Below the pieces are notes generated by a model, which worked only from the letters and a program-made list of their open reading frames with translations, had not been told where the DNA came from and made no database searches. Positions 1 to 64,000 of a stretch of DNA of 64,000 bases are shown here, one piece after another. The DNA comes from an uncultured Verrucomicrobiae bacterium. Lineage in GTDB: Bacteria; Verrucomicrobiota; Verrucomicrobiia; Limisphaerales; Palsa-1400. Position 1 is the first letter of the stretch. Each line of letters begins with the position of its first letter. The stretch spans positions 64,001-128,000 of the forward strand of contig CAVPOM010000017.1 of assembly GCA_963707025.1 (NCBI GenBank). Reading direction: 5' to 3'. The translations under genes and the position numbers were made by a program.

Positions 1-111
1 CGGCCAATCCAGCCCAATCCTCATCGGGGAAATTTTGGGATGCGGATTGAAATAATGATGTATAATGGGAAGGAAAAGCGCTACCATCAAACCAACGGCT
101 CGAATTGTAAT

Positions 112-330
112 ATGACAGCAATCGCCAAGAAGATTGAAGAAGAGATCCAGCATCTGCCATTGGAGGACATGCTGGCTCTCCATGAGCATCTCATCATGTC
201 CATCCATGAACGCGAAGAAGCCCGGAGTCTTGATCCGGCTTTCAGGAACGACATTCAGCGGCGCATAGACGAAATTGATTCCGGTAAAGTTCAAGGCGTG
301 GATGCGCTGGAGGCACTCAAAAAGATGTAA
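112..330 (+). CDS. Addiction-module antitoxin component (TIGR02574-like)
   Basis: MTAIAKKIEEEIQHLPLEDMLALHEHL...DIQRRIDEIDSGKVQGVDALEAL pattern; abuts a RelE/ParE-type gene. Confidence 0.75.
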   Translation: MTAIAKKIEEEIQHLPLEDMLALHEHLIMSIHEREEARSLDPAFRNDIQRRIDEIDSGKVQGVDALEALKKM

Positions 331-575
331 ATGCCGCGCCCAGGCAAACCAGTTCAACTGCACCCGGAAGCGCGAGCCGAGTTGCAGGAATCGGTCAATT
401 TTTACCGGAACCGCGGCGGTGAACACAGGGTGGAGCGGTTCAAACAGCGAGTGGCGGACGGCCTGAATATCATCGCGTCCCAACCGGAAGGCCATCCGCC
501 CGAACCGGGTTTGGTGGGTGTCCAGAGACTGCGGCTCAAGCAATTCCCTTTTTCGGTAGTGGGCTACTTTGAAAT

Positions 576-974
576 TCAGCCATGAAGGCCACATTTGCAA
601 ACCGGGCATATTCGCACGTCTTTTCCCGCCAGCGGGTTTTTGCATTGGGGGCAGACATATTTGACGGCCAGTTTACTGCCCCAATAAATCAATCCCAAAC
701 CAAGGAATATCGGAACAATGAGCCAAAACCCAAAAATAATCACCAGAACGCCTACGCCTTGAATCAGGCACCCGCCCCCGGCCATTTCGATCTTTTTTTC
801 GATTTGATATTCCGGGGCGGTTTGTGGCGTGAAATTTGGCGGGGATTGAGCCTCATCGGCCCACAAGAGGATGTTTTGGCCGCAATGCGGGCATGGTGAT
901 TCCTGCCCTTTTGCCTCACTTGGAAACTCAATCCAACCACCACAACCCCCGCACTTCATTTTTAGGTAATCCAT
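576..974 (-). CDS. Zinc-ribbon membrane protein (IS passenger)
   Basis: CxxC pairs at both ends (CGGC/CPHC; CPQC/CPVC) flanking a hydrophobic two-helix stretch. Confidence 0.7.
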   Translation of the reverse strand: MDYLKMKCGGCGGWIEFPSEAKGQESPCPHCGQNILLWADEAQSPPNFTPQTAPEYQIEKKIEMAGGGCLIQGVGVLVIIFGFWLIVPIFLGLGLIYWGSKLAVKYVCPQCKNPLAGKDVRICPVCKCGLHG

Positions 975-1136
975 ATTAGCATGGTTGACATCGGGCGTTT
1001 TGTGAGATGAAAACCCCTAAACCCTTAATGTCTTTGCACTTAAAAAAAGGAAAAACGGTGCTTGTGATTTGCAACAAACGAACCGCCTCAGTTTCCCTTT
1101 CTGAAAGAATGGTTATTGCCTTCATTTGTGGTTTGG

Positions 1137-1328
1137 CTAGTTCCGTATCAAAGTCAGTATCTTTACGACCTTCCGTTTCGGCAGCCCGGTTTGGAGCTTG
1201 GTATCTCGCAGGGCGATTAAAACCTGCTGATATGCCTCGGCATAACTCAATTGGCGGTAAGCCTTAATATGGAAGGTGATATTGTTTTCGTCGTCTTCAA
1301 AAATAGTCAATATAGGCGGCTCAATCAT
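1137..1328 (-). CDS. Small hypothetical protein coupled to transposase stop
   Basis: ATGA overlap with the transposase stop; 63 aa MIEPPILTIFEDDENN... Confidence 0.55.
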   Translation of the reverse strand: MIEPPILTIFEDDENNITFHIKAYRQLSYAEAYQQVLIALRDTKLQTGLPKRKVVKILTLIRN

Positions 1329-2158
1329 GTGCCAATTAAAGCCACAACCTCTTCCAAAGTCCAGACGTGATCGGTCAAACCGGCTTCCATTGCCGGGGTG
1401 ACGCGCAAGGTTGTGTGAATCCGGCAAAAATTGTAGTGCATGAAGTGGATTGCGGCATGGTGCTTGTGGTTTTCGAGCTTTTTTGAAAAAGCATTCGTAA
1501 GCCGGGTGAACCGCCGATTGCCCATGCGGACGCTCAAGTTTTGCCGTTCAATGTGGCTAGTGGAAACCAAACGGCTGTCTGGATTGCCGCTAATGCGGTT
1601 TTTCCGTGCCCCGATGCAAACGGGCGGGGAATAACGGACTTCTGTGGCCGGGCCGTGTTCGTTGCCGTATAGTTTTACGAGTTGCGCGTAGTCAATCTCA
1701 GAGCCAAAGGCATCCTCCACGGCTTGCACGTAGCATTTCAGCCCGTCTGAGGTCAATTGGACGCGGCTGGCGAGCCTTCCCGCAAGGTCATTGATAAACG
1801 TGTAAGCATCTGTGGCATCCCGCTTCCCGCAATGGAAGCACGGAATCAGCTTTGTGTCGGAATCCATCGCAATCCAAGTCCATGTGTCGCCAAGCCCCTC
1901 CGCGCCTTTCAAATGTTCCGGCACATTGGCTTGCTTGCATCGCGTAAAGCTCCAAAGCTCGTCAACCTGCAAAACCTTGCACGGCAGGCTCCGCATGATT
2001 TTGTCCATGAAAGCGGCACAGGCCGTGCCAGCGGAAACCAGCATTCTTTCCACGGTCTTTTTGGCCGCCCCGGTCAGGCGGGTTGTGGAGCGCATGGAGC
2101 ATCCCTCCACCAGGCAATTGAGGATTTGAGCGCGTTTATCGGTTGCGAGTATATTCAT
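1325..2158 (-). CDS. IS1-family DDE transposase
   Basis: N-terminal HTH (LVEGCSMRSTTRLTG), QVDELWSF, QLTSDG, STSHIERQNLSVRMGNRRFTRLTNAFSKK. Confidence 0.92.
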   Translation of the reverse strand: MNILATDKRAQILNCLVEGCSMRSTTRLTGAAKKTVERMLVSAGTACAAFMDKIMRSLPCKVLQVDELWSFTRCKQANVPEHLKGAEGLGDTWTWIAMDSDTKLIPCFHCGKRDATDAYTFINDLAGRLASRVQLTSDGLKCYVQAVEDAFGSEIDYAQLVKLYGNEHGPATEVRYSPPVCIGARKNRISGNPDSRLVSTSHIERQNLSVRMGNRRFTRLTNAFSKKLENHKHHAAIHFMHYNFCRIHTTLRVTPAMEAGLTDHVWTLEEVVALIGT

Positions 2159-2178
2159 ATTTTTCTTTCGTTGGATTT

Positions 2179-2207
2179 ACCATACGTGAACCGCTTTACG
2201 TATGCAA
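2179..2207 (-). promoter_or_regulatory. Sigma70-like promoter of transposase with palindromic operator in the spacer
   Basis: TTGCAT-N17-TATGGT on minus strand, 20 nt upstream of ATG; overlapped by CATACGTGAA-CCGC-TTTACGTATG. Confidence 0.6.
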
Positions 2208-2285
2208 CTGGTTTATTTGAGTTTATCTTCACCATTTTAATCGTGTTGGCACGGCTTATGCGACAACCGCTTTACATATTCACGC

Positions 2286-2313
2286 TTGACATTATGCGAA
2301 AAGCGGTTATCGT
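2286..2313 (+). promoter_or_regulatory. Sigma70-like promoter of divergent small ORF with operator copy
   Basis: TTGACA-N16-TATCGT ending 7 nt before ATG 2321. Confidence 0.55.
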
Positions 2314-2320
2314 GGAGCGT

Positions 2321-2533
2321 ATGAATAGAACAGCCCAAAAATTAGGGCGCATGGCACGCGGCGTTAAAAAGACACTGACGCCAGCCCAACGCCAGGCCGC
2401 CGCTGAACGCGCACGCGGCCTTGCCGCAATACGATGGCGCGGTCATGTCAAAAATACTACCAGAAAAACCTTGCATTCTCACATCCGGCGTGGCAAGATT
2501 GCGCCAGTAAATGGTGGAACCAGTGGGAGTTGA
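2321..2533 (+). CDS. Small basic putative DNA-binding protein (IS passenger)
   Basis: MNRTAQKLGRMARGVKKTLTPAQRQAAAERARGLAAIRW; own promoter; Arg/Lys-rich helical motif. Confidence 0.6.
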   Translation: MNRTAQKLGRMARGVKKTLTPAQRQAAAERARGLAAIRWRGHVKNTTRKTLHSHIRRGKIAPVNGGTSGS

Positions 2534-2607
2534 ACCCTCACTGCTCACACAGTGCCCCTCGCGGTCTAAACCCGCATTACGGCATCCGGCCAACGGGGAC
2601 TGGCCCC
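2512..2607 (-). ncRNA. tRNA-like RNA with 9/3 acceptor/T-stem fold (allo-tRNA-like), G3:U70, A73, encoded CCA
   Basis: GGGGCCAGU pairs with ACUGGUUCC followed by ACCA; T arm GGG-UUCAACU-CCC; D arm CCG-UUGGC-CGG; variable arm with GUGA tetraloop. Confidence 0.75.
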
Positions 2608-3000
2608 ACTATGTTACGCCTACGGCGGTCAGGTTGCCTTACGAGCATTATCACCTGACCGCCGTTGCCCTATGTCTGGCGGTCACGTACGGCGTTTTGA
2701 TTTACGTGAGCGCTATCGTTTTAGTTTCATAATCACAAAAAGAAAACCGCCTCAGTTCCAACTCGAAAAACCCAGGCGGGGCATTTTGGAACCAAAGCGG
2801 TTTCTAGATCAGTTCGCCTGCAAACGGTTTCGAGGCCGTGGGTTTTGACACCCAAAATCAAAGAACAAATTCACCTACACCCGTCGTTTATCAGCGGAGG
2901 CGGGGCAGTCAAGGGTTTTTTATTAAAAACCGAGAGCATCATAAACCGCACCTGGATTTGTGCAAGCACTTATTTTCGTAACATATTGATGTAACAGGTG

Positions 3001-3519
3001 TTACGTATGCTTGATGAGTCTTTTTTTGTGCTTGGTGAGTCCCGTTTGGATGCTTGGTGAGGGCGATTTTATGCTTGGTGAGTGTTTGTTGATGCTAGAT
3101 GAGAATTTTTTGGGTGTTTTTCCCTCTTTTGAAATTTTCTTCAAAACTGGTTTTTTGGTGTGTTTCCACCGTGCTGCCGCCGCAATCTTTGCCCTTCTAT
3201 GGCGTCTGAGTCGTGACCACTGAAAGAATATCCACTCCATATTAAGATATTCATCATTGGTAAACCCGTGTTCGCTGTAATGCTTTACGATTGTTTCCGC
3301 TGTCCAATTTCCATCCCTAAACTTTGGGTTTGTCATCTCTATGATTGCCTCGTGAGGTGGAAGTGTTGGAGGAGTTAAAAGGCGCTGCTTCCACCAGGGA
3401 AGAAAATCCAGAAAGAATTTCATCCGTCGTTTGAGTGTGCGAGCACTTCCGATCTGACCGCCCACAATTCGCCTCAGAAATTCATTGAGGCTCACCGGGA
3501 AGATCAAAGGCTTAGGCAC
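3001..3519 (-). CDS. Hypothetical protein with AKIAAAARW motif; 3' end contains a direct-repeat array
   Basis: 172-aa ORF in low-GC cargo; basic low-complexity tail. Confidence 0.55.
   Translation of the reverse strand: MPKPLIFPVSLNEFLRRIVGGQIGSARTLKRRMKFFLDFLPWWKQRLLTPPTLPPHEAIIEMTNPKFRDGNWTAETIVKHYSEHGFTNDEYLNMEWIFFQWSRLRRHRRAKIAAAARWKHTKKPVLKKISKEGKTPKKFSSSINKHSPSIKSPSPSIQTGLTKHKKRLIKHT
3008..3103. repeat. Five 11-bp direct repeats TGCTTGGTGAG at 21-22 bp period (iteron-like)
   Basis: Copies start at 3008, 3029, 3051, 3072, 3093; three exact, two variant. Confidence 0.85.
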
Positions 3520-3562
3520 TCCGAAATAAAGCCCAAATCCCGCCCATGAAGAAAGCCCGAAA

Positions 3563-3697
3563 TTACCGCTTTTTCTTGGGTTTTTTGACGGGCGGGGCGA
3601 TAATTGGCTGGTTGCTCAGGGCGATCACGTCCTGCATGATGGAGTGCATCCGCATGTTGGCGTCTGCCGGGCGACGTTTTTTGGCTTGTTTCGTCAT
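3563..3697 (-). CDS. 44-aa basic peptide near the IS end (below ORF-track cutoff)
   Basis: MTKQAKKRRPADANMRMHSIMQDVIALSNQPIIAPPVKKPKKKR*; TGGTAAGCT extended -10-like box just upstream. Confidence 0.5.
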   Translation of the reverse strand: MTKQAKKRRPADANMRMHSIMQDVIALSNQPIIAPPVKKPKKKR

Positions 3698-4252
3698 GCC
3701 GCCAGCTTACCATGCCAGGGCGGGCGGGCGAAAAGAAAATTCAAAGTAGCCCACTACCCCTTTTTCCCTTATCTTTGTCAACCGAACTGAGTATGTTTGG
3801 GTGGTGGCCGTCGCTCATGGAAGCCAGGCGTCCGGGCTATTGGAAAAATCGAATTGCGGAAGTCGGCCCATGACACAGCGGCCAACGGCACCTTTGGAGT
3901 GAGTCGCCTTTGACGGCGCTAAAACATCCGCCCATAGATGGCATCTTCCGGATTATTCCAGAATTCGAAGGCCGGTTCTGCCAACCGGGACCAGGCCAAA
4001 TCGTCCAGCGAGATCTTCAGATGCCGCGGGAGAATTCGGAGCAACTCCACCTGCTCTTTCACATCCAGTGAGGTGGACCCCATCCTTTAGACCACGGAGC
4101 GCGGAGAATAAGATAGACTCTGGAGGTCCGCTGTCATTTGTATTTTTGTTTGTCTGTTGTTCATTCCGCGCTTCCAAACCCTTTCGAAAGAGAGAACGAG
4201 CCGCGCCTGGCACCGCCCGTCCTCCCTCTCCGTTTTCTTAGGGTTTCCAACC

Positions 4253-5158
4253 TTACCGCCGCAGGCGGTCTGATTTCAAGTTTTTCCGGCCGGCCGAGCC
4301 CTCCTTGGGCTGCATCGCTTCCCATCGGGCCGGTTGGGCTCCGTAGGCCCCGGGATCAGAATACACGGCCGCGGGCGTCGCATAGTGCAAAGCCGCGTGC
4401 GGACGCAACCGGTTGTAATCCTCAAACCAGCGCGCCAGCCCGCGCCCGGCCTCGATCCCGTCCAGGTAATCTTGCAGATATATGTCCTCATGCTTGACGC
4501 TCCGCCACAACCGCTCGATAAACCGGTTGTCCATCCACCGCCCCCGGCCATCCATGCTCACGTCCACCCCCGCCGATTCCACCGCGTCAATATACAGCGG
4601 CGAAGTGAACTGCGACCCCTGGTCGGTGTTGGCGATCAGCGGGGCCTTCCGCCCGCTCTGCAGCGCCGCTTCCCAGGCGTCCACGCAGAAGGCGCTCTCC
4701 AACGTGTTGCTCAAGCGCCACGCCAGCACATACCGGCTCCACCAATCCATCACCGCCACCAGATACATAAACCCCTGTGCCATCGGCACATAGGTGATGT
4801 CCGCGCACCAAGCCTGATCGGGCCCGGTGATCTCCAACTCGCCCAACAGATACGGATAGATCTGATGGCCCGGCCCCGGCAGGCTGGTCCGGGGTTTGCG
4901 GTAGATGGCCTCGATGCCCATGACCCGCAACAGCCGCACCACCCGCTTGCGATTGACTTCCCAGCCCTCCCGGCCCAACAGCACCCGCAACTTGCGGCTG
5001 CCATAGACCGGATGGTCCAAGTGCAACTGGTCCAAACGCCGCATCAGCGCCAGATTCTCCGGCGTCTCGGGGCACGGTTGGTAATAGTAACTGCTCCGGC
5101 ATAAATCCAGCAGGTCGCACTGATGCCGCACGCTCACCTGCGCATCCGGGCCGACCAA
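4253..5158 (-). CDS. IS3 transposase OrfB (integrase-core DDE); OrfAB probably made by -1 frameshift
   Basis: WCADITY, NTDQGSQFTS, DNRFIERLWRSVKHE; A9 slippery run at 5194-5202. Confidence 0.92.
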   Translation of the reverse strand: MVGPDAQVSVRHQCDLLDLCRSSYYYQPCPETPENLALMRRLDQLHLDHPVYGSRKLRVLLGREGWEVNRKRVVRLLRVMGIEAIYRKPRTSLPGPGHQIYPYLLGELEITGPDQAWCADITYVPMAQGFMYLVAVMDWWSRYVLAWRLSNTLESAFCVDAWEAALQSGRKAPLIANTDQGSQFTSPLYIDAVESAGVDVSMDGRGRWMDNRFIERLWRSVKHEDIYLQDYLDGIEAGRGLARWFEDYNRLRPHAALHYATPAAVYSDPGAYGAQPARWEAMQPKEGSAGRKNLKSDRLRR

Positions 5159-5172
5159 CTCCGCCAGGCTCT

Positions 5173-5463
5173 TTAAAGGCCCAGTTGTTTGGATTTTTTT
5201 TTCAGCCAGTCCAGGTCCACCGTCAACTGCCCGATCTTCTGGTGCAATTGCCCGATCAACTCCTCCTGGTCTGCGCTGCCCGCATGCCCCGCCTCAAACA
5301 GGTCGGGCAACCGGTCGCGAATCGTCGCTTTCCATTGCGTGACCTGGGTCGGATGCACCGCGTACTCTCGCGCCAGCTGCGCGACCGTCTTAAGCCCCAC
5401 CAGGGCTTCGAATCCCACTTTGGCCTTGAAGGCCGCACTGTGCCGCTTCCGTTTTGTTTTCAT
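5173..5463 (-). CDS. IS3 transposase OrfA (HTH)
   Basis: RKRHSAAFKAKV...VHPTQVTQWK...IGQLTVDLDWLKKKS. Confidence 0.92.
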   Translation of the reverse strand: MKTKRKRHSAAFKAKVGFEALVGLKTVAQLAREYAVHPTQVTQWKATIRDRLPDLFEAGHAGSADQEELIGQLHQKIGQLTVDLDWLKKKSKQLGL

Positions 5464-5743
5464 CAGTCTGCTTTCTCTCATTTCCAGCAGACCAACAAAA
5501 GTCTATCTTCTTCAGCAGTGGTCTAGTTTTTGGGGACCCCCTCACAGTTTATCAATGGCCGCGCTGATTTCGACGACAGTGCTCATACCGAAACGTTATC
5601 GCTCACTGAGAGTAAAAGCAAGCCGCCAAACCGCTCTCCGCACGAAGTTTAAATCATAACGACGCGCTTCGTTTCCGCTCGCGCCTCCAAAAAAAACTGG
5701 CGCAGCCCGCCCTCTTCACCCAACATCCCTGCGTTCGACTGGC

Positions 5744-5986
5744 ATGAAAGCAAAAATTATTGTCACTCCCAAAAAGGCCGTGCTCGACCCGCAAGGCAAA
5801 ACCGTGGCCAACGCCCTGGAACAAATGGGCTACAAGGGCCTGGGCGCCGTCCACGTCGGCAAATACCTCGAAATCGAGCTGCCCGCCGGCGACCGGGAAT
5901 CCTGGCGCCGGCAGCTCGACGAGGCCTGCCATAGAATCCTTAGCAACCCCGTCATCGAGGATTATCAACTGGAAATCGAGCCATGA
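5744..5986 (+). CDS. purS: Phosphoribosylformylglycinamidine synthase subunit PurS
   Basis: VLDPQGK...GKYLEI...LSNPVIEDY. Confidence 0.96.
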   Translation: MKAKIIVTPKKAVLDPQGKTVANALEQMGYKGLGAVHVGKYLEIELPAGDRESWRRQLDEACHRILSNPVIEDYQLEIEP

Positions 5987-6693
5987 ATTTCGCCGTCCTG
6001 CAATTCCCCGCCTCCAACTGCGACCAGGACGCCCTCCATGTCCTCCAGAACGTGCTCGGCCATTCCGCCCGGCTGCTCTGGCACAAGGACCATTCCCTGG
6101 CCGGCTGCGACGGCGTGATCATTCCCGGCGGCTTCAGCTACGGCGATTATTTGCGCACCGGGGCGATTGCCCGTTTCAGCCCCATCATGCAGGCCGTGCA
6201 GGCCTTTGCCGCGCAAGGCGGCCCGGTGCTGGGCATCTGCAACGGCTTTCAAATCCTGTGCGAAGCCGGCCTCCTGCCCGGCGCCTTGATCCGCAACCGC
6301 TCCCTCCAATTCCGTTGCGAGCACATTTTCCTGAAAACCGCCGCGCACGACAGTCCCTTCACCGGCAAAATTCCCGAAGGCAAACTGCTGCGCATTCCCA
6401 TTGCCCACGGCGAAGGCTGTTATTTCGCCGACGACGCCACCCTGGAGAAACTCAAGGCCGGCCGTCAAATCCTCTGGCAATACGTCAACGCCGCCGGTGA
6501 ACTCACCGACCAGTCCAATCCCAACGGTTCCCTGCGCAACATCGCCGGCATCTGCAACCCCGCGCGCAACGTGGCCGGCCTCATGCCCCACCCCGAACGC
6601 GCCAGCGAACCGCTCCTGGGCAGCGCCGACGGCCTATTGATTTTCGACAGCCTGGTCTCCTGGCTCCAAGCCAAACTCGCCCAAGCGGCGTGA
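5983..6693 (+). CDS. purQ: FGAM synthase glutaminase subunit PurQ
   Basis: PGGFSYGDYLRTG, GICNGFQIL, MPHPER. Confidence 0.97.
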   Translation: MNFAVLQFPASNCDQDALHVLQNVLGHSARLLWHKDHSLAGCDGVIIPGGFSYGDYLRTGAIARFSPIMQAVQAFAAQGGPVLGICNGFQILCEAGLLPGALIRNRSLQFRCEHIFLKTAAHDSPFTGKIPEGKLLRIPIAHGEGCYFADDATLEKLKAGRQILWQYVNAAGELTDQSNPNGSLRNIAGICNPARNVAGLMPHPERASEPLLGSADGLLIFDSLVSWLQAKLAQAA

Positions 6694-6720
6694 TAAAAGC
6701 CTGTGAAAATCGACAAGAAT

Positions 6721-6933
6721 ATGCGTTATACAATCCTCCTTGAACACGGGCCGAAAAACTTCAGCGCCTATGCGCCGGATTTCGCCGGCTGTGTCGCTGC
6801 CGCGGCCACGGAACAGGAAACCCTGGCGCTGATGAAAGAAGCCTTGGAAATGCACATCGAAGACATGCGTGAACGGGGCGAACCCATCCCGAAGCCTGGC
6901 GCCATGCGAGAAATCGAGATTGCCGCAAAGTAG
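6721..6933 (+). CDS. hicB: HicB-like antitoxin (orphan copy)
   Basis: FSAYAPDFAGCVAAAATEQETLALMKEALEMHIE; near-identical to 8188-8397. Confidence 0.85.
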   Translation: MRYTILLEHGPKNFSAYAPDFAGCVAAAATEQETLALMKEALEMHIEDMRERGEPIPKPGAMREIEIAAK

Positions 6934-6946
6934 GACCGCCCCGCAA

Positions 6947-7969
6947 ATGAGAATCCCGCATCCCATTCCTTATCAAGGCAGCAAGCGGGGTCTGGCTTCA
7001 GCGATATTGGCTTACTTCCCCGATCCAATGGGCCGCCTGATTGAACCATTTGCCGGTTCCGCCGCGCTCACCCTGGCCGCAGCTTCCCGTGGTCTTGCTT
7101 CCGGCTATGTTATCAACGACTTGAACGAGCCGTTGATGAACCTGTGGCGCGCCATCATCAACTCACCGGAGCGGCTGGCCCGCCAGTACGAATCCCTCTG
7201 GAAAGCTCAACACGCCGAAGACCGCCGCCGCTATTACGATGCGGTCCGCGACGAATTCAATCGCACAGGCCAGCCGGAACACCTGCTCTACTTGCTCGCG
7301 CGTTGCGTGAAAGCCTCCGTGCGCTACAATACCAGCGGTGCATTCAACCAAAGCCCGGACAATCGCCGCATGGGCGCTCTGCCCGCGACCCTGCGCGAGC
7401 ATATTTTCGGCGCGTCCCGTTTGCTTAAAGGGCGCACCGAGTGCCGTTCCCAGGATTACAAGGAAGTGCTCGCCGAAGCCGGGGCCGGCGATCTGATTTA
7501 CATGGATCCCCCTTACCAGGGCGTCTGCGCCAACCGCGACCCGCGATATTTGAAGTCCATTTTATTTGACGATTTTGTTGAGCAATTGGATTCGTTGAAT
7601 TGCCGCAACATGAGCTATCTCGTCAGCTACGACGGCAAAACGGGAGAAAAGACTCATGGTCGCCGGCTTCCGCCGCGGCTCGGTTTGCATCTGGTGGAAC
7701 TCGAAGCTGGCCGCTCCTCGCAAGCAACCTTGCTCGGCCGCCGCGAGGCGACAGTTGAATCCCTCTACATTTCACCGGCCCTTGCTGAACGCTTGCATCC
7801 TGACCGCCATCGCTTCCCGGCGGGCCATCGGTTTATTGGGGCTCCGTGCTCCCGCACCATCCCAAACGGCAGGGTGAGTCTCCGTCGAACCCGGACTAAT
7901 GCCCTTCAGCGTCCGTTCGCAAGCAGTCAGGAATTCACGGCTCGAACTGAGTCTCGCCCTCCCGTCTGA
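6947..7969 (+). CDS. Dam-family (D12 class) DNA adenine methyltransferase
   Basis: PYQGSKR, EPFAGSA, YMDPPY; C-terminal tail runs through a REP-like repeat. Confidence 0.9.
   Translation: MRIPHPIPYQGSKRGLASAILAYFPDPMGRLIEPFAGSAALTLAAASRGLASGYVINDLNEPLMNLWRAIINSPERLARQYESLWKAQHAEDRRRYYDAVRDEFNRTGQPEHLLYLLARCVKASVRYNTSGAFNQSPDNRRMGALPATLREHIFGASRLLKGRTECRSQDYKEVLAEAGAGDLIYMDPPYQGVCANRDPRYLKSILFDDFVEQLDSLNCRNMSYLVSYDGKTGEKTHGRRLPPRLGLHLVELEAGRSSQATLLGRREATVESLYISPALAERLHPDRHRFPAGHRFIGAPCSRTIPNGRVSLRRTRTNALQRPFASSQEFTARTESRPPV
7868..7962. repeat. REP-like palindromic repeat, family A
   Basis: GGCAGGGTGAGTCTCCGTCGAACC ... GGCTCGAACTGAGTCTCGCCCTCC; related copies at 33235-33300 and 43123-43194. 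Confidence 0.65.
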
Positions 7970-7999
7970 AAAAAGCACAAAACATTGTGGTAAAAGCCT

Positions 8000-8185
8000 G
8001 TGAAAATCCGGGAAATCATCCGGCGAATAGAAGAGGACGGCTGGTTCCTGGTGCGGACTCGTGGCAGTCATCGTCAATATCACCATGCAACGAAGCCAGG
8101 CACTGTGACAATTGCCGGACATCCGGGAGAAGATTTGCACCCGAAGACCTTAAATAGTATTCTGAGACAATCAGGACTCAAATAA
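8000..8185 (+). CDS. hicA: HicA-family mRNase toxin
   Basis: DGWFLVRTRGSHRQYHH...PKTLNSILRQSGL. Confidence 0.92.
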   Translation: MKIREIIRRIEEDGWFLVRTRGSHRQYHHATKPGTVTIAGHPGEDLHPKTLNSILRQSGLK

Positions 8186-8187
8186 AT

Positions 8188-8397
8188 ATGCGTTATACAA
8201 TCCTCATTGAGCACGGGCCGAAAAACTTCAGCGCCTATGCGCCGGATTTCCCCGGCTGTGTCGCTGCCGCGGCCACCGAACAGGAAACATTGGCACTAAT
8301 GAAGGAAGCCTTGGAAATGCACATCGAAGATATGCGTGAGCGAGGCGAACCCATCCCGCAGCCAAGCGCCATGCGAGAAATCGAAATTGCCGCATGA
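8188..8397 (+). CDS. hicB: HicB-like antitoxin
   Basis: FSAYAPDFPGCVA motif, directly after hicA. Confidence 0.9.
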   Translation: MRYTILIEHGPKNFSAYAPDFPGCVAAAATEQETLALMKEALEMHIEDMRERGEPIPQPSAMREIEIAA

Positions 8398-8416
8398 GCT
8401 TGGCATCACACTTTCC

Positions 8417-8596
8417 ATGCAGCGAAAACTCCCAGCGCCACGCAACGAACGCGAGTACCGCCAACTCGTGAAACTCCTCGATCGTCTCGTTGACGAAGTG
8501 GGCGAGGACGAAAACCATCCGCTCGCTTCCATGATGGAAGTTCTTGGCGTCCTTATCGAAGAATACGAGGACGAGCATGTGGCGGAACTGGCGTGA
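8417..8596 (+). CDS. HigA-type antitoxin N-terminal domain, no HTH (truncated or orphan)
   Basis: PRNEREYRQLVKLLDRLVDEVGEDENHPLASMMEVLGVLIEEYEDEH. Confidence 0.65.
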   Translation: MQRKLPAPRNEREYRQLVKLLDRLVDEVGEDENHPLASMMEVLGVLIEEYEDEHVAELA

Positions 8597-8601
8597 TTAT
8601 C

Positions 8602-9282
8602 ATGGCGAACGATTGGTTCAGAAAAACAAGTTGGAGTGAGGCCGACCAAGCTGATTACTTTGCTCGCCTCAAAAGAAGCCGCGGCGCGGGCAACAAAGCA
8701 CAATATTTGCGAATTCAAGCCATTTATCTTGAAGGCGTCGGTTCACCAGAACTTCTGCGGTCGGCGATCACACTTTTGGACAAAATGCTTGGTGAATTTC
8801 CAGATTCAATCGAATTGGCTTCTGCTTACGGCCAGAAAGCAAGCTGTTTGGCTAAACTCGGTGAACTTGATCAGGCCCTTGTTTTTTATCGTTGCGCTCT
8901 TGAGAGGGAGCGCAGATTTCCACATGTGCGAACTCAGGCTTATATTGAGTTTGGAAAACTTGTGGTCGAAAATGAGTTGGCACAGCTTTTCGACGAAACT
9001 TTAGCAGTGCTTGATGAACGTAAGTTAAGTGAATTCCAGTTTCCCGTTGAAATTTATCAAACATTCGGAATTCGCGCGATTATGGCAGCGCAAAAGGGAG
9101 AAACCGAAAAGGCCAGGGCGCTCGCCAACGTTGCCCTTGAAGCTGCGGCCAAAACTCATTCGGGTCTTCGATATCATCCAACGGTCGGACTGGTGCAAGA
9201 CCGAGAGTCCAAATTCGACAAGTCCATTGAAACAATTGCCGCAAATCACATTCAGAGCTTTGCAAAAAGATTTAATCCATGA
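8602..9282 (+). CDS. TPR-like helical hypothetical protein
   Basis: AYGQKASCLAKLGELDQALVFYRCAL; low GC. Confidence 0.7.
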   Translation: MANDWFRKTSWSEADQADYFARLKRSRGAGNKAQYLRIQAIYLEGVGSPELLRSAITLLDKMLGEFPDSIELASAYGQKASCLAKLGELDQALVFYRCALERERRFPHVRTQAYIEFGKLVVENELAQLFDETLAVLDERKLSEFQFPVEIYQTFGIRAIMAAQKGETEKARALANVALEAAAKTHSGLRYHPTVGLVQDRESKFDKSIETIAANHIQSFAKRFNP

Positions 9283-9336
9283 CCGAACCCGCCATCACCC
9301 CTGAACTGGTCCAACTGCACAGCCTCACCCTGGACG
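9279..9336 (+). repeat. Duplicated 5' end of purL (relic)
   Basis: ATGACCGAACCCGCCATCACCCC(T/C)GAACTGGT, also at 10650; [17 protein letters not shown] vs [17 protein letters not shown]. Confidence 0.9.
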
Positions 9337-9366
9337 GGCGCGCGGTTTCGCGGAAGGTTTGATTCC

Positions 9367-10642
9367 GTGAAAACCCTGTCCCTCCAGCGAAAAAATTCCG
9401 CCGTCCATCGCACCACACAAAGCGGGGGGCGGTCGAGTTACAACGCCTGGTCGGGCGGCATCGCGGCCTTGCTGGAGGAAGCGCGCCGCCAATCCGCCCG
9501 CTCTGTCAACGTCATCCTTACCGCGACCTACTGGGAAATCGGCCGCCGCATCGTGCAGTTCGCGCAGCAAGGCGAGAAGCGGGCGGAGTATGGAGATGAG
9601 GTGTTGGAACGCCTTTCCCGCGATCTAACAAAAAAATTTGGCCGCGGATTCTCCCGGCAAAACCTTCAGCAAATACGCCAGTTCTACGCTTTTAATCCAC
9701 CAGAAAAGATTTGCCAGACACTGTCTGGCAAATTGGTGAAGGATGTGCAAAGCAGCATCGAAAATGTTCAGAACACCGTCTGAACAATTCATGACGCTTC
9801 AAATTTGCCAGACGCTGTCTGGCACCTCCGCCGGGCCAATTCGCGCCACAGCGTCGCGTAAATCTGAACTTGACCTCGCGTTCTACCTCGAAGCCCTGTG
9901 CCACGCCTTTCCGCTATCGTGGTCGCATTACGTTCGTTTGCTCACCGTGGAGAAACCGGAAGCGCGCCAGTTTTACGAAACCGAATCCCTGCGCGGCGGC
10001 TGGAGCGTGCGTCAGTTGGATCGCCAAATCAGCACGCTCTTTTACGAGCGCACCGCGCTGTCGAAGAATAAAGCCAGGCTGCTCACCACCGGCGCAAAGG
10101 CGCGCCCCGAAGACGCCGTGAGCGCGGAGGAGGAAATCAAAAGCCCCTACGTTCTGGAATTCTTGAACCTGCGCGATGACTATGCCGAAAGCGATTTGGA
10201 GGACGCTCTCGTCCGCCATCTCGAAGCGTTTCTGCTGGAGTTGGGAAACGATTTCACCTTCGTCGCGCGGCGGAAGCGGATTCGCGTCGGCAAGCAATGG
10301 TATCGCATTGACCTGTTGCTGTTTCATCGCCGGCTGCGCTGCCTGTTCATTTTCGATTTGAAGCTGGGCCGTTTCACGCACGCGGACGCGGGTCAGATGA
10401 ATTTGTATGTGAATTACGCCGCCGGGCATCTGACATTGCCGGAGGAAAATCCGCCCGTCGGCCTCGTGTTGTGTTCCGAACACGACGAAGCCGTGGCGCG
10501 CTATTCGATGGGCAACCTGACCAACAAAATTCTCGCCGCGCAATACAAGCTGGCCTTGCCTGACCTGCGCCTGCTGGAAAAAGAAATTGAGAAGACGCGC
10601 CGCCTGCTCGAATCTCCCGCACGGCGGATGCGCCAAAAATAA
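9367..10642 (+). CDS. YhcG/DUF1016 PD-(D/E)XK nuclease-domain protein, frameshift near 9760
   Basis: TYWEIGRRIV, LSWSHY, WSVRQLDRQI, FLLELGNDFTFVAR, DAGQMNLYVNY. Confidence 0.88.
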
Positions 10643-10649
10643 TCAAGCC

Positions 10650-13049
10650 ATGACCGAACCCGCCATCACCCCCGAACTGGTTGCCAAAGCACAACCTCAC
10701 GCCGGAGGAGTACGAGAAGATCAAGGACATTCTCGGCCGCGAGCCGAGCTACACCGAACTGGGCATTTTCTCCGTGATGTGGAGCGAGCATTGCAGCTAC
10801 AAAAACACCCGCCCGCTGCTCAAAACCTTTCCCACCAAGTCGCCGAAAATCCTCGTCGGCGCGGGCGAGGAAAACGCCGGCATCATTGACATCGGCGACG
10901 GCCTGGCCATCGCGTTCAAGATCGAGTCGCACAACCATCCGAGCGCGGTCGAGCCGTTTCAGGGCGCGGCCACCGGCGTCGGCGGCATCATCCGCGACAT
11001 CTTCACCATGGGCGCGCGGCCGATTTGCTCGGTCAATTCGCTGCGCTTCGGGCCGATCACGAGTGCAGCGACGTATCTCATTCGAATCCGACAATCAGAG
11101 CTCGACACATCGCTGCTACGAATCGGCGAACCGCATTGCCAAACAACCGCCGCCTCTTCGCCGGCGTGGTCAGCCGGCATCGCGCATTACGGCAATTGCT
11201 TCGGCATTCCGACCATCGCCGGCGAGGTTTATTTCGACAAATCCTACGAGGGCAATCCGCTGGTCAACGCCTTCTGCCTCGGCGTGCTGCGCCACGAACA
11301 AATCGCGCGCGGCGCGGCCAAGGGCATCGGCAATCCGGTCTTCTACGTCGGCCCGGCCACCGGCCGCGACGGCCTGGCCGGCGCGGCGTTTGCCTCGCAG
11401 GATTTGACCGAGGAATCCGCCGAGCAACAGCGCGGCGCGGTGCAGGTGGGCGATCCGTTCATGGAAAAACTCGTGTGCGAAGCCTGCCTGGAATTGCTCG
11501 CCACCGGCGCGGTCGCCGGCATCCAGGACATGGGCGCGGCGGGCTTGACCTGCTCGACCTGCGAAACCGCCGCCCGCGCCGGCACGGGCATCGAAATCGA
11601 ATTGGACAAGGTCCCGCAACGCGCGCCGAACATGACGCAGCTACGAAATCATGCTCTAGCGAATCGCAGGAGCGGATGCTCATCATCGTCCACAAGGGCC
11701 GCGAGGAGGAAGTGAAACGCATTTTCGACAAATGGGATTTGCCGTGGGCGGAGATCGGCTTCGTCACCGACACCGGCCGCATGGTGGTGAGGCACCATGG
11801 CAAGGTCGTGGCCGACATTCCGGCCAAAAAAATCGCCGACGAATCGCCGGTTTATCAGCGCGAAGCGCAGCGAACCGGAGTATTTGAAGGAAGTCCGCGC
11901 GTTCCGGCTCGACGGAATTGCCGGACACCCAGGACCCCGCCGACGCGATCTCAAGACACTGCTGGCCTGGCCGACCATCGCCTCGAAGAACTGGGTTTAC
12001 CGCCAATACGACCACATGGTGCGCGACGGCTCGGTGGTTTGCCCCGGCAGCGACGCGGCCGTCCTGCGCATCAAGGCCGATTCGCTGCCCGCGCCGGCGC
12101 CGACGCGCCGGACGCCGCCCGCGCCTGGAAAAATTCATCGCCCTGACGGTGGATGGCAACGGCGCCTACGTTTATCTCGATCCCTACGAAGGCGGCAAAA
12201 TCGTCGTGGCCGAAGCGGCCCGCAATCTGGCCTGTTCCGGCGCCGTGCCGCTGGGCGCGACCGACAATCTCAACTTCGCCAGCCCGCTCAAGCCGGAATT
12301 GTTCTGGCAGCTCAAGGAATCCGTGCGCGGCCTGGCCGAAGCCTGCCGGGCGTTCAACGCGCCGGTCACCGGCGGCAATTGCTCGCCTCTACAACCAAAG
12401 CCCCAACGGCCCGATTGATCCCGACGCCCGACGGTCGCCGTGGTCGGCCTGATCGAAAAGCCGGAGCACATCACGACGCAATGGTTCAAGGACGAAGGCG
12501 ACGCGATCATCCTGCTGGGCGACATTGTGGACACAGGCCGATCCGCTGCTCGGTCTGGGCGGCTCGGCTTATTTGCAAGCTGATTCACGGCCTGAAAACC
12601 GGCACGCCGCCGCGTTGCGATCTGGAGAACGAGCGAGGACACTGCACACCACGCTGCTCGGCTTGATTCAATCCGGCCTGGTGAAAAGCGCGCACGATTG
12701 CAGCGAAGGCGGCCTGGCGGTGGCCCTGGCGGAAAGCTGCATCAGCCAGCAGATCGCCCGCGAAACGCCCAGGCTGATCGGCGCGCAAATTGATCTGGCC
12801 GCCTTTGCCGGCGCGCGCCTGGACGCCCTTCTTTTCGGCGAAGCCCAGGGCCGGGTCGTCATTTCCGTCGCCCCGCTGGACGCCGTCAAAGTCCTGGAGC
12901 GCGCCCGGATTATGGAAGTCAGCGCGGCCAGACTCGGTGTCGTGGGAGGCGCGGATCTGTCCATCAAAACCGCCCCCGCCGAGTTCAAATGGCCGGTGGC
13001 GGCGCTGCACGTTCTTTGGTGGAACGCCATTGCCCAGGCGATGCAGTAG
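10650..13049 (+). CDS. purL: FGAM synthase subunit PurL with many frameshifts (probable assembly indels)
   Basis: [41 protein letters not shown] spread across frames. Confidence 0.93.
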
Positions 13050-14433
13050 GCGCCAGCGCCGCAAAAAATCCCTCCGCCTTGGCCAGCGTCTCCTCATATT
13101 CGGCCTCCGCCACCGAGTCGCTCACGATGCCGGCGCCGACCTGGAAATAAAGGCGGTCCTGCCGGCAAATCGCCGCGCGAATGGTGATGCTCAACTGGCT
13201 CTGGCGGTTGAAACCCAGGTAACCCAGCGCCCCCGTGTAAGGCCCGCGGGCCAGCGGCTCCAACTCATCAATGATTTCCATCGCGCGGATTTTCGGCGCG
13301 CCCGTCACGCTGCCGCCGGGAAAACAGGAGGCGAAGGCCGCCAGGTGCGTCTGCCCCGCGCGCAGCCGCCCGCACACCGTCGAAACCAGATGCTGCACCT
13401 GCGCATACCGCTCCAGCCGCGCCAGCTCCGGCACCTCCACCGAGCCGAATTGGCAGACCTTCCCCAGATCGTTGCGCAGCAAATCGGTGATCATGACCAA
13501 CTCCGCCCTTTCCTTCGCGCTGGCTTGCAGCTCGCAGCCCAGTTGCGCGTCGCGCGCCGCATCCCCCGCGCGCGGGCGCGTCCCTTTGATGGGCCGGGTC
13601 TGAACGTGCGTTCCGCTCAGCCGCAGAAAAAGCTCGGGCGAGGAGGAGCAAAGCTGAAAATCGCCGCAATCCAAAAAGGCCGCGAAGGGCGCCGGCGAAA
13701 CCTCGCACAGCCGCTGAAAAAAATCCCGCCCGCCCCAGCTCGTCACCGCCGCGAAACGATGGGACAGGTTCACCTGGTAAATGTCGCCCGCCCGGATGTA
13801 TTCCTGGGTGCGCCGCACCGCCGCCATAAATTCCGCCCGCGACCAATTGGAAACCACCTCACCCCAAACCCGTTCCCCGGCGGGGCGCGGCCTTGCCGGC
13901 GCCGCCGCCAATTGCGCGCGCCAGAACTCCAGTTGCCGCCGGGCGTGGCGGGCTTCGCTGGAACCATCCGCCCGCAGCCCGGTGGAAACAATCCAGGTTT
14001 TGCCCAGGCCATGATCGAACACCACGAGGCTGTCGTAAAAGCCCGCCTGGCAATCCGGCAACTCCAGATCATTGACCGCCCGGCGCGGCAGATGCGGCTC
14101 GACGAAATTCTTCAAGTCGTAGCCCCAATAACCAAAGCAGCCGCCCAGCGGAAAGGGCCGGTCAATTTCGTCCGGCAACTCGTAGCGCGCCATCAGTCCG
14201 TCCAGCACTTTCCAGGGATCGCCGAACTGGGGATGGTCCGGCCCGTCCAGCTCGCAGCGCGAACCAAAGGAGCGAAACGTGAGGAATGGCCGGGCTGCGA
14301 CCAGCGAATAGCGCCCGTGCGGCGGTTGCAACAGCGCGCTGCGCAGCAGGACCAGCCCGCGCTGCCCGCGCAACCGCCCCGCCAGCGATTGGGGCGTGTG
14401 CCGGGTCTGGATTTCCTGGAGCAACGGACGCAT
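12985..14433 (-). CDS. pabB: Aminodeoxychorismate synthase component I (chorismate-binding)
   Basis: [44 protein letters not shown]. Confidence 0.85.
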
Positions 14434-14500
14434 TTTTTCTGATTATACGACATGCGGTTTGCGCGCGCTTCTATTGTCTGCGCAACCGCGTTCTGAAGGC

Positions 14501-14532
14501 TTCCGCATTCTGCATTCTGCATTCTGCATTCT
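14501..14532. repeat. Heptamer tandem repeat (TTCTGCA)n
   Basis: ttccgca ttctgca ttctgca ttctgca ttct, intergenic. Confidence 0.85.
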
Positions 14533-15800
14533 CAAAACGCCGCCGCCAGCAACTTTTCCACTGCCCGCGCCGACTTGAGCGGGCTGACCAGCGCCAGGTT
14601 GAATTGTTCCGGCCGGATAAACTCTCGCGCCGCCGCGCGCACCTCCGCGGCGCGCACCTGGCTCCAGCGCTCTTTGAGCGATTCCGGCGCGACGATTTTT
14701 CCGTAGCCCAGCCACTGTTCCCCCACCCACATCATCTGGCTTTCCGTGCTTTCCAAACTTAAATCCAACTGGCCGGTCAGGTAATCGCGCGCCCGCCGCA
14801 ATTCGGCGGCCGGCACCGGTTCCTCCCGCAGCCGCCGCAACTCGCGCAAAATAATCTTCAAGGTTTTGTCCAAATTCGCCAAATCCAGGCCCGCCGAGAT
14901 CACCAGGTCGCCCGTGTCGTCAAAAAAACTGTTGCCGCTGTAAATGGAATAGGCCAGCCCCTGGTCCTCCCGCACCGTCTGGAAAAGCCGCGAGCTCATG
15001 TTCTCCCCCAGCACCGCGTTGAGCAGGCGCAAGGCAAAGCGCCGTTCATGATGGCGCGAACAGGCCCGCATCCCAAAAGCGATTTGCGTTTGTTCGGTTT
15101 TTTTGGTGCGCAGGCGGACCACCGGCCTGGTTTGGACGGCGGTGGCGGGGGCAAAACCGCAGCGCGCCCCGCCATGAAATTCCGCCGCGCAAGCGCGCGC
15201 CGCCTTGACCACCTGGCGATGGGTCAGCCGTCCCGCCGCCGCGATGAGCGTGCCGGCCGCCGTGTAATTTTTCCGTTGAAAGTCGAGGATTTGCCGGCGG
15301 GTCATGGCGTCGAGCGTTCTTTTCGTGCCGGTGATGGAGCGGCCCAGCGGCTGGCCCGGCCAGAGGGTGGCGTTGAGCAACTCTTGCACGTATTGTTGCG
15401 GCTGGTCCAGGTACATGGCCAGTTCCTCCTTGATCACCTCCCGTTCCTTGGCGATTTCCGCCGGATCAAAAGTGGAATGAAGAAACATATCCGCCAGCAC
15501 CTCGAGCAATTCCTCGAAATGGTCATGGCGCGCCCGAGCATAAAAACAAGTATGCTCCTCGCTGGTGAAGGCATTGAGATACCCGCCAAGGCCTTCCACC
15601 GCCTGGGAAATCTCCCGCGCCGAGCGCCGCCGCGTGCCCTTGAAGAGCAGATGCTCGATAAAATGGGAAATGCCGCTGACGGCGGCCCCCTCGCACCGCC
15701 CGCCCACTCCCACCCAAATCCCCAGGCTGACGCTGGCCATGTGCGGCATCTCCGCCGTGGCCACCGTCAATCCGTTCTCCAGCCGCGTGACTTGGTACAT
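14532..15800 (-). CDS. M16-family (pitrilysin-like) zinc peptidase
   Basis: HFIEH (HxxEH), LNAFTS, SSRLFQTVRE. Confidence 0.93.
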   Translation of the reverse strand: MYQVTRLENGLTVATAEMPHMASVSLGIWVGVGGRCEGAAVSGISHFIEHLLFKGTRRRSAREISQAVEGLGGYLNAFTSEEHTCFYARARHDHFEELLEVLADMFLHSTFDPAEIAKEREVIKEELAMYLDQPQQYVQELLNATLWPGQPLGRSITGTKRTLDAMTRRQILDFQRKNYTAAGTLIAAAGRLTHRQVVKAARACAAEFHGGARCGFAPATAVQTRPVVRLRTKKTEQTQIAFGMRACSRHHERRFALRLLNAVLGENMSSRLFQTVREDQGLAYSIYSGNSFFDDTGDLVISAGLDLANLDKTLKIILRELRRLREEPVPAAELRRARDYLTGQLDLSLESTESQMMWVGEQWLGYGKIVAPESLKERWSQVRAAEVRAAAREFIRPEQFNLALVSPLKSARAVEKLLAAAF

Positions 15801-15859
15801 GAGGAAGGTCAATAAAACGAATTTGCCCCGCCGGTCATCCAACCGCTTATGCCCGGCTT

Positions 15860-15901
15860 CTTAATCTTAATCTTAAACTTAATCCTAATCCTAATCCTAA
15901 T
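15860..15901. repeat. Hexamer tandem repeat (CYTAAT)7
   Basis: cttaat cttaat cttaaa cttaat cctaat cctaat cctaat. Confidence 0.85.
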
Positions 15902-15923
15902 CCCTCCGCTCGCGTCCCGGCCA

Positions 15924-16604
15924 TCATCCCACCGTTTTGGGCACCGCCGCCGGCGGGCCGACCTGCCGCATATAATCGGAAATAAGGCGGATCGCCTCCG
16001 GCGCATCGTCCGTCACCGTGACCAAATCCAGGTCGCCGGGGCTGATGAATTGCCCCTTCTCCACCGTGGTTTTGGCCCAGTGCAACAAGCCGCTCCAATA
16101 TTTTTTCCCGAACAAAATCAAGGGAAAGCGGGGGATGCGCCGGGTTTGCACCAGGGTCAGCACTTCAAAGAACTCGTCCAGGGTGCCGAAGCCGCCGGGC
16201 ATGAAGATGAAGGCGATGCTATACTTGACAAAGCAGACCTTGCGCGAAAAGAAATAATGGAAATGAATCGGGACATTGACGTAAGGGTTGCCCTTCTGCT
16301 CAAAGGGCAGCTCGATGTTCAGGCCCACCGATTTTCCCTTGCCCCGCGCCGCGCCGCGATTGGCCGCCTCCATGATGCCCGGACCGCCCCCGGTGATGAC
16401 CGCCAGGTTGTTTTTGGCCAGCCCCCTGGCCATGGCGGCCGCCGCCTGGTAATACGGATCATCCCGCCGCGTCCGGGCCGACCCGAAGATCGTCACCGCC
16501 GGCCCGACCTGCGAGAGAAGTTCAAACGAATCCACGAATTCCGCCATGATGCGGAACACGCGCCACGGATCTTCTTTGATGAAACCGGTTGCCTGATTGT
16601 TCAT
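15924..16604 (-). CDS. LOG-family (TIGR00730) nucleotide phosphoribohydrolase
   Basis: TGGGPGIMEA, PGGFGTLDE. Confidence 0.92.
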   Translation of the reverse strand: MNNQATGFIKEDPWRVFRIMAEFVDSFELLSQVGPAVTIFGSARTRRDDPYYQAAAAMARGLAKNNLAVITGGGPGIMEAANRGAARGKGKSVGLNIELPFEQKGNPYVNVPIHFHYFFSRKVCFVKYSIAFIFMPGGFGTLDEFFEVLTLVQTRRIPRFPLILFGKKYWSGLLHWAKTTVEKGQFISPGDLDLVTVTDDAPEAIRLISDYMRQVGPPAAVPKTVG

Positions 16605-16741
16605 CCGGAGATTCTAACGGGGAAATGCCAAATACAAAATGCAAAATGACAAGGGTTAAATTCTGGTTGCTCCATCCCCCGGCCTCCTTAACAATCCCGC
16701 CATACGAAAATGAACATGCCTCCACGCCGCAAGCCCGCGCC

Positions 16742-17503
16742 ATGATGAGCCGGCCATTTTTCCAAACCCTGCTGCTGGCCGGCCTCGTTTTCGGCCCGGG
16801 CGCCGCCCGCGCCGGCTCCGTTGTCGTCTTCGCCGCCGCCAGTTTGACCGACAGCTTGCAGGAAATCGCCCGCGGTTACAGCCTGCAATCCGGCCAAAAG
16901 GTCGCCCTCAATTTCGGCTCCTCCGGCACCCTGGCCCGGCAAATTCAGGAAGGCGCCCCCGCCGACATTTTTTTCTCCGCCGACCAGGCGCAAATGGATG
17001 CCCTGGAGAAACGGGGCCTCATCGTCCCGGAGACGCGCCGCAGCCGCTTGTCCAACTCGCTGGTCATCGTCGTGGCCGACGACAGCAAGCTGGCCATCGC
17101 CTCCGCCAAAGATTTGACCCAGCCCGCCGTCAAACGCCTGGCCCTGGCCGACCCGCAGACTGTCCCGGCGGGAATTTATTCCAAACAATATCTGGAAAAG
17201 CTCGGTCTTTGGCCCGCCCTCTCTCCAAAAGTCGTTCCCACCGACAATGTGCGGGCGGCCCTGGCCGCGGTGGAATCCGGCAACGTCCAGGCCGGCATGG
17301 TCTATAAAACCGACGCGGCCATTTCCAAGCACGTCAGAATCGCCTGCGCCGTGCCGCCCGCCGAAGGCCCGGCCATCCTGTATCCCATGGCCCTGGTCCG
17401 GGATGCCAAGGACCCAGTCGCCGCCCGCCAATTCCTCGATTGCCTCAACTCGACGGAAGCAACGCGGGTCTTCGAGAAATTCGGCTTTCTCATTCCAAAA
17501 TAG
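16742..17503 (+). CDS. modA: Molybdate ABC transporter substrate-binding protein
   Basis: FAAASL, GSSGTLARQI..GAPADIF, VPAGIY, VYKTDA. Confidence 0.93.
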   Translation: MMSRPFFQTLLLAGLVFGPGAARAGSVVVFAAASLTDSLQEIARGYSLQSGQKVALNFGSSGTLARQIQEGAPADIFFSADQAQMDALEKRGLIVPETRRSRLSNSLVIVVADDSKLAIASAKDLTQPAVKRLALADPQTVPAGIYSKQYLEKLGLWPALSPKVVPTDNVRAALAAVESGNVQAGMVYKTDAAISKHVRIACAVPPAEGPAILYPMALVRDAKDPVAARQFLDCLNSTEATRVFEKFGFLIPK

Positions 17504-17510
17504 ACGCCCC

Positions 17511-18182
17511 ATGACCGCCGAGGAATGGCAAATCGTTTGGTTCACCGCGTGGGTTTCGGCCCTGAGCACCTTGCTCATCCTGCCCTTTGGCCTGGCCGCA
17601 GCCTGGCTGCTGTCGCGCCGCGACTGGCCGGGCAAATCGCTGGTGGAAACGCTCGTCACCCTGCCCCTGGTCATGCCCCCGGTGGCCACGGGTTTGATCC
17701 TGCTCAAACTCCTGGGGCGGCACGGCCCGCTCGGGCGGTTTTTCCATGACACCCTTGACCTGGACATTGTTTTTACATGGCGCGGCGTCCTCCTGGCCCT
17801 GGCCGTAATGTCCTTCCCCTTGCTGGTGCTCGGCGCCCGCATCGCTTTCGAGCAAGTCAACCCGCGCTTCGAGCAGATTGCCCGCACCCTGGGCGCGGGC
17901 GAGGCGCGCGTTTTTTTCACCATCACCCTGCCGCTGGCCTGGCGCGGGATTTTGGGCGGCATGACCCTGGCTTTCGCCCGCGCCCTGGGCGAATTTGGCG
18001 CCACCATCATGGTTGCCGGCAACATCACCGGCCAGACCTCCACCCTTTCCCTTTCCATTTATCAGCATGTCCAGCTTGGGCAGGACACCCAGGCCTATCG
18101 TTTGCTCGGCGTCTCCGTGGCCCTGGCCTTCCTCGCCGTCTGGATCACCCAATGCCTGCTCCTGCGCCGCCCCAGGCATTAA
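17511..18182 (+). CDS. modB: Molybdate ABC transporter permease
   Basis: LPLVMPPVATG, FARALGEFGAT. Confidence 0.93.
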   Translation: MTAEEWQIVWFTAWVSALSTLLILPFGLAAAWLLSRRDWPGKSLVETLVTLPLVMPPVATGLILLKLLGRHGPLGRFFHDTLDLDIVFTWRGVLLALAVMSFPLLVLGARIAFEQVNPRFEQIARTLGAGEARVFFTITLPLAWRGILGGMTLAFARALGEFGATIMVAGNITGQTSTLSLSIYQHVQLGQDTQAYRLLGVSVALAFLAVWITQCLLLRRPRH

Positions 18183-18190
18183 AATCCACC

Positions 18191-18883
18191 GTGAACCTCC
18201 TCCTCAAATACATCTCGTTGCCCGTCGCTGATTTCAGCATTGAGGTGGATGTCGAATTGCAGAGCCAGGTCACCGCCATTTTCGGCCCCTCCGGCGCGGG
18301 CAAGACCTCCCTGCTCGATTTGATCGCCGGCTTGCGCAGCCCCGCCTCCGCCTTCATCCAGCTCGACAACCGCGTCCTGACCAGCACCGCCGACAAAACG
18401 CTGGTCCCGCCGCGCCTGCGTGAAATGGGCTACGTCCCGCAGGACCTGGCGTTGTTTCCCCACCTTTCCGTCCGCCAAAATCTGCTTTACGGCAAAAAAC
18501 CGGAAGGGCGCGCCGGCCCCCTCTTCAGCTTGGGCCACATCACCGAAGTTTTGGAAATCCAGGCCCTGGCCCAGCGCCGCGTCACCGATTTGTCCGGCGG
18601 CGAAAAGCAGCGCGTGGCCCTGGCTCGCGCCCTGCTGACCTCGCCGCGCCTGCTGCTGCTCGATGAGCCGCTGCAAAGCCTGGACCAGGCCCTCAAGGTC
18701 AGGATCATCCCCTATCTCCGCCGCGTGCGCGACGAGTTCAAACTGCCGATGCTTTACGTCACCCACGACCGCCAGGAAGTCCTGGCCCTGTGCGACGAAG
18801 TGCTGGAATTGCGCCAAGGCCGCATCACCAAACGCACTCGCGCCACTGCCCAGGACTGGCCTATAATCAACAGCGAGCCATGA
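18191..18883 (+). CDS. modC: Molybdate ABC transporter ATPase (no TOBE domain)
   Basis: GPSGAGKT, LSGGEKQR, LLLDEP. Confidence 0.88.
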   Translation: MNLLLKYISLPVADFSIEVDVELQSQVTAIFGPSGAGKTSLLDLIAGLRSPASAFIQLDNRVLTSTADKTLVPPRLREMGYVPQDLALFPHLSVRQNLLYGKKPEGRAGPLFSLGHITEVLEIQALAQRRVTDLSGGEKQRVALARALLTSPRLLLLDEPLQSLDQALKVRIIPYLRRVRDEFKLPMLYVTHDRQEVLALCDEVLELRQGRITKRTRATAQDWPIINSEP

Positions 18884-20142
18884 AGCGTTCATTTATTATC
18901 ACCATTCTGATCGTTCTGGCCGTTCTGGCTTATGTCGTCTGGCGACGGCCAGAGATCAATACCGATAGCACGCCGGCCTCGGGGGCTTTTCGTGAAATAG
19001 CACATTTGATAACTGCCGTTAACATGTTTGAGATTGATTGCGGTCGTTGCCCAACAACCGCGGAGGGCTTGGAGGCTTTGATGAAACGGCCGGCGACAAT
19101 TACTGAAGGCGTCTGGCAAGGCCCTTATCTCAATATAAGCAGCTTGCCGACAGACCCATGGGGAAATCATTACGTCTATCGCTTTCCCGGCCTTCATAAC
19201 CCGGATAGATTCGATATTTATTCTCTGGGACGCCATGGAAAGGGAGGGGATGAAGCCCTCGGCAATTGGGCAAGCTCCGGGTACGTTGACGTCGTCGTGG
19301 TGTACACCTCGCAGGACGAAGTCTATGCCGAGCCGATTCTGAAGGATTTTCAAAAACAAACCCGTATCCAGGTAAAGACGGTCTTTGACAGCGAGGCGGT
19401 GAAAACAGTTGGCCTGGCCAATCGGCTCCTTCAGGAGAAGAGCAATCCGCAATGCGACGTTTTTTGGAACAACGAGGAATTCCGCACCCGCCAACTGGCC
19501 GCCAAGGGCGTCTTCCGCGCCACCGACGGCTGGACGCATCTCGGCTACCGCACCCGCCGCATTGTGGTCAATACTAATTATGTGAAAGCCGCCGCCGCGC
19601 CCCGCGCCTGGACTGATGTCACCAATAAAATCTGGTCCCGCAAAGTCGCCCTGGCCTTCCCGCTCTTTGGCACCACCTCCACCCATTTCCAGGCCCTGCG
19701 CCAGCTTTGGGGCGACGCCGCCTGGCAGACCTGGTGCCGCGCCCTCGTGGCCAACAATCCCTTCGTGGTGGACGGCAACTCCGTGGTCGTCAAGCAAGTC
19801 GCGCGCGGCGAAGCCTGGATCGGCCTGGCCGATTCCGACGACATCGCCGACGCCCAGCAGGAGGGCGCGCCCATCCTGGCCCTGCCCGTCACCGCGGAAA
19901 CGCTCTTTCTTCCCAACACCGTGGCCGTCATCAAAAACTGTCCCCATCCCGAGGCCGCGCAACAACTTTTCGATTTTCTGCGCGACAAAAAAATTTCCCA
20001 GCGCCTGGTGGACGCCCACGCCCTGGAAGGCGCCACGCTTGAGCCGTCCGTCGCCGCCGCCGGCCTGACCGTCAATTGGGACCAATTGCTGCGCGATCTC
20101 GACCAGGCCACCGATGAAACAAAAAAAATCTTCCTGCGCTGA
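18880..20142 (+). CDS. Fusion of GspG-like pseudopilin domain and ABC solute-binding protein (Fe3+/polyamine-type)
   Basis: N-terminal TM; PTTAEGLEAL..WQGPYL..PTDPWGNHYVYRFPG..FDIYSLG..GNW; then VVVYTSQD..CDVFWNNE..PNTVAVIKNCPHPEAA. Confidence 0.8.
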   Translation: MKRSFIITILIVLAVLAYVVWRRPEINTDSTPASGAFREIAHLITAVNMFEIDCGRCPTTAEGLEALMKRPATITEGVWQGPYLNISSLPTDPWGNHYVYRFPGLHNPDRFDIYSLGRHGKGGDEALGNWASSGYVDVVVVYTSQDEVYAEPILKDFQKQTRIQVKTVFDSEAVKTVGLANRLLQEKSNPQCDVFWNNEEFRTRQLAAKGVFRATDGWTHLGYRTRRIVVNTNYVKAAAAPRAWTDVTNKIWSRKVALAFPLFGTTSTHFQALRQLWGDAAWQTWCRALVANNPFVVDGNSVVVKQVARGEAWIGLADSDDIADAQQEGAPILALPVTAETLFLPNTVAVIKNCPHPEAAQQLFDFLRDKKISQRLVDAHALEGATLEPSVAAAGLTVNWDQLLRDLDQATDETKKIFLR

Positions 20143-20318
20143 ACATGAACCAGAACCGCCTTACCGTGTTATTTCGCAAAGAGAGAATTAGGCCGCGCGA
20201 TGCTACGGATGGAACGGCAGGGCGGGCAGTCCCCTGCCCGCCGGACGAATGTGGTGGCATGTTTTTGAGCCAGGCTTTTTGGCAGGCCGCGCCTTCAAAG
20301 CCCGGCGTCAATCACTTT

Positions 20319-20711
20319 TCAGGGTGTGATCAGTTGCACGGAAGGAAAAAATGTCCTGACACGCCGGGGATCGCGGGTGAGCAACGGGAGGTGGGCGACA
20401 TAGGCGTGCGCCCCGATAAAGAAGTCCGGGAGCGGACGCGCTTTCTTGCCGCCTGCCCGCCTGTACTTTTCAAACGCTTTCCCCGCTTGAAAAGCGGCGT
20501 TGAGCGGGAGTGGCAAATAGGTGAAGGCAGAGAGCCGGTTTTCCAATTCCTTTTGAGTGTCAAACTTGACGGCCAACTCGGCAAAGATCATGGTGTCATA
20601 GGCAACTGGCCCTTGGCTGGCGGCGCGCTCGATTTGGCTGCTGGACCACAGAAACCAGTCAGGATCCCTGGTGAAAATATCGGCGACGACGCTGGTATCA
20701 ACCAGAGTCAT
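20319..20711 (-). CDS. vapC: VapC/PIN toxin
   Basis: LVDTSV, PDFFIGAHA, LLTRD. Confidence 0.9.
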   Translation of the reverse strand: MTLVDTSVVADIFTRDPDWFLWSSSQIERAASQGPVAYDTMIFAELAVKFDTQKELENRLSAFTYLPLPLNAAFQAGKAFEKYRRAGGKKARPLPDFFIGAHAYVAHLPLLTRDPRRVRTFFPSVQLITP

Positions 20712-20935
20712 CCGCGTGTCAACTCCAGCCAGTCTTGCGTCCGGCCTTTAATTTTGCCGCCGCGTAGCAGAGTCGCCAGGACGCGTTTGCCGCGTGAACT
20801 TGTCGCGGCCTTGACCACCAGCACGCCGTCGGGTTGGTCCACCAACTCCACTTCAGCCTGCGCCTGCAGCCCATGCTTGCGGCGCATCGCCGGAGGTATT
20901 GTGACTTGTCCTGTCCGTGTCATCTTCACCGCCAT
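20708..20935 (-). CDS. AbrB/MazE-type antitoxin
   Basis: KMTRTGQVTIPPAMRRKHGL; ATGA overlap with the PIN gene. Confidence 0.88.
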   Translation of the reverse strand: MAVKMTRTGQVTIPPAMRRKHGLQAQAEVELVDQPDGVLVVKAATSSRGKRVLATLLRGGKIKGRTQDWLELTRG

Positions 20936-21064
20936 AATCTCGCCCGGGAACAAACCATTTGTCAACCGTTTTGCGCGACGGTGCGCCGTTTCCATTCTCC
21001 ATTCTCCATTCTCCATCCGCGCTTTGATTGCGTTCCCCGGCGGCCTGGATAACCCTGCATCGCC

Positions 21065-21913
21065 GTGACCGATGACTTTTCAGACGCGGCCCTCGTCCTG
21101 GCCGGGCACGGCTCGACGCTCAACGCCGACTCCGCCGCGCCCACCTATCAGCACGCCGACGAATTGCGCCGGCGCGGCATTTTTGCGCAGGTGCAGGAGA
21201 CCTTCTGGAAACAGGAGCCGTATTTCGCCCAGGTGCTGCGCGGCGTTTTTGCGCCGCGCGTTTTCGTCGTGCCGCTGTTTATCAGCGACGGCTATTTCAC
21301 CCAGGAAGTCCTCCCCCGCGAACTGGGCTTTTGCCGGACGGGGGAAACCGGTTTCTCCCGCGTCCAGCGGCGCGGCGGCCAGACTTTTTTTTACTGCGAC
21401 CCGGTGGGAACGCATCCCAGCATGACCGAAGTGCTCCTGGCCCGCGCCCGCGAGATCGTGGAGAAATTTCCCTTCCCGCGCGCCCCCAAGCCGGCCGAGA
21501 CCACCCTCTTCATCGCCGGCCACGGCACGGGCAACAACGAGAATTCCCGCAAAGCCATCGAGTGCCAGGTGGAATTGATCCGGGCCAAAAACCTTTTTGC
21601 CCAGGTCCACGCCGTCTTCATGGAGGAAGACCCGCGCATCGGCGATTGCTACAAACTGGCGCAAACGAAAATCCTCGTCGTGGCCCCGTTCTTCATCAGC
21701 GACGGTTTGCATTCCTTTGAGGACATCCCGGTGATGCTGGGCGCGCCCAGGGCGGTGGTGCGGGAGCGGTTAAAGCGGGGCCAGCCCACTTGGCGCAACC
21801 CGACCGAGCGCGCAGGCAAACGCCTCTGGTACACCGCCAGCGTCGGCAGCGAACCGCACATGGCGGAGGTCATCCTGGAACGCGTCCGCGAATCTGCCAG
21901 CCCGCTCCAATAA
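21065..21913 (+). CDS. CbiX/SirB-family chelatase, two tandem domains
   Basis: AGHGS..VPLFISDGYF and AGHGT..APFFISDGLH. Confidence 0.85.
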   Translation: MTDDFSDAALVLAGHGSTLNADSAAPTYQHADELRRRGIFAQVQETFWKQEPYFAQVLRGVFAPRVFVVPLFISDGYFTQEVLPRELGFCRTGETGFSRVQRRGGQTFFYCDPVGTHPSMTEVLLARAREIVEKFPFPRAPKPAETTLFIAGHGTGNNENSRKAIECQVELIRAKNLFAQVHAVFMEEDPRIGDCYKLAQTKILVVAPFFISDGLHSFEDIPVMLGAPRAVVRERLKRGQPTWRNPTERAGKRLWYTASVGSEPHMAEVILERVRESASPLQ

Positions 21914-21929
21914 CCACTTTAATCCCTTT

Positions 21930-22047
21930 CCATGAACCCTCACCTCACCCTAACCCTCTCCCCTCCCATCGGATGGGAGCGGAGAGGGAACAGCAGACGG
22001 ACAGGAATTGTTCCACGGAGGTCCGTCGAGCAGCGGCAGGTTCATGG
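21930..22047. repeat. Palindromic intergenic element
   Basis: CCATGAACC/GGTTCATGG ends enclosing the hairpin CCCTCTCCCCTCCCATC-GGATGGGAGCGGAGAGGG. Confidence 0.6.
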
Positions 22048-22167
22048 TCCCGATGCGTGCTTTGAGGAGAAAGCAGGCTAATCCTGATCCCAATCCCGTC
22101 CTTGCCTTAAAACCCCGGTCCCGCTAATGATTCCCGCCATCTCATCCCGACACTGATAATAATGATT

Positions 22168-24522
22168 ATGAAAGCATTTCTAAAATCACTCGTTTTTGGA
22201 TTCCTCTTTTTGGCCGCCGCCGCCTTCGCCCAGCCGCCCGGCACCAACACCCCCATCCTGGTCCATCGCGACAACATCGTTGCGCACTGGTTCGCCGGAA
22301 GCGGCGGCCAGTCCAATCAATTCTGGTATCGGGTGGATCTGGCCGATCACCAGCGCGAATTCGTCCTGGTGGATGCGGTGGCCGGGCGGCGCAGCCCCGC
22401 CTTCGATCATGCCCGGCTGGCCAAGGCGCTGGGCGATCTGACCTCTTCGAACGTCGCCCCCACCCGCTTGCCCTTCGACGCCATCAAATTCTCCGACGAC
22501 GGCCAGTCGCTCCGCCTCGTCGCCACCAACGCCGCCTGGGACTGTGATTTGGCCACCTACAAAGTGACCGAGTCCACGCGCACCGCGGCGGATAGCGCCC
22601 TCACCGCCGGGCCGGGCTTGGGCCGGCGCGGAGGAGGAGGTGGTGGTGGTGGTGCCAGACGCGGTCCCCGGGCGGCGGGTCCCGCCATCCCTTCACCGGA
22701 CGGGAAATGGGAAGTGTTGGTCCGCGGCCACAACCTCTTCTTGCGCGATGTCAAATCCAACAACGTCACCCCATTGACCTACGACGGCAATCCCACCAGC
22801 AGCTACGCCCGCACCGCCGAGGAAGAACGCTCTGTCGGAATGAACTTCGAGGTCCGCGATCCGGATATTCCCACCCCGGAGGCTTATTGGTCCCCCGATT
22901 CCCGCCACCTCGTCGCCCTGCGTTATCAGCCGGGCACGGAACGCTCGGTCTATGAGGTCCAGTCTTCCCCCGAAGACCAGTTCCAGCCCAAGTTGGAGTC
23001 TTACCCCTACCTCAAACCGGGAGACACCGTGCCCATCCACAAGCCCCATCTGTTCGACCTCGAATCCAAAAAGGAAATCCCCCTGGACGATGCCCTCTAT
23101 GCCAACCCCTGGTCCATCAGTGATCTGCGTTGGAGTTCCAATTCCGCGGGGTTCTCCTTTCTTTTCAATCAGCGCGGACACCAGGCCCTGCGCATTCTGG
23201 GGGTGGACGCCTCCTCCGGGGCGGTCCGGCCCATCGTGGATGAGGCCAGCAAAACCTTCATCTGTTACTCGGGAAAATTCTTTGCCGAATACCTCGATGC
23301 CACCTCCGAAATCATCTGGATGTCGGAGCGCGACGGCTGGAACCATCTCTACCTCTACGACGCCAAAACCGGCGCGGTCAAGAACCAGATTACCAAGGGC
23401 GAATGGGTCGTGCGCTCGGTGGAGCGCGTGGACCGGGAAAAACGCCAGGTTTAGTTCCAGGCCGGCGGCATCGTCCCCGGCCAGGACCCTTATTACCTCC
23501 AGTATTGCCGGGTGAATTTCGACGGCACGGGGTTGACCGTCTTGACGGAAGGCGACGGCACGCACGTCGTCCAGACTTCCCCGGACCATTCATTTATTAT
23601 TGACACATGGTCCCGCGTGGACCAGCCGCCCGTCAGCGTCCTGCGCAAAACGGCGGATGGCAAAGTGGTTTGCCAACTGGAGGAAGCCGACGCCAGCGAG
23701 CTTTTCGCCACCGGCTGGAAGGCGCCGGAACGCTTCGCCGCCAAGGGGCGCGACGGCCTCACCGATATTTATGGGGTGATCTGGCGGCCGAAGAATTTCG
23801 ACGGGCACGCCAAATATCCGGTCATCGAAGACATTTATGCCGGCCCGCAAGGGTCCTTCGCGCCCAAGCCCTTCCGCGCCGCCTCCCAGCAGCAGAAGCT
23901 GGCCGATCTGGGATTCATCGTCGTGCAAATGGACGGCATGGGCACGGCCAACCGCTCGAAGAAATTCCACGATGTCTGCTGCAAAAACATGGCCGACGCC
24001 GGCTTCCCCGATCGCATCCTCTGGATCAAGGCCGCGGCCGCCAGGGATGCCAGTTTTGATCTGGGCCGCGTCGGCATTTACGGCACTTCGGCCGGCGGCC
24101 AAAACGCCTTGCGGGGCCTGCTCTCCCACGGCGATTTTTACAAGGCGGGCGTTGCCGATTCCGGCTGCCACGACAACCGCATGGACAAGATCTGGTGGAA
24201 CGAGCAATGGATGGGCTGGCCGCTGGATGAGAGTTACCCACGCTCCTCCAATGTCACCGACGCCCATCTCCTGCAAGGCCGTCTCCTCCTCATGGTGGGG
24301 GAGTTGGACAAAAACGTGGACCCCTCCAGCACCATGCAAGTGGTCAACGCCCTGATCAAAGCCAAAAAAGATTTCGAGTTGCTCTACATGCCCGGCGCCG
24401 GCCACGGCGTGGCCAGCACGCCCTATGGCGCGCATCGCCTCGAAGAATTCTTCGTCCGCACTTTCCTCGGCAAATCCCAACTCGGCGACGCCAACGCCCT
24501 CACCGCCACTCCCGCGCCCTGA
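22168..24522 (+). pseudogene. S9 (DPP-IV-like) peptidase with in-frame TAG at 23452-23454
   Basis: Two ORFs in the same frame; GTSAGG nucleophile elbow, DKNV, GAGH. Confidence 0.85.
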
Positions 24523-24535
24523 CCCAATCCCACTC

Positions 24536-24705
24536 ATGCAATTTTCCCATTATATCACTCTCGGCGCGGCCCTCTTTGCCTTGACCTCCGCCTCCGCCTC
24601 ACGCAGCAAGAATTCTACCTCCGCGCCGTGGCCAACGCCATGCTGGACCATAACATGCACCGCGCCGGTTGGAGCGACGATGACGCGCTGAAATTGATCC
24701 CATGA
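24536..24705 (+). pseudogene. Deletion relic resembling a DUF885-family protein
   Basis: Signal-peptide-like start joined out of frame to QEFYLRAVANAMLDHNMHRAGWSDDDALKL*. Confidence 0.45.
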
Positions 24706-26033
24706 GCCTACCTGCCGCCCCGTCGCCCGCGCCTGCCGCCGGGGGAAGCCCGGAGCGTTTCCCGCCCCAGATCAAATACATCGTCGGCAACGAAGCCTGC
24801 GAGCGCTTCAGCTATTACGGGCTGATGGGGATCATGGAGATGTACCTGGTCAACCGGCTGCACATGAGCGGCGGGCATGCCACGCAAGTTCTGCATCTGT
24901 TCGGCATGGCGGTCTATTTTCTGCCGCTGCTGGGAGGCTGGCTCGCGGATTGGTGGGTTGGCCGGTACTGGACGATCTTCAGCCTTTCGCTGGTTTATTG
25001 TCTGGGCCAGGTGACGCTGGCGGCGAGCGAGGGGACGAGGACCGGACTTTTCGCCGGGCTGGCGCTCATCGCCCTGGGGGCGGGGGGAATCAAGTCAAGT
25101 GTGGCGGCGTTTGTGGGAGACCAATTTGGTGCCGACCAGGAGCATTTGATGACGAAGGTTTACGGCTGGTTCTACTGGGCAGTCAACGTAGGGGCGGCGG
25201 GGGCGTTTTTCATTGTGCCGTGGTTGCACAGCGAAAAGCTGGGCATAGGCTACTGGCTGGCGTTTGCCGTGCCGGGATTTTTCATGGGGCTGGCCACCCT
25301 GGTATTCTGGATGGGGCGGCGCTATTACGTTCACAAACCGCCGGCGCGGCAGGAGAAGCGCGTCCGCCCGGCGGGAGAGAAACAGGAGGATCTTAAAGCG
25401 GTGCTGGGCATCCTCATGATCTTCGCACCCATTCCGATGTTTTGGGCGTTGTTCAATCAGGTCAATTCAACCTGGGTCCTGCAAGGCAACTCCATGAGGG
25501 CGTTTCATCTGCTGAACGGAGAAACGATGCAAGGATCCGGGGCGCTCCTGGTCATGATTTGGGTGCCGGTGCTGACGCTGGGCATCTATCCGCTGGCGCG
25601 CCGGCTGGGGCTGAATCCGACGCCGTTGCGCCGGATGTCGGCGGGGATGTTGCTGGCAGCAGCGTCATTCATAGTTTCCGGCATGGTGCAGGATGAACTT
25701 GACCGGGGCCGGCAATTAAGCGTGCTGTGGCAGTTGGCGCCTTACACGGTGCTGGAAGCGGGCGAAGTCCTGCTCTCGGCCTCGGCGCTGGAGTTTGCGT
25801 TTGAGCAGGCGCCGCTGCACTTGAAGAGCGTGATCATGGCGCTTTGGTATCTGGCCAACGCGGCCGGGCAGTTGCTGATCGTCATCATCACGGGGCTGAA
25901 TCACCGCAACTTCAAAGCGGAAGGCGGGTCGGTTTTTTATTTCTATTCGATCATGATGATCGTCTGCGCCGGGCTGTTCGTGGTGTGCGTTTCACTGTTC
26001 CGCGACCGCCGGGCCGGGCTGGCGCGCCCGTAG
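24702..26033 (+). CDS. POT/PTR-family peptide:H+ symporter
   Basis: EACERFSYYG motif. Confidence 0.92.
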   Translation: MSLPAAPSPAPAAGGSPERFPPQIKYIVGNEACERFSYYGLMGIMEMYLVNRLHMSGGHATQVLHLFGMAVYFLPLLGGWLADWWVGRYWTIFSLSLVYCLGQVTLAASEGTRTGLFAGLALIALGAGGIKSSVAAFVGDQFGADQEHLMTKVYGWFYWAVNVGAAGAFFIVPWLHSEKLGIGYWLAFAVPGFFMGLATLVFWMGRRYYVHKPPARQEKRVRPAGEKQEDLKAVLGILMIFAPIPMFWALFNQVNSTWVLQGNSMRAFHLLNGETMQGSGALLVMIWVPVLTLGIYPLARRLGLNPTPLRRMSAGMLLAAASFIVSGMVQDELDRGRQLSVLWQLAPYTVLEAGEVLLSASALEFAFEQAPLHLKSVIMALWYLANAAGQLLIVIITGLNHRNFKAEGGSVFYFYSIMMIVCAGLFVVCVSLFRDRRAGLARP

Positions 26034-26052
26034 ATGACACCGGCGCCGCCGC

Positions 26053-27330
26053 TCAGACCGGCTCGGCGAAAACGCGCGCGCCGGGCGGCTCCCGGGCGGC
26101 GGGCTTGAGAAACCGCGCCAGCCAGATGCAGGAGAACACGCACAACAGGGAGACCACACCCACGAGCGAAAAGCGCGTGATTTCCCGGTTGGGACCCTGG
26201 CCCACAATCACCCCGCTCAGCCACGCCGCCAGACCGCAGGAAAATTGCTGGACCGACGAATTGACGCTCATGAATCCGCCCCGGTAGCGCGCTTCCACCG
26301 TCGCCGTCATCATCGCCATGGCCGGCACGAACCGGCCGGACATGCAGATCATGAGCAGGGTGGAGGTGGCCAGCGCGACCGGCAGCGGCACGCGCGGCAG
26401 ATTGGTCAGCGCGAGGATGGGAACGGCGGCGGACAGGGACATGAGAGTGAAGACGCGCAACTTGCCGGCGCGATCCGCCCAGCGGCCAATCCAGTTCATG
26501 CTGAAAACCGTGCAGATTCCGCCGGTCAAGTAAATGAGCGGGAGTTGTTTTTGGCTCAAGCCGACGTTGGAGACCATGTAATTGGCCAGATTCGTGAAGA
26601 TGGTTATCCCGGCGCACGTCAGCGCCGCCATGAAGACAAAAGCCATTTGATGGTTCGGCTCGAGCAATACCGCCCACAAACGGGCCGCAGGATGTTGGCC
26701 GCGGCCGTGCCGCAAATGGCCGCGCAGGGAGGGCACGCGCAGGGCAACGGCCAGGAGAATCGGCACACAAACTCCGGCAATAATAAAAAACGGCACATGC
26801 CAGGAAAACTGGGCCGCCAGCCACAGACCGAGCGGCACGCCGATAATGGAAGCAACCGAGAAGGAAGACATGACCAGGCCCATGGCTTCGCCCCGGTGTT
26901 CCTCCGGGATAACGTCGCCCACAATGGAGAGAACGAGCGCGCCGGTCACGCCGCCAAACGCGCCGGCCGCCGCCCGCGCGGCCACCAGCATGGGGTAGGT
27001 TGGGGCCAGCGCGCAGAGCAGCGTGCCCGCTGCAAAACCGGAGAACAGCCAGAGCAGCGCGGTCTTGCGGTCAAACAAGTCGAGAAGAAATCCCGCCGCC
27101 ACGCCGGTTATTCCCGCCGCGATGGCATAAGCGGAGACGATGGCGCTGAACTGCGCCGGGCTCAGCCCCATGACATCCCTGAATTGCGGGCCCAGCGGCA
27201 GGATAATGACAAAATCCAGGGTGGTGCAAAACTGGATGGCGGCCAGGATCAGCAGCAACAGTCGTTCGCTTTTTAATTTCAATTGGGGATGAGGCTGAAG
27301 ATGAGGAGACAGCAAGCGCCGGGCCGTCAA
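26053..27330 (-). CDS. MFS efflux transporter
   Basis: About 12 TM; motif A-like GFLLDLFDRK and GRWADRAGK. Confidence 0.88.
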   Translation of the reverse strand: MTARRLLSPHLQPHPQLKLKSERLLLLILAAIQFCTTLDFVIILPLGPQFRDVMGLSPAQFSAIVSAYAIAAGITGVAAGFLLDLFDRKTALLWLFSGFAAGTLLCALAPTYPMLVAARAAAGAFGGVTGALVLSIVGDVIPEEHRGEAMGLVMSSFSVASIIGVPLGLWLAAQFSWHVPFFIIAGVCVPILLAVALRVPSLRGHLRHGRGQHPAARLWAVLLEPNHQMAFVFMAALTCAGITIFTNLANYMVSNVGLSQKQLPLIYLTGGICTVFSMNWIGRWADRAGKLRVFTLMSLSAAVPILALTNLPRVPLPVALATSTLLMICMSGRFVPAMAMMTATVEARYRGGFMSVNSSVQQFSCGLAAWLSGVIVGQGPNREITRFSLVGVVSLLCVFSCIWLARFLKPAAREPPGARVFAEPV

Positions 27331-29393
27331 CGGGGGGCGGCGGCCGGGGCGATGAATTCTATTTGACTCCGGCGCGGCGCCGCGTCCGGGGGATTGCGGC
27401 GCACGTACTGGCCGTCCGCCTGAAGCAGCCAGGCCTTGACATTGTCGGCCAGGCAGGTTTCCAGCACTTCGTTCCTCACCCGCTCCCGCAAAGGGCGGTC
27501 TTCCACCGGAAAGACGGCCTCGATGCGCCGGAAAAAATTTCGGGGCATCCAGTCCGGGCTGCCCAGGAAGATCTCCGGCTGGCCGGCGTTTTCAAAATAG
27601 TAGATCCGGCTGTGCTCCAGGAACCGGTCCACCACGCTGCGCACGGTGATGTGGTCGCTCACGCCCGGCCATTGCGGGCGCAGACAACAGATGCCGCGCA
27701 CCAACAGATCAATCTGCACCCCGGCTTGCGAGGCCCGGTAAAGCTCCTGGATGACCTGGCCGTCCAGCAGCGCGTTCATCTTGGCGATGATGCGGGCCGG
27801 GCGGCCGTGCCGGGCGTTTTCCGCCTCGCGCAGGATGAATTGCAGGATGCGCCCGTGCAATTCAAAGGGCGACACCAGGAGCTTGCGCGTGGCCTGAAAC
27901 CGTCCGATGCCTGTCAAGAAATTAAACAGACTGGTCGCGTCTTCGCCAAAATCAGGCTGGCAGGTGAGCAGGCCGATGTCGGTGTAAAGCCGGGCGGTGG
28001 TGGGGTTGTAATTGCCCGTGCTCAAGTGAACGTAGCGCCGGATGCCGTCCTCCTCCTTGCGGACGACGAGGCCCATTTTGCAATGGATCTTATAGCCGAC
28101 CAGCCCATAGACCACATGCACGCCCGCCTCCTCCAGCTTGCGGCTCCACTCGATGTTGTTGGCTTCGTCGAACCGCGCCCGCAATTCCACCACCGCCGTG
28201 ACTTGTTTGCCGCGGGTCGCCGCCTGCATGAGGGCGCCGATGATGCGGGTGTCGCCCCCGGTGCGGTAGAGGGTGAGTTTGATCGCCAGGACGGCGGGGT
28301 CCTGCGCCGCCTGTTGCAGAAAATCAACCACCGTGGCGAAACTCTCATAGGGATGGTGCAGCAGGATGTCCCGCTGCCGGATGGCGTGGAAGAGGTCGGG
28401 ATGATTTCGCACCGCCGCCGGGGGGAGCGGGGCAAAGGGTTTTTCCCGCAACTCCGGGGAGTGATCGCCTTCATAGATGGCCATCAGGCGCGCCGGCGAG
28501 AGGGGACCGTCAATCAGATAAGCGTCCTCCTCCGTCAGCCGCAAAGTTCCCAGCAGCGCCTTGCGGATGCCCTCCGGGCAATCCTGGTCAATCTCCAGGC
28601 GGACGGCGTCCCCCTTGCGCCGGTTGTGCAGTTCGTTCTCGACGGCCTTGAGCAAATTGCCCGTGTCCTGCTCGTCAATGTAAAGCTCGCTGTTGCGCGT
28701 CACGCGAAAATGCCAGTGGCCCAGGATTTTGGTGCCGGGAAAAATCTCCGGCAAAAACCAGCCGATGAGGCGGCCCAGAAAAACATAATCCCGCCCCTCC
28801 CGCGCCAGGCGCACCACGGGCGGCAGCACGCGCGGCGCCTGCACCACCGCCAGATGCCGCAGGGTTTCCGCGCCGGTTTTCATTTCCACCTGGACGATGA
28901 TGTTGAGCGACTTGTTGAGCAATTGGGGGAAGGGATGTTTGGGATCAATGGCCAGGGGCGTCAGGACGGGCAGGACCTGGGTGCGATAATAATTCTCCAG
29001 CCATTTCAAATCCGCCCGCGCCAATTGCGCGGGTTGGAGAAAGCGGATGCCGTGTTTGGCCAGGGCCGGCGCCAATTCCCGCCGCCAGCAGATATATTGG
29101 TCGCGCACCATGCGCCGGATGCGGGTCCGGACGGCGCGCAAGGTCTCCGCCGGCGTCAAGCCGTCCATGCCGCGCCCGGCGGCCCCGCTTTCGATTTGCT
29201 GCTTCAGCCCGGCGACGCGCACCTCGAAGAATTCATCCAAATTGGAGGCGGTGATGCAAAGAAACTTGAGCCGTTCCAGCAGCGGATTGCCGGGCTCTCG
29301 CGCCTCGTTGAGCACGCGCTGGTTAAATTCGAGCCAGCTCAACTCGCGATTGATAAAATGGGCCGGCTCAAAATGCGTGACTGGGGCTGGCAT
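27327..29393 (-). CDS. ppk1: Polyphosphate kinase 1
   Basis: NRELSWLEFNQRVL, LLHHPYESF, TGNYN, RFLEHSRI. Confidence 0.97.
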   Translation of the reverse strand: MPAPVTHFEPAHFINRELSWLEFNQRVLNEAREPGNPLLERLKFLCITASNLDEFFEVRVAGLKQQIESGAAGRGMDGLTPAETLRAVRTRIRRMVRDQYICWRRELAPALAKHGIRFLQPAQLARADLKWLENYYRTQVLPVLTPLAIDPKHPFPQLLNKSLNIIVQVEMKTGAETLRHLAVVQAPRVLPPVVRLAREGRDYVFLGRLIGWFLPEIFPGTKILGHWHFRVTRNSELYIDEQDTGNLLKAVENELHNRRKGDAVRLEIDQDCPEGIRKALLGTLRLTEEDAYLIDGPLSPARLMAIYEGDHSPELREKPFAPLPPAAVRNHPDLFHAIRQRDILLHHPYESFATVVDFLQQAAQDPAVLAIKLTLYRTGGDTRIIGALMQAATRGKQVTAVVELRARFDEANNIEWSRKLEEAGVHVVYGLVGYKIHCKMGLVVRKEEDGIRRYVHLSTGNYNPTTARLYTDIGLLTCQPDFGEDATSLFNFLTGIGRFQATRKLLVSPFELHGRILQFILREAENARHGRPARIIAKMNALLDGQVIQELYRASQAGVQIDLLVRGICCLRPQWPGVSDHITVRSVVDRFLEHSRIYYFENAGQPEIFLGSPDWMPRNFFRRIEAVFPVEDRPLRERVRNEVLETCLADNVKAWLLQADGQYVRRNPPDAAPRRSQIEFIAPAAAPR

Positions 29394-29405
29394 GGCAAGG
29401 AGGAC

Positions 29406-30488
29406 CTACACAATAAGCCCGGTGGCGACGGAATAGACGGGCGGCAGATTGTCGGCGAGCAAACGCCAGGTGTCGCCTTCGTCGGCGGAACGGAAAATTT
29501 TTCCGGTGTTGGTGCCGAAATAAATTCCGGCCGGGTCCAGCGAGTCCGTGGCCATGCCTTCCCGGTAAATTCCGGCATAGACGTTTTCCTGCGGCAGGCC
29601 GGCGGCCAGCGGCTGCCAGGTTTCGCCGGCGTCGCGGCTGCGGAAGACGCGCAGTTTGCCTTCGGGCGGGCAACGGAATTCGGCGCCTTTGAGCGGCAGC
29701 ACGTAGATGGTGCCGGGCTGGCGCGGATGGATGGCCAGCGGGAAGCCGAAATCCGAAGGGAGTCCCGCCGAAATCTCGCGCCAGCTTTTCCCGGCGTCGG
29801 AACTGCGATAGACGCCGCAATGATTTTGCTGAAAAAGCAGGGGCGACTCGCCGCCGCTGAGGAGGAGCTTGTGAACGCACTGGCCGAATTCGGGATATTT
29901 ATCAGGGAGAAATTCGGCGCGGGTGCCTTTGTTGGCCACCTCCCAGGTGGCCCCGTCGTCCTCGCTGCGGAAGACGCCGACGGCGGAAATGCCGACGAAC
30001 ATGCGCTGGGCGCTGTTGTTGTCAATAACAATGGAATGCAGGCAAAGGCCGCCCGCGCCGGGATGCCAGTACTGCCGGGTGGGGTGCCGGGTCAAACTGG
30101 CGACTTCGTTCCAGCTTTGGCCGCCATCCTCGCTGCGAAAGAGGGCGGCGGGGGCGACCCCGGCATAGAGCACGCGGGGCTGGCTGGGGCGGCCCGCTTC
30201 GAGGTGCCAGATGCGGTCCAGTTTGGCGCCGGACTGCTCGGGGAACTTGAGGGGAGTGTTGTTCCAGGTTTTGCCCAAATCGGAGGAACAGGCCAGTTCG
30301 CAGCCGAACCAGGAGTCGTTGGCGGCGGCCCAGATGCGGCCGTCGCGCGCGTCGTAAATGGCGTGGTTGATTTCGCGGCCGGGCTGGAACGGGCCGCTGC
30401 GTTTCCAGCGGCGGCGGTCGGTGCTGGCAAACAGAAAAAGGCCTTTTTTGGTGCCAGCGAGGAGGAGGATTTTTTTTGTCGAGTTCAT
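29406..30488 (-). CDS. BNR/Asp-box beta-propeller protein
   Basis: Repeated SxDxGxTW; GTKKGLF; GQCVHK; QNHCGVYRS. Confidence 0.85.
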   Translation of the reverse strand: MNSTKKILLLAGTKKGLFLFASTDRRRWKRSGPFQPGREINHAIYDARDGRIWAAANDSWFGCELACSSDLGKTWNNTPLKFPEQSGAKLDRIWHLEAGRPSQPRVLYAGVAPAALFRSEDGGQSWNEVASLTRHPTRQYWHPGAGGLCLHSIVIDNNSAQRMFVGISAVGVFRSEDDGATWEVANKGTRAEFLPDKYPEFGQCVHKLLLSGGESPLLFQQNHCGVYRSSDAGKSWREISAGLPSDFGFPLAIHPRQPGTIYVLPLKGAEFRCPPEGKLRVFRSRDAGETWQPLAAGLPQENVYAGIYREGMATDSLDPAGIYFGTNTGKIFRSADEGDTWRLLADNLPPVYSVATGLIV

Positions 30489-30522
30489 AGGTTATTTGAG
30501 TTTATTTGCCGGAGGCCGCGGA

Positions 30523-31570
30523 TCAGCAATCGCGGTGGATCTTAATGCCGGCGTGATCCAGTTGTTTTTTGGCGCCTTCGAGAAGGTCGCTCTTCATGTC
30601 GGACGCGGCCTGGGGATTGGCCCCCCAGGCCGTGAGGGTCACGGTCACGCCCGCGCCGGATAAATTGGTGATGCGGCAAGTGGGAGTGCCCAGCGCCTTG
30701 GGAGGCTGCTTGGCGACCTCGAGGAGGATTTGGCGGGCCTTGTCCACATCCGCATCGTGTTCCAGGGTAATGGCCACCACGCAAGGGACGGGCTGGCTGG
30801 ACATGGAGAGGTTGATGATGGTCTGGCTGGCGATGAGGTTGTTGGGAATGACCAGGCGGCGCTCGTCTGGCGTGCGCAAAATCGTGTAGCCGAGACTGAT
30901 GTTCTCCACTATGCCGGTTTCCAAACCGCCGGGGGCGCTGACCTGGAGCTTGTCACCCAGATGGAAGGGCCGGTAGAGCACCAGGGAAACCCCGGCGATC
31001 AAGTTGCCGAGGGTGTTTTGCGCGGCCATGCCCACTACGACGGAAACAACGCCCACGCTGGCCAGCCAGGCGGTGCCCAAATCTTTGAGCCTCCGGCACG
31101 AGATGGGCATAGGAAACAAAGGCCAGAACCCAAACGCCCACCCGGACCAATTGACTGAGGAAACGGACGGCGGTCTGGTCAACCGACTCGCCCCGCCTTT
31201 GCAGGATGCGATGCAAGGTCAGGTGCAAGGCCCCGCTGGCCAGCCAGGCCACCACTCCGACGACGGCGGCATAAAAGGCCGCCCGCACAAAAGGATTTTC
31301 AGTGAGCAAGTTCTTCAGGGCAGGAACCAGGTCGGCATAAGCACGAAGCGCCACCATCCAGACTCCCGCCCGCGCCAAGTGTCCGAGGAAGATAACGCCA
31401 CTCTGGTTCGCCTTGCCGCCGCGCTTTTCGATGATTTGAAGCACCACCAGGCGAACGGCTTCGCCCAGCAGCCAGGCCAGCAGCCCGATAATCAGCCCCA
31501 AAAAACACGCCCCCACCCAGGTTTGTGGATTGACCAGGGAAAGACCCGCGATCCAGAAATTATTCATCAT
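30523..31570 (-). CDS. MscS-family mechanosensitive channel, frameshift near 31090, duplicated N-terminal TM module
   Basis: GMAAQNTLGNLIAG..RPFHLGD..LVIPN. Confidence 0.85.
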
Positions 31571-31600
31571 ATTGACAAGGCGTGGGGCTGGCCGCGGTTT

Positions 31601-33001
31601 TCACAGTTTTGCGCCGCCCAGCGCGGCCAGCAGTTTTTCGTGGATGTTGCCGAAACCGCCGTTGCTGAAAATGCAAATCACGTCGCCGCCGCCGGCTTCC
31701 TTTTTGAGATGGGCGACAATAGCATCCGCATGGGGCAGGCAGGCGGCCGTTTTCCCGGCGGCCTTAATGTCTTGCAGGAGCTGGTCCAGATTGAGCCGTT
31801 CTTCCGGCTTGAGCAATTCCAGGCGGGCGGCCTGGGCGACGACCACGGCGTCGGCCTCGGCGAAGGATTCGGCCAGCTCGCGCTGAAAAACATTGCGGCG
31901 GGTGGTGTTGCTGCGCGGCTCGAAGACGGCCCAGAGGCGCTCATGGGCGTAGCGGCGGCGCAGGGCGCGCAAGGTTTCGCGGATGGCGGTGGGATGATGG
32001 CCGAAATCGTCTATGACGGTGATGCCGCCCGGCACGCCGCGCACTTCCATGCGCCGCTTCACGCCTTTGAAGGAGTCGAAAGCGGACTGGATTTGCTTGT
32101 TGGACAACCCGCAATGCTTGGCGGCGGCGATGACGGCCAGGGCGTTGCGCACGTTAAACTCCCCCACCAGATTGAGATGGAATTTGAAGCTGGGGATTTC
32201 AAATTCGGCGGCGGTGGGGCCGCAGCGCAGATTGAAGGCGTGAATGCTGTCGTCCGCGCCCAGCCCGAAGCGTTTGACCGGGCAATGGGTCACCTCGAGC
32301 AAGGGCGCCAGGTTGGCGTCGTCGCCATTGGCCAGGAGCTGGCCGTTGCGCGGGATCAGGGCAATAAGGCGCCGGAAGGAGGTTTGGATGGCGGCCAGAT
32401 TCTCAAAGATGTCGGCGTGGTCGAATTCCAGGTTGTTGATCACCACCACTTCGGGAAGGTAATGCACGAATTTGCTGCGCTTGTCAAAAAAGGCGGTGTC
32501 GTATTCGTCGCCCTCGATGATAAACCAGGGGCTGGCGGTGAAACGGGCGCCCTGGCCGAAGTTGTTCGGGATGCCGCCGATGAGGAAACCGGGGTTCAAA
32601 CCGTTCTGCTCGAAAACCCACGCCAGCAGGGAAGTCGTGGTCGTTTTGCCGTGCGTCCCGCTGACCACAATGGAGCGTTTGCCGCGGATGAAATACTCCT
32701 TGAGCAGTTCGGGCAGGGAGCAATAGCGCAGTTTGTGGTCCAGGATCGCTTCCACCTCGGCGTTGCCGCGGGAAAGGGCGTTGCCCACCACCACCAAGTC
32801 CGGCTTGTGGGAAAGATTGGATTCGGCGTAGCCCGGCATGACCTGGATTTGCCGGGCCGCCAGGAAGGTGGACACGGGGGGATAGACATTGTAATCCGAA
32901 CCGGTGACGGCGAAGCCCTTGTCGCGCATGGCCACCGCGACGGCGGCCATGGCCGTGCCGCCGATGCCGGCGAAATGGACCGATTTAATTTCCGAGAACA
33001 T
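31601..33001 (-). CDS. mpl: Murein peptide ligase
   Basis: GIGGTAM, GTHGKTTT, EGDEYDTAFFDKRSKF, FEPRSNT. Confidence 0.93.
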   Translation of the reverse strand: MFSEIKSVHFAGIGGTAMAAVAVAMRDKGFAVTGSDYNVYPPVSTFLAARQIQVMPGYAESNLSHKPDLVVVGNALSRGNAEVEAILDHKLRYCSLPELLKEYFIRGKRSIVVSGTHGKTTTTSLLAWVFEQNGLNPGFLIGGIPNNFGQGARFTASPWFIIEGDEYDTAFFDKRSKFVHYLPEVVVINNLEFDHADIFENLAAIQTSFRRLIALIPRNGQLLANGDDANLAPLLEVTHCPVKRFGLGADDSIHAFNLRCGPTAAEFEIPSFKFHLNLVGEFNVRNALAVIAAAKHCGLSNKQIQSAFDSFKGVKRRMEVRGVPGGITVIDDFGHHPTAIRETLRALRRRYAHERLWAVFEPRSNTTRRNVFQRELAESFAEADAVVVAQAARLELLKPEERLNLDQLLQDIKAAGKTAACLPHADAIVAHLKKEAGGGDVICIFSNGGFGNIHEKLLAALGGAKL

Positions 33002-33234
33002 GTTGGATGAATAATGGCGAAATCAGCGCCACAGGAAAGTCGGAAATGAATCGGCCCGCGTCATTTCATGATTGGTTCGCCAAAAAACGGGTGGTGTCCC
33101 CTTTTGCTGCACGGTCGAGCCTGGGGTTCGAAATCGGCCCACACCGCCGACACTGCCACCGGAAATTTCCATCCTTCCATCGTTGGCGGTGCCCCACTGC
33201 GATTTGCCCATCCCTCGCGCCCCCAGCCCCACAC

Positions 33235-33300
33235 GGCAGGGCAACACTCTATCGAGCCGTGACTGGACCCCAAATCGCTGGGGCGAGACTCCGTCGAGCC
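33235..33300. repeat. REP-like family A arms
   Basis: GGCAGGGCAACACTCTATCGAGCC and GGGCGAGACTCCGTCGAGCC. Confidence 0.55.
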
Positions 33301-33323
33301 CTCGAAGCCGAGGCCCATGGACG

Positions 33324-33735
33324 CTAATCGGGCAGAACCAGCGGGATCGCCTCCCGGCCGTGCCGGCGATAAACGGTAAAATCCGCGCGGTCAATCGTCA
33401 CGATTCTGCAATCTTTCGTCTGCTCGCTCATGCACACCAGAACAGGCGTCCGCAAAGTCCATCGGACGGTCGGCGTATTTCTTCAATAACTCCCGCAGAC
33501 GCGGCGAGGCGGCCTGCGTGTCAAACCGCGATACCAACAAGCCCCGCTCGACGGCCTCCAGAAGCTTCCCCGGTGAGTGCAGGAAGTGGGCCGCTTCCGT
33601 CAGCACGGCGTCGCAGGTGAACAGCGGATAGGGAAGCGAGCGGAGGAGCCTTGCCGCCCAGGGAGTGAATGGATCTTTATCCTGCGGGCGGCGGAAAGCC
33701 GCCACCAGCGGTCCGGTGTCAAGAATGTGGATCAT
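33324..33735 (-). CDS. PIN/VapC toxin, frameshift near 33440
   Basis: ILDTGPLVA, VLTEA, MDFADAC; correct tail DRADFTVYRRHGREAIPLVLPD* in another frame. Confidence 0.85.
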
Positions 33736-33972
33736 GACCGCTTGGAACGCATCGCCTTGCGGACATTCTCATTGGTGGCTGGCGGCGCATCCGTGCTGAC
33801 GCTTCCCAGCAGATCATCCCAAGGCGAGCCTTGTTTGGCCTGCACGGCCTGCACGCGTTGGCGCACGGCCTTGCGGGCAAACTCGCTCAAGTCTTCGCCA
33901 ACATCTTGAGCCACCTTTTGCCAGAACGTCTTTCTCGCGCCCCGGAATCCGAACTGTCAGTGTGTCACTCAT
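33732..33972 (-). CDS. RHH-type antitoxin, frameshift near 33930
   Basis: MSDTLTVRIP...LSEFARKAV; ATGA overlap with the PIN gene. Confidence 0.7.
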
Positions 33973-34041
33973 GTTCTGTGTGTAACACAAACTGCTAAGA
34001 ATTGCAACCTGCCATGGGCTGTTCAGTCAAACTTGGCCGAA

Positions 34042-35472
34042 TTATTTCAATTTGCGCTCCAGGATTTCGCCGATGAGGGTGGGGTTGGCTTTGCCCCGGC
34101 TCAGTTTCATGACCTGGCCTTTGAGGAAATTGAGCGCGGCGGCTTTGCCGGACCTGAAATCGGCGGCCGGGCCGGGGTTGGCGGCGATGGCCTGGTCGCA
34201 AAAGGCTTCAATGGCGGCGGTGTCGCTGACCTGGGCCCAACCTTTCTTCTCGACAATGGAAGCGGGGGGGTCGCCACTGGCAAACATCTCCGCGAAAACC
34301 TGCTGGGCGATGGAGCTGCTGATCTTTTTGCCGTCCACCAGCGCGATCAGTTCCAGGATGTGTTCGGGTTTGAATTTCAAACCGGCCAGGGTCGTTTGCG
34401 TTTCTGTCAGCTTGGCGCGGAGATTGTTGATGACCCAGTTGGCGACGGCTTTGTGCTTTTTGGGATCTTTCGATTGCCGGGCCAGTGATTCAAAATAGGC
34501 GCTTAACGGTGGGTCCCACACTAATGTCTGGGCATCGGAGGCAGGCAATTGGAACTCGCGCATGAGGCGCTGTTTTTTGGCCAGGGGCAGCTCGACCACG
34601 CGGCGGGTGACCTGTTCCAGCCAGGCCGGCGTCGGCGCAAAAGGCATCAGGTCGGGGTCGGGGAAATAGCGGTAGTCATGGGCCATTTCCTTGCTGCGCA
34701 TGGTTTCGGTGATGCCGCCCGCGTCGTCCCAGCGGCGGGTTTCCTGGCGGAGCTGACCGCCCCGGGTCAGGACTTCGATTTGGCGGGGGATTTCATATTC
34801 CAGGGCGCGGCGCACGCCGCTGAAGCTGTTCATGTTTTTGATTTCAATCTTTTTGCCCAGTTCGGCCGTGCCGCGGGGGCGGACGCTGACGTTGACATCA
34901 CATCGCACCATGCCTTTTTCCATGTCGGCGTCGCTGACGCCGCCGTAAATCAGAATATCCTTGAGGGCGTTGAGGTACTCGTAAGCCATGGCGGGGCTGG
35001 AGAGGTCCGGTTCGGAGACGATTTCCAGGAGGGGCACCCCGGCGCGGTTGAAATCCACGCCGCTGTGGCGGTCGAAGTGGGAACTTTTCCCGACGTCCTC
35101 CTCCAGATGGGCGCGGGTGATGCGGACGCGGGCCAAGCCGCCCTGGAACTCGAAATCCAGCCAGCCGTTGCGGGTGGAGGGCTGATCGTATTGGGTGATT
35201 TGATAATTCTTGGGCATGTCAGGATAGAAATAATTCTTGCGGTCAAACTTGGCGCAGGGGGGGATTTCGCAATGGAGGAGAAGGCCGGTCAGGACGGTCA
35301 GTTGCAGGGCCTCCTCATTGGCGACGGGCAGGACGCCGGGCAAGCCCAGGCAAACGGGGCAGACGCGGGAATTGGGGGCCGCGCCGAATTCATTGGCGCA
35401 GGCGCACCACATTTTCGATTTGGTTTTGAGCTGGACATGAGTTTCCAGCCCGATGACAGCTTCGTAATCCAT
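34042..35472 (-). CDS. gatB: Asp/Glu-tRNA amidotransferase subunit B
   Basis: IGLETHVQL, FDRKNYFYPD, DFNRAGVPLLEIV, DYRYFPDPDL. Confidence 0.97.
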   Translation of the reverse strand: MDYEAVIGLETHVQLKTKSKMWCACANEFGAAPNSRVCPVCLGLPGVLPVANEEALQLTVLTGLLLHCEIPPCAKFDRKNYFYPDMPKNYQITQYDQPSTRNGWLDFEFQGGLARVRITRAHLEEDVGKSSHFDRHSGVDFNRAGVPLLEIVSEPDLSSPAMAYEYLNALKDILIYGGVSDADMEKGMVRCDVNVSVRPRGTAELGKKIEIKNMNSFSGVRRALEYEIPRQIEVLTRGGQLRQETRRWDDAGGITETMRSKEMAHDYRYFPDPDLMPFAPTPAWLEQVTRRVVELPLAKKQRLMREFQLPASDAQTLVWDPPLSAYFESLARQSKDPKKHKAVANWVINNLRAKLTETQTTLAGLKFKPEHILELIALVDGKKISSSIAQQVFAEMFASGDPPASIVEKKGWAQVSDTAAIEAFCDQAIAANPGPAADFRSGKAAALNFLKGQVMKLSRGKANPTLIGEILERKLK

Positions 35473-35476
35473 GATC

Positions 35477-36266
35477 TTACAGGGGTTTGAATTGCCTTTT
35501 TTCGTCCCATTTCAAAGCGCGGGATTCGCTTCTGAGAATGCCGATCAGTTCCTCTTCGCCGATGGCGGGGCTGGAAACCCGCTTGATAATGACGTTCTCT
35601 TTTGATCCAGTCGCTCTTGTCGGCGTCTTTGATGTAAAAACCGCGGCTGTCAAAACAAAAGGTGATGCCGCGCAGGCTCTGCAAGGCCGCGGCCATCTGG
35701 ATGCACGCACCCACGTAGTCCTGGCCCTCCCCCAGGGAATAGACGGTGCCGCGGGCCAGTCCGCAACGCAGCGCGGCAGGCGGATCGGACACGCGGCCGC
35801 GAATCCGGAAGAGAAAGTCGCGTTGGTAGTTGCCGCAGATGACCAGGGCGTTGGCGAGGATATTGCGCCGGGCCACCGCGCTCTCCCCGGAGGTGTCCCA
35901 GAGGACGAGCAAGCCGTCGCCGGTGAATTTGACGAAAAACGGCAGGGGACTCCAGAGGATGACGCCGCCTTCGTGATCCTTGCGTTTCATTTCCATCTTG
36001 AGTTGCAGCATGAGCCAGGGGAGGAATTCCCTGATGAAAAAGGGAATGGCCTGATCGGTTTCCACGTGTTTGCAAAAATCCGGGAAGCCTTCCAACGCGA
36101 AGACGGCGGCGACCACTTCCATCACCGTGGCCGGCTGGGCCAAATCTCCCAGACCCAGGAGCGAGGGGTTGAAGGCGTCGAATTTGGCCCTGGACAAGAC
36201 TCTCCGGCGCTTGCCTTCCACAATGGCCTCCTTGAAATCGGACTCACTGGGCTTAAGGGGCAACAT
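35477..36266 (-). CDS. Degenerate class III nucleotidyl cyclase-like protein, frameshift near 35605
   Basis: AAVFALEGF, KFTGDGLLVLW, LRCGLARG, DYVGACIQMAAALQ. Confidence 0.65.
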
Positions 36267-36277
36267 GGGAATTGGTG

Positions 36278-37741
36278 CTAGAAGTTGAGCGGCGGTTTCT
36301 GCTGGTGCCAATCGGTGCTCTGTTCGTAGGCGTGGGCGAGCTGCAAAATGGTTTGTTCGCCAAAGGGCTTGCCCAGAAGCTGCAGGCCGATGGGAAGTTT
36401 GGGATTGGACGTGAACCCGCAGGGCAGGCTCAGTCCGCAGATGCCCGCCAGATTGCAGGAGATGGTGAAGATGTCCGAAAGATACATTTGCAGGGGATCG
36501 CCGGATTTTTCGCCGGCGCGGAAAGCCGCGGTCGGCGTGGTGGGGGTGACGATGGCATCCACTTTGGCAAAGGCTTGCAGGAAATCGCGGCGGATCAAGG
36601 TGCGGACTTTTTGGGCGCGCAAATAGTAGGCGTCGTAGTAGCCGCTGCTCAAGACGTAGGTGCCCAGGAGGATGCGGCGCTTGACTTCCGGGCCGAAGCC
36701 CGCGCCGCGGGTCTTGCCGTAGAGTTCGATGGGGTCGGCCCCGTCCACGCGGGCGCCGTAGCGGATGCCATCGAAGCGGGCCAGATTGGCGCTGGCCTCG
36801 GCGGTGGCGATGATATAATAGGTGGCGACGGCGTAATCGGTGTGGGGCAGGGAAATTTCCACGATTTCCGCGCCGAGTTTTTCCAGGTGCTTGACGGCGG
36901 ATTGCATGGCGGCGCCGACTTGGGGGTCCAGGCCGCCAATCATGAATTCGCCGGCCAGGCCGAGTTTGAGGCCCTTGATGTTGCCGTTCAGGGCGGCGGC
37001 GTAGTCCGGCACGGGTTCCGGGACGCTTGTGGAGTCGCGCGGGTCCGGGCCGCTGATGGCGCGCAGCAGCAGCCCGGCGTCGCGAACATCCTTGGTAAAA
37101 GTGCCGATTTGATCGAGCGACGAAGCGAAGGCGACCAGACCGTAACGGGAAACGCGCCCGTAAGTCGGCTTCAGGCCAACGCATCCGCACAAAGCGGCGG
37201 GCTGGCGGATGGAACCGCCGGTGTCGGAGCCGAGGGCGGCGAGGCATTCATCGGCCGCCACGGCGGCGGCGGAACCGCCGGAGGAACCGCCCGGAATGCG
37301 AGTGAGGTCCCAGGGATTGCAGGTCGCGCCGAAGGCGGAGTTTTCCGTGGAGCTGCCCATGGCGAATTCGTCCATGTTCAAACGTCCAAAAACCACGGCG
37401 CCGGCGGCCTGTAATTTTTCCACCACGGTGGCGCTGTAGGGCGAAATAAAATTGCCCAGGATTTTTGAGCCGCAACGGAGCGGCTGGCCGCGGACGGCAA
37501 TGACATCCTTGAGGGCGATGGGGACGCCGAGCAGCGGCTGGCCGGACGGAGCCGCGGCCAGGGCGCGGTCGGCGGCGTCGGCCTGGGCCAGGGCGTCGGC
37601 GGCATCGCAACTGAGGAAAGCGTGCAGGCGGCCGTCCACGCGCTGGATTTGATCCAGGCAGGCCTGCATGGCCTGGCGGGCGGAGACTTCGCGGCGGGCG
37701 AGTTGGGCGGCCAGTTGCCAGGTGGTGAGTTGGTTGAGCAT
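36278..37741 (-). CDS. gatA: Asp/Glu-tRNA amidotransferase subunit A
   Basis: [27 protein letters not shown]. Confidence 0.97.
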
Positions 37742-37755
37742 GAGATCGGGCGCCA

Positions 37756-38040
37756 TCACTCCACAATTTTCGGAACGACAAACAGGCCGCTGGCCTTGGC
37801 GGGAGCATTGCGCAGGGCTTCCTCGTTGCTCAGGGAAGGCTGGGTCAGATCGGGGCGAAAGACATTGACCAGGGGCACGGCGTGGGCGGTCGGCTCGATG
37901 CCGCGGACGTCCAGTTGCTTGAGCTTTTCGATGTAGCCGAGGATGCCGCCCAATTGCGCGCCAAATTGTTCCTCCTCGGCGGGGGAGAGGGACAGGCGGG
38001 CCAGATGGGCCACGTACTGGATGTTGAAGTCGGAGGGCAT
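37756..38040 (-). CDS. gatC: Asp/Glu-tRNA amidotransferase subunit C
   Basis: VAHLARL..EPTAH..NAP..FVVPKI. Confidence 0.95.
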
Positions 38041-38082
38041 GGAATTTTGAATATCAAGATTTGAATCTGGAACATCCGCCGA

Positions 38083-38382
38083 TCAATCCTCGTCGAACTT
38101 GCGTTTGATGAGGGCTTCGATCTCCGTCAGGGCCTGGTGGGCGTCGTCGCCTTCGCAATGAACGATGATTTTGCTGCCCGGCCCGGCCGCGAGCATCATC
38201 AGGCCCATGATGCTTTTGCCGTTGACGCGTTCGCCGTCCTTTTCCACCAGGATGCTGCAGGAGAATTTATTGACCAGGCGGACAAACATGGCGGCGGGCC
38301 GGGCATGGATGCCCAGCTTGTTGAGCACCAGAAACTCGCGTTGCAGGGCGGGCTTGCCCGCGGATTTTTTCACATTACTCAT
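38083..38382 (-). CDS. ptsH: Phosphocarrier protein HPr
   Basis: GIHARPA, NGKSIMGLMMLAA. Confidence 0.95.
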   Translation of the reverse strand: MSNVKKSAGKPALQREFLVLNKLGIHARPAAMFVRLVNKFSCSILVEKDGERVNGKSIMGLMMLAAGPGSKIIVHCEGDDAHQALTEIEALIKRKFDED

Positions 38383-38464
38383 TTGCCATCCAAGCGCCTA
38401 ATGTGCGGCCTGCCTGGTTTTTTTGCCATTGAAAATTGACTGGTTTTCTGCCTTTTTTTCCGCA

Positions 38465-38599
38465 CAGGGCTGCCTTGGCCTGCGGAAGACATGTGGAGTG
38501 CAGTTCACCCTAGATTCCAAAGAGGGTGGATTGCCAGGCGTCCACTTCAAATTCCTGAGCGCGTGACAGACCTGCAAATCCACGGCCGGGGCTGCCTTG
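38465..38599 (+). ncRNA. Rod-shaped ncRNA with central bubble, candidate 6S RNA
   Basis: Closing stem CAGGGCUGCCUUGGCC/GGCCGGGGCUGCCUUG; GUGGA/UCCAC; apical GCAGUUCACCCU/AGGGUGGAUUGC; G-U pairs favour the + strand. Confidence 0.5.
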
Positions 38600-38650
38600 C
38601 CGGAAATGAAAACACCCGGCAGCATGGCGCCAGTTCACCATTGACCGCTC

Positions 38651-39763
38651 TCAGTTTTTGGCGGCGGAACCGACGGCCTGGGGCCAGGCGGTGAAGGCGT
38701 TTTCGGCCATGCGCCGGGCCAAACCTCGCACGATTTGCCGGCAGATGCCGGGGCCTTCATAAATCAGGCCGGTGTAAATTTGCACCAGGGAAGCCCCGGC
38801 GGTGATTTTTTCCCAGGCATCGGCGGCGTTGAAAATTCCGCCGACACCAATAATCGGCAGCGCGCCGCGGGTCTGGCGATGGAGATGGCGCACGATTTCG
38901 GTGCTGCGGGCGCGCAAGGGCCGTCCGCTCAATCCGCCCGCCGCCGCATAGACCCGCTGTAACGCCGGGTCGCTGGTTTGGGGACGGGTGATGGTGGTGT
39001 TGGTGGCGACGATCCCGGCGATCTGGCGCGGACCGGCTAATTCGAGGATTTCATCCAGCGCGGAGAAGGAGAGGTCGGGGGCGACTTTGACCAGGATTGG
39101 GCGGACCGGGGCTTGCGACGGCGTTTTCTGAACTTCCTGGAGGGCGGCGAGGATTTCGTCGAGGGCGGCTTTGTCCTGGAGCTGGCGGAGGTTGGGGGTG
39201 TTGGGGGAGCTGACGTTGACCACAAAGAAATCGCCGTGGGAACGCAGGAGACGAAAGGAGTCGGCGTAGTCCCCGGCGGCGTCGGCCAGAGGGGTGCTTT
39301 TGGATTTGCCCAGATTGATGCCGACCGGGTGGGAGGGCCAGAGTCCGGCTTGTTTCCATTGCGCGAGAGTCGCGGCCAGGGCTTCGGCGCCGGGGTTATT
39401 GAAGCCCATGCTGTTGACAAGGGCCTGATCCTTGATGGCGCGAAAAATGCGCGGGGGCGGGTTGCCCGGCTGAGGATGGCGGGTGACGCCGCCCAGTTCG
39501 CTGAAGCCAAAACCAAGGGCGGGCCAGATGGGAACGGCCTGGGCCAGCTTGTCCATGCCCGCCGCCAGACCAACGGGGTTGGGAAAGGTCAAACCGAGGA
39601 GATCAACGGGGAGTTCCGGCGCGGCATACAGAGCGGCGGTCAGGCCGGTGAGAAGCCGGTGGCGGGAGGCGCAGGCCAGGGCATGGAGCGTGCGGTCGTG
39701 AATTTTCTCCGAGTTTTGCGTGAAAAGGACCGGGCGGATGAGGCTGCGGTAGAACCAACTCAC
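38651..39763 (-). CDS. pyrD: Quinone-dependent dihydroorotate dehydrogenase
   Basis: GLAAGMDK, NVSSPNTP, KVAPDL, GGLSG. Confidence 0.95.
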   Translation of the reverse strand: MSWFYRSLIRPVLFTQNSEKIHDRTLHALACASRHRLLTGLTAALYAAPELPVDLLGLTFPNPVGLAAGMDKLAQAVPIWPALGFGFSELGGVTRHPQPGNPPPRIFRAIKDQALVNSMGFNNPGAEALAATLAQWKQAGLWPSHPVGINLGKSKSTPLADAAGDYADSFRLLRSHGDFFVVNVSSPNTPNLRQLQDKAALDEILAALQEVQKTPSQAPVRPILVKVAPDLSFSALDEILELAGPRQIAGIVATNTTITRPQTSDPALQRVYAAAGGLSGRPLRARSTEIVRHLHRQTRGALPIIGVGGIFNAADAWEKITAGASLVQIYTGLIYEGPGICRQIVRGLARRMAENAFTAWPQAVGSAAKN

Positions 39764-41790
39764 GGCAGAACGGGCAGCCCGGGCTGGGGGCGCGACAAGT
39801 TTAATGGGTCCAGTCCCGCCAGCGCTGGCTGGCCGCGTCGCACGCCGGACTGGCTGAAAAGATTGCGATAGGTGGCCAGGGCCAGGAGCGGCCAACTGTT
39901 GCGGTACATGTCGTACTTCAAATAGAAAACGCGCGGGAAACCGGTGCCGGTCGTCTCCGCTTCGGTCCATGTGCCGTCGGGGTTTTGGGTGCGGACCAGG
40001 CAGGCCATGCCCGCCTGGATGCTGGGGCGGTTGGGGTCTCCAAACGCGCACAGGCCCATCACGGCCCAGGCGGTCTGGGAGGCGGTGCTGGGTCCCTGCC
40101 CCTTGAAGACGGGGTCGTCGTAGGTGTCGCAACGTTCGCCCCAGCCGCCGTCCGGGTGCTGCACGCTTTCCAGCCAGTCGCGGGCTTTGAGGAGCCAGGG
40201 CTGGCGCAGGTCCAGGCCCAGGGCGCGCAGGCCGCGCAGGACCTGCCAGGTGCCGTAAATATAATTGACGCCCCAGCGGCCGTACCAGGAACCATCGGCT
40301 TCCTGGTGGGCGCGGATGAATTCCAGGGCCTTGCGCACCTGGGGGTTCTGCAGGTCGAAGTTCTCGTAGCCGAGCAATTCCAGGATGCGCGCGGTGATAT
40401 CGGCGCATTCCGGGTCGAGCATGGCGTTGTGGTCGGCGAAGGGGACTTTTTCCAGGATGCCCTTGGTGCAATCCCGGTCGAAGGAGGCCCAGCCGCCGTC
40501 CTTGCATTGGAAGGTGAGCATCCAGTTCAGGCCGCGCCGGAAGCATTCGTCGCGGCGGCGCGGGTTGGCCGTGGGAATTTTGCGCAGGGCGAGCAGGACC
40601 ATGGCCGTGTCGTCCACGTCAGGGTTCCACTTGTTGTTGAATTCAAAGACCCAGCCGCTCGGTTCGACGGGCGCGGGGTTTTTGTACTGCCAGTCTCCGC
40701 GGAAACGGACCTCCCGGTCCATGAGCCATTGCGTGCCCAGGGTCAGGGCCGGGTGATCGCTGGCCAGACCCGATTCGTGGAGGGCAATCGCGACGATGGC
40801 GGTGTCCCAAACCGGGGAGGTGCAAGGCTCGAAGCGGACGCTGTCGGCGGTTTGGTGCTCCAGCTTTTGCAATTCTTCCGCGCAACGCCGGATGAGGGGA
40901 TGATCGTCGGGATAACCGAGGGCCTTGAAGGCGATGCGGGAATTCAGAATGCCGGGAAAAATCGCGGCCAGGCCATCGCTGCCCTCGAAGCGCTGGATCA
41001 TCCATTGCTCGGCCTTTTTCAAGGAGAGCTTGCGGAAAGGATGGATTTTCAGGGCGGCGAAATGTTCGGCAAATTTGTGGAGCTTGTCCAGCCCGATGAA
41101 GAAATTGCGCCAGGTAAACCATTCGGGATCGCGGGCCAGCATCAAATCGCGCTCGTGCAAGCCCGAGGGGAAAAGCTCGTCCAGCGAGACGCCGTTGGGC
41201 AGGGGGCGGGTGGGCTTGAAATGGTTGATGATGGACAGGGGCACGAGCATGGAGCGGCTCCACGAACTCATGTCATAGAATTGAACGCCGAACCATTTGC
41301 CAATGAGGATGATTTCGCAGGGAATGGTGGGCACGTAAGCCCAGGGATACAGGCCGAACAGGGCGAGGTATAATTTGGAAAAGGTGTTCAGGCGCGGCAC
41401 TCCGCCCAGGCTCAACGCCGTCTGCCGCGCGCGCAGCATGCGCGGGTCGGTCACGGGGACGCCGGCCAGCTTGAGGGCCAGATAAGCCTTGATGGTGGCG
41501 TTGACTTCGGCCGGGCCGCCGTAATAAATGCTCCAGCCGCCGGAGGGCATTTGCAGGGAAAAGATATGATTGACGGCCTTGCGCTGCCAAGCCAGGTCCA
41601 CCTTGCCGTTCCAATGGTGGAAAGCGACGACATCGGCCACCAGGGTGCAATCCACCATCAACTCGCCGATCCAGTAGCCTTCGGGCTTCTGCTGGCCGAG
41701 GAGCCAGGTTTGCGACCTTTTAATGGCTTGCTCCAGTTCGGCGAACGACAACAAGGCCGGTTCCGGCGCCGGCATCTCCGCCGCCGTCAT
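39760..41790 (-). CDS. shc: Squalene-hopene cyclase (start uncertain)
   Basis: DVDDTA catalytic motif, QW repeats, GRWGVNYIYGT, GTGFP. Confidence 0.96.
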   Translation of the reverse strand: MTAAEMPAPEPALLSFAELEQAIKRSQTWLLGQQKPEGYWIGELMVDCTLVADVVAFHHWNGKVDLAWQRKAVNHIFSLQMPSGGWSIYYGGPAEVNATIKAYLALKLAGVPVTDPRMLRARQTALSLGGVPRLNTFSKLYLALFGLYPWAYVPTIPCEIILIGKWFGVQFYDMSSWSRSMLVPLSIINHFKPTRPLPNGVSLDELFPSGLHERDLMLARDPEWFTWRNFFIGLDKLHKFAEHFAALKIHPFRKLSLKKAEQWMIQRFEGSDGLAAIFPGILNSRIAFKALGYPDDHPLIRRCAEELQKLEHQTADSVRFEPCTSPVWDTAIVAIALHESGLASDHPALTLGTQWLMDREVRFRGDWQYKNPAPVEPSGWVFEFNNKWNPDVDDTAMVLLALRKIPTANPRRRDECFRRGLNWMLTFQCKDGGWASFDRDCTKGILEKVPFADHNAMLDPECADITARILELLGYENFDLQNPQVRKALEFIRAHQEADGSWYGRWGVNYIYGTWQVLRGLRALGLDLRQPWLLKARDWLESVQHPDGGWGERCDTYDDPVFKGQGPSTASQTAWAVMGLCAFGDPNRPSIQAGMACLVRTQNPDGTWTEAETTGTGFPRVFYLKYDMYRNSWPLLALATYRNLFSQSGVRRGQPALAGLDPLNLSRPQPGLPVLP

Positions 41791-41928
41791 TAGCCCGTTA
41801 GAGTGATTTAAAACATTGACCGGCACTTCCCCAATGTGCGGAGTAAAGGAGAGGCTGTAAAGGGCGGAATTGAGGATGTCGAAAAATGGAGATGGACGCT
41901 GGATTGGATGTGACACTTCATATTTCGC

Positions 41929-42180
41929 ATGAGCAGAGCCTCAAATCGTGATGTCGGGCAACGTTGCCACCGCGCTGTGGAGCGGGTGGACGATGGCGAG
42001 GCAGCGGCCACTGCAGGCCGGCGACGCTCCGCGGTCCGCCTGGTGCCGGTCCCGCGCCGGAACACCGCGGCAAAACGGATGCCCGATGTCACTGCCCGGC
42101 TGCAAATGGTCTTTGGTCGAAGGGCGATCTCTGAAAAGAACATGACAAAAATCTTGGACGAAAATCGGAGTGCCTTCTAA
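41929..42180 (+). CDS. Phd/YefM-like antitoxin, divergent orphan
   Basis: DGEAAATAGRRRSAVRLVPVP pattern; no toxin gene downstream. Confidence 0.45.
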   Translation: MSRASNRDVGQRCHRAVERVDDGEAAATAGRRRSAVRLVPVPRRNTAAKRMPDVTARLQMVFGRRAISEKNMTKILDENRSAF

Positions 42181-42250
42181 TGGTGTTTCCCGGACGCTTT
42201 GGAGTGCGGGAGCTTGCTCCCGCTTTCAGGCCGGCCACGATTTGCGGAGA

Positions 42251-42988
42251 TCAAAGCGGCGGCGAGCCGTGCGGGAGACAATGGGGCCGGATCACTAAAC
42301 TGATCAGAGCGCCTCCTCCGCCAGCCAGCAAAGCCAAAAGCGTTCCTCCGAGAGCCCATATCGAGAATATCTCTGACTTGAATCGGACGACGGAACTCAG
42401 GTTTGGTCTGGCCAAGTTTAAAATCGTGGCCTGCGCGGTGATCTGTTTGTCCGGCACTGGGGATGCTGAGTGTAATTCACTGCTCTCTTCTTGATTCCGT
42501 CTTTGCAGACAGTACTCGCGATAAACGCCCACAAGGGCATTGGCGATGTTGGCCGCCAAATTTGGGTCGGCGTTCTGGACCGAAATGGCAATCACGTTGG
42601 TGCCGGGCACCTGGGTGACACTGACTTTTTGTTCGAGTTCCCACGCTGCTTTCTGCACGGGCCAGTCAGGCTCGCCGGCTTGGCTGGCAAGCGCCTGCTG
42701 GAGATTCAGGTTGGTGGTCACCTGCTCTGAGAAGTCAAATGAGCTGATGATTTTACACTGCGAGTCAAGGGATTGAGGGTACCAGTGTTGGTTGTCCAGC
42801 CCATGTCGCGTCCCATCAACGTCAACAATAACCTCGAGTCTCACGATGCCGAGATAAACTCGGGGCGACACATACGCGACGATGGCACTACAAACCAGCG
42901 CGGCGGCGAAGACCGCCACGAATACTCTGATGAACACGGCCAGCAGTCTGGGATCGCCTGGAAAGGCACGGAATATTGTCTTACACAT
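42251..42988 (-). CDS. Wzz/GumC-like membrane protein
   Basis: N- and C-terminal TM; PRVY..., TNVIAISVQNADPNLAANIANALVGVY. Confidence 0.7.
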   Translation of the reverse strand: MCKTIFRAFPGDPRLLAVFIRVFVAVFAAALVCSAIVAYVSPRVYLGIVRLEVIVDVDGTRHGLDNQHWYPQSLDSQCKIISSFDFSEQVTTNLNLQQALASQAGEPDWPVQKAAWELEQKVSVTQVPGTNVIAISVQNADPNLAANIANALVGVYREYCLQRRNQEESSELHSASPVPDKQITAQATILNLARPNLSSVVRFKSEIFSIWALGGTLLALLAGGGGALISLVIRPHCLPHGSPPL

Positions 42989-43122
42989 GAGTTCTCACCT
43001 GTTCGGGGTTGCGAGGTGTTCTGCCTGTGAAGTTCTCGTCAAATTCAGCAACACGCGCAGCCACAAGACGGCCTATTCCCTTCGCTTTAATTGACACGTT
43101 GACTACCGCAACCGTTCAAAAA

Positions 43123-43194
43123 GGCAGGGCGAGACTCGAGGCGCGACTAAATGCCCCCGAAATCGAGTCAGGCTCCACGGAGTCTTGCCCTGCC
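43123..43194. repeat. REP-like family A palindrome
   Basis: GGCAGGGCGAGACTC ... GAGTCTTGCCCTGCC. Confidence 0.7.
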
Positions 43195-43269
43195 GTTGAC
43201 GGCCCAGCCAAAGCTGACCGGTGGCGTTTAGAATTTGAAGTCTTATGCGGCTGCTGGTATGGGTTGGGC

Positions 43270-44079
43270 ATGCTGGTTGAATTCACCAAGATGAACGGGG
43301 CGGGGAATGATTTTGTGCTGCTGGAGGACCGCGCGGGAAAAATGAAGCTGGACCGCCGCCAGATCGCCCGGATTTGCGACCGCCACGCCGGCGTCGGGGC
43401 CGACGGGCTGATCGTGCTGCGGCCATGCGCTTCCGGGCGCGCGGACTGGGCCTGGGATTTTTACAACAACGACGGCGGCAACGCGGAGATGTGCGGCAAC
43501 GGGGCGCGTTGTTTTGCCCGCTTTGCCCAGCGGCTGACCGGCGCGCAAAGCGGCCTCACTTTTGAGACGCGCGCCGGAATCATCACGGCCAGTTTCCAGG
43601 GCCAACGGGTCACGGTGAGCCTGACGCCGCCCAGGGATTTGCGGCTGAACCAAACCATTGACTTGCGCGGCGGAACCACGGCGGTGCATTCGGTGGACAC
43701 CGGCGTGCCTCACGCGGTGATGTATGTGCCGGACGCCGACCAGGCCATGGTCCAATCCCTCGGCGCGGAAGTCCGGGGCCACGCCCATTTCGGGCCGCGC
43801 GGCACGAACGTTAATTTTGTGCAGTTGGGCGGCGGCAACGCCATCCGCGTGCGCACCTACGAGCGGGGCGTGGAAGGGGAGACGCTGGCCTGCGGCACCG
43901 GGGTGACGGCCTCCGCCTTGATTTCCGCCGAACTGCATGGCCTGACGTTGCCGGTCCGGGTGCAGGTGCGGGGCGGGGATGTGCTGGAGGTGAGTTTCGA
44001 AAAGCAGGACGGACAATTTGCCAACGTGCGTCTGACCGGCCCGGCGGACTTTGCCTTTGAGGGAAGAATTGAGGTGTGA
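43270..44079 (+). CDS. dapF: Diaminopimelate epimerase
   Basis: KMNGAGNDF, EMCGNG, ERGVEGETLACGTG. Confidence 0.97.
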   Translation: MLVEFTKMNGAGNDFVLLEDRAGKMKLDRRQIARICDRHAGVGADGLIVLRPCASGRADWAWDFYNNDGGNAEMCGNGARCFARFAQRLTGAQSGLTFETRAGIITASFQGQRVTVSLTPPRDLRLNQTIDLRGGTTAVHSVDTGVPHAVMYVPDADQAMVQSLGAEVRGHAHFGPRGTNVNFVQLGGGNAIRVRTYERGVEGETLACGTGVTASALISAELHGLTLPVRVQVRGGDVLEVSFEKQDGQFANVRLTGPADFAFEGRIEV

Positions 44080-44258
44080 GGCCAGGGATGTGTTCCGCCG
44101 CGAGTTTCCGCGCCCGGGCTGCGGCATGCCAACTTCAGGGTGAACCCGGTTAAAAACCAAACTTCCTTGCCTTTGGCATTTGACGACCATTTCTGGCTCA
44201 GCCTTCAATCGTCCGTAACCAAGCGGCGGCTGACGAAACGAAGAATTCAGCACTTTCC

Positions 44259-44306
44259 AAATAAGCACATGGGCATTGAAATCCAGCAATGCCCATGTGC
44301 TTATTT
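44259..44306. repeat. Perfect 20-bp inverted repeat with 8-nt loop
   Basis: AAATAAGCACATGGGCATTG-aaatccag-CAATGCCCATGTGCTTATTT. Confidence 0.95.
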
Positions 44307-44389
44307 TAACCAGGCAGGCGAACCTGTCGAGGAAAATCTTTTCTGACGACCGAAAATGGAACGCAGAAACCAAGTTCTTTTTAAACGCG

Positions 44390-44497
44390 CCTTTCCTGGA
44401 GTTCCTTTCCTGGAGTTCCTTTCGTGGAGTAGCTCTCGTGGAGCACCTTTCGTGGACTTCCGGTCCTGGAGTTCGGCGCGGGGTTCGGCGCGGAGTT
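44390..44497. repeat. Tandem array: six 14-bp units plus two 12-bp units
   Basis: CCTTTCCTGGAGTT x2, CCTTTCGTGGAGTA, GCTCTCGTGGAGCA, CCTTTCGTGGACTT, CCGGTCCTGGAGTT, CGGCGCGG(G/A)GTT x2. Confidence 0.9.
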
Positions 44498-44538
44498 CCG
44501 ACTGGCTTCCGTTGTATTTTGGGGCTATTCTGGCCGGC

Positions 44539-45258
44539 GTGGCGAAATTAGTGTTTGACATTGAAACCTCGGCCCTGCCGCTGGCGCAATTTGACGCCGT
44601 CCAGCAGGAGTATCTTTTTCGCGACGCGCTGAACCTGGCCGACGCGGAGGCGCGCCAGAAGCGGCAGGAGGAAGTACTGCGCCAATTTAATCTCTGGCCT
44701 TTCACGGCCCAGGTGGTGTGCATTGCCATGCTCAACGCGGAAAGCAGCCGGGGCAAGGTGCTGTTTGTGGCGGAGGATTTCGAGGAGGACGGGGCGGAGG
44801 CGGGGGCGGTGGAGTTCAGGGCCTGCGCGGACGAGGGCCAGTTGCTGGGGGAATTCTGGGAGCTGGCCAGGCATTACGATTCGATTGTGACGTTCAACGG
44901 GCGGGGATTTGACGTGCCGTTCATTTATTTGCGCTCGGCCATTTTGAACGTGGCGGTGACGCAGAAAGGCTGGCTGGGCTACCGGTTTCAAGTGGAGCCG
45001 CACTGCGACTTGATCGAGCAGTTGACCTTTTACGGGGTGAGCGGAAGGGAGGGCGCGGCCCGGCGCTTCAACCTGGATTTCTATTGCAAGGCCTTCGGCA
45101 TCCAGTCGCCCAAGAGCCACGGGGTCACGGGGATGGACATCAACGGGATGCTGGCCGAGAAACGATTTCGGGAGATCGCCGAGTATTGCCTGGGCGACGT
45201 GCAGGCCACGGTGCTGCTCTATAGAATTTGGAAAGAGCGGCTGGGTGGTGTAAAGTAA
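44539..45258 (+). CDS. DEDD-type 3'-5' exonuclease (PolB-exo/RNase H-like)
   Basis: VFDIET, TFNGRGFDVPF, EYCLGDV. Confidence 0.88.
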   Translation: MAKLVFDIETSALPLAQFDAVQQEYLFRDALNLADAEARQKRQEEVLRQFNLWPFTAQVVCIAMLNAESSRGKVLFVAEDFEEDGAEAGAVEFRACADEGQLLGEFWELARHYDSIVTFNGRGFDVPFIYLRSAILNVAVTQKGWLGYRFQVEPHCDLIEQLTFYGVSGREGAARRFNLDFYCKAFGIQSPKSHGVTGMDINGMLAEKRFREIAEYCLGDVQATVLLYRIWKERLGGVK

Positions 45259-45268
45259 AACAGGCCGA

Positions 45269-46009
45269 ATGGAAGCACTCAACATGGTCAAGACTCACAA
45301 CGATTGCGGGCCCATCGGAAAGCTGTCGCGCAAGCCGGCGGAACTGCTGGTCTGCTTTGCGGTCAAGGAGGAGGCGCGGTTTTTCATGGATGGCATGGTT
45401 TGCCAAGCCGATCAGGCCGGCAAAAAACCGCACCCTCCGCTTTATCAGGTCTGGATGACGGGCATGGGACGGCGCAACGCGGTGGAAGGCGTGCGCCAAG
45501 CCATCGCGCTGGTGCGGCCCAAACGGGTCATCACCTCCGGGTTCGCCGGCGGATTGAATCCCAAGCTGAAGTTTGGGACCATCGTCTATGACGAGGATTT
45601 CGACGCCGGGTTTGGACCGCAACTGGAACAGGCGGGCGCGGTCCGGGGGACATTTTACTGTCATCGCCGCGTGGCCATCACCGCCGGGGAGAAAGCCGCC
45701 CTCTGGCAATCCACCGGGGCGGACGCGGTGGAGATGGAATCGAGCGCGATCCGGAATATCTGTCGCGAGCAGAAAATCCCGAGCGCGACCATCCGGGTGA
45801 TTTCCGACGACGCCGGCCAGGATTTGCCGCTGGACTTCAACGCCTTGATGACGCCGGAGGACCGGATTCATTACCCGAAATTGATTTGGGCGGTGTTGAG
45901 CCGACCGGGCCGGATCGGCAAGCTGATGGATTTCCAGCGCCAAACGATGGCGGCGTCGCGTCAGTTGGGGGCGGTGCTGGGGCAATTATTGCGCGCGCAG
46001 GGCAGTTGA
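45269..46009 (+). CDS. Nucleoside phosphorylase superfamily protein (HpnG-like)
   Basis: TGMG, SGFAGGL, AVEMESSA, RVISD. Confidence 0.8.
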   Translation: MEALNMVKTHNDCGPIGKLSRKPAELLVCFAVKEEARFFMDGMVCQADQAGKKPHPPLYQVWMTGMGRRNAVEGVRQAIALVRPKRVITSGFAGGLNPKLKFGTIVYDEDFDAGFGPQLEQAGAVRGTFYCHRRVAITAGEKAALWQSTGADAVEMESSAIRNICREQKIPSATIRVISDDAGQDLPLDFNALMTPEDRIHYPKLIWAVLSRPGRIGKLMDFQRQTMAASRQLGAVLGQLLRAQGS

Positions 46010-46116
46010 GGCGGCAGACCAAAGCGCGCATGGCCGATGGAGGATGGAGGCTGGCCAAGACGGGCACGCCAGCCAGGCAATCCCCCCGCCCGGCGGCGGA
46101 CAGCGGACGGCCCGTC

Positions 46117-46557
46117 CTACCTGGCATCAGCGGGCGGGGTCATCATGGGAGCGTCCGCCGGCGGATTTTGTTTAGTCTTGACAGCTTCGCTGTAGCTGGT
46201 GAGGAACGCGCCCAGAGTGATGAGGATCACCCCGGCCCAGCGCACGGCGGAAACCTTTTCATCCAGAATAAACTTTGCCGCCAGGGTGGCGATGATGAAG
46301 CCAATGGAGGTGAGGGGCCAGATGAGGCTGACATCGCGCTGGGAAAGCAGGTAAAGGAAACATCCAAAAAAGGCCGCCTCCAGGGCGACACCGAGGATGA
46401 TTTTGTGGTTGGTGACGCCGGCCTGGGCGACGCGGAGAATGGCGGAGGCGCTCATTTGGCTTGGGCGGGTGATCTGGTTCAGGCCGCCTTTGATAAAGAC
46501 CACGCCGATGTTTTCAAGGATTGCCGCGATAATTAAAATGACAATGATTTTGGCCAT
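46117..46557 (-). CDS. EamA/DMT small membrane transporter
   Basis: DVSLIWPL..LDEKVSAVRWAGVILI. Confidence 0.85.
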   Translation of the reverse strand: MAKIIVILIIAAILENIGVVFIKGGLNQITRPSQMSASAILRVAQAGVTNHKIILGVALEAAFFGCFLYLLSQRDVSLIWPLTSIGFIIATLAAKFILDEKVSAVRWAGVILITLGAFLTSYSEAVKTKQNPPADAPMMTPPADAR

Positions 46558-46559
46558 AA

Positions 46560-47417
46560 TTAAAGGTCTTGGTAGCGGATCAATTGGATGCCCAATTGCG
46601 CCGCCAGGGTTTTAAGGGTTGGATTGATCAGGGCGTCAAATTCATTTCTAAATTGATCGAGGGAGGGATGGGAGTAAAGCTCCGAATCGCCCGGCGGCAG
46701 GGCGGGCAGAAGTTTGGCCACGAACGGCGCATCCACCCGGGCGTTCTGCAGCAGGCCGAAGACGACGCGGGTGTGGCGGATGCCCTTGTGCGCCAGCACC
46801 GGCCGGGCGCGGGCGGAAAGGAGGCGGTGAATGGCGGTGTGGCTCAGGCGGTAAATCCACCGGCCCGAAGCGAGCCGGGCGTTCAAGCCGAACCAGTCGT
46901 CGGTCAGGCGCAGGGCGGTGATGCCCCAGCGTTGCGCATTTTCCATCAAGATGCCGAACACGACCGGGTGAAGATGCAGATGGAGGTGGCCGTTGACGTG
47001 ATCGAGCGGCAGGCCGGTGGCGCGGAATTTCTCAAATTGCGCCGCGATTTCCAGGGGCAACTGGGCGCGGCATTTGGCGGAGGCGAAGTAGCGCCACCCG
47101 GTGGCCACGGGATTATTGGAAAATTGCCCCCGCGCATCAACCAATTGGGGAATCTGCCCGGCCGGCAACGCGGCGGCCCCGCACACCAGGGCGAGGTGCA
47201 AGCCGACGCCCAGGCCCGGATTTTGCCGCGCCAGGGCCACGGCCTCGCCGGCGTGCGGCTCATTGACCATCAAGCTGGCGCTGGTGAGGATGCCCTCGCG
47301 ATGGGCGCGCAGGACGGCCTGGTTGATGGATTGGGAGCGGCCAAAATCATCCGCATTGACGACCAGCCGTCTTTTCGGCGGCGGGCTTTTTTGCACTTTA
47401 ATATCTGGCAGCGCCAT
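46560..47417 (-). CDS. hpnK: ChbG/YdjC-family deacetylase, hopanoid-associated HpnK-like
   Basis: VNADDFG, VGLHL, DHVNGHLHLH, ELYSHP. Confidence 0.8.
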   Translation of the reverse strand: MALPDIKVQKSPPPKRRLVVNADDFGRSQSINQAVLRAHREGILTSASLMVNEPHAGEAVALARQNPGLGVGLHLALVCGAAALPAGQIPQLVDARGQFSNNPVATGWRYFASAKCRAQLPLEIAAQFEKFRATGLPLDHVNGHLHLHLHPVVFGILMENAQRWGITALRLTDDWFGLNARLASGRWIYRLSHTAIHRLLSARARPVLAHKGIRHTRVVFGLLQNARVDAPFVAKLLPALPPGDSELYSHPSLDQFRNEFDALINPTLKTLAAQLGIQLIRYQDL

Positions 47418-47496
47418 GGAAGCCGGAAGCATAACCGCAAAGGGGGCAAAGATCGTGAAAAAAATGCCGGCGCGGAAGAAGCAAGATCCATTTCCT

Positions 47497-50400
47497 TCAG
47501 GCCGGCCGGCTGACGGATTGAGGGCTGGCGTGGCTGGATTCAAAAATAGGATAGAGCAAAGGGAGTATAAAGAGGGTCAGAATGGTGCCGGTGATGAGGC
47601 CGCCGATGATGACGACGGCAAAAGGCCGGGCGGTTTCCGCGCCGACGCCGGTGGAAAGGGCCATGGGCAACAGTCCGAGCAGGGCCATGAGGGCGGTCAT
47701 GACCATGGGCCGCACCCGCGAGGCGGCTCCCTCCATGATGGCCTGGTGCAAAGCCATCTCCTCGCGGCGCAATTCCCGGATGCGGGTGACCAGGATGACG
47801 CTGTTCTGGATGGAAACGCCGAAGAGGGCGACAAACCCCACCAGGGCGGCGACGGAGATGTTCAACCCGGCCAGGGGCAAGGCGAGCAGGCCGCCCACGG
47901 CGGAGAAGGGAACGGTCAACAAGACGGCGGTGGCCAATTTGGCGGAATCGAAGGCCACGAAGAGCAGGAAGAAAATGGCCACGATGGTGAGCGGGACAAT
48001 GACGGCCAGGCGTTTTTCGGCGCGCTGCTCGTTCTCAAAGGAGCCGGTCCATTCCAGGCGGTAGCCGGCGGGCAGGCGGACGGCGGCCTCGACCTTGCGC
48101 CGGGCTTCGGCCACCAAGGAGCCGAGGTCGCGGTCGCGCACGGAAAGTTTGATGGCGGTGCGGCGCTCGTTTTCCTCGCGCTCGATGCGGGACAACCCGG
48201 CCTTGACGCTGACGGAGGCCAGATCGCCCAAGGTGAGGCGTTCGCCGTTGGAGCCAAAGAGGGGGATGTTGCGGATGGATTGCACATCGGCCACGGCCTT
48301 GGGGGCGAGTTTGACGACGAGGTCGAAGGTGCGGGAGCCTTCCAGCACCTGGGTGGCGGTTTGGCCGCCCATGGCGGTGGCCACGACGGTCTGGAGGTCG
48401 GCCACGGCCAGGCCATAGCGGGCAATGGCGGCGCGATCAATGGCGATCTGGATTTGGGGCTGGCCGAGCAACAGATCGGCGCCGACATCGGCCGCGCCGG
48501 GGACTTTGTCAATAATAGCGGCGATCCGGCCGGAGAGGGCCTGGAGCTGCACCGGATCGTCGCCGAACAATTTGATGGCCAGCTCGCTCTTGACCCCGGA
48601 GACGGCCTCGTTGACGTTGTCCTCGATGTATTGGCTGAATTGGGATTGGAGGCCGGGAATTTCGCGGAGGTTGCGGGCCATGGCCTCGCAGAGCGCGTCG
48701 CGGGTGTGGGCGGTTTTCCATTCTTCGCGGGGTTTGAGGGCCACGCTGTATTCGGCCACGTCCCAGCCGTTGATGTCGGTGCCATCATCGGGCCGGCCGA
48801 GCTGGCTGACGACGCAGCGGACTTCGGGAAAGGAGGCGAGGCGGCGGCGCACCTTTTGGGTGATGGCGGCCGATTCGGAGGGGGAGATGGATTGGGGGGC
48901 GAAAGTGCGGACCCACAGGTCGCCCTCGTCGAGCTTGGGGAGGAATTCGCTGCCGAGGAAGAGCCAGGAGACGGCGCCTGCTGTCAACAAGAGCAAAGCG
49001 GCGGCATAGACCGGCCCCGGCGCGTGGAGCGCGAAATGGAGGGCGGGCCGGTAGAGCCGCACCAGGCGCCGCACAATCCAGGACTCGCGCGCGGCCTCCC
49101 TCCTTCCCGCGGCAAAGCTGGCCAGGGCGGGCACCACGAAAATGGCGAAGAAGGTTCCGGCGGCCAGGGCAAAGGTGAGGGTCAGGGCCATGGGTTTGAA
49201 GATGCGCCCTTCCACCCGCTGCAAGGTGTAAAGCGGAATGAAGGCGGTCAATAAAATGACCTTGGAAAACAGGACGGGCCGGCCCATTTCCGAGACCGCC
49301 TCGATGATGGCGGCGGGAAGGGAGCGGATTCGGCCCTTCCGTTCCTCCAGGATGCGGAGGAGGTCTTCCACGATGACCACGGAAGAATCCACGATGATGC
49401 CGAAGTCAATCGCCCCCATGGAAATGAGATTGGCCGGGATGCCGCGCCAATCCAGGAGGAGAAAGGCGCCCAGCAGGGCAAAGGGCACGGCCAGGGCCAC
49501 GACCAGGGCGGAGCGCCAGTAGCCCGGTCCGAGAAACAGAACCAGGACGGCCAGGACCAGGCCGATGCCGGCCAGCATGTTTTCCCGCACGGTGTGGAGG
49601 GTGCGGTTGGTCAGCGCCGTGCGGTCATAATACATGACCAGCTTGACCCCGTCGGGGAGATAGCGCCGGTTGATGTCGTCGGCCATTTTTTCGATGCGCC
49701 GGCAAACCTCCAGCGGGTTTTCGCCGCGGCGCATGACCACGATGCCCTCGGCCACGTCATCTTCATCTTGACTGCCCTCGGTCCTGCCGACGCGGCCGAG
49801 GCGGACGGCGTGGCCGATGAGCACGGTGGCGAGGTCGCGGATGCGAATGGGGGTGCCGTTGCGGGTGTCCACGGCGATGGCTTCAATATCGGCGACGCTG
49901 CCGATCATGCCCAGGCCGCGCACCACATACAGCTCGGAGCCGTGTTCGACGTAAGAGCCGCCGGCGTTGCCGTTGCCGTTGGCCAGGGCGGCAAAGACCT
50001 GCTGCAAGGAGAGATTGCAGGACTTGAGCTTGAGCGGATCCACCAGCACTTGATACTGCTTGGTCAGTCCGCCAAACGGATTGATGTCCACCACGCCCGG
50101 CACGGAGCGGAATTTTTTTTCCACCACCCAATCTTGCAGGGCGCGGACTTCCTCCGGGGGGTAACCGATGGGAGCGCGCAGGCTGTAGCGGTAAACTTCG
50201 CCAATGGGGGTGGCGTCGGGCGAGAGGCTGGGCTGGACGCCCGGCGGCAGGGCGGCGGTGGCCAGGAGCTGGCTGGCCAGGTTGCGGATGAGGTCGTTGC
50301 TGGCGTCGTCCTCGAACACCAGAGTGATCTGGGACAATCCGAACAAGGAAATGGAGCGCATGGAAACGCGTTTGGGGATGCCGTTCATGACGTTTTCGAT

Positions 50401-50604
50401 CGGGATGGTAACCATGCGCTCGACCTCTTCGGCGGCGTGCCCCGGAAAGAGGGTGATGATTTGGACGGAAACGTTGGTCACGTCCGGATAAGCCTCGACG
50501 GGCAGTTCGCGAAAGGCGTTGGCGCCGGCCAGCAAAAACACCACGGTCAGCGCCAGGACGATGGCGCGGTGATGTAAAACGGCGCTGGCAAGTCTAGCAA
50601 TCAT
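47497..50604 (-). CDS. CzcA/CusA-family RND efflux permease
   Basis: LPVEAYPDVT, AIDFGIIVD, RVRPMVMTA. Confidence 0.93.
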   Translation of the reverse strand: MIARLASAVLHHRAIVLALTVVFLLAGANAFRELPVEAYPDVTNVSVQIITLFPGHAAEEVERMVTIPIENVMNGIPKRVSMRSISLFGLSQITLVFEDDASNDLIRNLASQLLATAALPPGVQPSLSPDATPIGEVYRYSLRAPIGYPPEEVRALQDWVVEKKFRSVPGVVDINPFGGLTKQYQVLVDPLKLKSCNLSLQQVFAALANGNGNAGGSYVEHGSELYVVRGLGMIGSVADIEAIAVDTRNGTPIRIRDLATVLIGHAVRLGRVGRTEGSQDEDDVAEGIVVMRRGENPLEVCRRIEKMADDINRRYLPDGVKLVMYYDRTALTNRTLHTVRENMLAGIGLVLAVLVLFLGPGYWRSALVVALAVPFALLGAFLLLDWRGIPANLISMGAIDFGIIVDSSVVIVEDLLRILEERKGRIRSLPAAIIEAVSEMGRPVLFSKVILLTAFIPLYTLQRVEGRIFKPMALTLTFALAAGTFFAIFVVPALASFAAGRREAARESWIVRRLVRLYRPALHFALHAPGPVYAAALLLLTAGAVSWLFLGSEFLPKLDEGDLWVRTFAPQSISPSESAAITQKVRRRLASFPEVRCVVSQLGRPDDGTDINGWDVAEYSVALKPREEWKTAHTRDALCEAMARNLREIPGLQSQFSQYIEDNVNEAVSGVKSELAIKLFGDDPVQLQALSGRIAAIIDKVPGAADVGADLLLGQPQIQIAIDRAAIARYGLAVADLQTVVATAMGGQTATQVLEGSRTFDLVVKLAPKAVADVQSIRNIPLFGSNGERLTLGDLASVSVKAGLSRIEREENERRTAIKLSVRDRDLGSLVAEARRKVEAAVRLPAGYRLEWTGSFENEQRAEKRLAVIVPLTIVAIFFLLFVAFDSAKLATAVLLTVPFSAVGGLLALPLAGLNISVAALVGFVALFGVSIQNSVILVTRIRELRREEMALHQAIMEGAASRVRPMVMTALMALLGLLPMALSTGVGAETARPFAVVIIGGLITGTILTLFILPLLYPIFESSHASPQSVSRPA

Positions 50605-51828
50605 GAGGCCGGTTCCACCAGGGCCTGGAGGAGAAGGGCGCCTTCAATGACCACCTTTTGGCCGGCACTGACGCCTTCCAGCACGGGAACTTTGTTGTCT
50701 TGTTCCACGCCCACTTTGACCCGCACCCGGTGAAAACGGCCCGGGGAATCCTGGAGGAAAAGGCAGGAGTCGTCGCCCCGCATAAAGAGGGCCTTGGCGG
50801 GCACTTCCACCCCGGCTTGGGCGACGCTGGCCGGGTCGGCCAGCACATCGGCCAGGACATACATTTCGGCCTTGAGCAGCTTGTCGGGATTGCTGACCAC
50901 GCCGCGCACCTTGAGGGAGCGGGTGGCGGGATCGAGCGAGTCGGCGATTTTGTCAATCCTCCCTTCAAAAACTTTTCCCGGCAGGGCGTTGGTGGAGTAA
51001 ACGCGGAGCGGGCGGCCGGGTTGCAAGGAGGCGAGGCCGGCCTCTCGGCACATCGAGTTGCAGCCAGAGCCGGGCCGGGTCGCTGATGACAAAACTGGGG
51101 GCGAACAAATTCGGGGCGTTGGCCAGCATGAGATCGGCGCGGAGTTCCTGGCCGGGATTGATGTTCTTTTCCACGAGCACACCCGCCAGAGGGCTGCGCA
51201 GGATGTAAAGAGAATTGCTGCTCTGGTCATTGCCCCCATAGTTGGCCAGGACGGATTCCGCGCGGTCCCGCTCGGCCCGCGCGGCCACATAGGCGGCTTC
51301 GGCGGCCTCGACATCCTTTTGCGCGGCCGCCCCGTGTTGGAGCAAATCCTTGCTGCGGGTGAAGGCTTTGTCGGCCGCGGCCAGGTTGCCGGCGGCCGTG
51401 CGCGCATTGGCCAGGGCCTGGCTGAAATCCGGCGAATCAATTTCCGCCAAGGGCGCGCCCGCCGTGATGGCATCGCCCAGATCGGCGCGGAGGGCGGTGA
51501 CGCGACCGGACACCGGCGTGAAGACGCGCACGGTCTGGTCGTCGTTCCAATAAAGGCGGCCGGTCAGGTGGGTGAGGGCCAGGGACCGGGGCTGGGCGGC
51601 TTGCACGGTGATGGAAGCCAGTTGCGGCGCATTGGTTGCAAAACTCACCGTCTCGCCCTCCACGATCGGGGCGGGCGGTTCGGGCGTTGGAGGCTCTTCC
51701 TTGCGGCAGCCGAGGAAGGCGAAGAGGGCCAAAAGAGCGAAGACTTTCGCCGGGGCTGGCGCGCCTGACGGGGGCCGGGGTGAACGCGGCGCCATTCTGC
51801 AATTATTGACAGCGGATGGGCGGGTCAT
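50601..51828 (-). CDS. RND periplasmic adaptor (CzcB-like), frameshift near 51050
   Basis: LRSPLAG; DPATRSLKVR..LLKAEMY. Confidence 0.88.
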
Positions 51829-53231
51829 TTCCATAGGTTCAATTCCGATTCAGTCAAGACCGTGCGCGCGGCCATGAGATCGGCGGCGGCGCTGGCGGTG
51901 TCGTTCATGGCTTGGGCGAGGGCCAGACGGATGGTGTTGTCGGTTTGCTCGGCGTTGAGCAAATCCACCAGGGAGGCCGCGCCGCGGTCGGTACTTAAAG
52001 GCGACGGACTGGCGGACTTGGGCCGATTTGGGGGCGGTTTCGTCCCGATACCGCGACCAGCGCTCGCGGGCTTCGTGGTAAGCGGACTGGCCGTTGGCCA
52101 GATTCCGCCGCGGCCACGGCTTGGATTTTGCCAAGGGCGTCCCCGAATTGGTCCACCGCGGCCTGGGCCGCCTTGATGTTGCCGGCGTTGCGGTTCCACA
52201 GGGGCAGAGGGAAGGAGACGCCGAGGAGAAATGTGTCCACCGCGGGACCGCCGCCGGGCGGGTTGTGTTCGGCCCCGACGGTCACGGTCGGGTCTGGAAT
52301 GCGCATGGCCTTCTGCAATTGAAGCTGGGCCTGGCCGGCTTGCAAATCCGCTTCGGCGGCCAGCACATCCGGGCGGGAGGCGCCGGGTTTGGGTTCAGGT
52401 TCTGGCGGCGCCGGAGGAAGCTCCACCAACTTTTCCAGAGAATCCGCCGGGCATCCAGTTGCCCTGGGGCTGAGGGACACCCATGAGCACCTCCACGGCG
52501 ATGCGGGCTTGAAGGGCGGTGGCGTCGGCGGCTTTGGCCTGGAGCGCAAATTGCTCGGCATTGATCTCGAGTGTTTTTTTGTCCGCCTCGGAGAGGGCGC
52601 CGGCGTTAAACTGTTGTTGGGCGATGCCGGCTTCCTGCCGCATGTAGTCAGCGGATTGGGTCAACACCCGCGCGTTTTCGGCCGCGAGCAAGGCGGCGAG
52701 ATAGGCCTTGGTGACGCCTTGATCGAGGGTTCGCTTGGCGTCGTAAAAGCGGGCCTTGGCGCCGCGCACACCGGCCCGGGCGGCGATTTGGCGGTCGTGG
52801 CGTTTGCCGCCAATCTCAATGAGTTGGTTGATGGCGGCGATACTGTCGTAGCTGCGGTCCCAAAGACCGCTGCCCAGGATGGTGGCTGTTTCATGGGTGC
52901 CGATTCTGGCCGTGGATAAAGCAGCGGTGGGATTGGGAAATTCTTTGGAGACAATGAGTTGGGCCGCGGCCGCGGCCATGCCGCTCCTGGCCGCCAGCAA
53001 ATCCCAGTTTCGCTCAAAGGCCAGGCGCCGCGCGTCGTCCAAGGAGAGCGGCTGGCTGGTCCCGCCCGCCCCGGCACCGGAAACGGGCGCGTTGGTGGCC
53101 GGCTGGGCGTGGGCCGTGAGGAACCACGGCAATAGCAACAGCGCGCCGACGCCGCCGCGAAGGCTCAGGATAGCTGGAAAAGGGCCCGTGTAATTGTTGC
53201 TCAGACCTTTTATTTTCGCGACGGACGGCAT
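51825..53231 (-). CDS. TolC/CzcC-like outer membrane factor, several frameshifts
   Basis: FPNP..IEIGGKR; RPDVLAA; PLPLWNRNAG; GAASLVDLL. Confidence 0.85.
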
Positions 53232-53470
53232 GTTTGTCTGTCAGGCCAGACCTAATTCCCGTGTCAGGCCAAGTCCGACACGCCCGCGGCCCAACCGCCG
53301 CGGCCGCCGTCCACGGGGCACCGCGTCACTCATGGGTGGGCCGGGAAAGGCAGGGTCCCGGTGCGCCGGGACTGCCCGCCGCCGGGCTTTGGCAGAGGAA
53401 TCAACGTCGCACCACCGTCGTGCGGCGGGCAGAGGACTGCCCGCCCGACCACCCATGACTAACGCATTTT

Positions 53471-54145
53471 TTAGCGGGGATGGCGGCTGTCGTTCCAGCG
53501 GATGGCTTCGCGCAGCAGCTCGGTGCCGCTGCTGAGGTTGAGTTTTTCCTTCATGCGGGCGCAATAGGCCTGCACGGTTTTGAGGCTGATGCCGAGCGTT
53601 CCGGCGATTTGCCGCGTGCCCAATCCCCGGCCCAGCATGTCGAAGACTTCCAGTTCGCGGTCGCTCATTTGCTCGATGGGGGAATGGCCCGCCCCCTTCT
53701 TGTCGTCTATAAAATGGGCCGCGAGCACACCGGCCAGGGCCTCGCTGACGTAGAGCTTGCCCTCCAGAATGCGGCGGATGGCCTCGATGACCTTGCGGGT
53801 GGTCTCGCGTTTCATCACGTAACCCCGGGCGCCGGCGCGGAGGGCGCGTCCGGCATAATGAGATTCCTCGTGCATGGAAAGGACGAGCACGGCGACGGCG
53901 GGATAAGAGAGTTTTAGGTTTTTGATCAACTCGATGCCGGAAGAATTCTTCAAGGAAATATCCACCACGGCCACATCGGGCCGGGCCGCGCCGATGGCGG
54001 CAAAGGCGTCCGGCGCGCCCTCGCTTTCCCCGCAGACGAGGAGGTCCGGCTGCTGGTTGATTAAATTAGTGAGCCATTCGCGGACCAGGGGATGATCGTC
54101 CACGATGAACACGGTCCTTTTGCGCTTGTCAGTGTCAGGGGTCAT
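53471..54145 (-). CDS. NarL/LuxR-family response regulator
   Basis: IVDDHPLVR, SDRELEVF..HTH. Confidence 0.93.
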   Translation of the reverse strand: MTPDTDKRKRTVFIVDDHPLVREWLTNLINQQPDLLVCGESEGAPDAFAAIGAARPDVAVVDISLKNSSGIELIKNLKLSYPAVAVLVLSMHEESHYAGRALRAGARGYVMKRETTRKVIEAIRRILEGKLYVSEALAGVLAAHFIDDKKGAGHSPIEQMSDRELEVFDMLGRGLGTRQIAGTLGISLKTVQAYCARMKEKLNLSSGTELLREAIRWNDSRHPR

Positions 54146-55209
54146 GATTGGCCCGGGGCATTATCTCCGGACAGGGGCGGGATGGGAAGGGAACATTTCA
54201 CGAAGGTCCCGCCGGTGGGGTTGAGGTCCATGGCAAAATCGGCCCCGATCATGGCGGCGCGGTGGGCCATGATGCGCGTCCCCAGCCCCGGGCTTTTTTG
54301 CCATCCGTCAGGCAGGCCGACCCCGTCATCTTCCACCGTCAGCGCGACGCGGCCGTTGCGCTCGGAAAGCTCGACCACGATGCGCCGGGCCTTGCCGTGG
54401 CGAATGGCGTTGCTGACCGCTTCCTGGGCGATGCGATGGAGATGCATGGCGGTGGTGGCATTATGGATGAGCACCGGGGTATCGTGCTCAAACACGCAGG
54501 CGGTTTTGGACCATTTGGTGGTGTTGGCGGAAAGTTCCTGCAAGGCGGCCATCAGACCTTCGGCGTCCAGGTCGGTCTGATACGTTCCCCGGGCCAGATC
54601 GCGCGCCATGCTGATGCCGTCTTCCACCAGGCCGATGATTTTCCCGGCGTCAGCCGCTTCGGGAGCGGACCTGGCCTGGAGCTTTTCGCGCAAGACCTGG
54701 CCGGCCAGGGCCGTGCCGGTCAAGTGCTGGCAAAGGCCGTCATGCAAGTCGCGTCCGAGGCGGCGCTGTTCCCGTTCGCTCACCTCCAGGATTTCCTTTT
54801 CCAGGCGCTCCCGCTCCGCCATTTCCTGGGTGAGGGCCCGCGTGCTTTGCCGCACCCGGTCCTCCAGTCCTTTGTGCAGGGATTGCAGGCTGGCCAGGAG
54901 CCAGACGACGATGGAATAGAAGGTCAACAATATCGTTGAATTCCAGATGGGAATAAACGGGCTGGAATAATGGACACCGGCGGCCAAGTCGCCCGTGATC
55001 CAGACGGCCACGCTCAAGACCGAAAGGAACAGGCCGTACCACCGCCCAATAAACCAGGTGCCCAGCCCGATGCCAAGGAGGTAAAACACCGAAAAGGAAA
55101 GCTCGAAGCCGGTCCGGTAATCAATCAGGCCGACCAGCGCCAAAAAACCCAATCCGGCCAGCATCCAAAAGGGCCGGGAGCGGTGTTCCAGACTTTGCAG
55201 CAGTTTCAT
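54142..55209 (-). CDS. HisKA_3 sensor histidine kinase
   Basis: GRDLHDGLCQ, QEAVSNAIRH, DDGVG; N-terminal TM helices. Confidence 0.92.
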   Translation of the reverse strand: MKLLQSLEHRSRPFWMLAGLGFLALVGLIDYRTGFELSFSVFYLLGIGLGTWFIGRWYGLFLSVLSVAVWITGDLAAGVHYSSPFIPIWNSTILLTFYSIVVWLLASLQSLHKGLEDRVRQSTRALTQEMAERERLEKEILEVSEREQRRLGRDLHDGLCQHLTGTALAGQVLREKLQARSAPEAADAGKIIGLVEDGISMARDLARGTYQTDLDAEGLMAALQELSANTTKWSKTACVFEHDTPVLIHNATTAMHLHRIAQEAVSNAIRHGKARRIVVELSERNGRVALTVEDDGVGLPDGWQKSPGLGTRIMAHRAAMIGADFAMDLNPTGGTFVKCSLPIPPLSGDNAPGQS

Positions 55210-55256
55210 TGTGCGGTGTTGACCGGCCTTGCTCGGGCAAGACGGCAGGGGCAAAG

Positions 55257-55290
55257 GATAAAGGATAAATGATAAATGATAAATGAAAAA
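55257..55290. repeat. Heptamer tandem repeat (GATAAAK)n
   Basis: gataaag gataaat gataaat gataaat gaaaaa. Confidence 0.8.
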
Positions 55291-55410
55291 CGGCCGGTTT
55301 CCAATGCGATGAATTGAAATTTTCGATGTTGGCCGCAGTTTTATCAAGTTGCCGCCGCGGCGGGCGGGGTCCATAGTCCTGGCATGAGAGCAACCCATTG
55401 AAAGGCCTTT

Positions 55411-58400
55411 ATGGACCGGATATCCGCAATCGTGCTGATTCTGGGAATTCTCATCGCGTGGGCCGTGTGGCTGACGGTTCGGGCCAAGGAAGCGCAACAC
55501 CTCGTCGAAAATCTTTCGCGCCGCCTTGCCGAACTTGAATTGGAACTTTTTCGGCTGAAACGGGACCGGGAATCAGGCCGTCCGGTTGAGCCCGCGCCGG
55601 CGCCGCTTCCAAAAAGTATGGTGCCGCCGGTCCCGCCGCCAGCCCCCGTGGCTGCGCCGCCCGCGGCCATTCCGCCCCCAATTCGACCCGCGCTGGCGAG
55701 GCTGGCTGCGACCCTGCCGGCTCCGCCAACTCCGCCCGCGCCGCCCACGCTCCCACCCGCGCCGCCGCGCCCGGCCAGGCCGGCGGTCAACTGGGAACAG
55801 TTCATGGGGGTGAAACTTTTCGCGTGGATTGGGGGACTGGCGTTGTTCCTCGGCGTGGCCTTTTTCGTCAAATACTCGTTCGATAACAACCTGGTTCCAC
55901 CCGCCCTGCGGGTGGCGCTGGGTTTCCTGGCCGGGCTGGGCCTGCTCGCCGGCGGCGTGGGGATGTCGCGCAAAAATTATCCCGCCCTTTCGCAAACTTT
56001 GTGCGCGACCGGAGTGGTCATTCTTTACGCGGTGACGTTCGCCTGCCGCTCCATTTATCGTTTTGATTTTTTTGGGCCGATTCCGACTTTTCTGCTGATG
56101 GCGCTCGTCACGGTGACGGCCTTCCTGCTGGCGGTCCGGCTGGAGGCCATGGTCGTTGCCATCCTCGGTATGCTGGGCGGTTTTCTCACGCCCATTCTGG
56201 TTTCCACCGGCCAGGACAACCCGCTGGGGCTGTTCGGATACATTGCCATTCTCGACGCCGGGCTGATCCTGGTGGCGCTGCACCGCCGCTGGCTTTTTCT
56301 CACCGCGCTGGCGGCGCTGGGCACCGCCATCCTGCAAATCCTCTGGGCGGGTGAATTCTTCGAGGCCGGAAAATACTTTGCCGGAAACAAGATTCTGATT
56401 GTGCTGGCCGTGCTGCTCGGTTTCAACGCGCTTTTTCTTGGGGCGGCCTGGCGGGCGAAGATGCCGCCGGCCGCGGCGGGCGAAAAGCCGGCGGGTGTGG
56501 ACAGGACGGGGATGAACGCGAGAACGTGGCTCTCCGGTTCCACCCTCGGCCTGGCGGCCCTGGCGCTGGCGTTCAGCGGGTGGTTTTTGAGTTTCCAGCC
56601 GCTGGCACAGCGTCCGGCGCTGATGTTCGGTTTCGTCTTCCTCATTGATCTGGGGGTCGCGGCGCTGGCCGGGGCCGATGAAACCATCGCCGCCGCCCAA
56701 TCCATCGCCGGACTGGCCGTGTTCGGATTGCTGGCATATTGGACGCAAGCATGGCTGACCCAGGAATTGCTCAACGCCGCGCTGGCCTTTTATTTTATCT
56801 TCGCGATCCTGCACTCGGCCCTGCCGGCGCTGCGGCAGCGGCGGAGCGGCGCCAGGGCCGGGGGCTGGGCGATCCACCTTTTTCCTCTTCTGGCGCTGGC
56901 GCTGGTGCTGGTGCCGGTTTTCAAGCTGGCGGAAGTCTCCTTCCTGGTCTGGCCGTTTATTTTGCTGGTGGATTTGCTGGCCATCGCGCTGGCCGTGCTG
57001 ACGGCCGCCTTGTGGTCGGTGCTGGCGGTGCTGTTGCTGACCCTGGCCGCCACCGGCTTGCTCATTTTCAAAATCCCGTTCGACCTGACCGGCCTGCCGG
57101 CATCCTTTTTTCTGCTCGGCGCGTTCATCGTTTTCTTCGTCGCGGCGAGCATCTGGCTGGTGCGCAAATTCAAGCCCGAGGCCCTAAAAACCGGGATTCA
57201 GTTCGAGCAGGACCCCAAGACCCCGGGAGAGGTTGCGGCGATTTTGCCGGCCTGCGCGGTGGTGCTGCCATTCCTGCTGCTGATCATGGCGACCCTGCGG
57301 CTGCGGCTGGCCAACCCATCGCCGGTCTTCGGCCTGGCCCTGCTCCTGGTGGTTTTGCTGCTGGGGGTGACTAGACTGTTCTTACTGGACTGGATGCCCG
57401 CCATCGGCCTGGTGTGCGTGACCGCACTGGAATGCGCCTGGCATTTCAACGATTTCAGCGCCACCAATCCAGCCTGGCAGTCGCATCTGGCCCTCCTGTG
57501 GTATCTGGTGTTCCTGGCCCTGTTCGCCCTGTTTCCGTTTTTATTCCTGCGGCGCTTCGCGGACAAAACCGCTCCGTGGGCCGCCGCGGCCATGGCCGGG
57601 CCGCTGCAGTTCTTTCTCATCCACCGCCTGATCAAAGCCGTTTATCCGAACCCGGTGATGGGCCTGCTGCCCGCCGCGTTTGCCATTCCCGGATTATTGA
57701 GCCTGGTCGTGGTGCTGAAGAGGATATCCGCTGAACACAAATCCCGCATGACGCACGTGGCGTGGTTCGGCGGCGTGACGCTGTTTTTCATCACGCTGAT
57801 TTTTCCAATTCAGTTCGAGCGGCAATGGATCACCATCGGTTGGGCGCTGGAAGGGGCGGCCTTGCTGTGGCTGTTTCATCGCGTGCCGCACCCGGGCTTG
57901 AGGCTGGCGGGCCTGGGCCTGCTCGGCGCGGCCTTCGTGCGGCTGGCGCTCAATCCGACCGTGCTCGACTATCATGCGCGCGCCGCCACGCCGGTCTTCA
58001 ACTGGTATCTTTACGCCTACGGCATCGTGACGGTTTGCCTGTTCGCCGGGGCCAAACTGCTGGCCCCGCCGCGCCAGGCCGATTTTGAAATGCAATGTTC
58101 AACCCATTCTGGCCGGACTCGGCACGGTGCTGGCGTTTCTTTTGTTGAACATCGAAATCGCCGATTATTTCAGCGCCCCCGGCTCGACCTTGACGTTTGA
58201 TTTCAGCGGCAATTTCGCGCGCGACATGACCTATTCCATCACCTGGGGTTTGTTCGCCCTGGTGCTGTTGGTGGCCGGGATTGTGCAACAGGTTCCCGCC
58301 GCGCGCTACGCCGCCATGGGTTTGCTGTGCGTGACGCTCCTCAAACTTTTCTTCCACGACTTGGCGCAGCTCGGCCAACTTTACCGCATCGGCGCGTTTG

Positions 58401-58498
58401 TGGGCGTGGCGGTCATCGCCATGCTCGCCTCCTTCGCCTATCAAAAATTTTTCTCCGCCGCGAGGACGGCGGAATTAAAAGATGAAGCGCGGCAATAA
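55411..58498 (+). CDS. DUF2339-type large membrane protein, frameshift near 58080
   Basis: WEQFMGVKLFAWIGGLALFLGVAFFVKYSF; LKLFFHDLAQLGQLYRI. Confidence 0.8.
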
Positions 58499-60480
58499 TT
58501 TTCCGGCAAATTGGTTTCGCCTGGGCGCGTTGGCGGCCGGCCTTTCCGCCGCGGCGGCCAATTTGCCCTCCGACTGGCAGCGCGAGCAGTCGTTTGCCGT
58601 TTTGACTGCCGGGCTTGTGAAAATAAGCCTGCCGGTTGAAACACTCGACAGCGCGCGGCCCGCGCTGGAAGATTTGCGCCTCTGCGACGATGCGGGAAAG
58701 GAAATTCCTTATCTGATCGAACGTCCGGCGCCGGCTCCGCAAATCGTGCAAGAAGCAAAATCATTCCGGGTGACGCTGAACCCGGACAACACGGTCATCA
58801 CCGCGGAAACGGGACTGACGCAACCGCTCGACGGAGTCACGCTGGAGACGCCGGCCGAACAATTTCATCAAAGCGGTGCGGGTGGAAAGTTCCGACGATG
58901 GAGAGCGCTGGCAAATCCTGGCGCGGGGCCAGCCGGTCTTTCGCCAGCCCTTCGGCGCGGGTAGTTTGCAAATTTCCTGGCCGGCCGCCGCTGCAAAATG
59001 GCTGCGGCTCACCGTGGACGACCGGCGTTCGCAGGCGGTTCCCTTCACCGGCGCGCGCGTTCATGCGGCCGGCCGCGAGGCGGGGCCCATCGAATGGATG
59101 CCCGTTAAAATTTCCGGGCGCGACGAAAACCCCGGGGAAACGCGGCTGGCCCTCCATCTGGGCGCGGCCAATTTGGACGTCGCCGCCCTGGAAATTAGAA
59201 CCACCGAGCCGCTTTTCATGCGGCAAGTGGCGTGCGCCGTGCCGCACATGGCGGAAGGTTCCATCCAGGAACAAACCATCGGGCAGGGTGTGATTTACCG
59301 CGTGGCCGTGGAAGGCCAGGCGGCTTCGGAAAATCTGGCCGTGCCGCTGGGAAATAAAATCGGTTCACGCGAACTGTTTTTGTTGCTCAAAAACGGGGAC
59401 AGCCCGCCGCTGCCGGTTTCCGAAGTGCGGGCCGGGCGGCGTCCGGCTTGCCTGGTCTTTCTGGCGCGGCCACCGGGAACTTTTCATTTGCTGACGGGCA
59501 ACCGCCATTGCGAGGCGCCGCGTTATGACCTGGCCGCTTTGAACATGAACTTGCGAGCCGTCGCGGTCTCGCCGGTCCTCATCCCGCCGCCGTCGAACAA
59601 TCCCAGTTTTCAGGCGCCGGAGGCCCTGCCCGGCGTCGAGCTGGCCGGGGCGGCCCTCGACGTTTCGGAATGGCAATTCCGCAAGCGGGTGAAAATCTCC
59701 GCCGCCGGCGCGCAAGAAGCGGAGCTGGATCTCGGCGTGCTGGCCCACGCCCAGCCGGGCTTGGCGGATTTGCGCGTGCTGCAGGGCAGCAATCAAGTGC
59801 CTTGCCTCATCGAGCGCACCTCCATCAGCCGTTGGCTCGCGCCCGCCGTGGCCGCGACGAATGAGGCCAAAGATCCGAAGTTGAGCCGCTGGATTCTTCG
59901 GTTGCCGCGCGCCGGTTTGCCGCTCACCCGGCTGACTTGCGTGGCGCAAACACCGCTGTTTGAACGCTCCCTGTCGCTGGACGAGGAACTGGCCGACGAG
60001 CGCGGCGGCGCCTATCGCCATGTGCTGGGTGGAGCTTCGTGGAAGCAAACGCCGGAACGCAAATCGAAGGACTTTGCCCTCGTGCTGGACAGCGCCCCGC
60101 AGAGCGACAGATTGTTTCTGGCAACAGAGAACGGTGACAATCCGCCGATTGAACTGGAAACATTTCAAATGTTTTACCCCGCCACGCGCCTTTTGTTCAA
60201 AGCCAGGGCCGGCGACGAACTTTTTCTTTACTATGGCAATCCGCGGGTCGCGCCGCCGCGCTACGACTTGAGCCTGGTCGCCGATCAATTGCTGGCGGCC
60301 GAGAAAAATGCCGCGTCCTTGTCCGCCGAGGAGCAACTCAAAGAATCTGCCTGGCGTGAAAATCTGATGCCGGGCCGGGGGGGTCTGCTCTTCTGGGGAA
60401 TTCTGGCGGCGGTCGTCGTGGTGCTGCTCCTCCTCATTGCACGGCTGTTGCCCAAACCGCCGGCGACGACGAAGCAATAG
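58482..60480 (+). CDS. DUF3999-like exported protein, frameshift near 58860
   Basis: Repeated DLRL..PY / NGDxPP / PRYDL modules; C-terminal TM. Confidence 0.65.
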
Positions 60481-60567
60481 CGCCGGTGCCCCCATCCGCC
60501 AAAAAGGCGCGCCGTGCGCGCGTGTTTAGAAGATGACTTTTGCAGGATGGGCCGGCTACCTTGGCGG

Positions 60568-61823
60568 ATGACTTCACGACGCTGGCTGCGCATTATTCCA
60601 GTGGCGCTGATCATGTACACCATTTCCTACGTGGACAGGACAAATCTCAATCTGGCGCTCACGCCGAAGATTTCCACGATGATGACGGATTTGGCGATGA
60701 ACGACCAAATGAAGGGACAGGCCTACGGGATTTTCTTTTTTGGTTATCTGCTCTTGCAGATTCCCGGCGGGTATTGGGCGTCGCGCTGGAGCGCCCGCAA
60801 AGTGATCAGCCTTTGCCTGGCGGGCTGGGGCGTGTGCGCGGTGGGATGCGGTTTGGCGCAGACTTTCCGGCAGTTTGAGGTGGCGAGGTTTCTGCTGGGA
60901 GTGGCGGAGAGCGGGGTGTTTCCAGCCATGCTGGTGCTGCTGGCCAACTGGTTCCCACAATCGGAACGGGCGCGGGCCAACGCCTACTGGAATCTTTGCC
61001 AGCCCCTGGCCGTGGTGGTGGCGGCGCTCACCACGGGCGCGCTGTTGGAGCATTACGACTGGCGCACGGTGATTGTGCTGGAGGGGATGCTGCCCTTTGT
61101 CTGGCTGCCCGTTTGGTGGTGCTTCATCCGGGACCGCCCGCAGGAGGCGAAATGGATTTCGGAGGGGGAGCGGGATTATTTGGAAACGACCTTGCGCAAG
61201 GAGGCGGAGGCCTTGGAGCCGGCCCGGGGCTTTCCTTCCGGGAAAAATTTTGCCAGCCCGCCGTCCTGGTCATGATTGCCATCAACTTTCTGCATAATGC
61301 GCTGGCCTACGGTTGCATGCCCTTCTTTACCAGCAGGCTGGAAGGCCGGCATTTCAGCGCGATGGAAAACGGGATGTTGTTTGCCCTCCCCTATACGTTC
61401 ACGGCGGTGCTGATGGTGCTGGTTTCCCGCCACTCGGATAAAGTCAACGAGCGCAGGATGCATGTGGCGTTGACCTACGTGGTGAGCGGGCTGAGTCTGA
61501 TCGTGAGTGTGAGTTTGCGGAATCATTTCTGGTGGTCTTATGGGTTCCTCTGCCTGTCCATCCCCGGCCCGTCGGTGGCGCTGGCGCCTTTCTGGGCCAT
61601 CCCGAGCGAGACGCTGCCCCGCAGCACCAGGGGAGCGGTGATGGGGCTGGTCAACGCCTGTGGCAATCTCGGCGGGTTCGTCGGGCCGGCCATCGTCGGG
61701 TGGCTCAAGCTGAAGTCCGGCAGCCTGGAGCTTCCTTTCGATGGTTTGGGGCTGGGGATTTTGATCGCCGCCGGCCTGTCGTATTGGTTGCCGAGGGCGA
61801 GGGGGATGGAAAATGCAAAATGA
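60568..61823 (+). CDS. MFS transporter (ACS family), frameshift near 61235
   Basis: SYVDRTN, GIFFFGY..QIP, ANWFPQSERARA. Confidence 0.88.
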
Positions 61824-61918
61824 AGAATGGAAATTGAGATGAGGGGCACGGAGAAGGAATTACGGCTGGCGTGGGGAGAAGATTTGGCGGAATATCGGTT
61901 CGTCCAAACTTGCTGATT

Positions 61919-62950
61919 ATGAAAGCGCTGGTCCTGGCCGAATACAAACGGTTCTCGTATGAAGAGACGCCGGCGCCGCAACCCGGCCCGGAAGAAGTGC
62001 TCGTCGCGGTCAAAGCCTGCGGTATTTGCGGGAGCGACGTGCATGGGATGGACGGCAGCACGGGCCGGCGCCGTCCGCCGATTATCATGGGGCACGAAGC
62101 GTCCGGTATCATTGCCGGGACGGGGGCGGCGGTGCGGGGCTGGGCGGCGGGAGACCGCGTGACCTTCGATTCCACCTTATACTGCGGTAAATGTCATTTT
62201 TGCCGGCGCGGGGAGATCAACTTGTGCGATGACCGGCGGGTGCTGGGGGTGTCGTGCGAGTCTTACCGGCAAGCGGGCGCCATGGCCGAATTTGTGGCGG
62301 TGCCGCAGCGCATATTATACCGGCTGCCGGAGGGGTTGCCGTTCGAACAGGCGGCTTTGGTGGAACCTTTTGCCGTGGCGTTGCACGCGATCGGCCGCGC
62401 GCCTGTGACGCTGAACGACACGGTGGTGGTGGTGGGCGCCGGCATGATTGGCCTGGCGCTGACGCAAGCTTTGCATCTGGCGGGGTGCGGGCGGCTCCTG
62501 GTGGTGGACGTGGCGGACGGGCGGCTGGCCCTGGCCAAAAAGTTTGGCGCGACCCATGCCGTCAACTCCGCCGGGGGAAATGCCGCCGCGCAAATCCTGG
62601 AGTGGACCCAGGGGCGCGGCGCGGACCTGGCCTTCGAAGCGGTGGGGGTGACCGCGACGGTGGATTTGGCGCTGGGCTGCCTGCGCAAAGGGGGCGCGGC
62701 GACGCTGGTGGGCAATGTCCGGCCGCGGATTGAGTTCCCGCTGCAAACGGCGGTGACCCGCGAACTGACCATTCACGGTTCGTGCGCGTCGCGGGGCGAA
62801 TATCCGGCGGTCCTGGACATGCTGGGGCGGGGAGCGTTGCAAGCCGGCCCGCTCATCAGCGCCACGGCGCCGCTGGCGGAAGGGGCGGCCTGGTTTGAGC
62901 GGCTCCACCGCAAGGAACCGGGCTTGCTCAAGGTGGTGCTCCGGCCCTGA
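61919..62950 (+). CDS. Zinc-dependent polyol/sugar-acid dehydrogenase (MDR)
   Basis: CGICGSDVH, GHEASG, CGKCHFC, GAGMIG. Confidence 0.92.
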   Translation: MKALVLAEYKRFSYEETPAPQPGPEEVLVAVKACGICGSDVHGMDGSTGRRRPPIIMGHEASGIIAGTGAAVRGWAAGDRVTFDSTLYCGKCHFCRRGEINLCDDRRVLGVSCESYRQAGAMAEFVAVPQRILYRLPEGLPFEQAALVEPFAVALHAIGRAPVTLNDTVVVVGAGMIGLALTQALHLAGCGRLLVVDVADGRLALAKKFGATHAVNSAGGNAAAQILEWTQGRGADLAFEAVGVTATVDLALGCLRKGGAATLVGNVRPRIEFPLQTAVTRELTIHGSCASRGEYPAVLDMLGRGALQAGPLISATAPLAEGAAWFERLHRKEPGLLKVVLRP

Positions 62951-62982
62951 CTGGTTCCATTGAACGTCAATACGATTTATCC

Positions 62983-63774
62983 ATGAATGCCAACCCGTTC
63001 GATCTGACCGGCAAAGTGGCCCTGGTCACCGGCGCCAGCCGGGGCCTGGGCCAATGTTTCGGGCGCGCGCTGGCCCGGGCCGGGGCGGATCTGGTGATCA
63101 CCAGCCGCCAGGCCCCGGCGCTGAGCGCTTTTCAAAAAGAGATAGAAGGTTTGGGCCGCCAGGCCTGGCCGCTGGCCCTGGATGTGCGCGACCACGAGAG
63201 CATTCGGCGCATGGCGGAAGCAGCCGTGACGCACTATGGGAAAATAGACATCCTGGTCAACAATGCGGGATGCAACGTGCGCAAGCCGGCGCTGGAAATC
63301 ACCTGGGAGGATTGGAACCTGGTGCTGGACACAAATCTGCGCGGCACGTTTTTTGTGGCGCAGGCGGTGGCGCGCCACATGATCGGCCGCAAATACGGCC
63401 GCATCATCAACGTCGGTTCCGTGACGTGCGTGGCGGGCTACGCCGGGCTGGGTCCTTACGGGGCGAGCCGCGGCGGAGTGAAACAGTTGACCATGAGCCT
63501 GGCCGATGACTGGGGAATTCACGGGATCACGGTGAATTGCCTGGCCCCCGGGTGGTTCAAGACGCGGCAAAATGCGGTGATGTACGAGGACCAGGAGTGG
63601 GTGGAATATCTTTGCGACCGCATCCCGCTGAAGCGACCGGGCGCGCCGCAGGATCTTGAGGGCGCGGTCGTTTTTCTGGCGTCGGACGCCAGCGCCTACA
63701 TCACCGGGCAGACGGTGCTGGTGGACGGAGGCATCTCGACCGGGGCGACGCGCGCGTTGCCCCGGAAAAAGTGA
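62983..63774 (+). CDS. SDR oxidoreductase (gluconate 5-dehydrogenase-like)
   Basis: TGASRGLG, NNAG, YGASRGG. Confidence 0.9.
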   Translation: MNANPFDLTGKVALVTGASRGLGQCFGRALARAGADLVITSRQAPALSAFQKEIEGLGRQAWPLALDVRDHESIRRMAEAAVTHYGKIDILVNNAGCNVRKPALEITWEDWNLVLDTNLRGTFFVAQAVARHMIGRKYGRIINVGSVTCVAGYAGLGPYGASRGGVKQLTMSLADDWGIHGITVNCLAPGWFKTRQNAVMYEDQEWVEYLCDRIPLKRPGAPQDLEGAVVFLASDASAYITGQTVLVDGGISTGATRALPRKK

Positions 63775-63778
63775 GCCG

Positions 63779-64000
63779 TCAGATCTGGGAGGCGGGGGTG
63801 CGCTTGAGAAAAATATTGGCGACGCCGGAGACGTTGTCCTTGTATTGCGGGTCGCTGCTTAATTGTTTCCAGACGGGCGCGTTCCGAAACGCATCCCAAT
63901 GCTTCTTGTGTTCGTCCATGTTCTCGCCGGAAAGCATGTAAACGAGGTTGGGCATTTGCGGACCGACCAGGGTCTGGGAGAAAAAGACCGGGGACAGCCC
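63779..64000 (-). CDS. NIPSNAP-family protein, C-terminal part (runs off window)
   Basis: PVFFSQTLVGPQMPNLVYML...HWDAFRNAPVWK...SQI*. Confidence 0.75.
   Translation of the reverse strand, partial: GLSPVFFSQTLVGPQMPNLVYMLSGENMDEHKKHWDAFRNAPVWKQLSSDPQYKDNVSGVANIFLKRTPASQI

What the first reader, a model, noticed from the sequence alone, without database searches (positions are those of the whole stretch)
2512..2607. 96-nt tRNA-like RNA with 9/3 fold, alanine identity elements and extended anticodon arm inside a transposon
Seen (minus strand): GGGGCCAGU CC CCG-UUGGC-CGG A UGCC-GUAAU-GCGG-GUUUAGA-CCGC-GAGG-GGCA CUGU-GUGA-GCAG UGA GGG-UUCAACU-CCC ACUGGUUCC A CCA. This gives a 9-bp acceptor stem plus a 3-bp T stem (12 bp in total), GG in the D loop, a UUCAACU T loop, a GNRA-capped variable arm, G3:U70, discriminator A and encoded CCA. 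The anticodon arm is lengthened by an internal loop and ends in a 7-nt loop centred on UUA. Known: 8/4 and 9/3 allo-tRNAs exist; G3:U70 with A73 are AlaRS determinants; phage P1 C4 and P4 CI are RNase P-processed regulatory RNAs. Inference: an RNase P-processed, possibly alanylated tRNA mimic that regulates the element or acts as a decoy. Stop suppression is less likely given the distorted arm. It lies upstream of and co-oriented with the transposase and overlaps the 3' end of ORF 2321-2533 in antisense.
Basis: partly seen in the sequence, partly recalled or inferred. Interest (0 to 1): 0.9.

Follow-up and report, generated by a model that had tools for sequence, protein, structure and literature searches.

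The report
Rewired tRNA with built-in antisense silencer
A small transposon carries an oddly rewired, alanine-type tRNA that probably reads stop codons, paired with its own opposite-strand promoter and terminator, which looks like an all-RNA poison-and-antidote switch that related transposons fill with many different mismatched tRNAs.

Summary
The 96-nt RNA at 2607-2512 (-) is real and conserved: 11 distinct homologs, 77-96% identical. The 9-bp acceptor, 3-bp T stem, G3:U70 and A73 hold in 11 of 11. The supported fold (327 of 330 cells paired; equal to the window's MFE) is rewired: nt 10-13 pair with 50-53, a GG hairpin branches off, and an invariant 4-bp stem carries a UUA-centred loop. It lies in a 3.2-kb IS1-like transposon (22-bp TIRs, 8-bp target duplication) inserted in parE. 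Related IS1-like elements and one IS1595 element carry the same frame around other tRNA-like RNAs, mostly with mismatched identity and anticodon. A genome-wide scan found 3 such modules among 65 tRNA-like hits, all before transposases. Best reading: an RNA-only toxin-antitoxin-like module in which an alanylated ochre-suppressor-like tRNA is held down by cis-antisense RNA (0.45). Expression, charging and toxicity are untested. Closest known: 9/3 allo-tRNAs (PMC5389517).

The parts
2512..2607 (-). 96-nt tRNA-like RNA. Acceptor 2607-2599:2524-2516 (G3:U70); P2 2598-2595:2558-2555; D-like hairpin 2592-2580 (loop with GG); anticodon-like hairpin 2575-2561 with UUA at 2569-2567; V arm 2554-2539; T arm 2537-2525; A73 at 2515; CCA 2514-2512
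2471..2499 (+). Predicted antisense sigma70-like promoter: -35 at 2471-2476, 17-nt spacer, TG-extended -10 at 2494-2499; start near 2506-2507
   Evidence: window score 7.4, reached by 7.3% of locus windows; same position in homologs
2506..2675 (+). Predicted antisense RNA of about 165 nt covering the whole tRNA-like RNA (inferred, not observed)
   Evidence: inference
2622..2665 (+). Long hairpin (-26.6 kcal/mol), terminator-like on the + strand; U tail weak here (4 of 8), 5-7 of 8 in most homologs
   Evidence: (I12)
2679..2713 (-). Second leader hairpin of the sense precursor; a similar hairpin is seen by eye in most homologs
2744..2803 (-). Upstream hairpin followed by a T run on the - strand; also in L002
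   Evidence: (I21)
555..576 (.). Terminal inverted repeat
   Evidence: I1; same TIR in C14, L093, L002
3737..3758 (.). Terminal inverted repeat
   Evidence: I1
547..554 (.). 8-bp target-site duplication, left copy
3759..3766 (.). 8-bp target-site duplication, right copy
1325..2158 (-). IS1-like DDE transposase, 277 aa, no internal stop
   Evidence: NF033558 E 5e-13, 49 bits, below the 100-bit cut-off
2321..2533 (+). Small basic ORF divergent from the transposase, with its own promoter-like site at 2286-2313; probable regulator. In other homologs an unrelated RHH-like ORF ends at the same place (family by eye)
3001..3519 (-). Passenger ORF, 172 aa, no family hit
3563..3697 (-). 44-aa basic ORF next to the TIR; this region is shared with C14 and L002
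576..974 (-). Passenger ORF with Zn-ribbon motifs and a hydrophobic stretch
331..554 (+). 5' part of the parE gene interrupted by the element; antitoxin gene at 40-330; the rest of parE follows 3766

Best explanation
The transposon carries an RNA-only toxin-antitoxin-like module. A sense precursor (leader hairpins plus tRNA) is cut by RNase P and trimmed or CCA-repaired to the 96-nt RNA. Its 12-bp acceptor-T branch with G3:U70 and A73 is charged by host AlaRS. The rewired core presents GG to the T loop and a UUA loop at about normal distance, so it acts as a weak alanine-inserting suppressor of UAA/UAG and harms the proteome if unchecked. A short antisense RNA from the promoter past the CCA to the upstream terminator pairs with the whole tRNA and holds it down. 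Losing the element, or shutting off host transcription as in phage infection, frees the stable tRNA. Shown: conservation, fold, position in the transposon, enrichment of the antisense signals, a swappable slot. Inferred: transcription of either strand, processing, charging, decoding, toxicity.
For: Fold: 327/330 cells paired; 30 G-U cells against 3 A-C cells mark this strand as the structured one. Antisense frame: TTG at the -35 position in 10/11 family members and 9/9 other cargo RNAs, against 15/74 ARAGORN tRNAs of the genome; hairpin of -20 kcal/mol or less with U tail in 10/11 and 7/9 against 6/74. Genome-wide scan: 3 of 65 acceptor+T-arm hits have the full frame, all three directly upstream of a transposase; the third (C10, IS1595, 110 bits over a 75-bit cut-off) was not used to define the frame. 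In 104 loci picked by transposase, 12 of 18 upstream same-strand hits have the frame against 2 of 10 elsewhere. The frame persists where no ORF lies between tRNA and transposase (C14, L010-L012; 45-77 nt). Other cargos look built to mistranslate, with identity read by eye from recalled rules: G3:U70 with UUA (L009, L107, L118), G3:U70 with GUA (L056), long V arm and G73 with GUA or UGU (L011, L012, L106), G-1:C73 with AGU (L010). Natural 9/3 G3:U70 allo-tRNAs insert Ala once given an amber anticodon, and mismatched allo-tRNAs kill E. coli when induced (PMC5389517).
Against: No expression data for either strand. The loop has G32 and G or C at 37 (4 and 7 of 11), unlike working tRNAs (recalled: pyrimidine 32, purine 37), and the stem is only 4 bp. 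CCA is encoded in 4 of 11. Some cargos (C14, L053, L131) lack a normal anticodon arm, so decoding may not be the shared function. Family promoter scores are modest (median 4.6; three members at or below 3.8), and in several members the -35 overlaps an ORF end (Ala-Leu-Leu codons). The window's own U tail is weak (4/8). No conserved sense promoter was found. Thresholds were set after seeing the family, and kin are not independent. Most distant transposase loci have no such RNA (8 of 92 below 65% identity). Allo-tRNA(UAU) species near transposons were inactive in translation.
Confidence: 0.45

Rival explanations
1. Non-decoding decoy. The RNA is processed and alanylated, or mimics the tRNA/tmRNA elbow, and titrates or shields against a protein (AlaRS, EF-Tu, SmpB or an anticodon nuclease); the antisense RNA is its off-switch.
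For: Acceptor, T loop and D-loop GG are invariant while positions 32 and 37 are non-canonical. Several cargos keep only an alanine acceptor and T arm (C14, L131, L053). Weak tmRNA-model hits: 12-18 bits for 4 family members, 26-29 bits for C14, L107 and L131, against a gathering score of 47.
Against: UUA is kept in 11/11 and recurs with G3:U70 in unrelated 7/5 bodies in the same slot. Many cargos are full cloverleaves with mismatched anticodons.
Confidence: 0.22
2. Cis control of transposition. The tRNA mimic is an RNase P processing or insulator signal in the transposase leader, and the antisense RNA represses transposase, like IS10 RNA-OUT (recalled).
For: 7 of 11 family members lie co-oriented upstream of the transposase; 10 of 12 loci with a transposase of at least 65% identity carry a tRNA-like RNA there, three rows being one element.
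Against: The module is kept in a TIR-bounded element without transposase (L002), divergent from it (L095), and with none found nearby (L098). The predicted antisense RNA stops 45-560 nt short of the transposase start. G3:U70 and UUA are not needed for RNase P cleavage (recalled).
Confidence: 0.17
3. The + strand RNA is the product (an anti-tRNA or anti-tmRNA sRNA, or just the end of the small regulator's mRNA), and the tRNA look is secondary.
For: Promoter and terminator signals are clearer on the + strand than on the - strand. The + RNA would partly match the host tmRNA 3' end (weak hit at C4:292282).
Against: G-U pairs favour the - strand 30 to 3. T loop, discriminator and identity pair make sense only on the - strand. 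No peptide is conserved on the + strand.
Confidence: 0.1
4. A decayed captured tRNA or tmRNA fragment, or an attachment-site remnant, without function.
For: The single-sequence fold is not better than shuffles. The distribution is patchy: 4 of 31 genomes in the family, none in 150 others of the order.
Against: Compensatory changes in four helices while the flanks diverge. No close host tRNA.
Confidence: 0.03

Closest known systems
9/3 allo-tRNAs with G3:U70 and UUA anticodon (Mukai et al., PMC5389517)
   Same: 9/3 acceptor-T branch, long V arm, G3:U70, UUA; found near transposon-related genes and TA systems. By eye, the anticodon-to-V segment of supplement row 647 resembles this family.
   Different: Here nt 10-13 pair with the strand 3' of the anticodon arm, the D-like hairpin is a side branch with a 5-nt loop, the anticodon stem is 4 bp and the loop has G32 and G/C37. 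Family motifs are absent from their supplement (positive control found). The word 'antisense' does not occur in their main text.
Type VIII (RNA toxin, RNA antitoxin) TA systems: SdsR-RyeA, CreTA
   Same: RNA toxin with RNA antitoxin (classification from PMC11951105 passages); SdsR and RyeA are cis-antisense (recalled).
   Different: The proposed toxin is itself a chargeable tRNA-like RNA in a swappable slot of IS1/IS1595-type transposons. CreT sequesters a tRNA and is CRISPR-controlled (recalled).
tmRNA tRNA-like domain
   Same: G3:U70, A73 and a similar T loop and 3' end; weak model hits.
   Different: No mRNA-like domain, 9/3 rather than 7/5, far below the gathering score; the host has its own tmRNA.
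Type II TA pairs at a fixed position in Tn3-family transposons (PMC7157771, abstract and outline only)
   Same: A TA-like module at a fixed place beside the transposition genes, exchanged between elements.
   Different: Those are protein pairs in Tn3; this is RNA-only in IS1/IS1595-type elements.
Phage P1 C4 / P4 CI RNAs
   Same: RNase P-processed structured RNAs in mobile elements (recalled).
   Different: No Rfam match; this RNA has an aminoacylation-type acceptor.

Membership tests
9/3 allo-tRNA | 12-bp acceptor branch split 9/3 | tested here: met
   99/99 and 33/33 cells paired
9/3 allo-tRNA | Long variable arm | tested here: met
   6-bp stem, 63/66 cells, compensatory changes
9/3 allo-tRNA | tRNA-Sec-like long D stem with tetraloop inside a cloverleaf | tested here: not met
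   4-bp side hairpin with 5-nt loop inside a three-way junction closed by P2
9/3 allo-tRNA | Longer-than-canonical anticodon stem | tested here: not met
   4 bp invariant
9/3 allo-tRNA | Aminoacylated and used on ribosomes | not testable with these tools
   needs charging and reporter assays
tmRNA | mRNA-like domain with tag; Rfam gathering score 47 | tested here: not met
   95-96 nt, 12-18 bits; ARAGORN none
Canonical tRNA (RF00005) | 7/5 cloverleaf detected by ARAGORN or Rfam | tested here: not met
Type VIII TA | Antitoxin is an RNA complementary to, or repressing, the toxin RNA | tested here: inconclusive
   Promoter and terminator signals enriched; transcript not observed
Type VIII TA | The RNA is toxic when unopposed | not testable with these tools
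   only analogy to toxic allo-tRNAs
C4/CI antisense RNA | Rfam C4 model match | tested here: not met
IS1 family (host element) | IS1-type DDE transposase above the curated cut-off | tested here: inconclusive
   best hit NF033558, E 5e-13, 49 of 100 bits
IS1 family (host element) | Short TIRs and 8-9-bp target duplication (recalled definition) | tested here: met
   22-bp TIRs, 8-bp duplication

The most novel reading that the evidence does not exclude
IS1/IS1595-type transposons carry an RNA-only addiction or abortive-defence cassette whose toxin is a deliberately mis-decoding tRNA (any anticodon-blind identity with a wrong anticodon) silenced by a dedicated antisense tRNA transcript. This member uses a strand-swapped tRNA core, not found in my searches, that still reaches the ribosome and reads stop codons as alanine.
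Probability: 0.35. Interest if true: 0.92.

Novelty: new variant of a known kind. Interest (0 to 1): 0.8.

Why it matters
It offers a testable answer to a question left open in PMC5389517: why irregular, sometimes toxic tRNAs sit beside transposons. They may be the toxin half of an RNA-RNA module. It adds a tRNA topology in which the D-stem position is filled by a strand-swapped helix, a direct test of how far ribosome, EF-Tu, RNase P and AlaRS tolerate rewiring. The promoter-terminator frame also gives a way to find such RNAs, which ARAGORN and Rfam miss, and a natural source of suppressor scaffolds.

Tried and rejected
Expression: the one run search, on homolog L004, gave no RNA holder listed. 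Contigs of three same-study RNA runs gave no spanning piece; one contig covers L004:1510-1583 with 8 differences and shows no strand or ends. Not used as evidence. Viral contigs: four patterns, 0 hits. Plasmids and phages: no blastn match. Model R1: 0 of 150 other genomes of the order with strict filters. Phylum pattern: 1 of 401, a coding-sequence chance hit. Attempt to find Mukai-type allo-tRNAs in Acidobacteria to test the frame: 0 of 5 and 1 of 301 genomes, the one a chance hit; 13 of the 15 tRNA-Sec-model loci examined were ordinary tRNAs without the frame. So whether published allo-tRNAs share the frame is open. IS1595 relatives: none of 11 other loci showed the frame. A peptide toxin on the + strand (ORF 2511-2732) is rejected as not conserved. 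A conserved sense promoter was not found. Automatic alignments misregister the D-like hairpin by one column (56% and 39% paired); the 44/44 comes from segment-wise register. The first V-arm split was wrong for 3 sequences and was corrected. One search timed out and was redone. The loose scan gave false hits and was replaced. Literature searches with no matching paper; one search gave one review whose title is unrelated and eight general papers (listing only, except PMC11951105). Subscription papers and bioRxiv supplements were not searchable, and the figures of PMC5389517 (Fig. 4A, S5 five-stem junctions) could not be seen and may bear on novelty.

Full report
Observation. The sequence is as described at 2607-2512 on the minus strand. 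ARAGORN and Rfam do not detect it, and its fold alone is not better than shuffles (z -1.06). It lies in a 3,204-bp element bounded by 22-bp inverted repeats (555-576, 3737-3758) with an 8-bp target duplication. The element has interrupted the parE gene of a parDE-type pair. The transposase (2158-1325) is IS1-like but below the curated cut-off. The closest transposase loci come from Verrucomicrobiia assemblies.

Homologs. A DNA search of 60 relatives found three full-length homologs. A pattern scan of metagenomes gave 12 loci. After removing identical copies there are 11 distinct RNAs, 77-96% identical. The model built from four of them finds 4 of 31 genomes in the family and none of 150 others in the order, so the RNA is patchy and mobile. 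Seven of the 11 lie co-oriented upstream of the transposase, one is divergent from it (L095), one is in a TIR-bounded element lacking it (L002), and two have none in the DNA held (L098; L100 is a short contig).

Fold. The supported structure is: acceptor 1-9:84-92 (99/99); P2 10-13:50-53 (44/44, with U-A/C-G swaps at two pairs); a side hairpin 16-19:25-28 (44/44, three sequence versions) whose 5-nt loop keeps GG; an invariant 4-bp stem with loop G-U-UUA-(G/C)-A; a 6-bp V arm (63/66); and a 3-bp T stem (33/33). In all, 327 of 330 cells pair, and for the window this structure equals the MFE (-40.5 kcal/mol). The side-hairpin count uses a segment-wise register; automatic alignments shift it by one column. 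The shuffle control gave 0 of 500 reaching the observed covariation, which is not a probability for related sequences. G-U cells outnumber A-C cells 30 to 3, so this strand is the structured one. The strand 44-53 is 10 nt in all 11, and 14:49 is U-A in 8 of 11 (read). I infer that P2 and the anticodon-like stem stack into an arm of about 10 steps, like the D plus anticodon stack of a normal tRNA, with the GG hairpin folding back on the T loop. That geometry is inference. G3:U70 and A73 are invariant; CCA is encoded in 4 of 11.

Antisense frame. Every member has a long hairpin shortly before its 5' end, mostly followed by U residues when read on the opposite strand, and a TTG-led sigma70-like site pointing into the RNA from just past its 3' end. 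Scored with recalled sigma70 frequencies: TTG at the -35 position in 10/11 family members, 9/9 other cargo RNAs and 15/74 ARAGORN tRNAs of the genome; hairpin of -20 kcal/mol or less with a U tail in 10/11, 7/9 and 6/74; median promoter scores 4.6, 9.4 and 1.8. The position window was set after seeing the family, and kin are not independent, so the printed P values overstate. A genome-wide scan found the full frame in 3 of 65 tRNA-like hits: the window, the sister element on C14, and a 'tRNA-Asp' on C10 that turned out to sit directly before an IS1595 transposase. Among 104 loci chosen by transposase, 12 of 18 upstream same-strand hits carry the frame against 2 of 10 elsewhere. The 18 include three rows of one element, two doubtful hits and three loci already seen by RNA search. 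Thirteen ordinary acidobacterial tRNAs lacked it. In the window the signals are moderate (promoter reached by 7.3% of windows; U tail 4 of 8), and the hairpin could also end the small regulator's mRNA. But the frame persists where no ORF fits between tRNA and transposase (C14, L010-L012).

A swappable slot. The sister element on C14 has the same TIRs and nearly the same hairpin but a different G3:U70/A73/CCA RNA. Other elements carry 7/5 tRNAs with G3:U70 and UUA (L009, L107, L118), G3:U70 and GUA (L056), a long V arm and G73 with GUA or UGU (L011, L012, L106), G-1:C73 with AGU (L010), or minimal alanine-acceptor mimics (L005, L053, L131). Identity assignments are by eye from recalled rules: these are synthetases that largely ignore the anticodon, paired with non-cognate anticodons. 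In all UUA cargos position 37 is G or C, never A, which would avoid the MiaA A36-A37-A38 site and weaken suppression (recalled rule, inference). One further such case, L137, rests on genome G334, marked unpublished; no conclusion depends on it. Ten of 12 loci with transposases at least 65% identical carry a tRNA-like RNA upstream, against 8 of 92 more distant ones.

Mechanism. Best reading (0.45): an RNA-only toxin-antitoxin-like module whose toxin is an alanylated, weak stop-suppressing tRNA and whose antitoxin is the cis-antisense transcript. UAA and UAG end 1,457 of 3,317 long reading frames in this genome, so readthrough would matter. Against decoding stand G32, G/C37, the short stem and cargos without a proper anticodon arm, which favour a charged decoy (0.22). 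Cis control of the transposase (0.17) is weakened by members without a downstream transposase. No expression evidence was obtained.

Known systems. PMC5389517 (read: parts 2 and 3 of 5 of the text, passages, supplement part 1 and term searches; figures not seen) describes 9/3 allo-tRNAs with G3:U70 and UUA that insert Ala as amber variants, toxic mismatched allo-tRNAs, and an association with transposons and TA systems. This family's motifs are not in its table, though one row resembles the anticodon-to-V segment by eye, so this is probably a derived branch. It meets the 9/3 and V-arm criteria but not the D-stem and anticodon-stem criteria, so I do not file it as a member. PMC7609411, PMC7590224 and PMC11951105 were seen as passages, PMC7157771 as abstract and outline. 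Searches found no paper on a tRNA with a dedicated antisense unit in IS elements; subscription literature was not covered.

Verdict. New variant of a known kind; interest 0.8.

Noticed in passing
window 40-554 and 3767 onward: A parDE-type TA pair whose toxin gene is split by the transposon insertion.
   Followed up: partly
window about 4068-5545: A second insertion sequence (IS3-type by Pfam domains; two ORFs, 5481-5173 and 5158-4253, imperfect inverted repeats) right beside the element, before purS.
   Followed up: partly
G000:C10:131668-132611 (L141): A 'tRNA-Asp(GUC)' with a Leu-like D arm and A73 inside the same antisense frame, upstream of an IS1595 transposase and divergent from a DNA methyltransferase-like gene; its hairpin is nearly that of L002.
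   Followed up: partly
G000:C14:279242-282259 (L124): Sister transposon with the same TIRs, an 8-bp duplication and a different 70-nt alanine-acceptor RNA; a clear sense promoter-like site about 140 nt upstream.
   Followed up: partly
L116, about 1088 nt upstream of the transposase, opposite strand: Another short G-rich tRNA-like RNA with A73 and a strong antisense promoter score but no hairpin called.
   Followed up: no
window 2182-2206, 2256-2282, 2292-2308: Repeated motifs between the transposase and the small divergent ORF, likely operator sites.
   Followed up: no
window 1072-1093 and 2736-2757: A 22-nt repeat shared between the hairpin upstream of the RNA and a site downstream of the transposase.
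   Followed up: no
window 3006-3119: Short imperfect tandem repeats in the 3' end of the 172-aa passenger ORF.
   Followed up: no
G000 C2:106545-112159, C8:72468-81806, C4:150761-153834: Large tRNA arrays with unusual T loops; part of my 74-tRNA control set.
   Followed up: no
L011: The tRNA module occurs twice, about 1.7 kb apart, with identical sequence.
   Followed up: no
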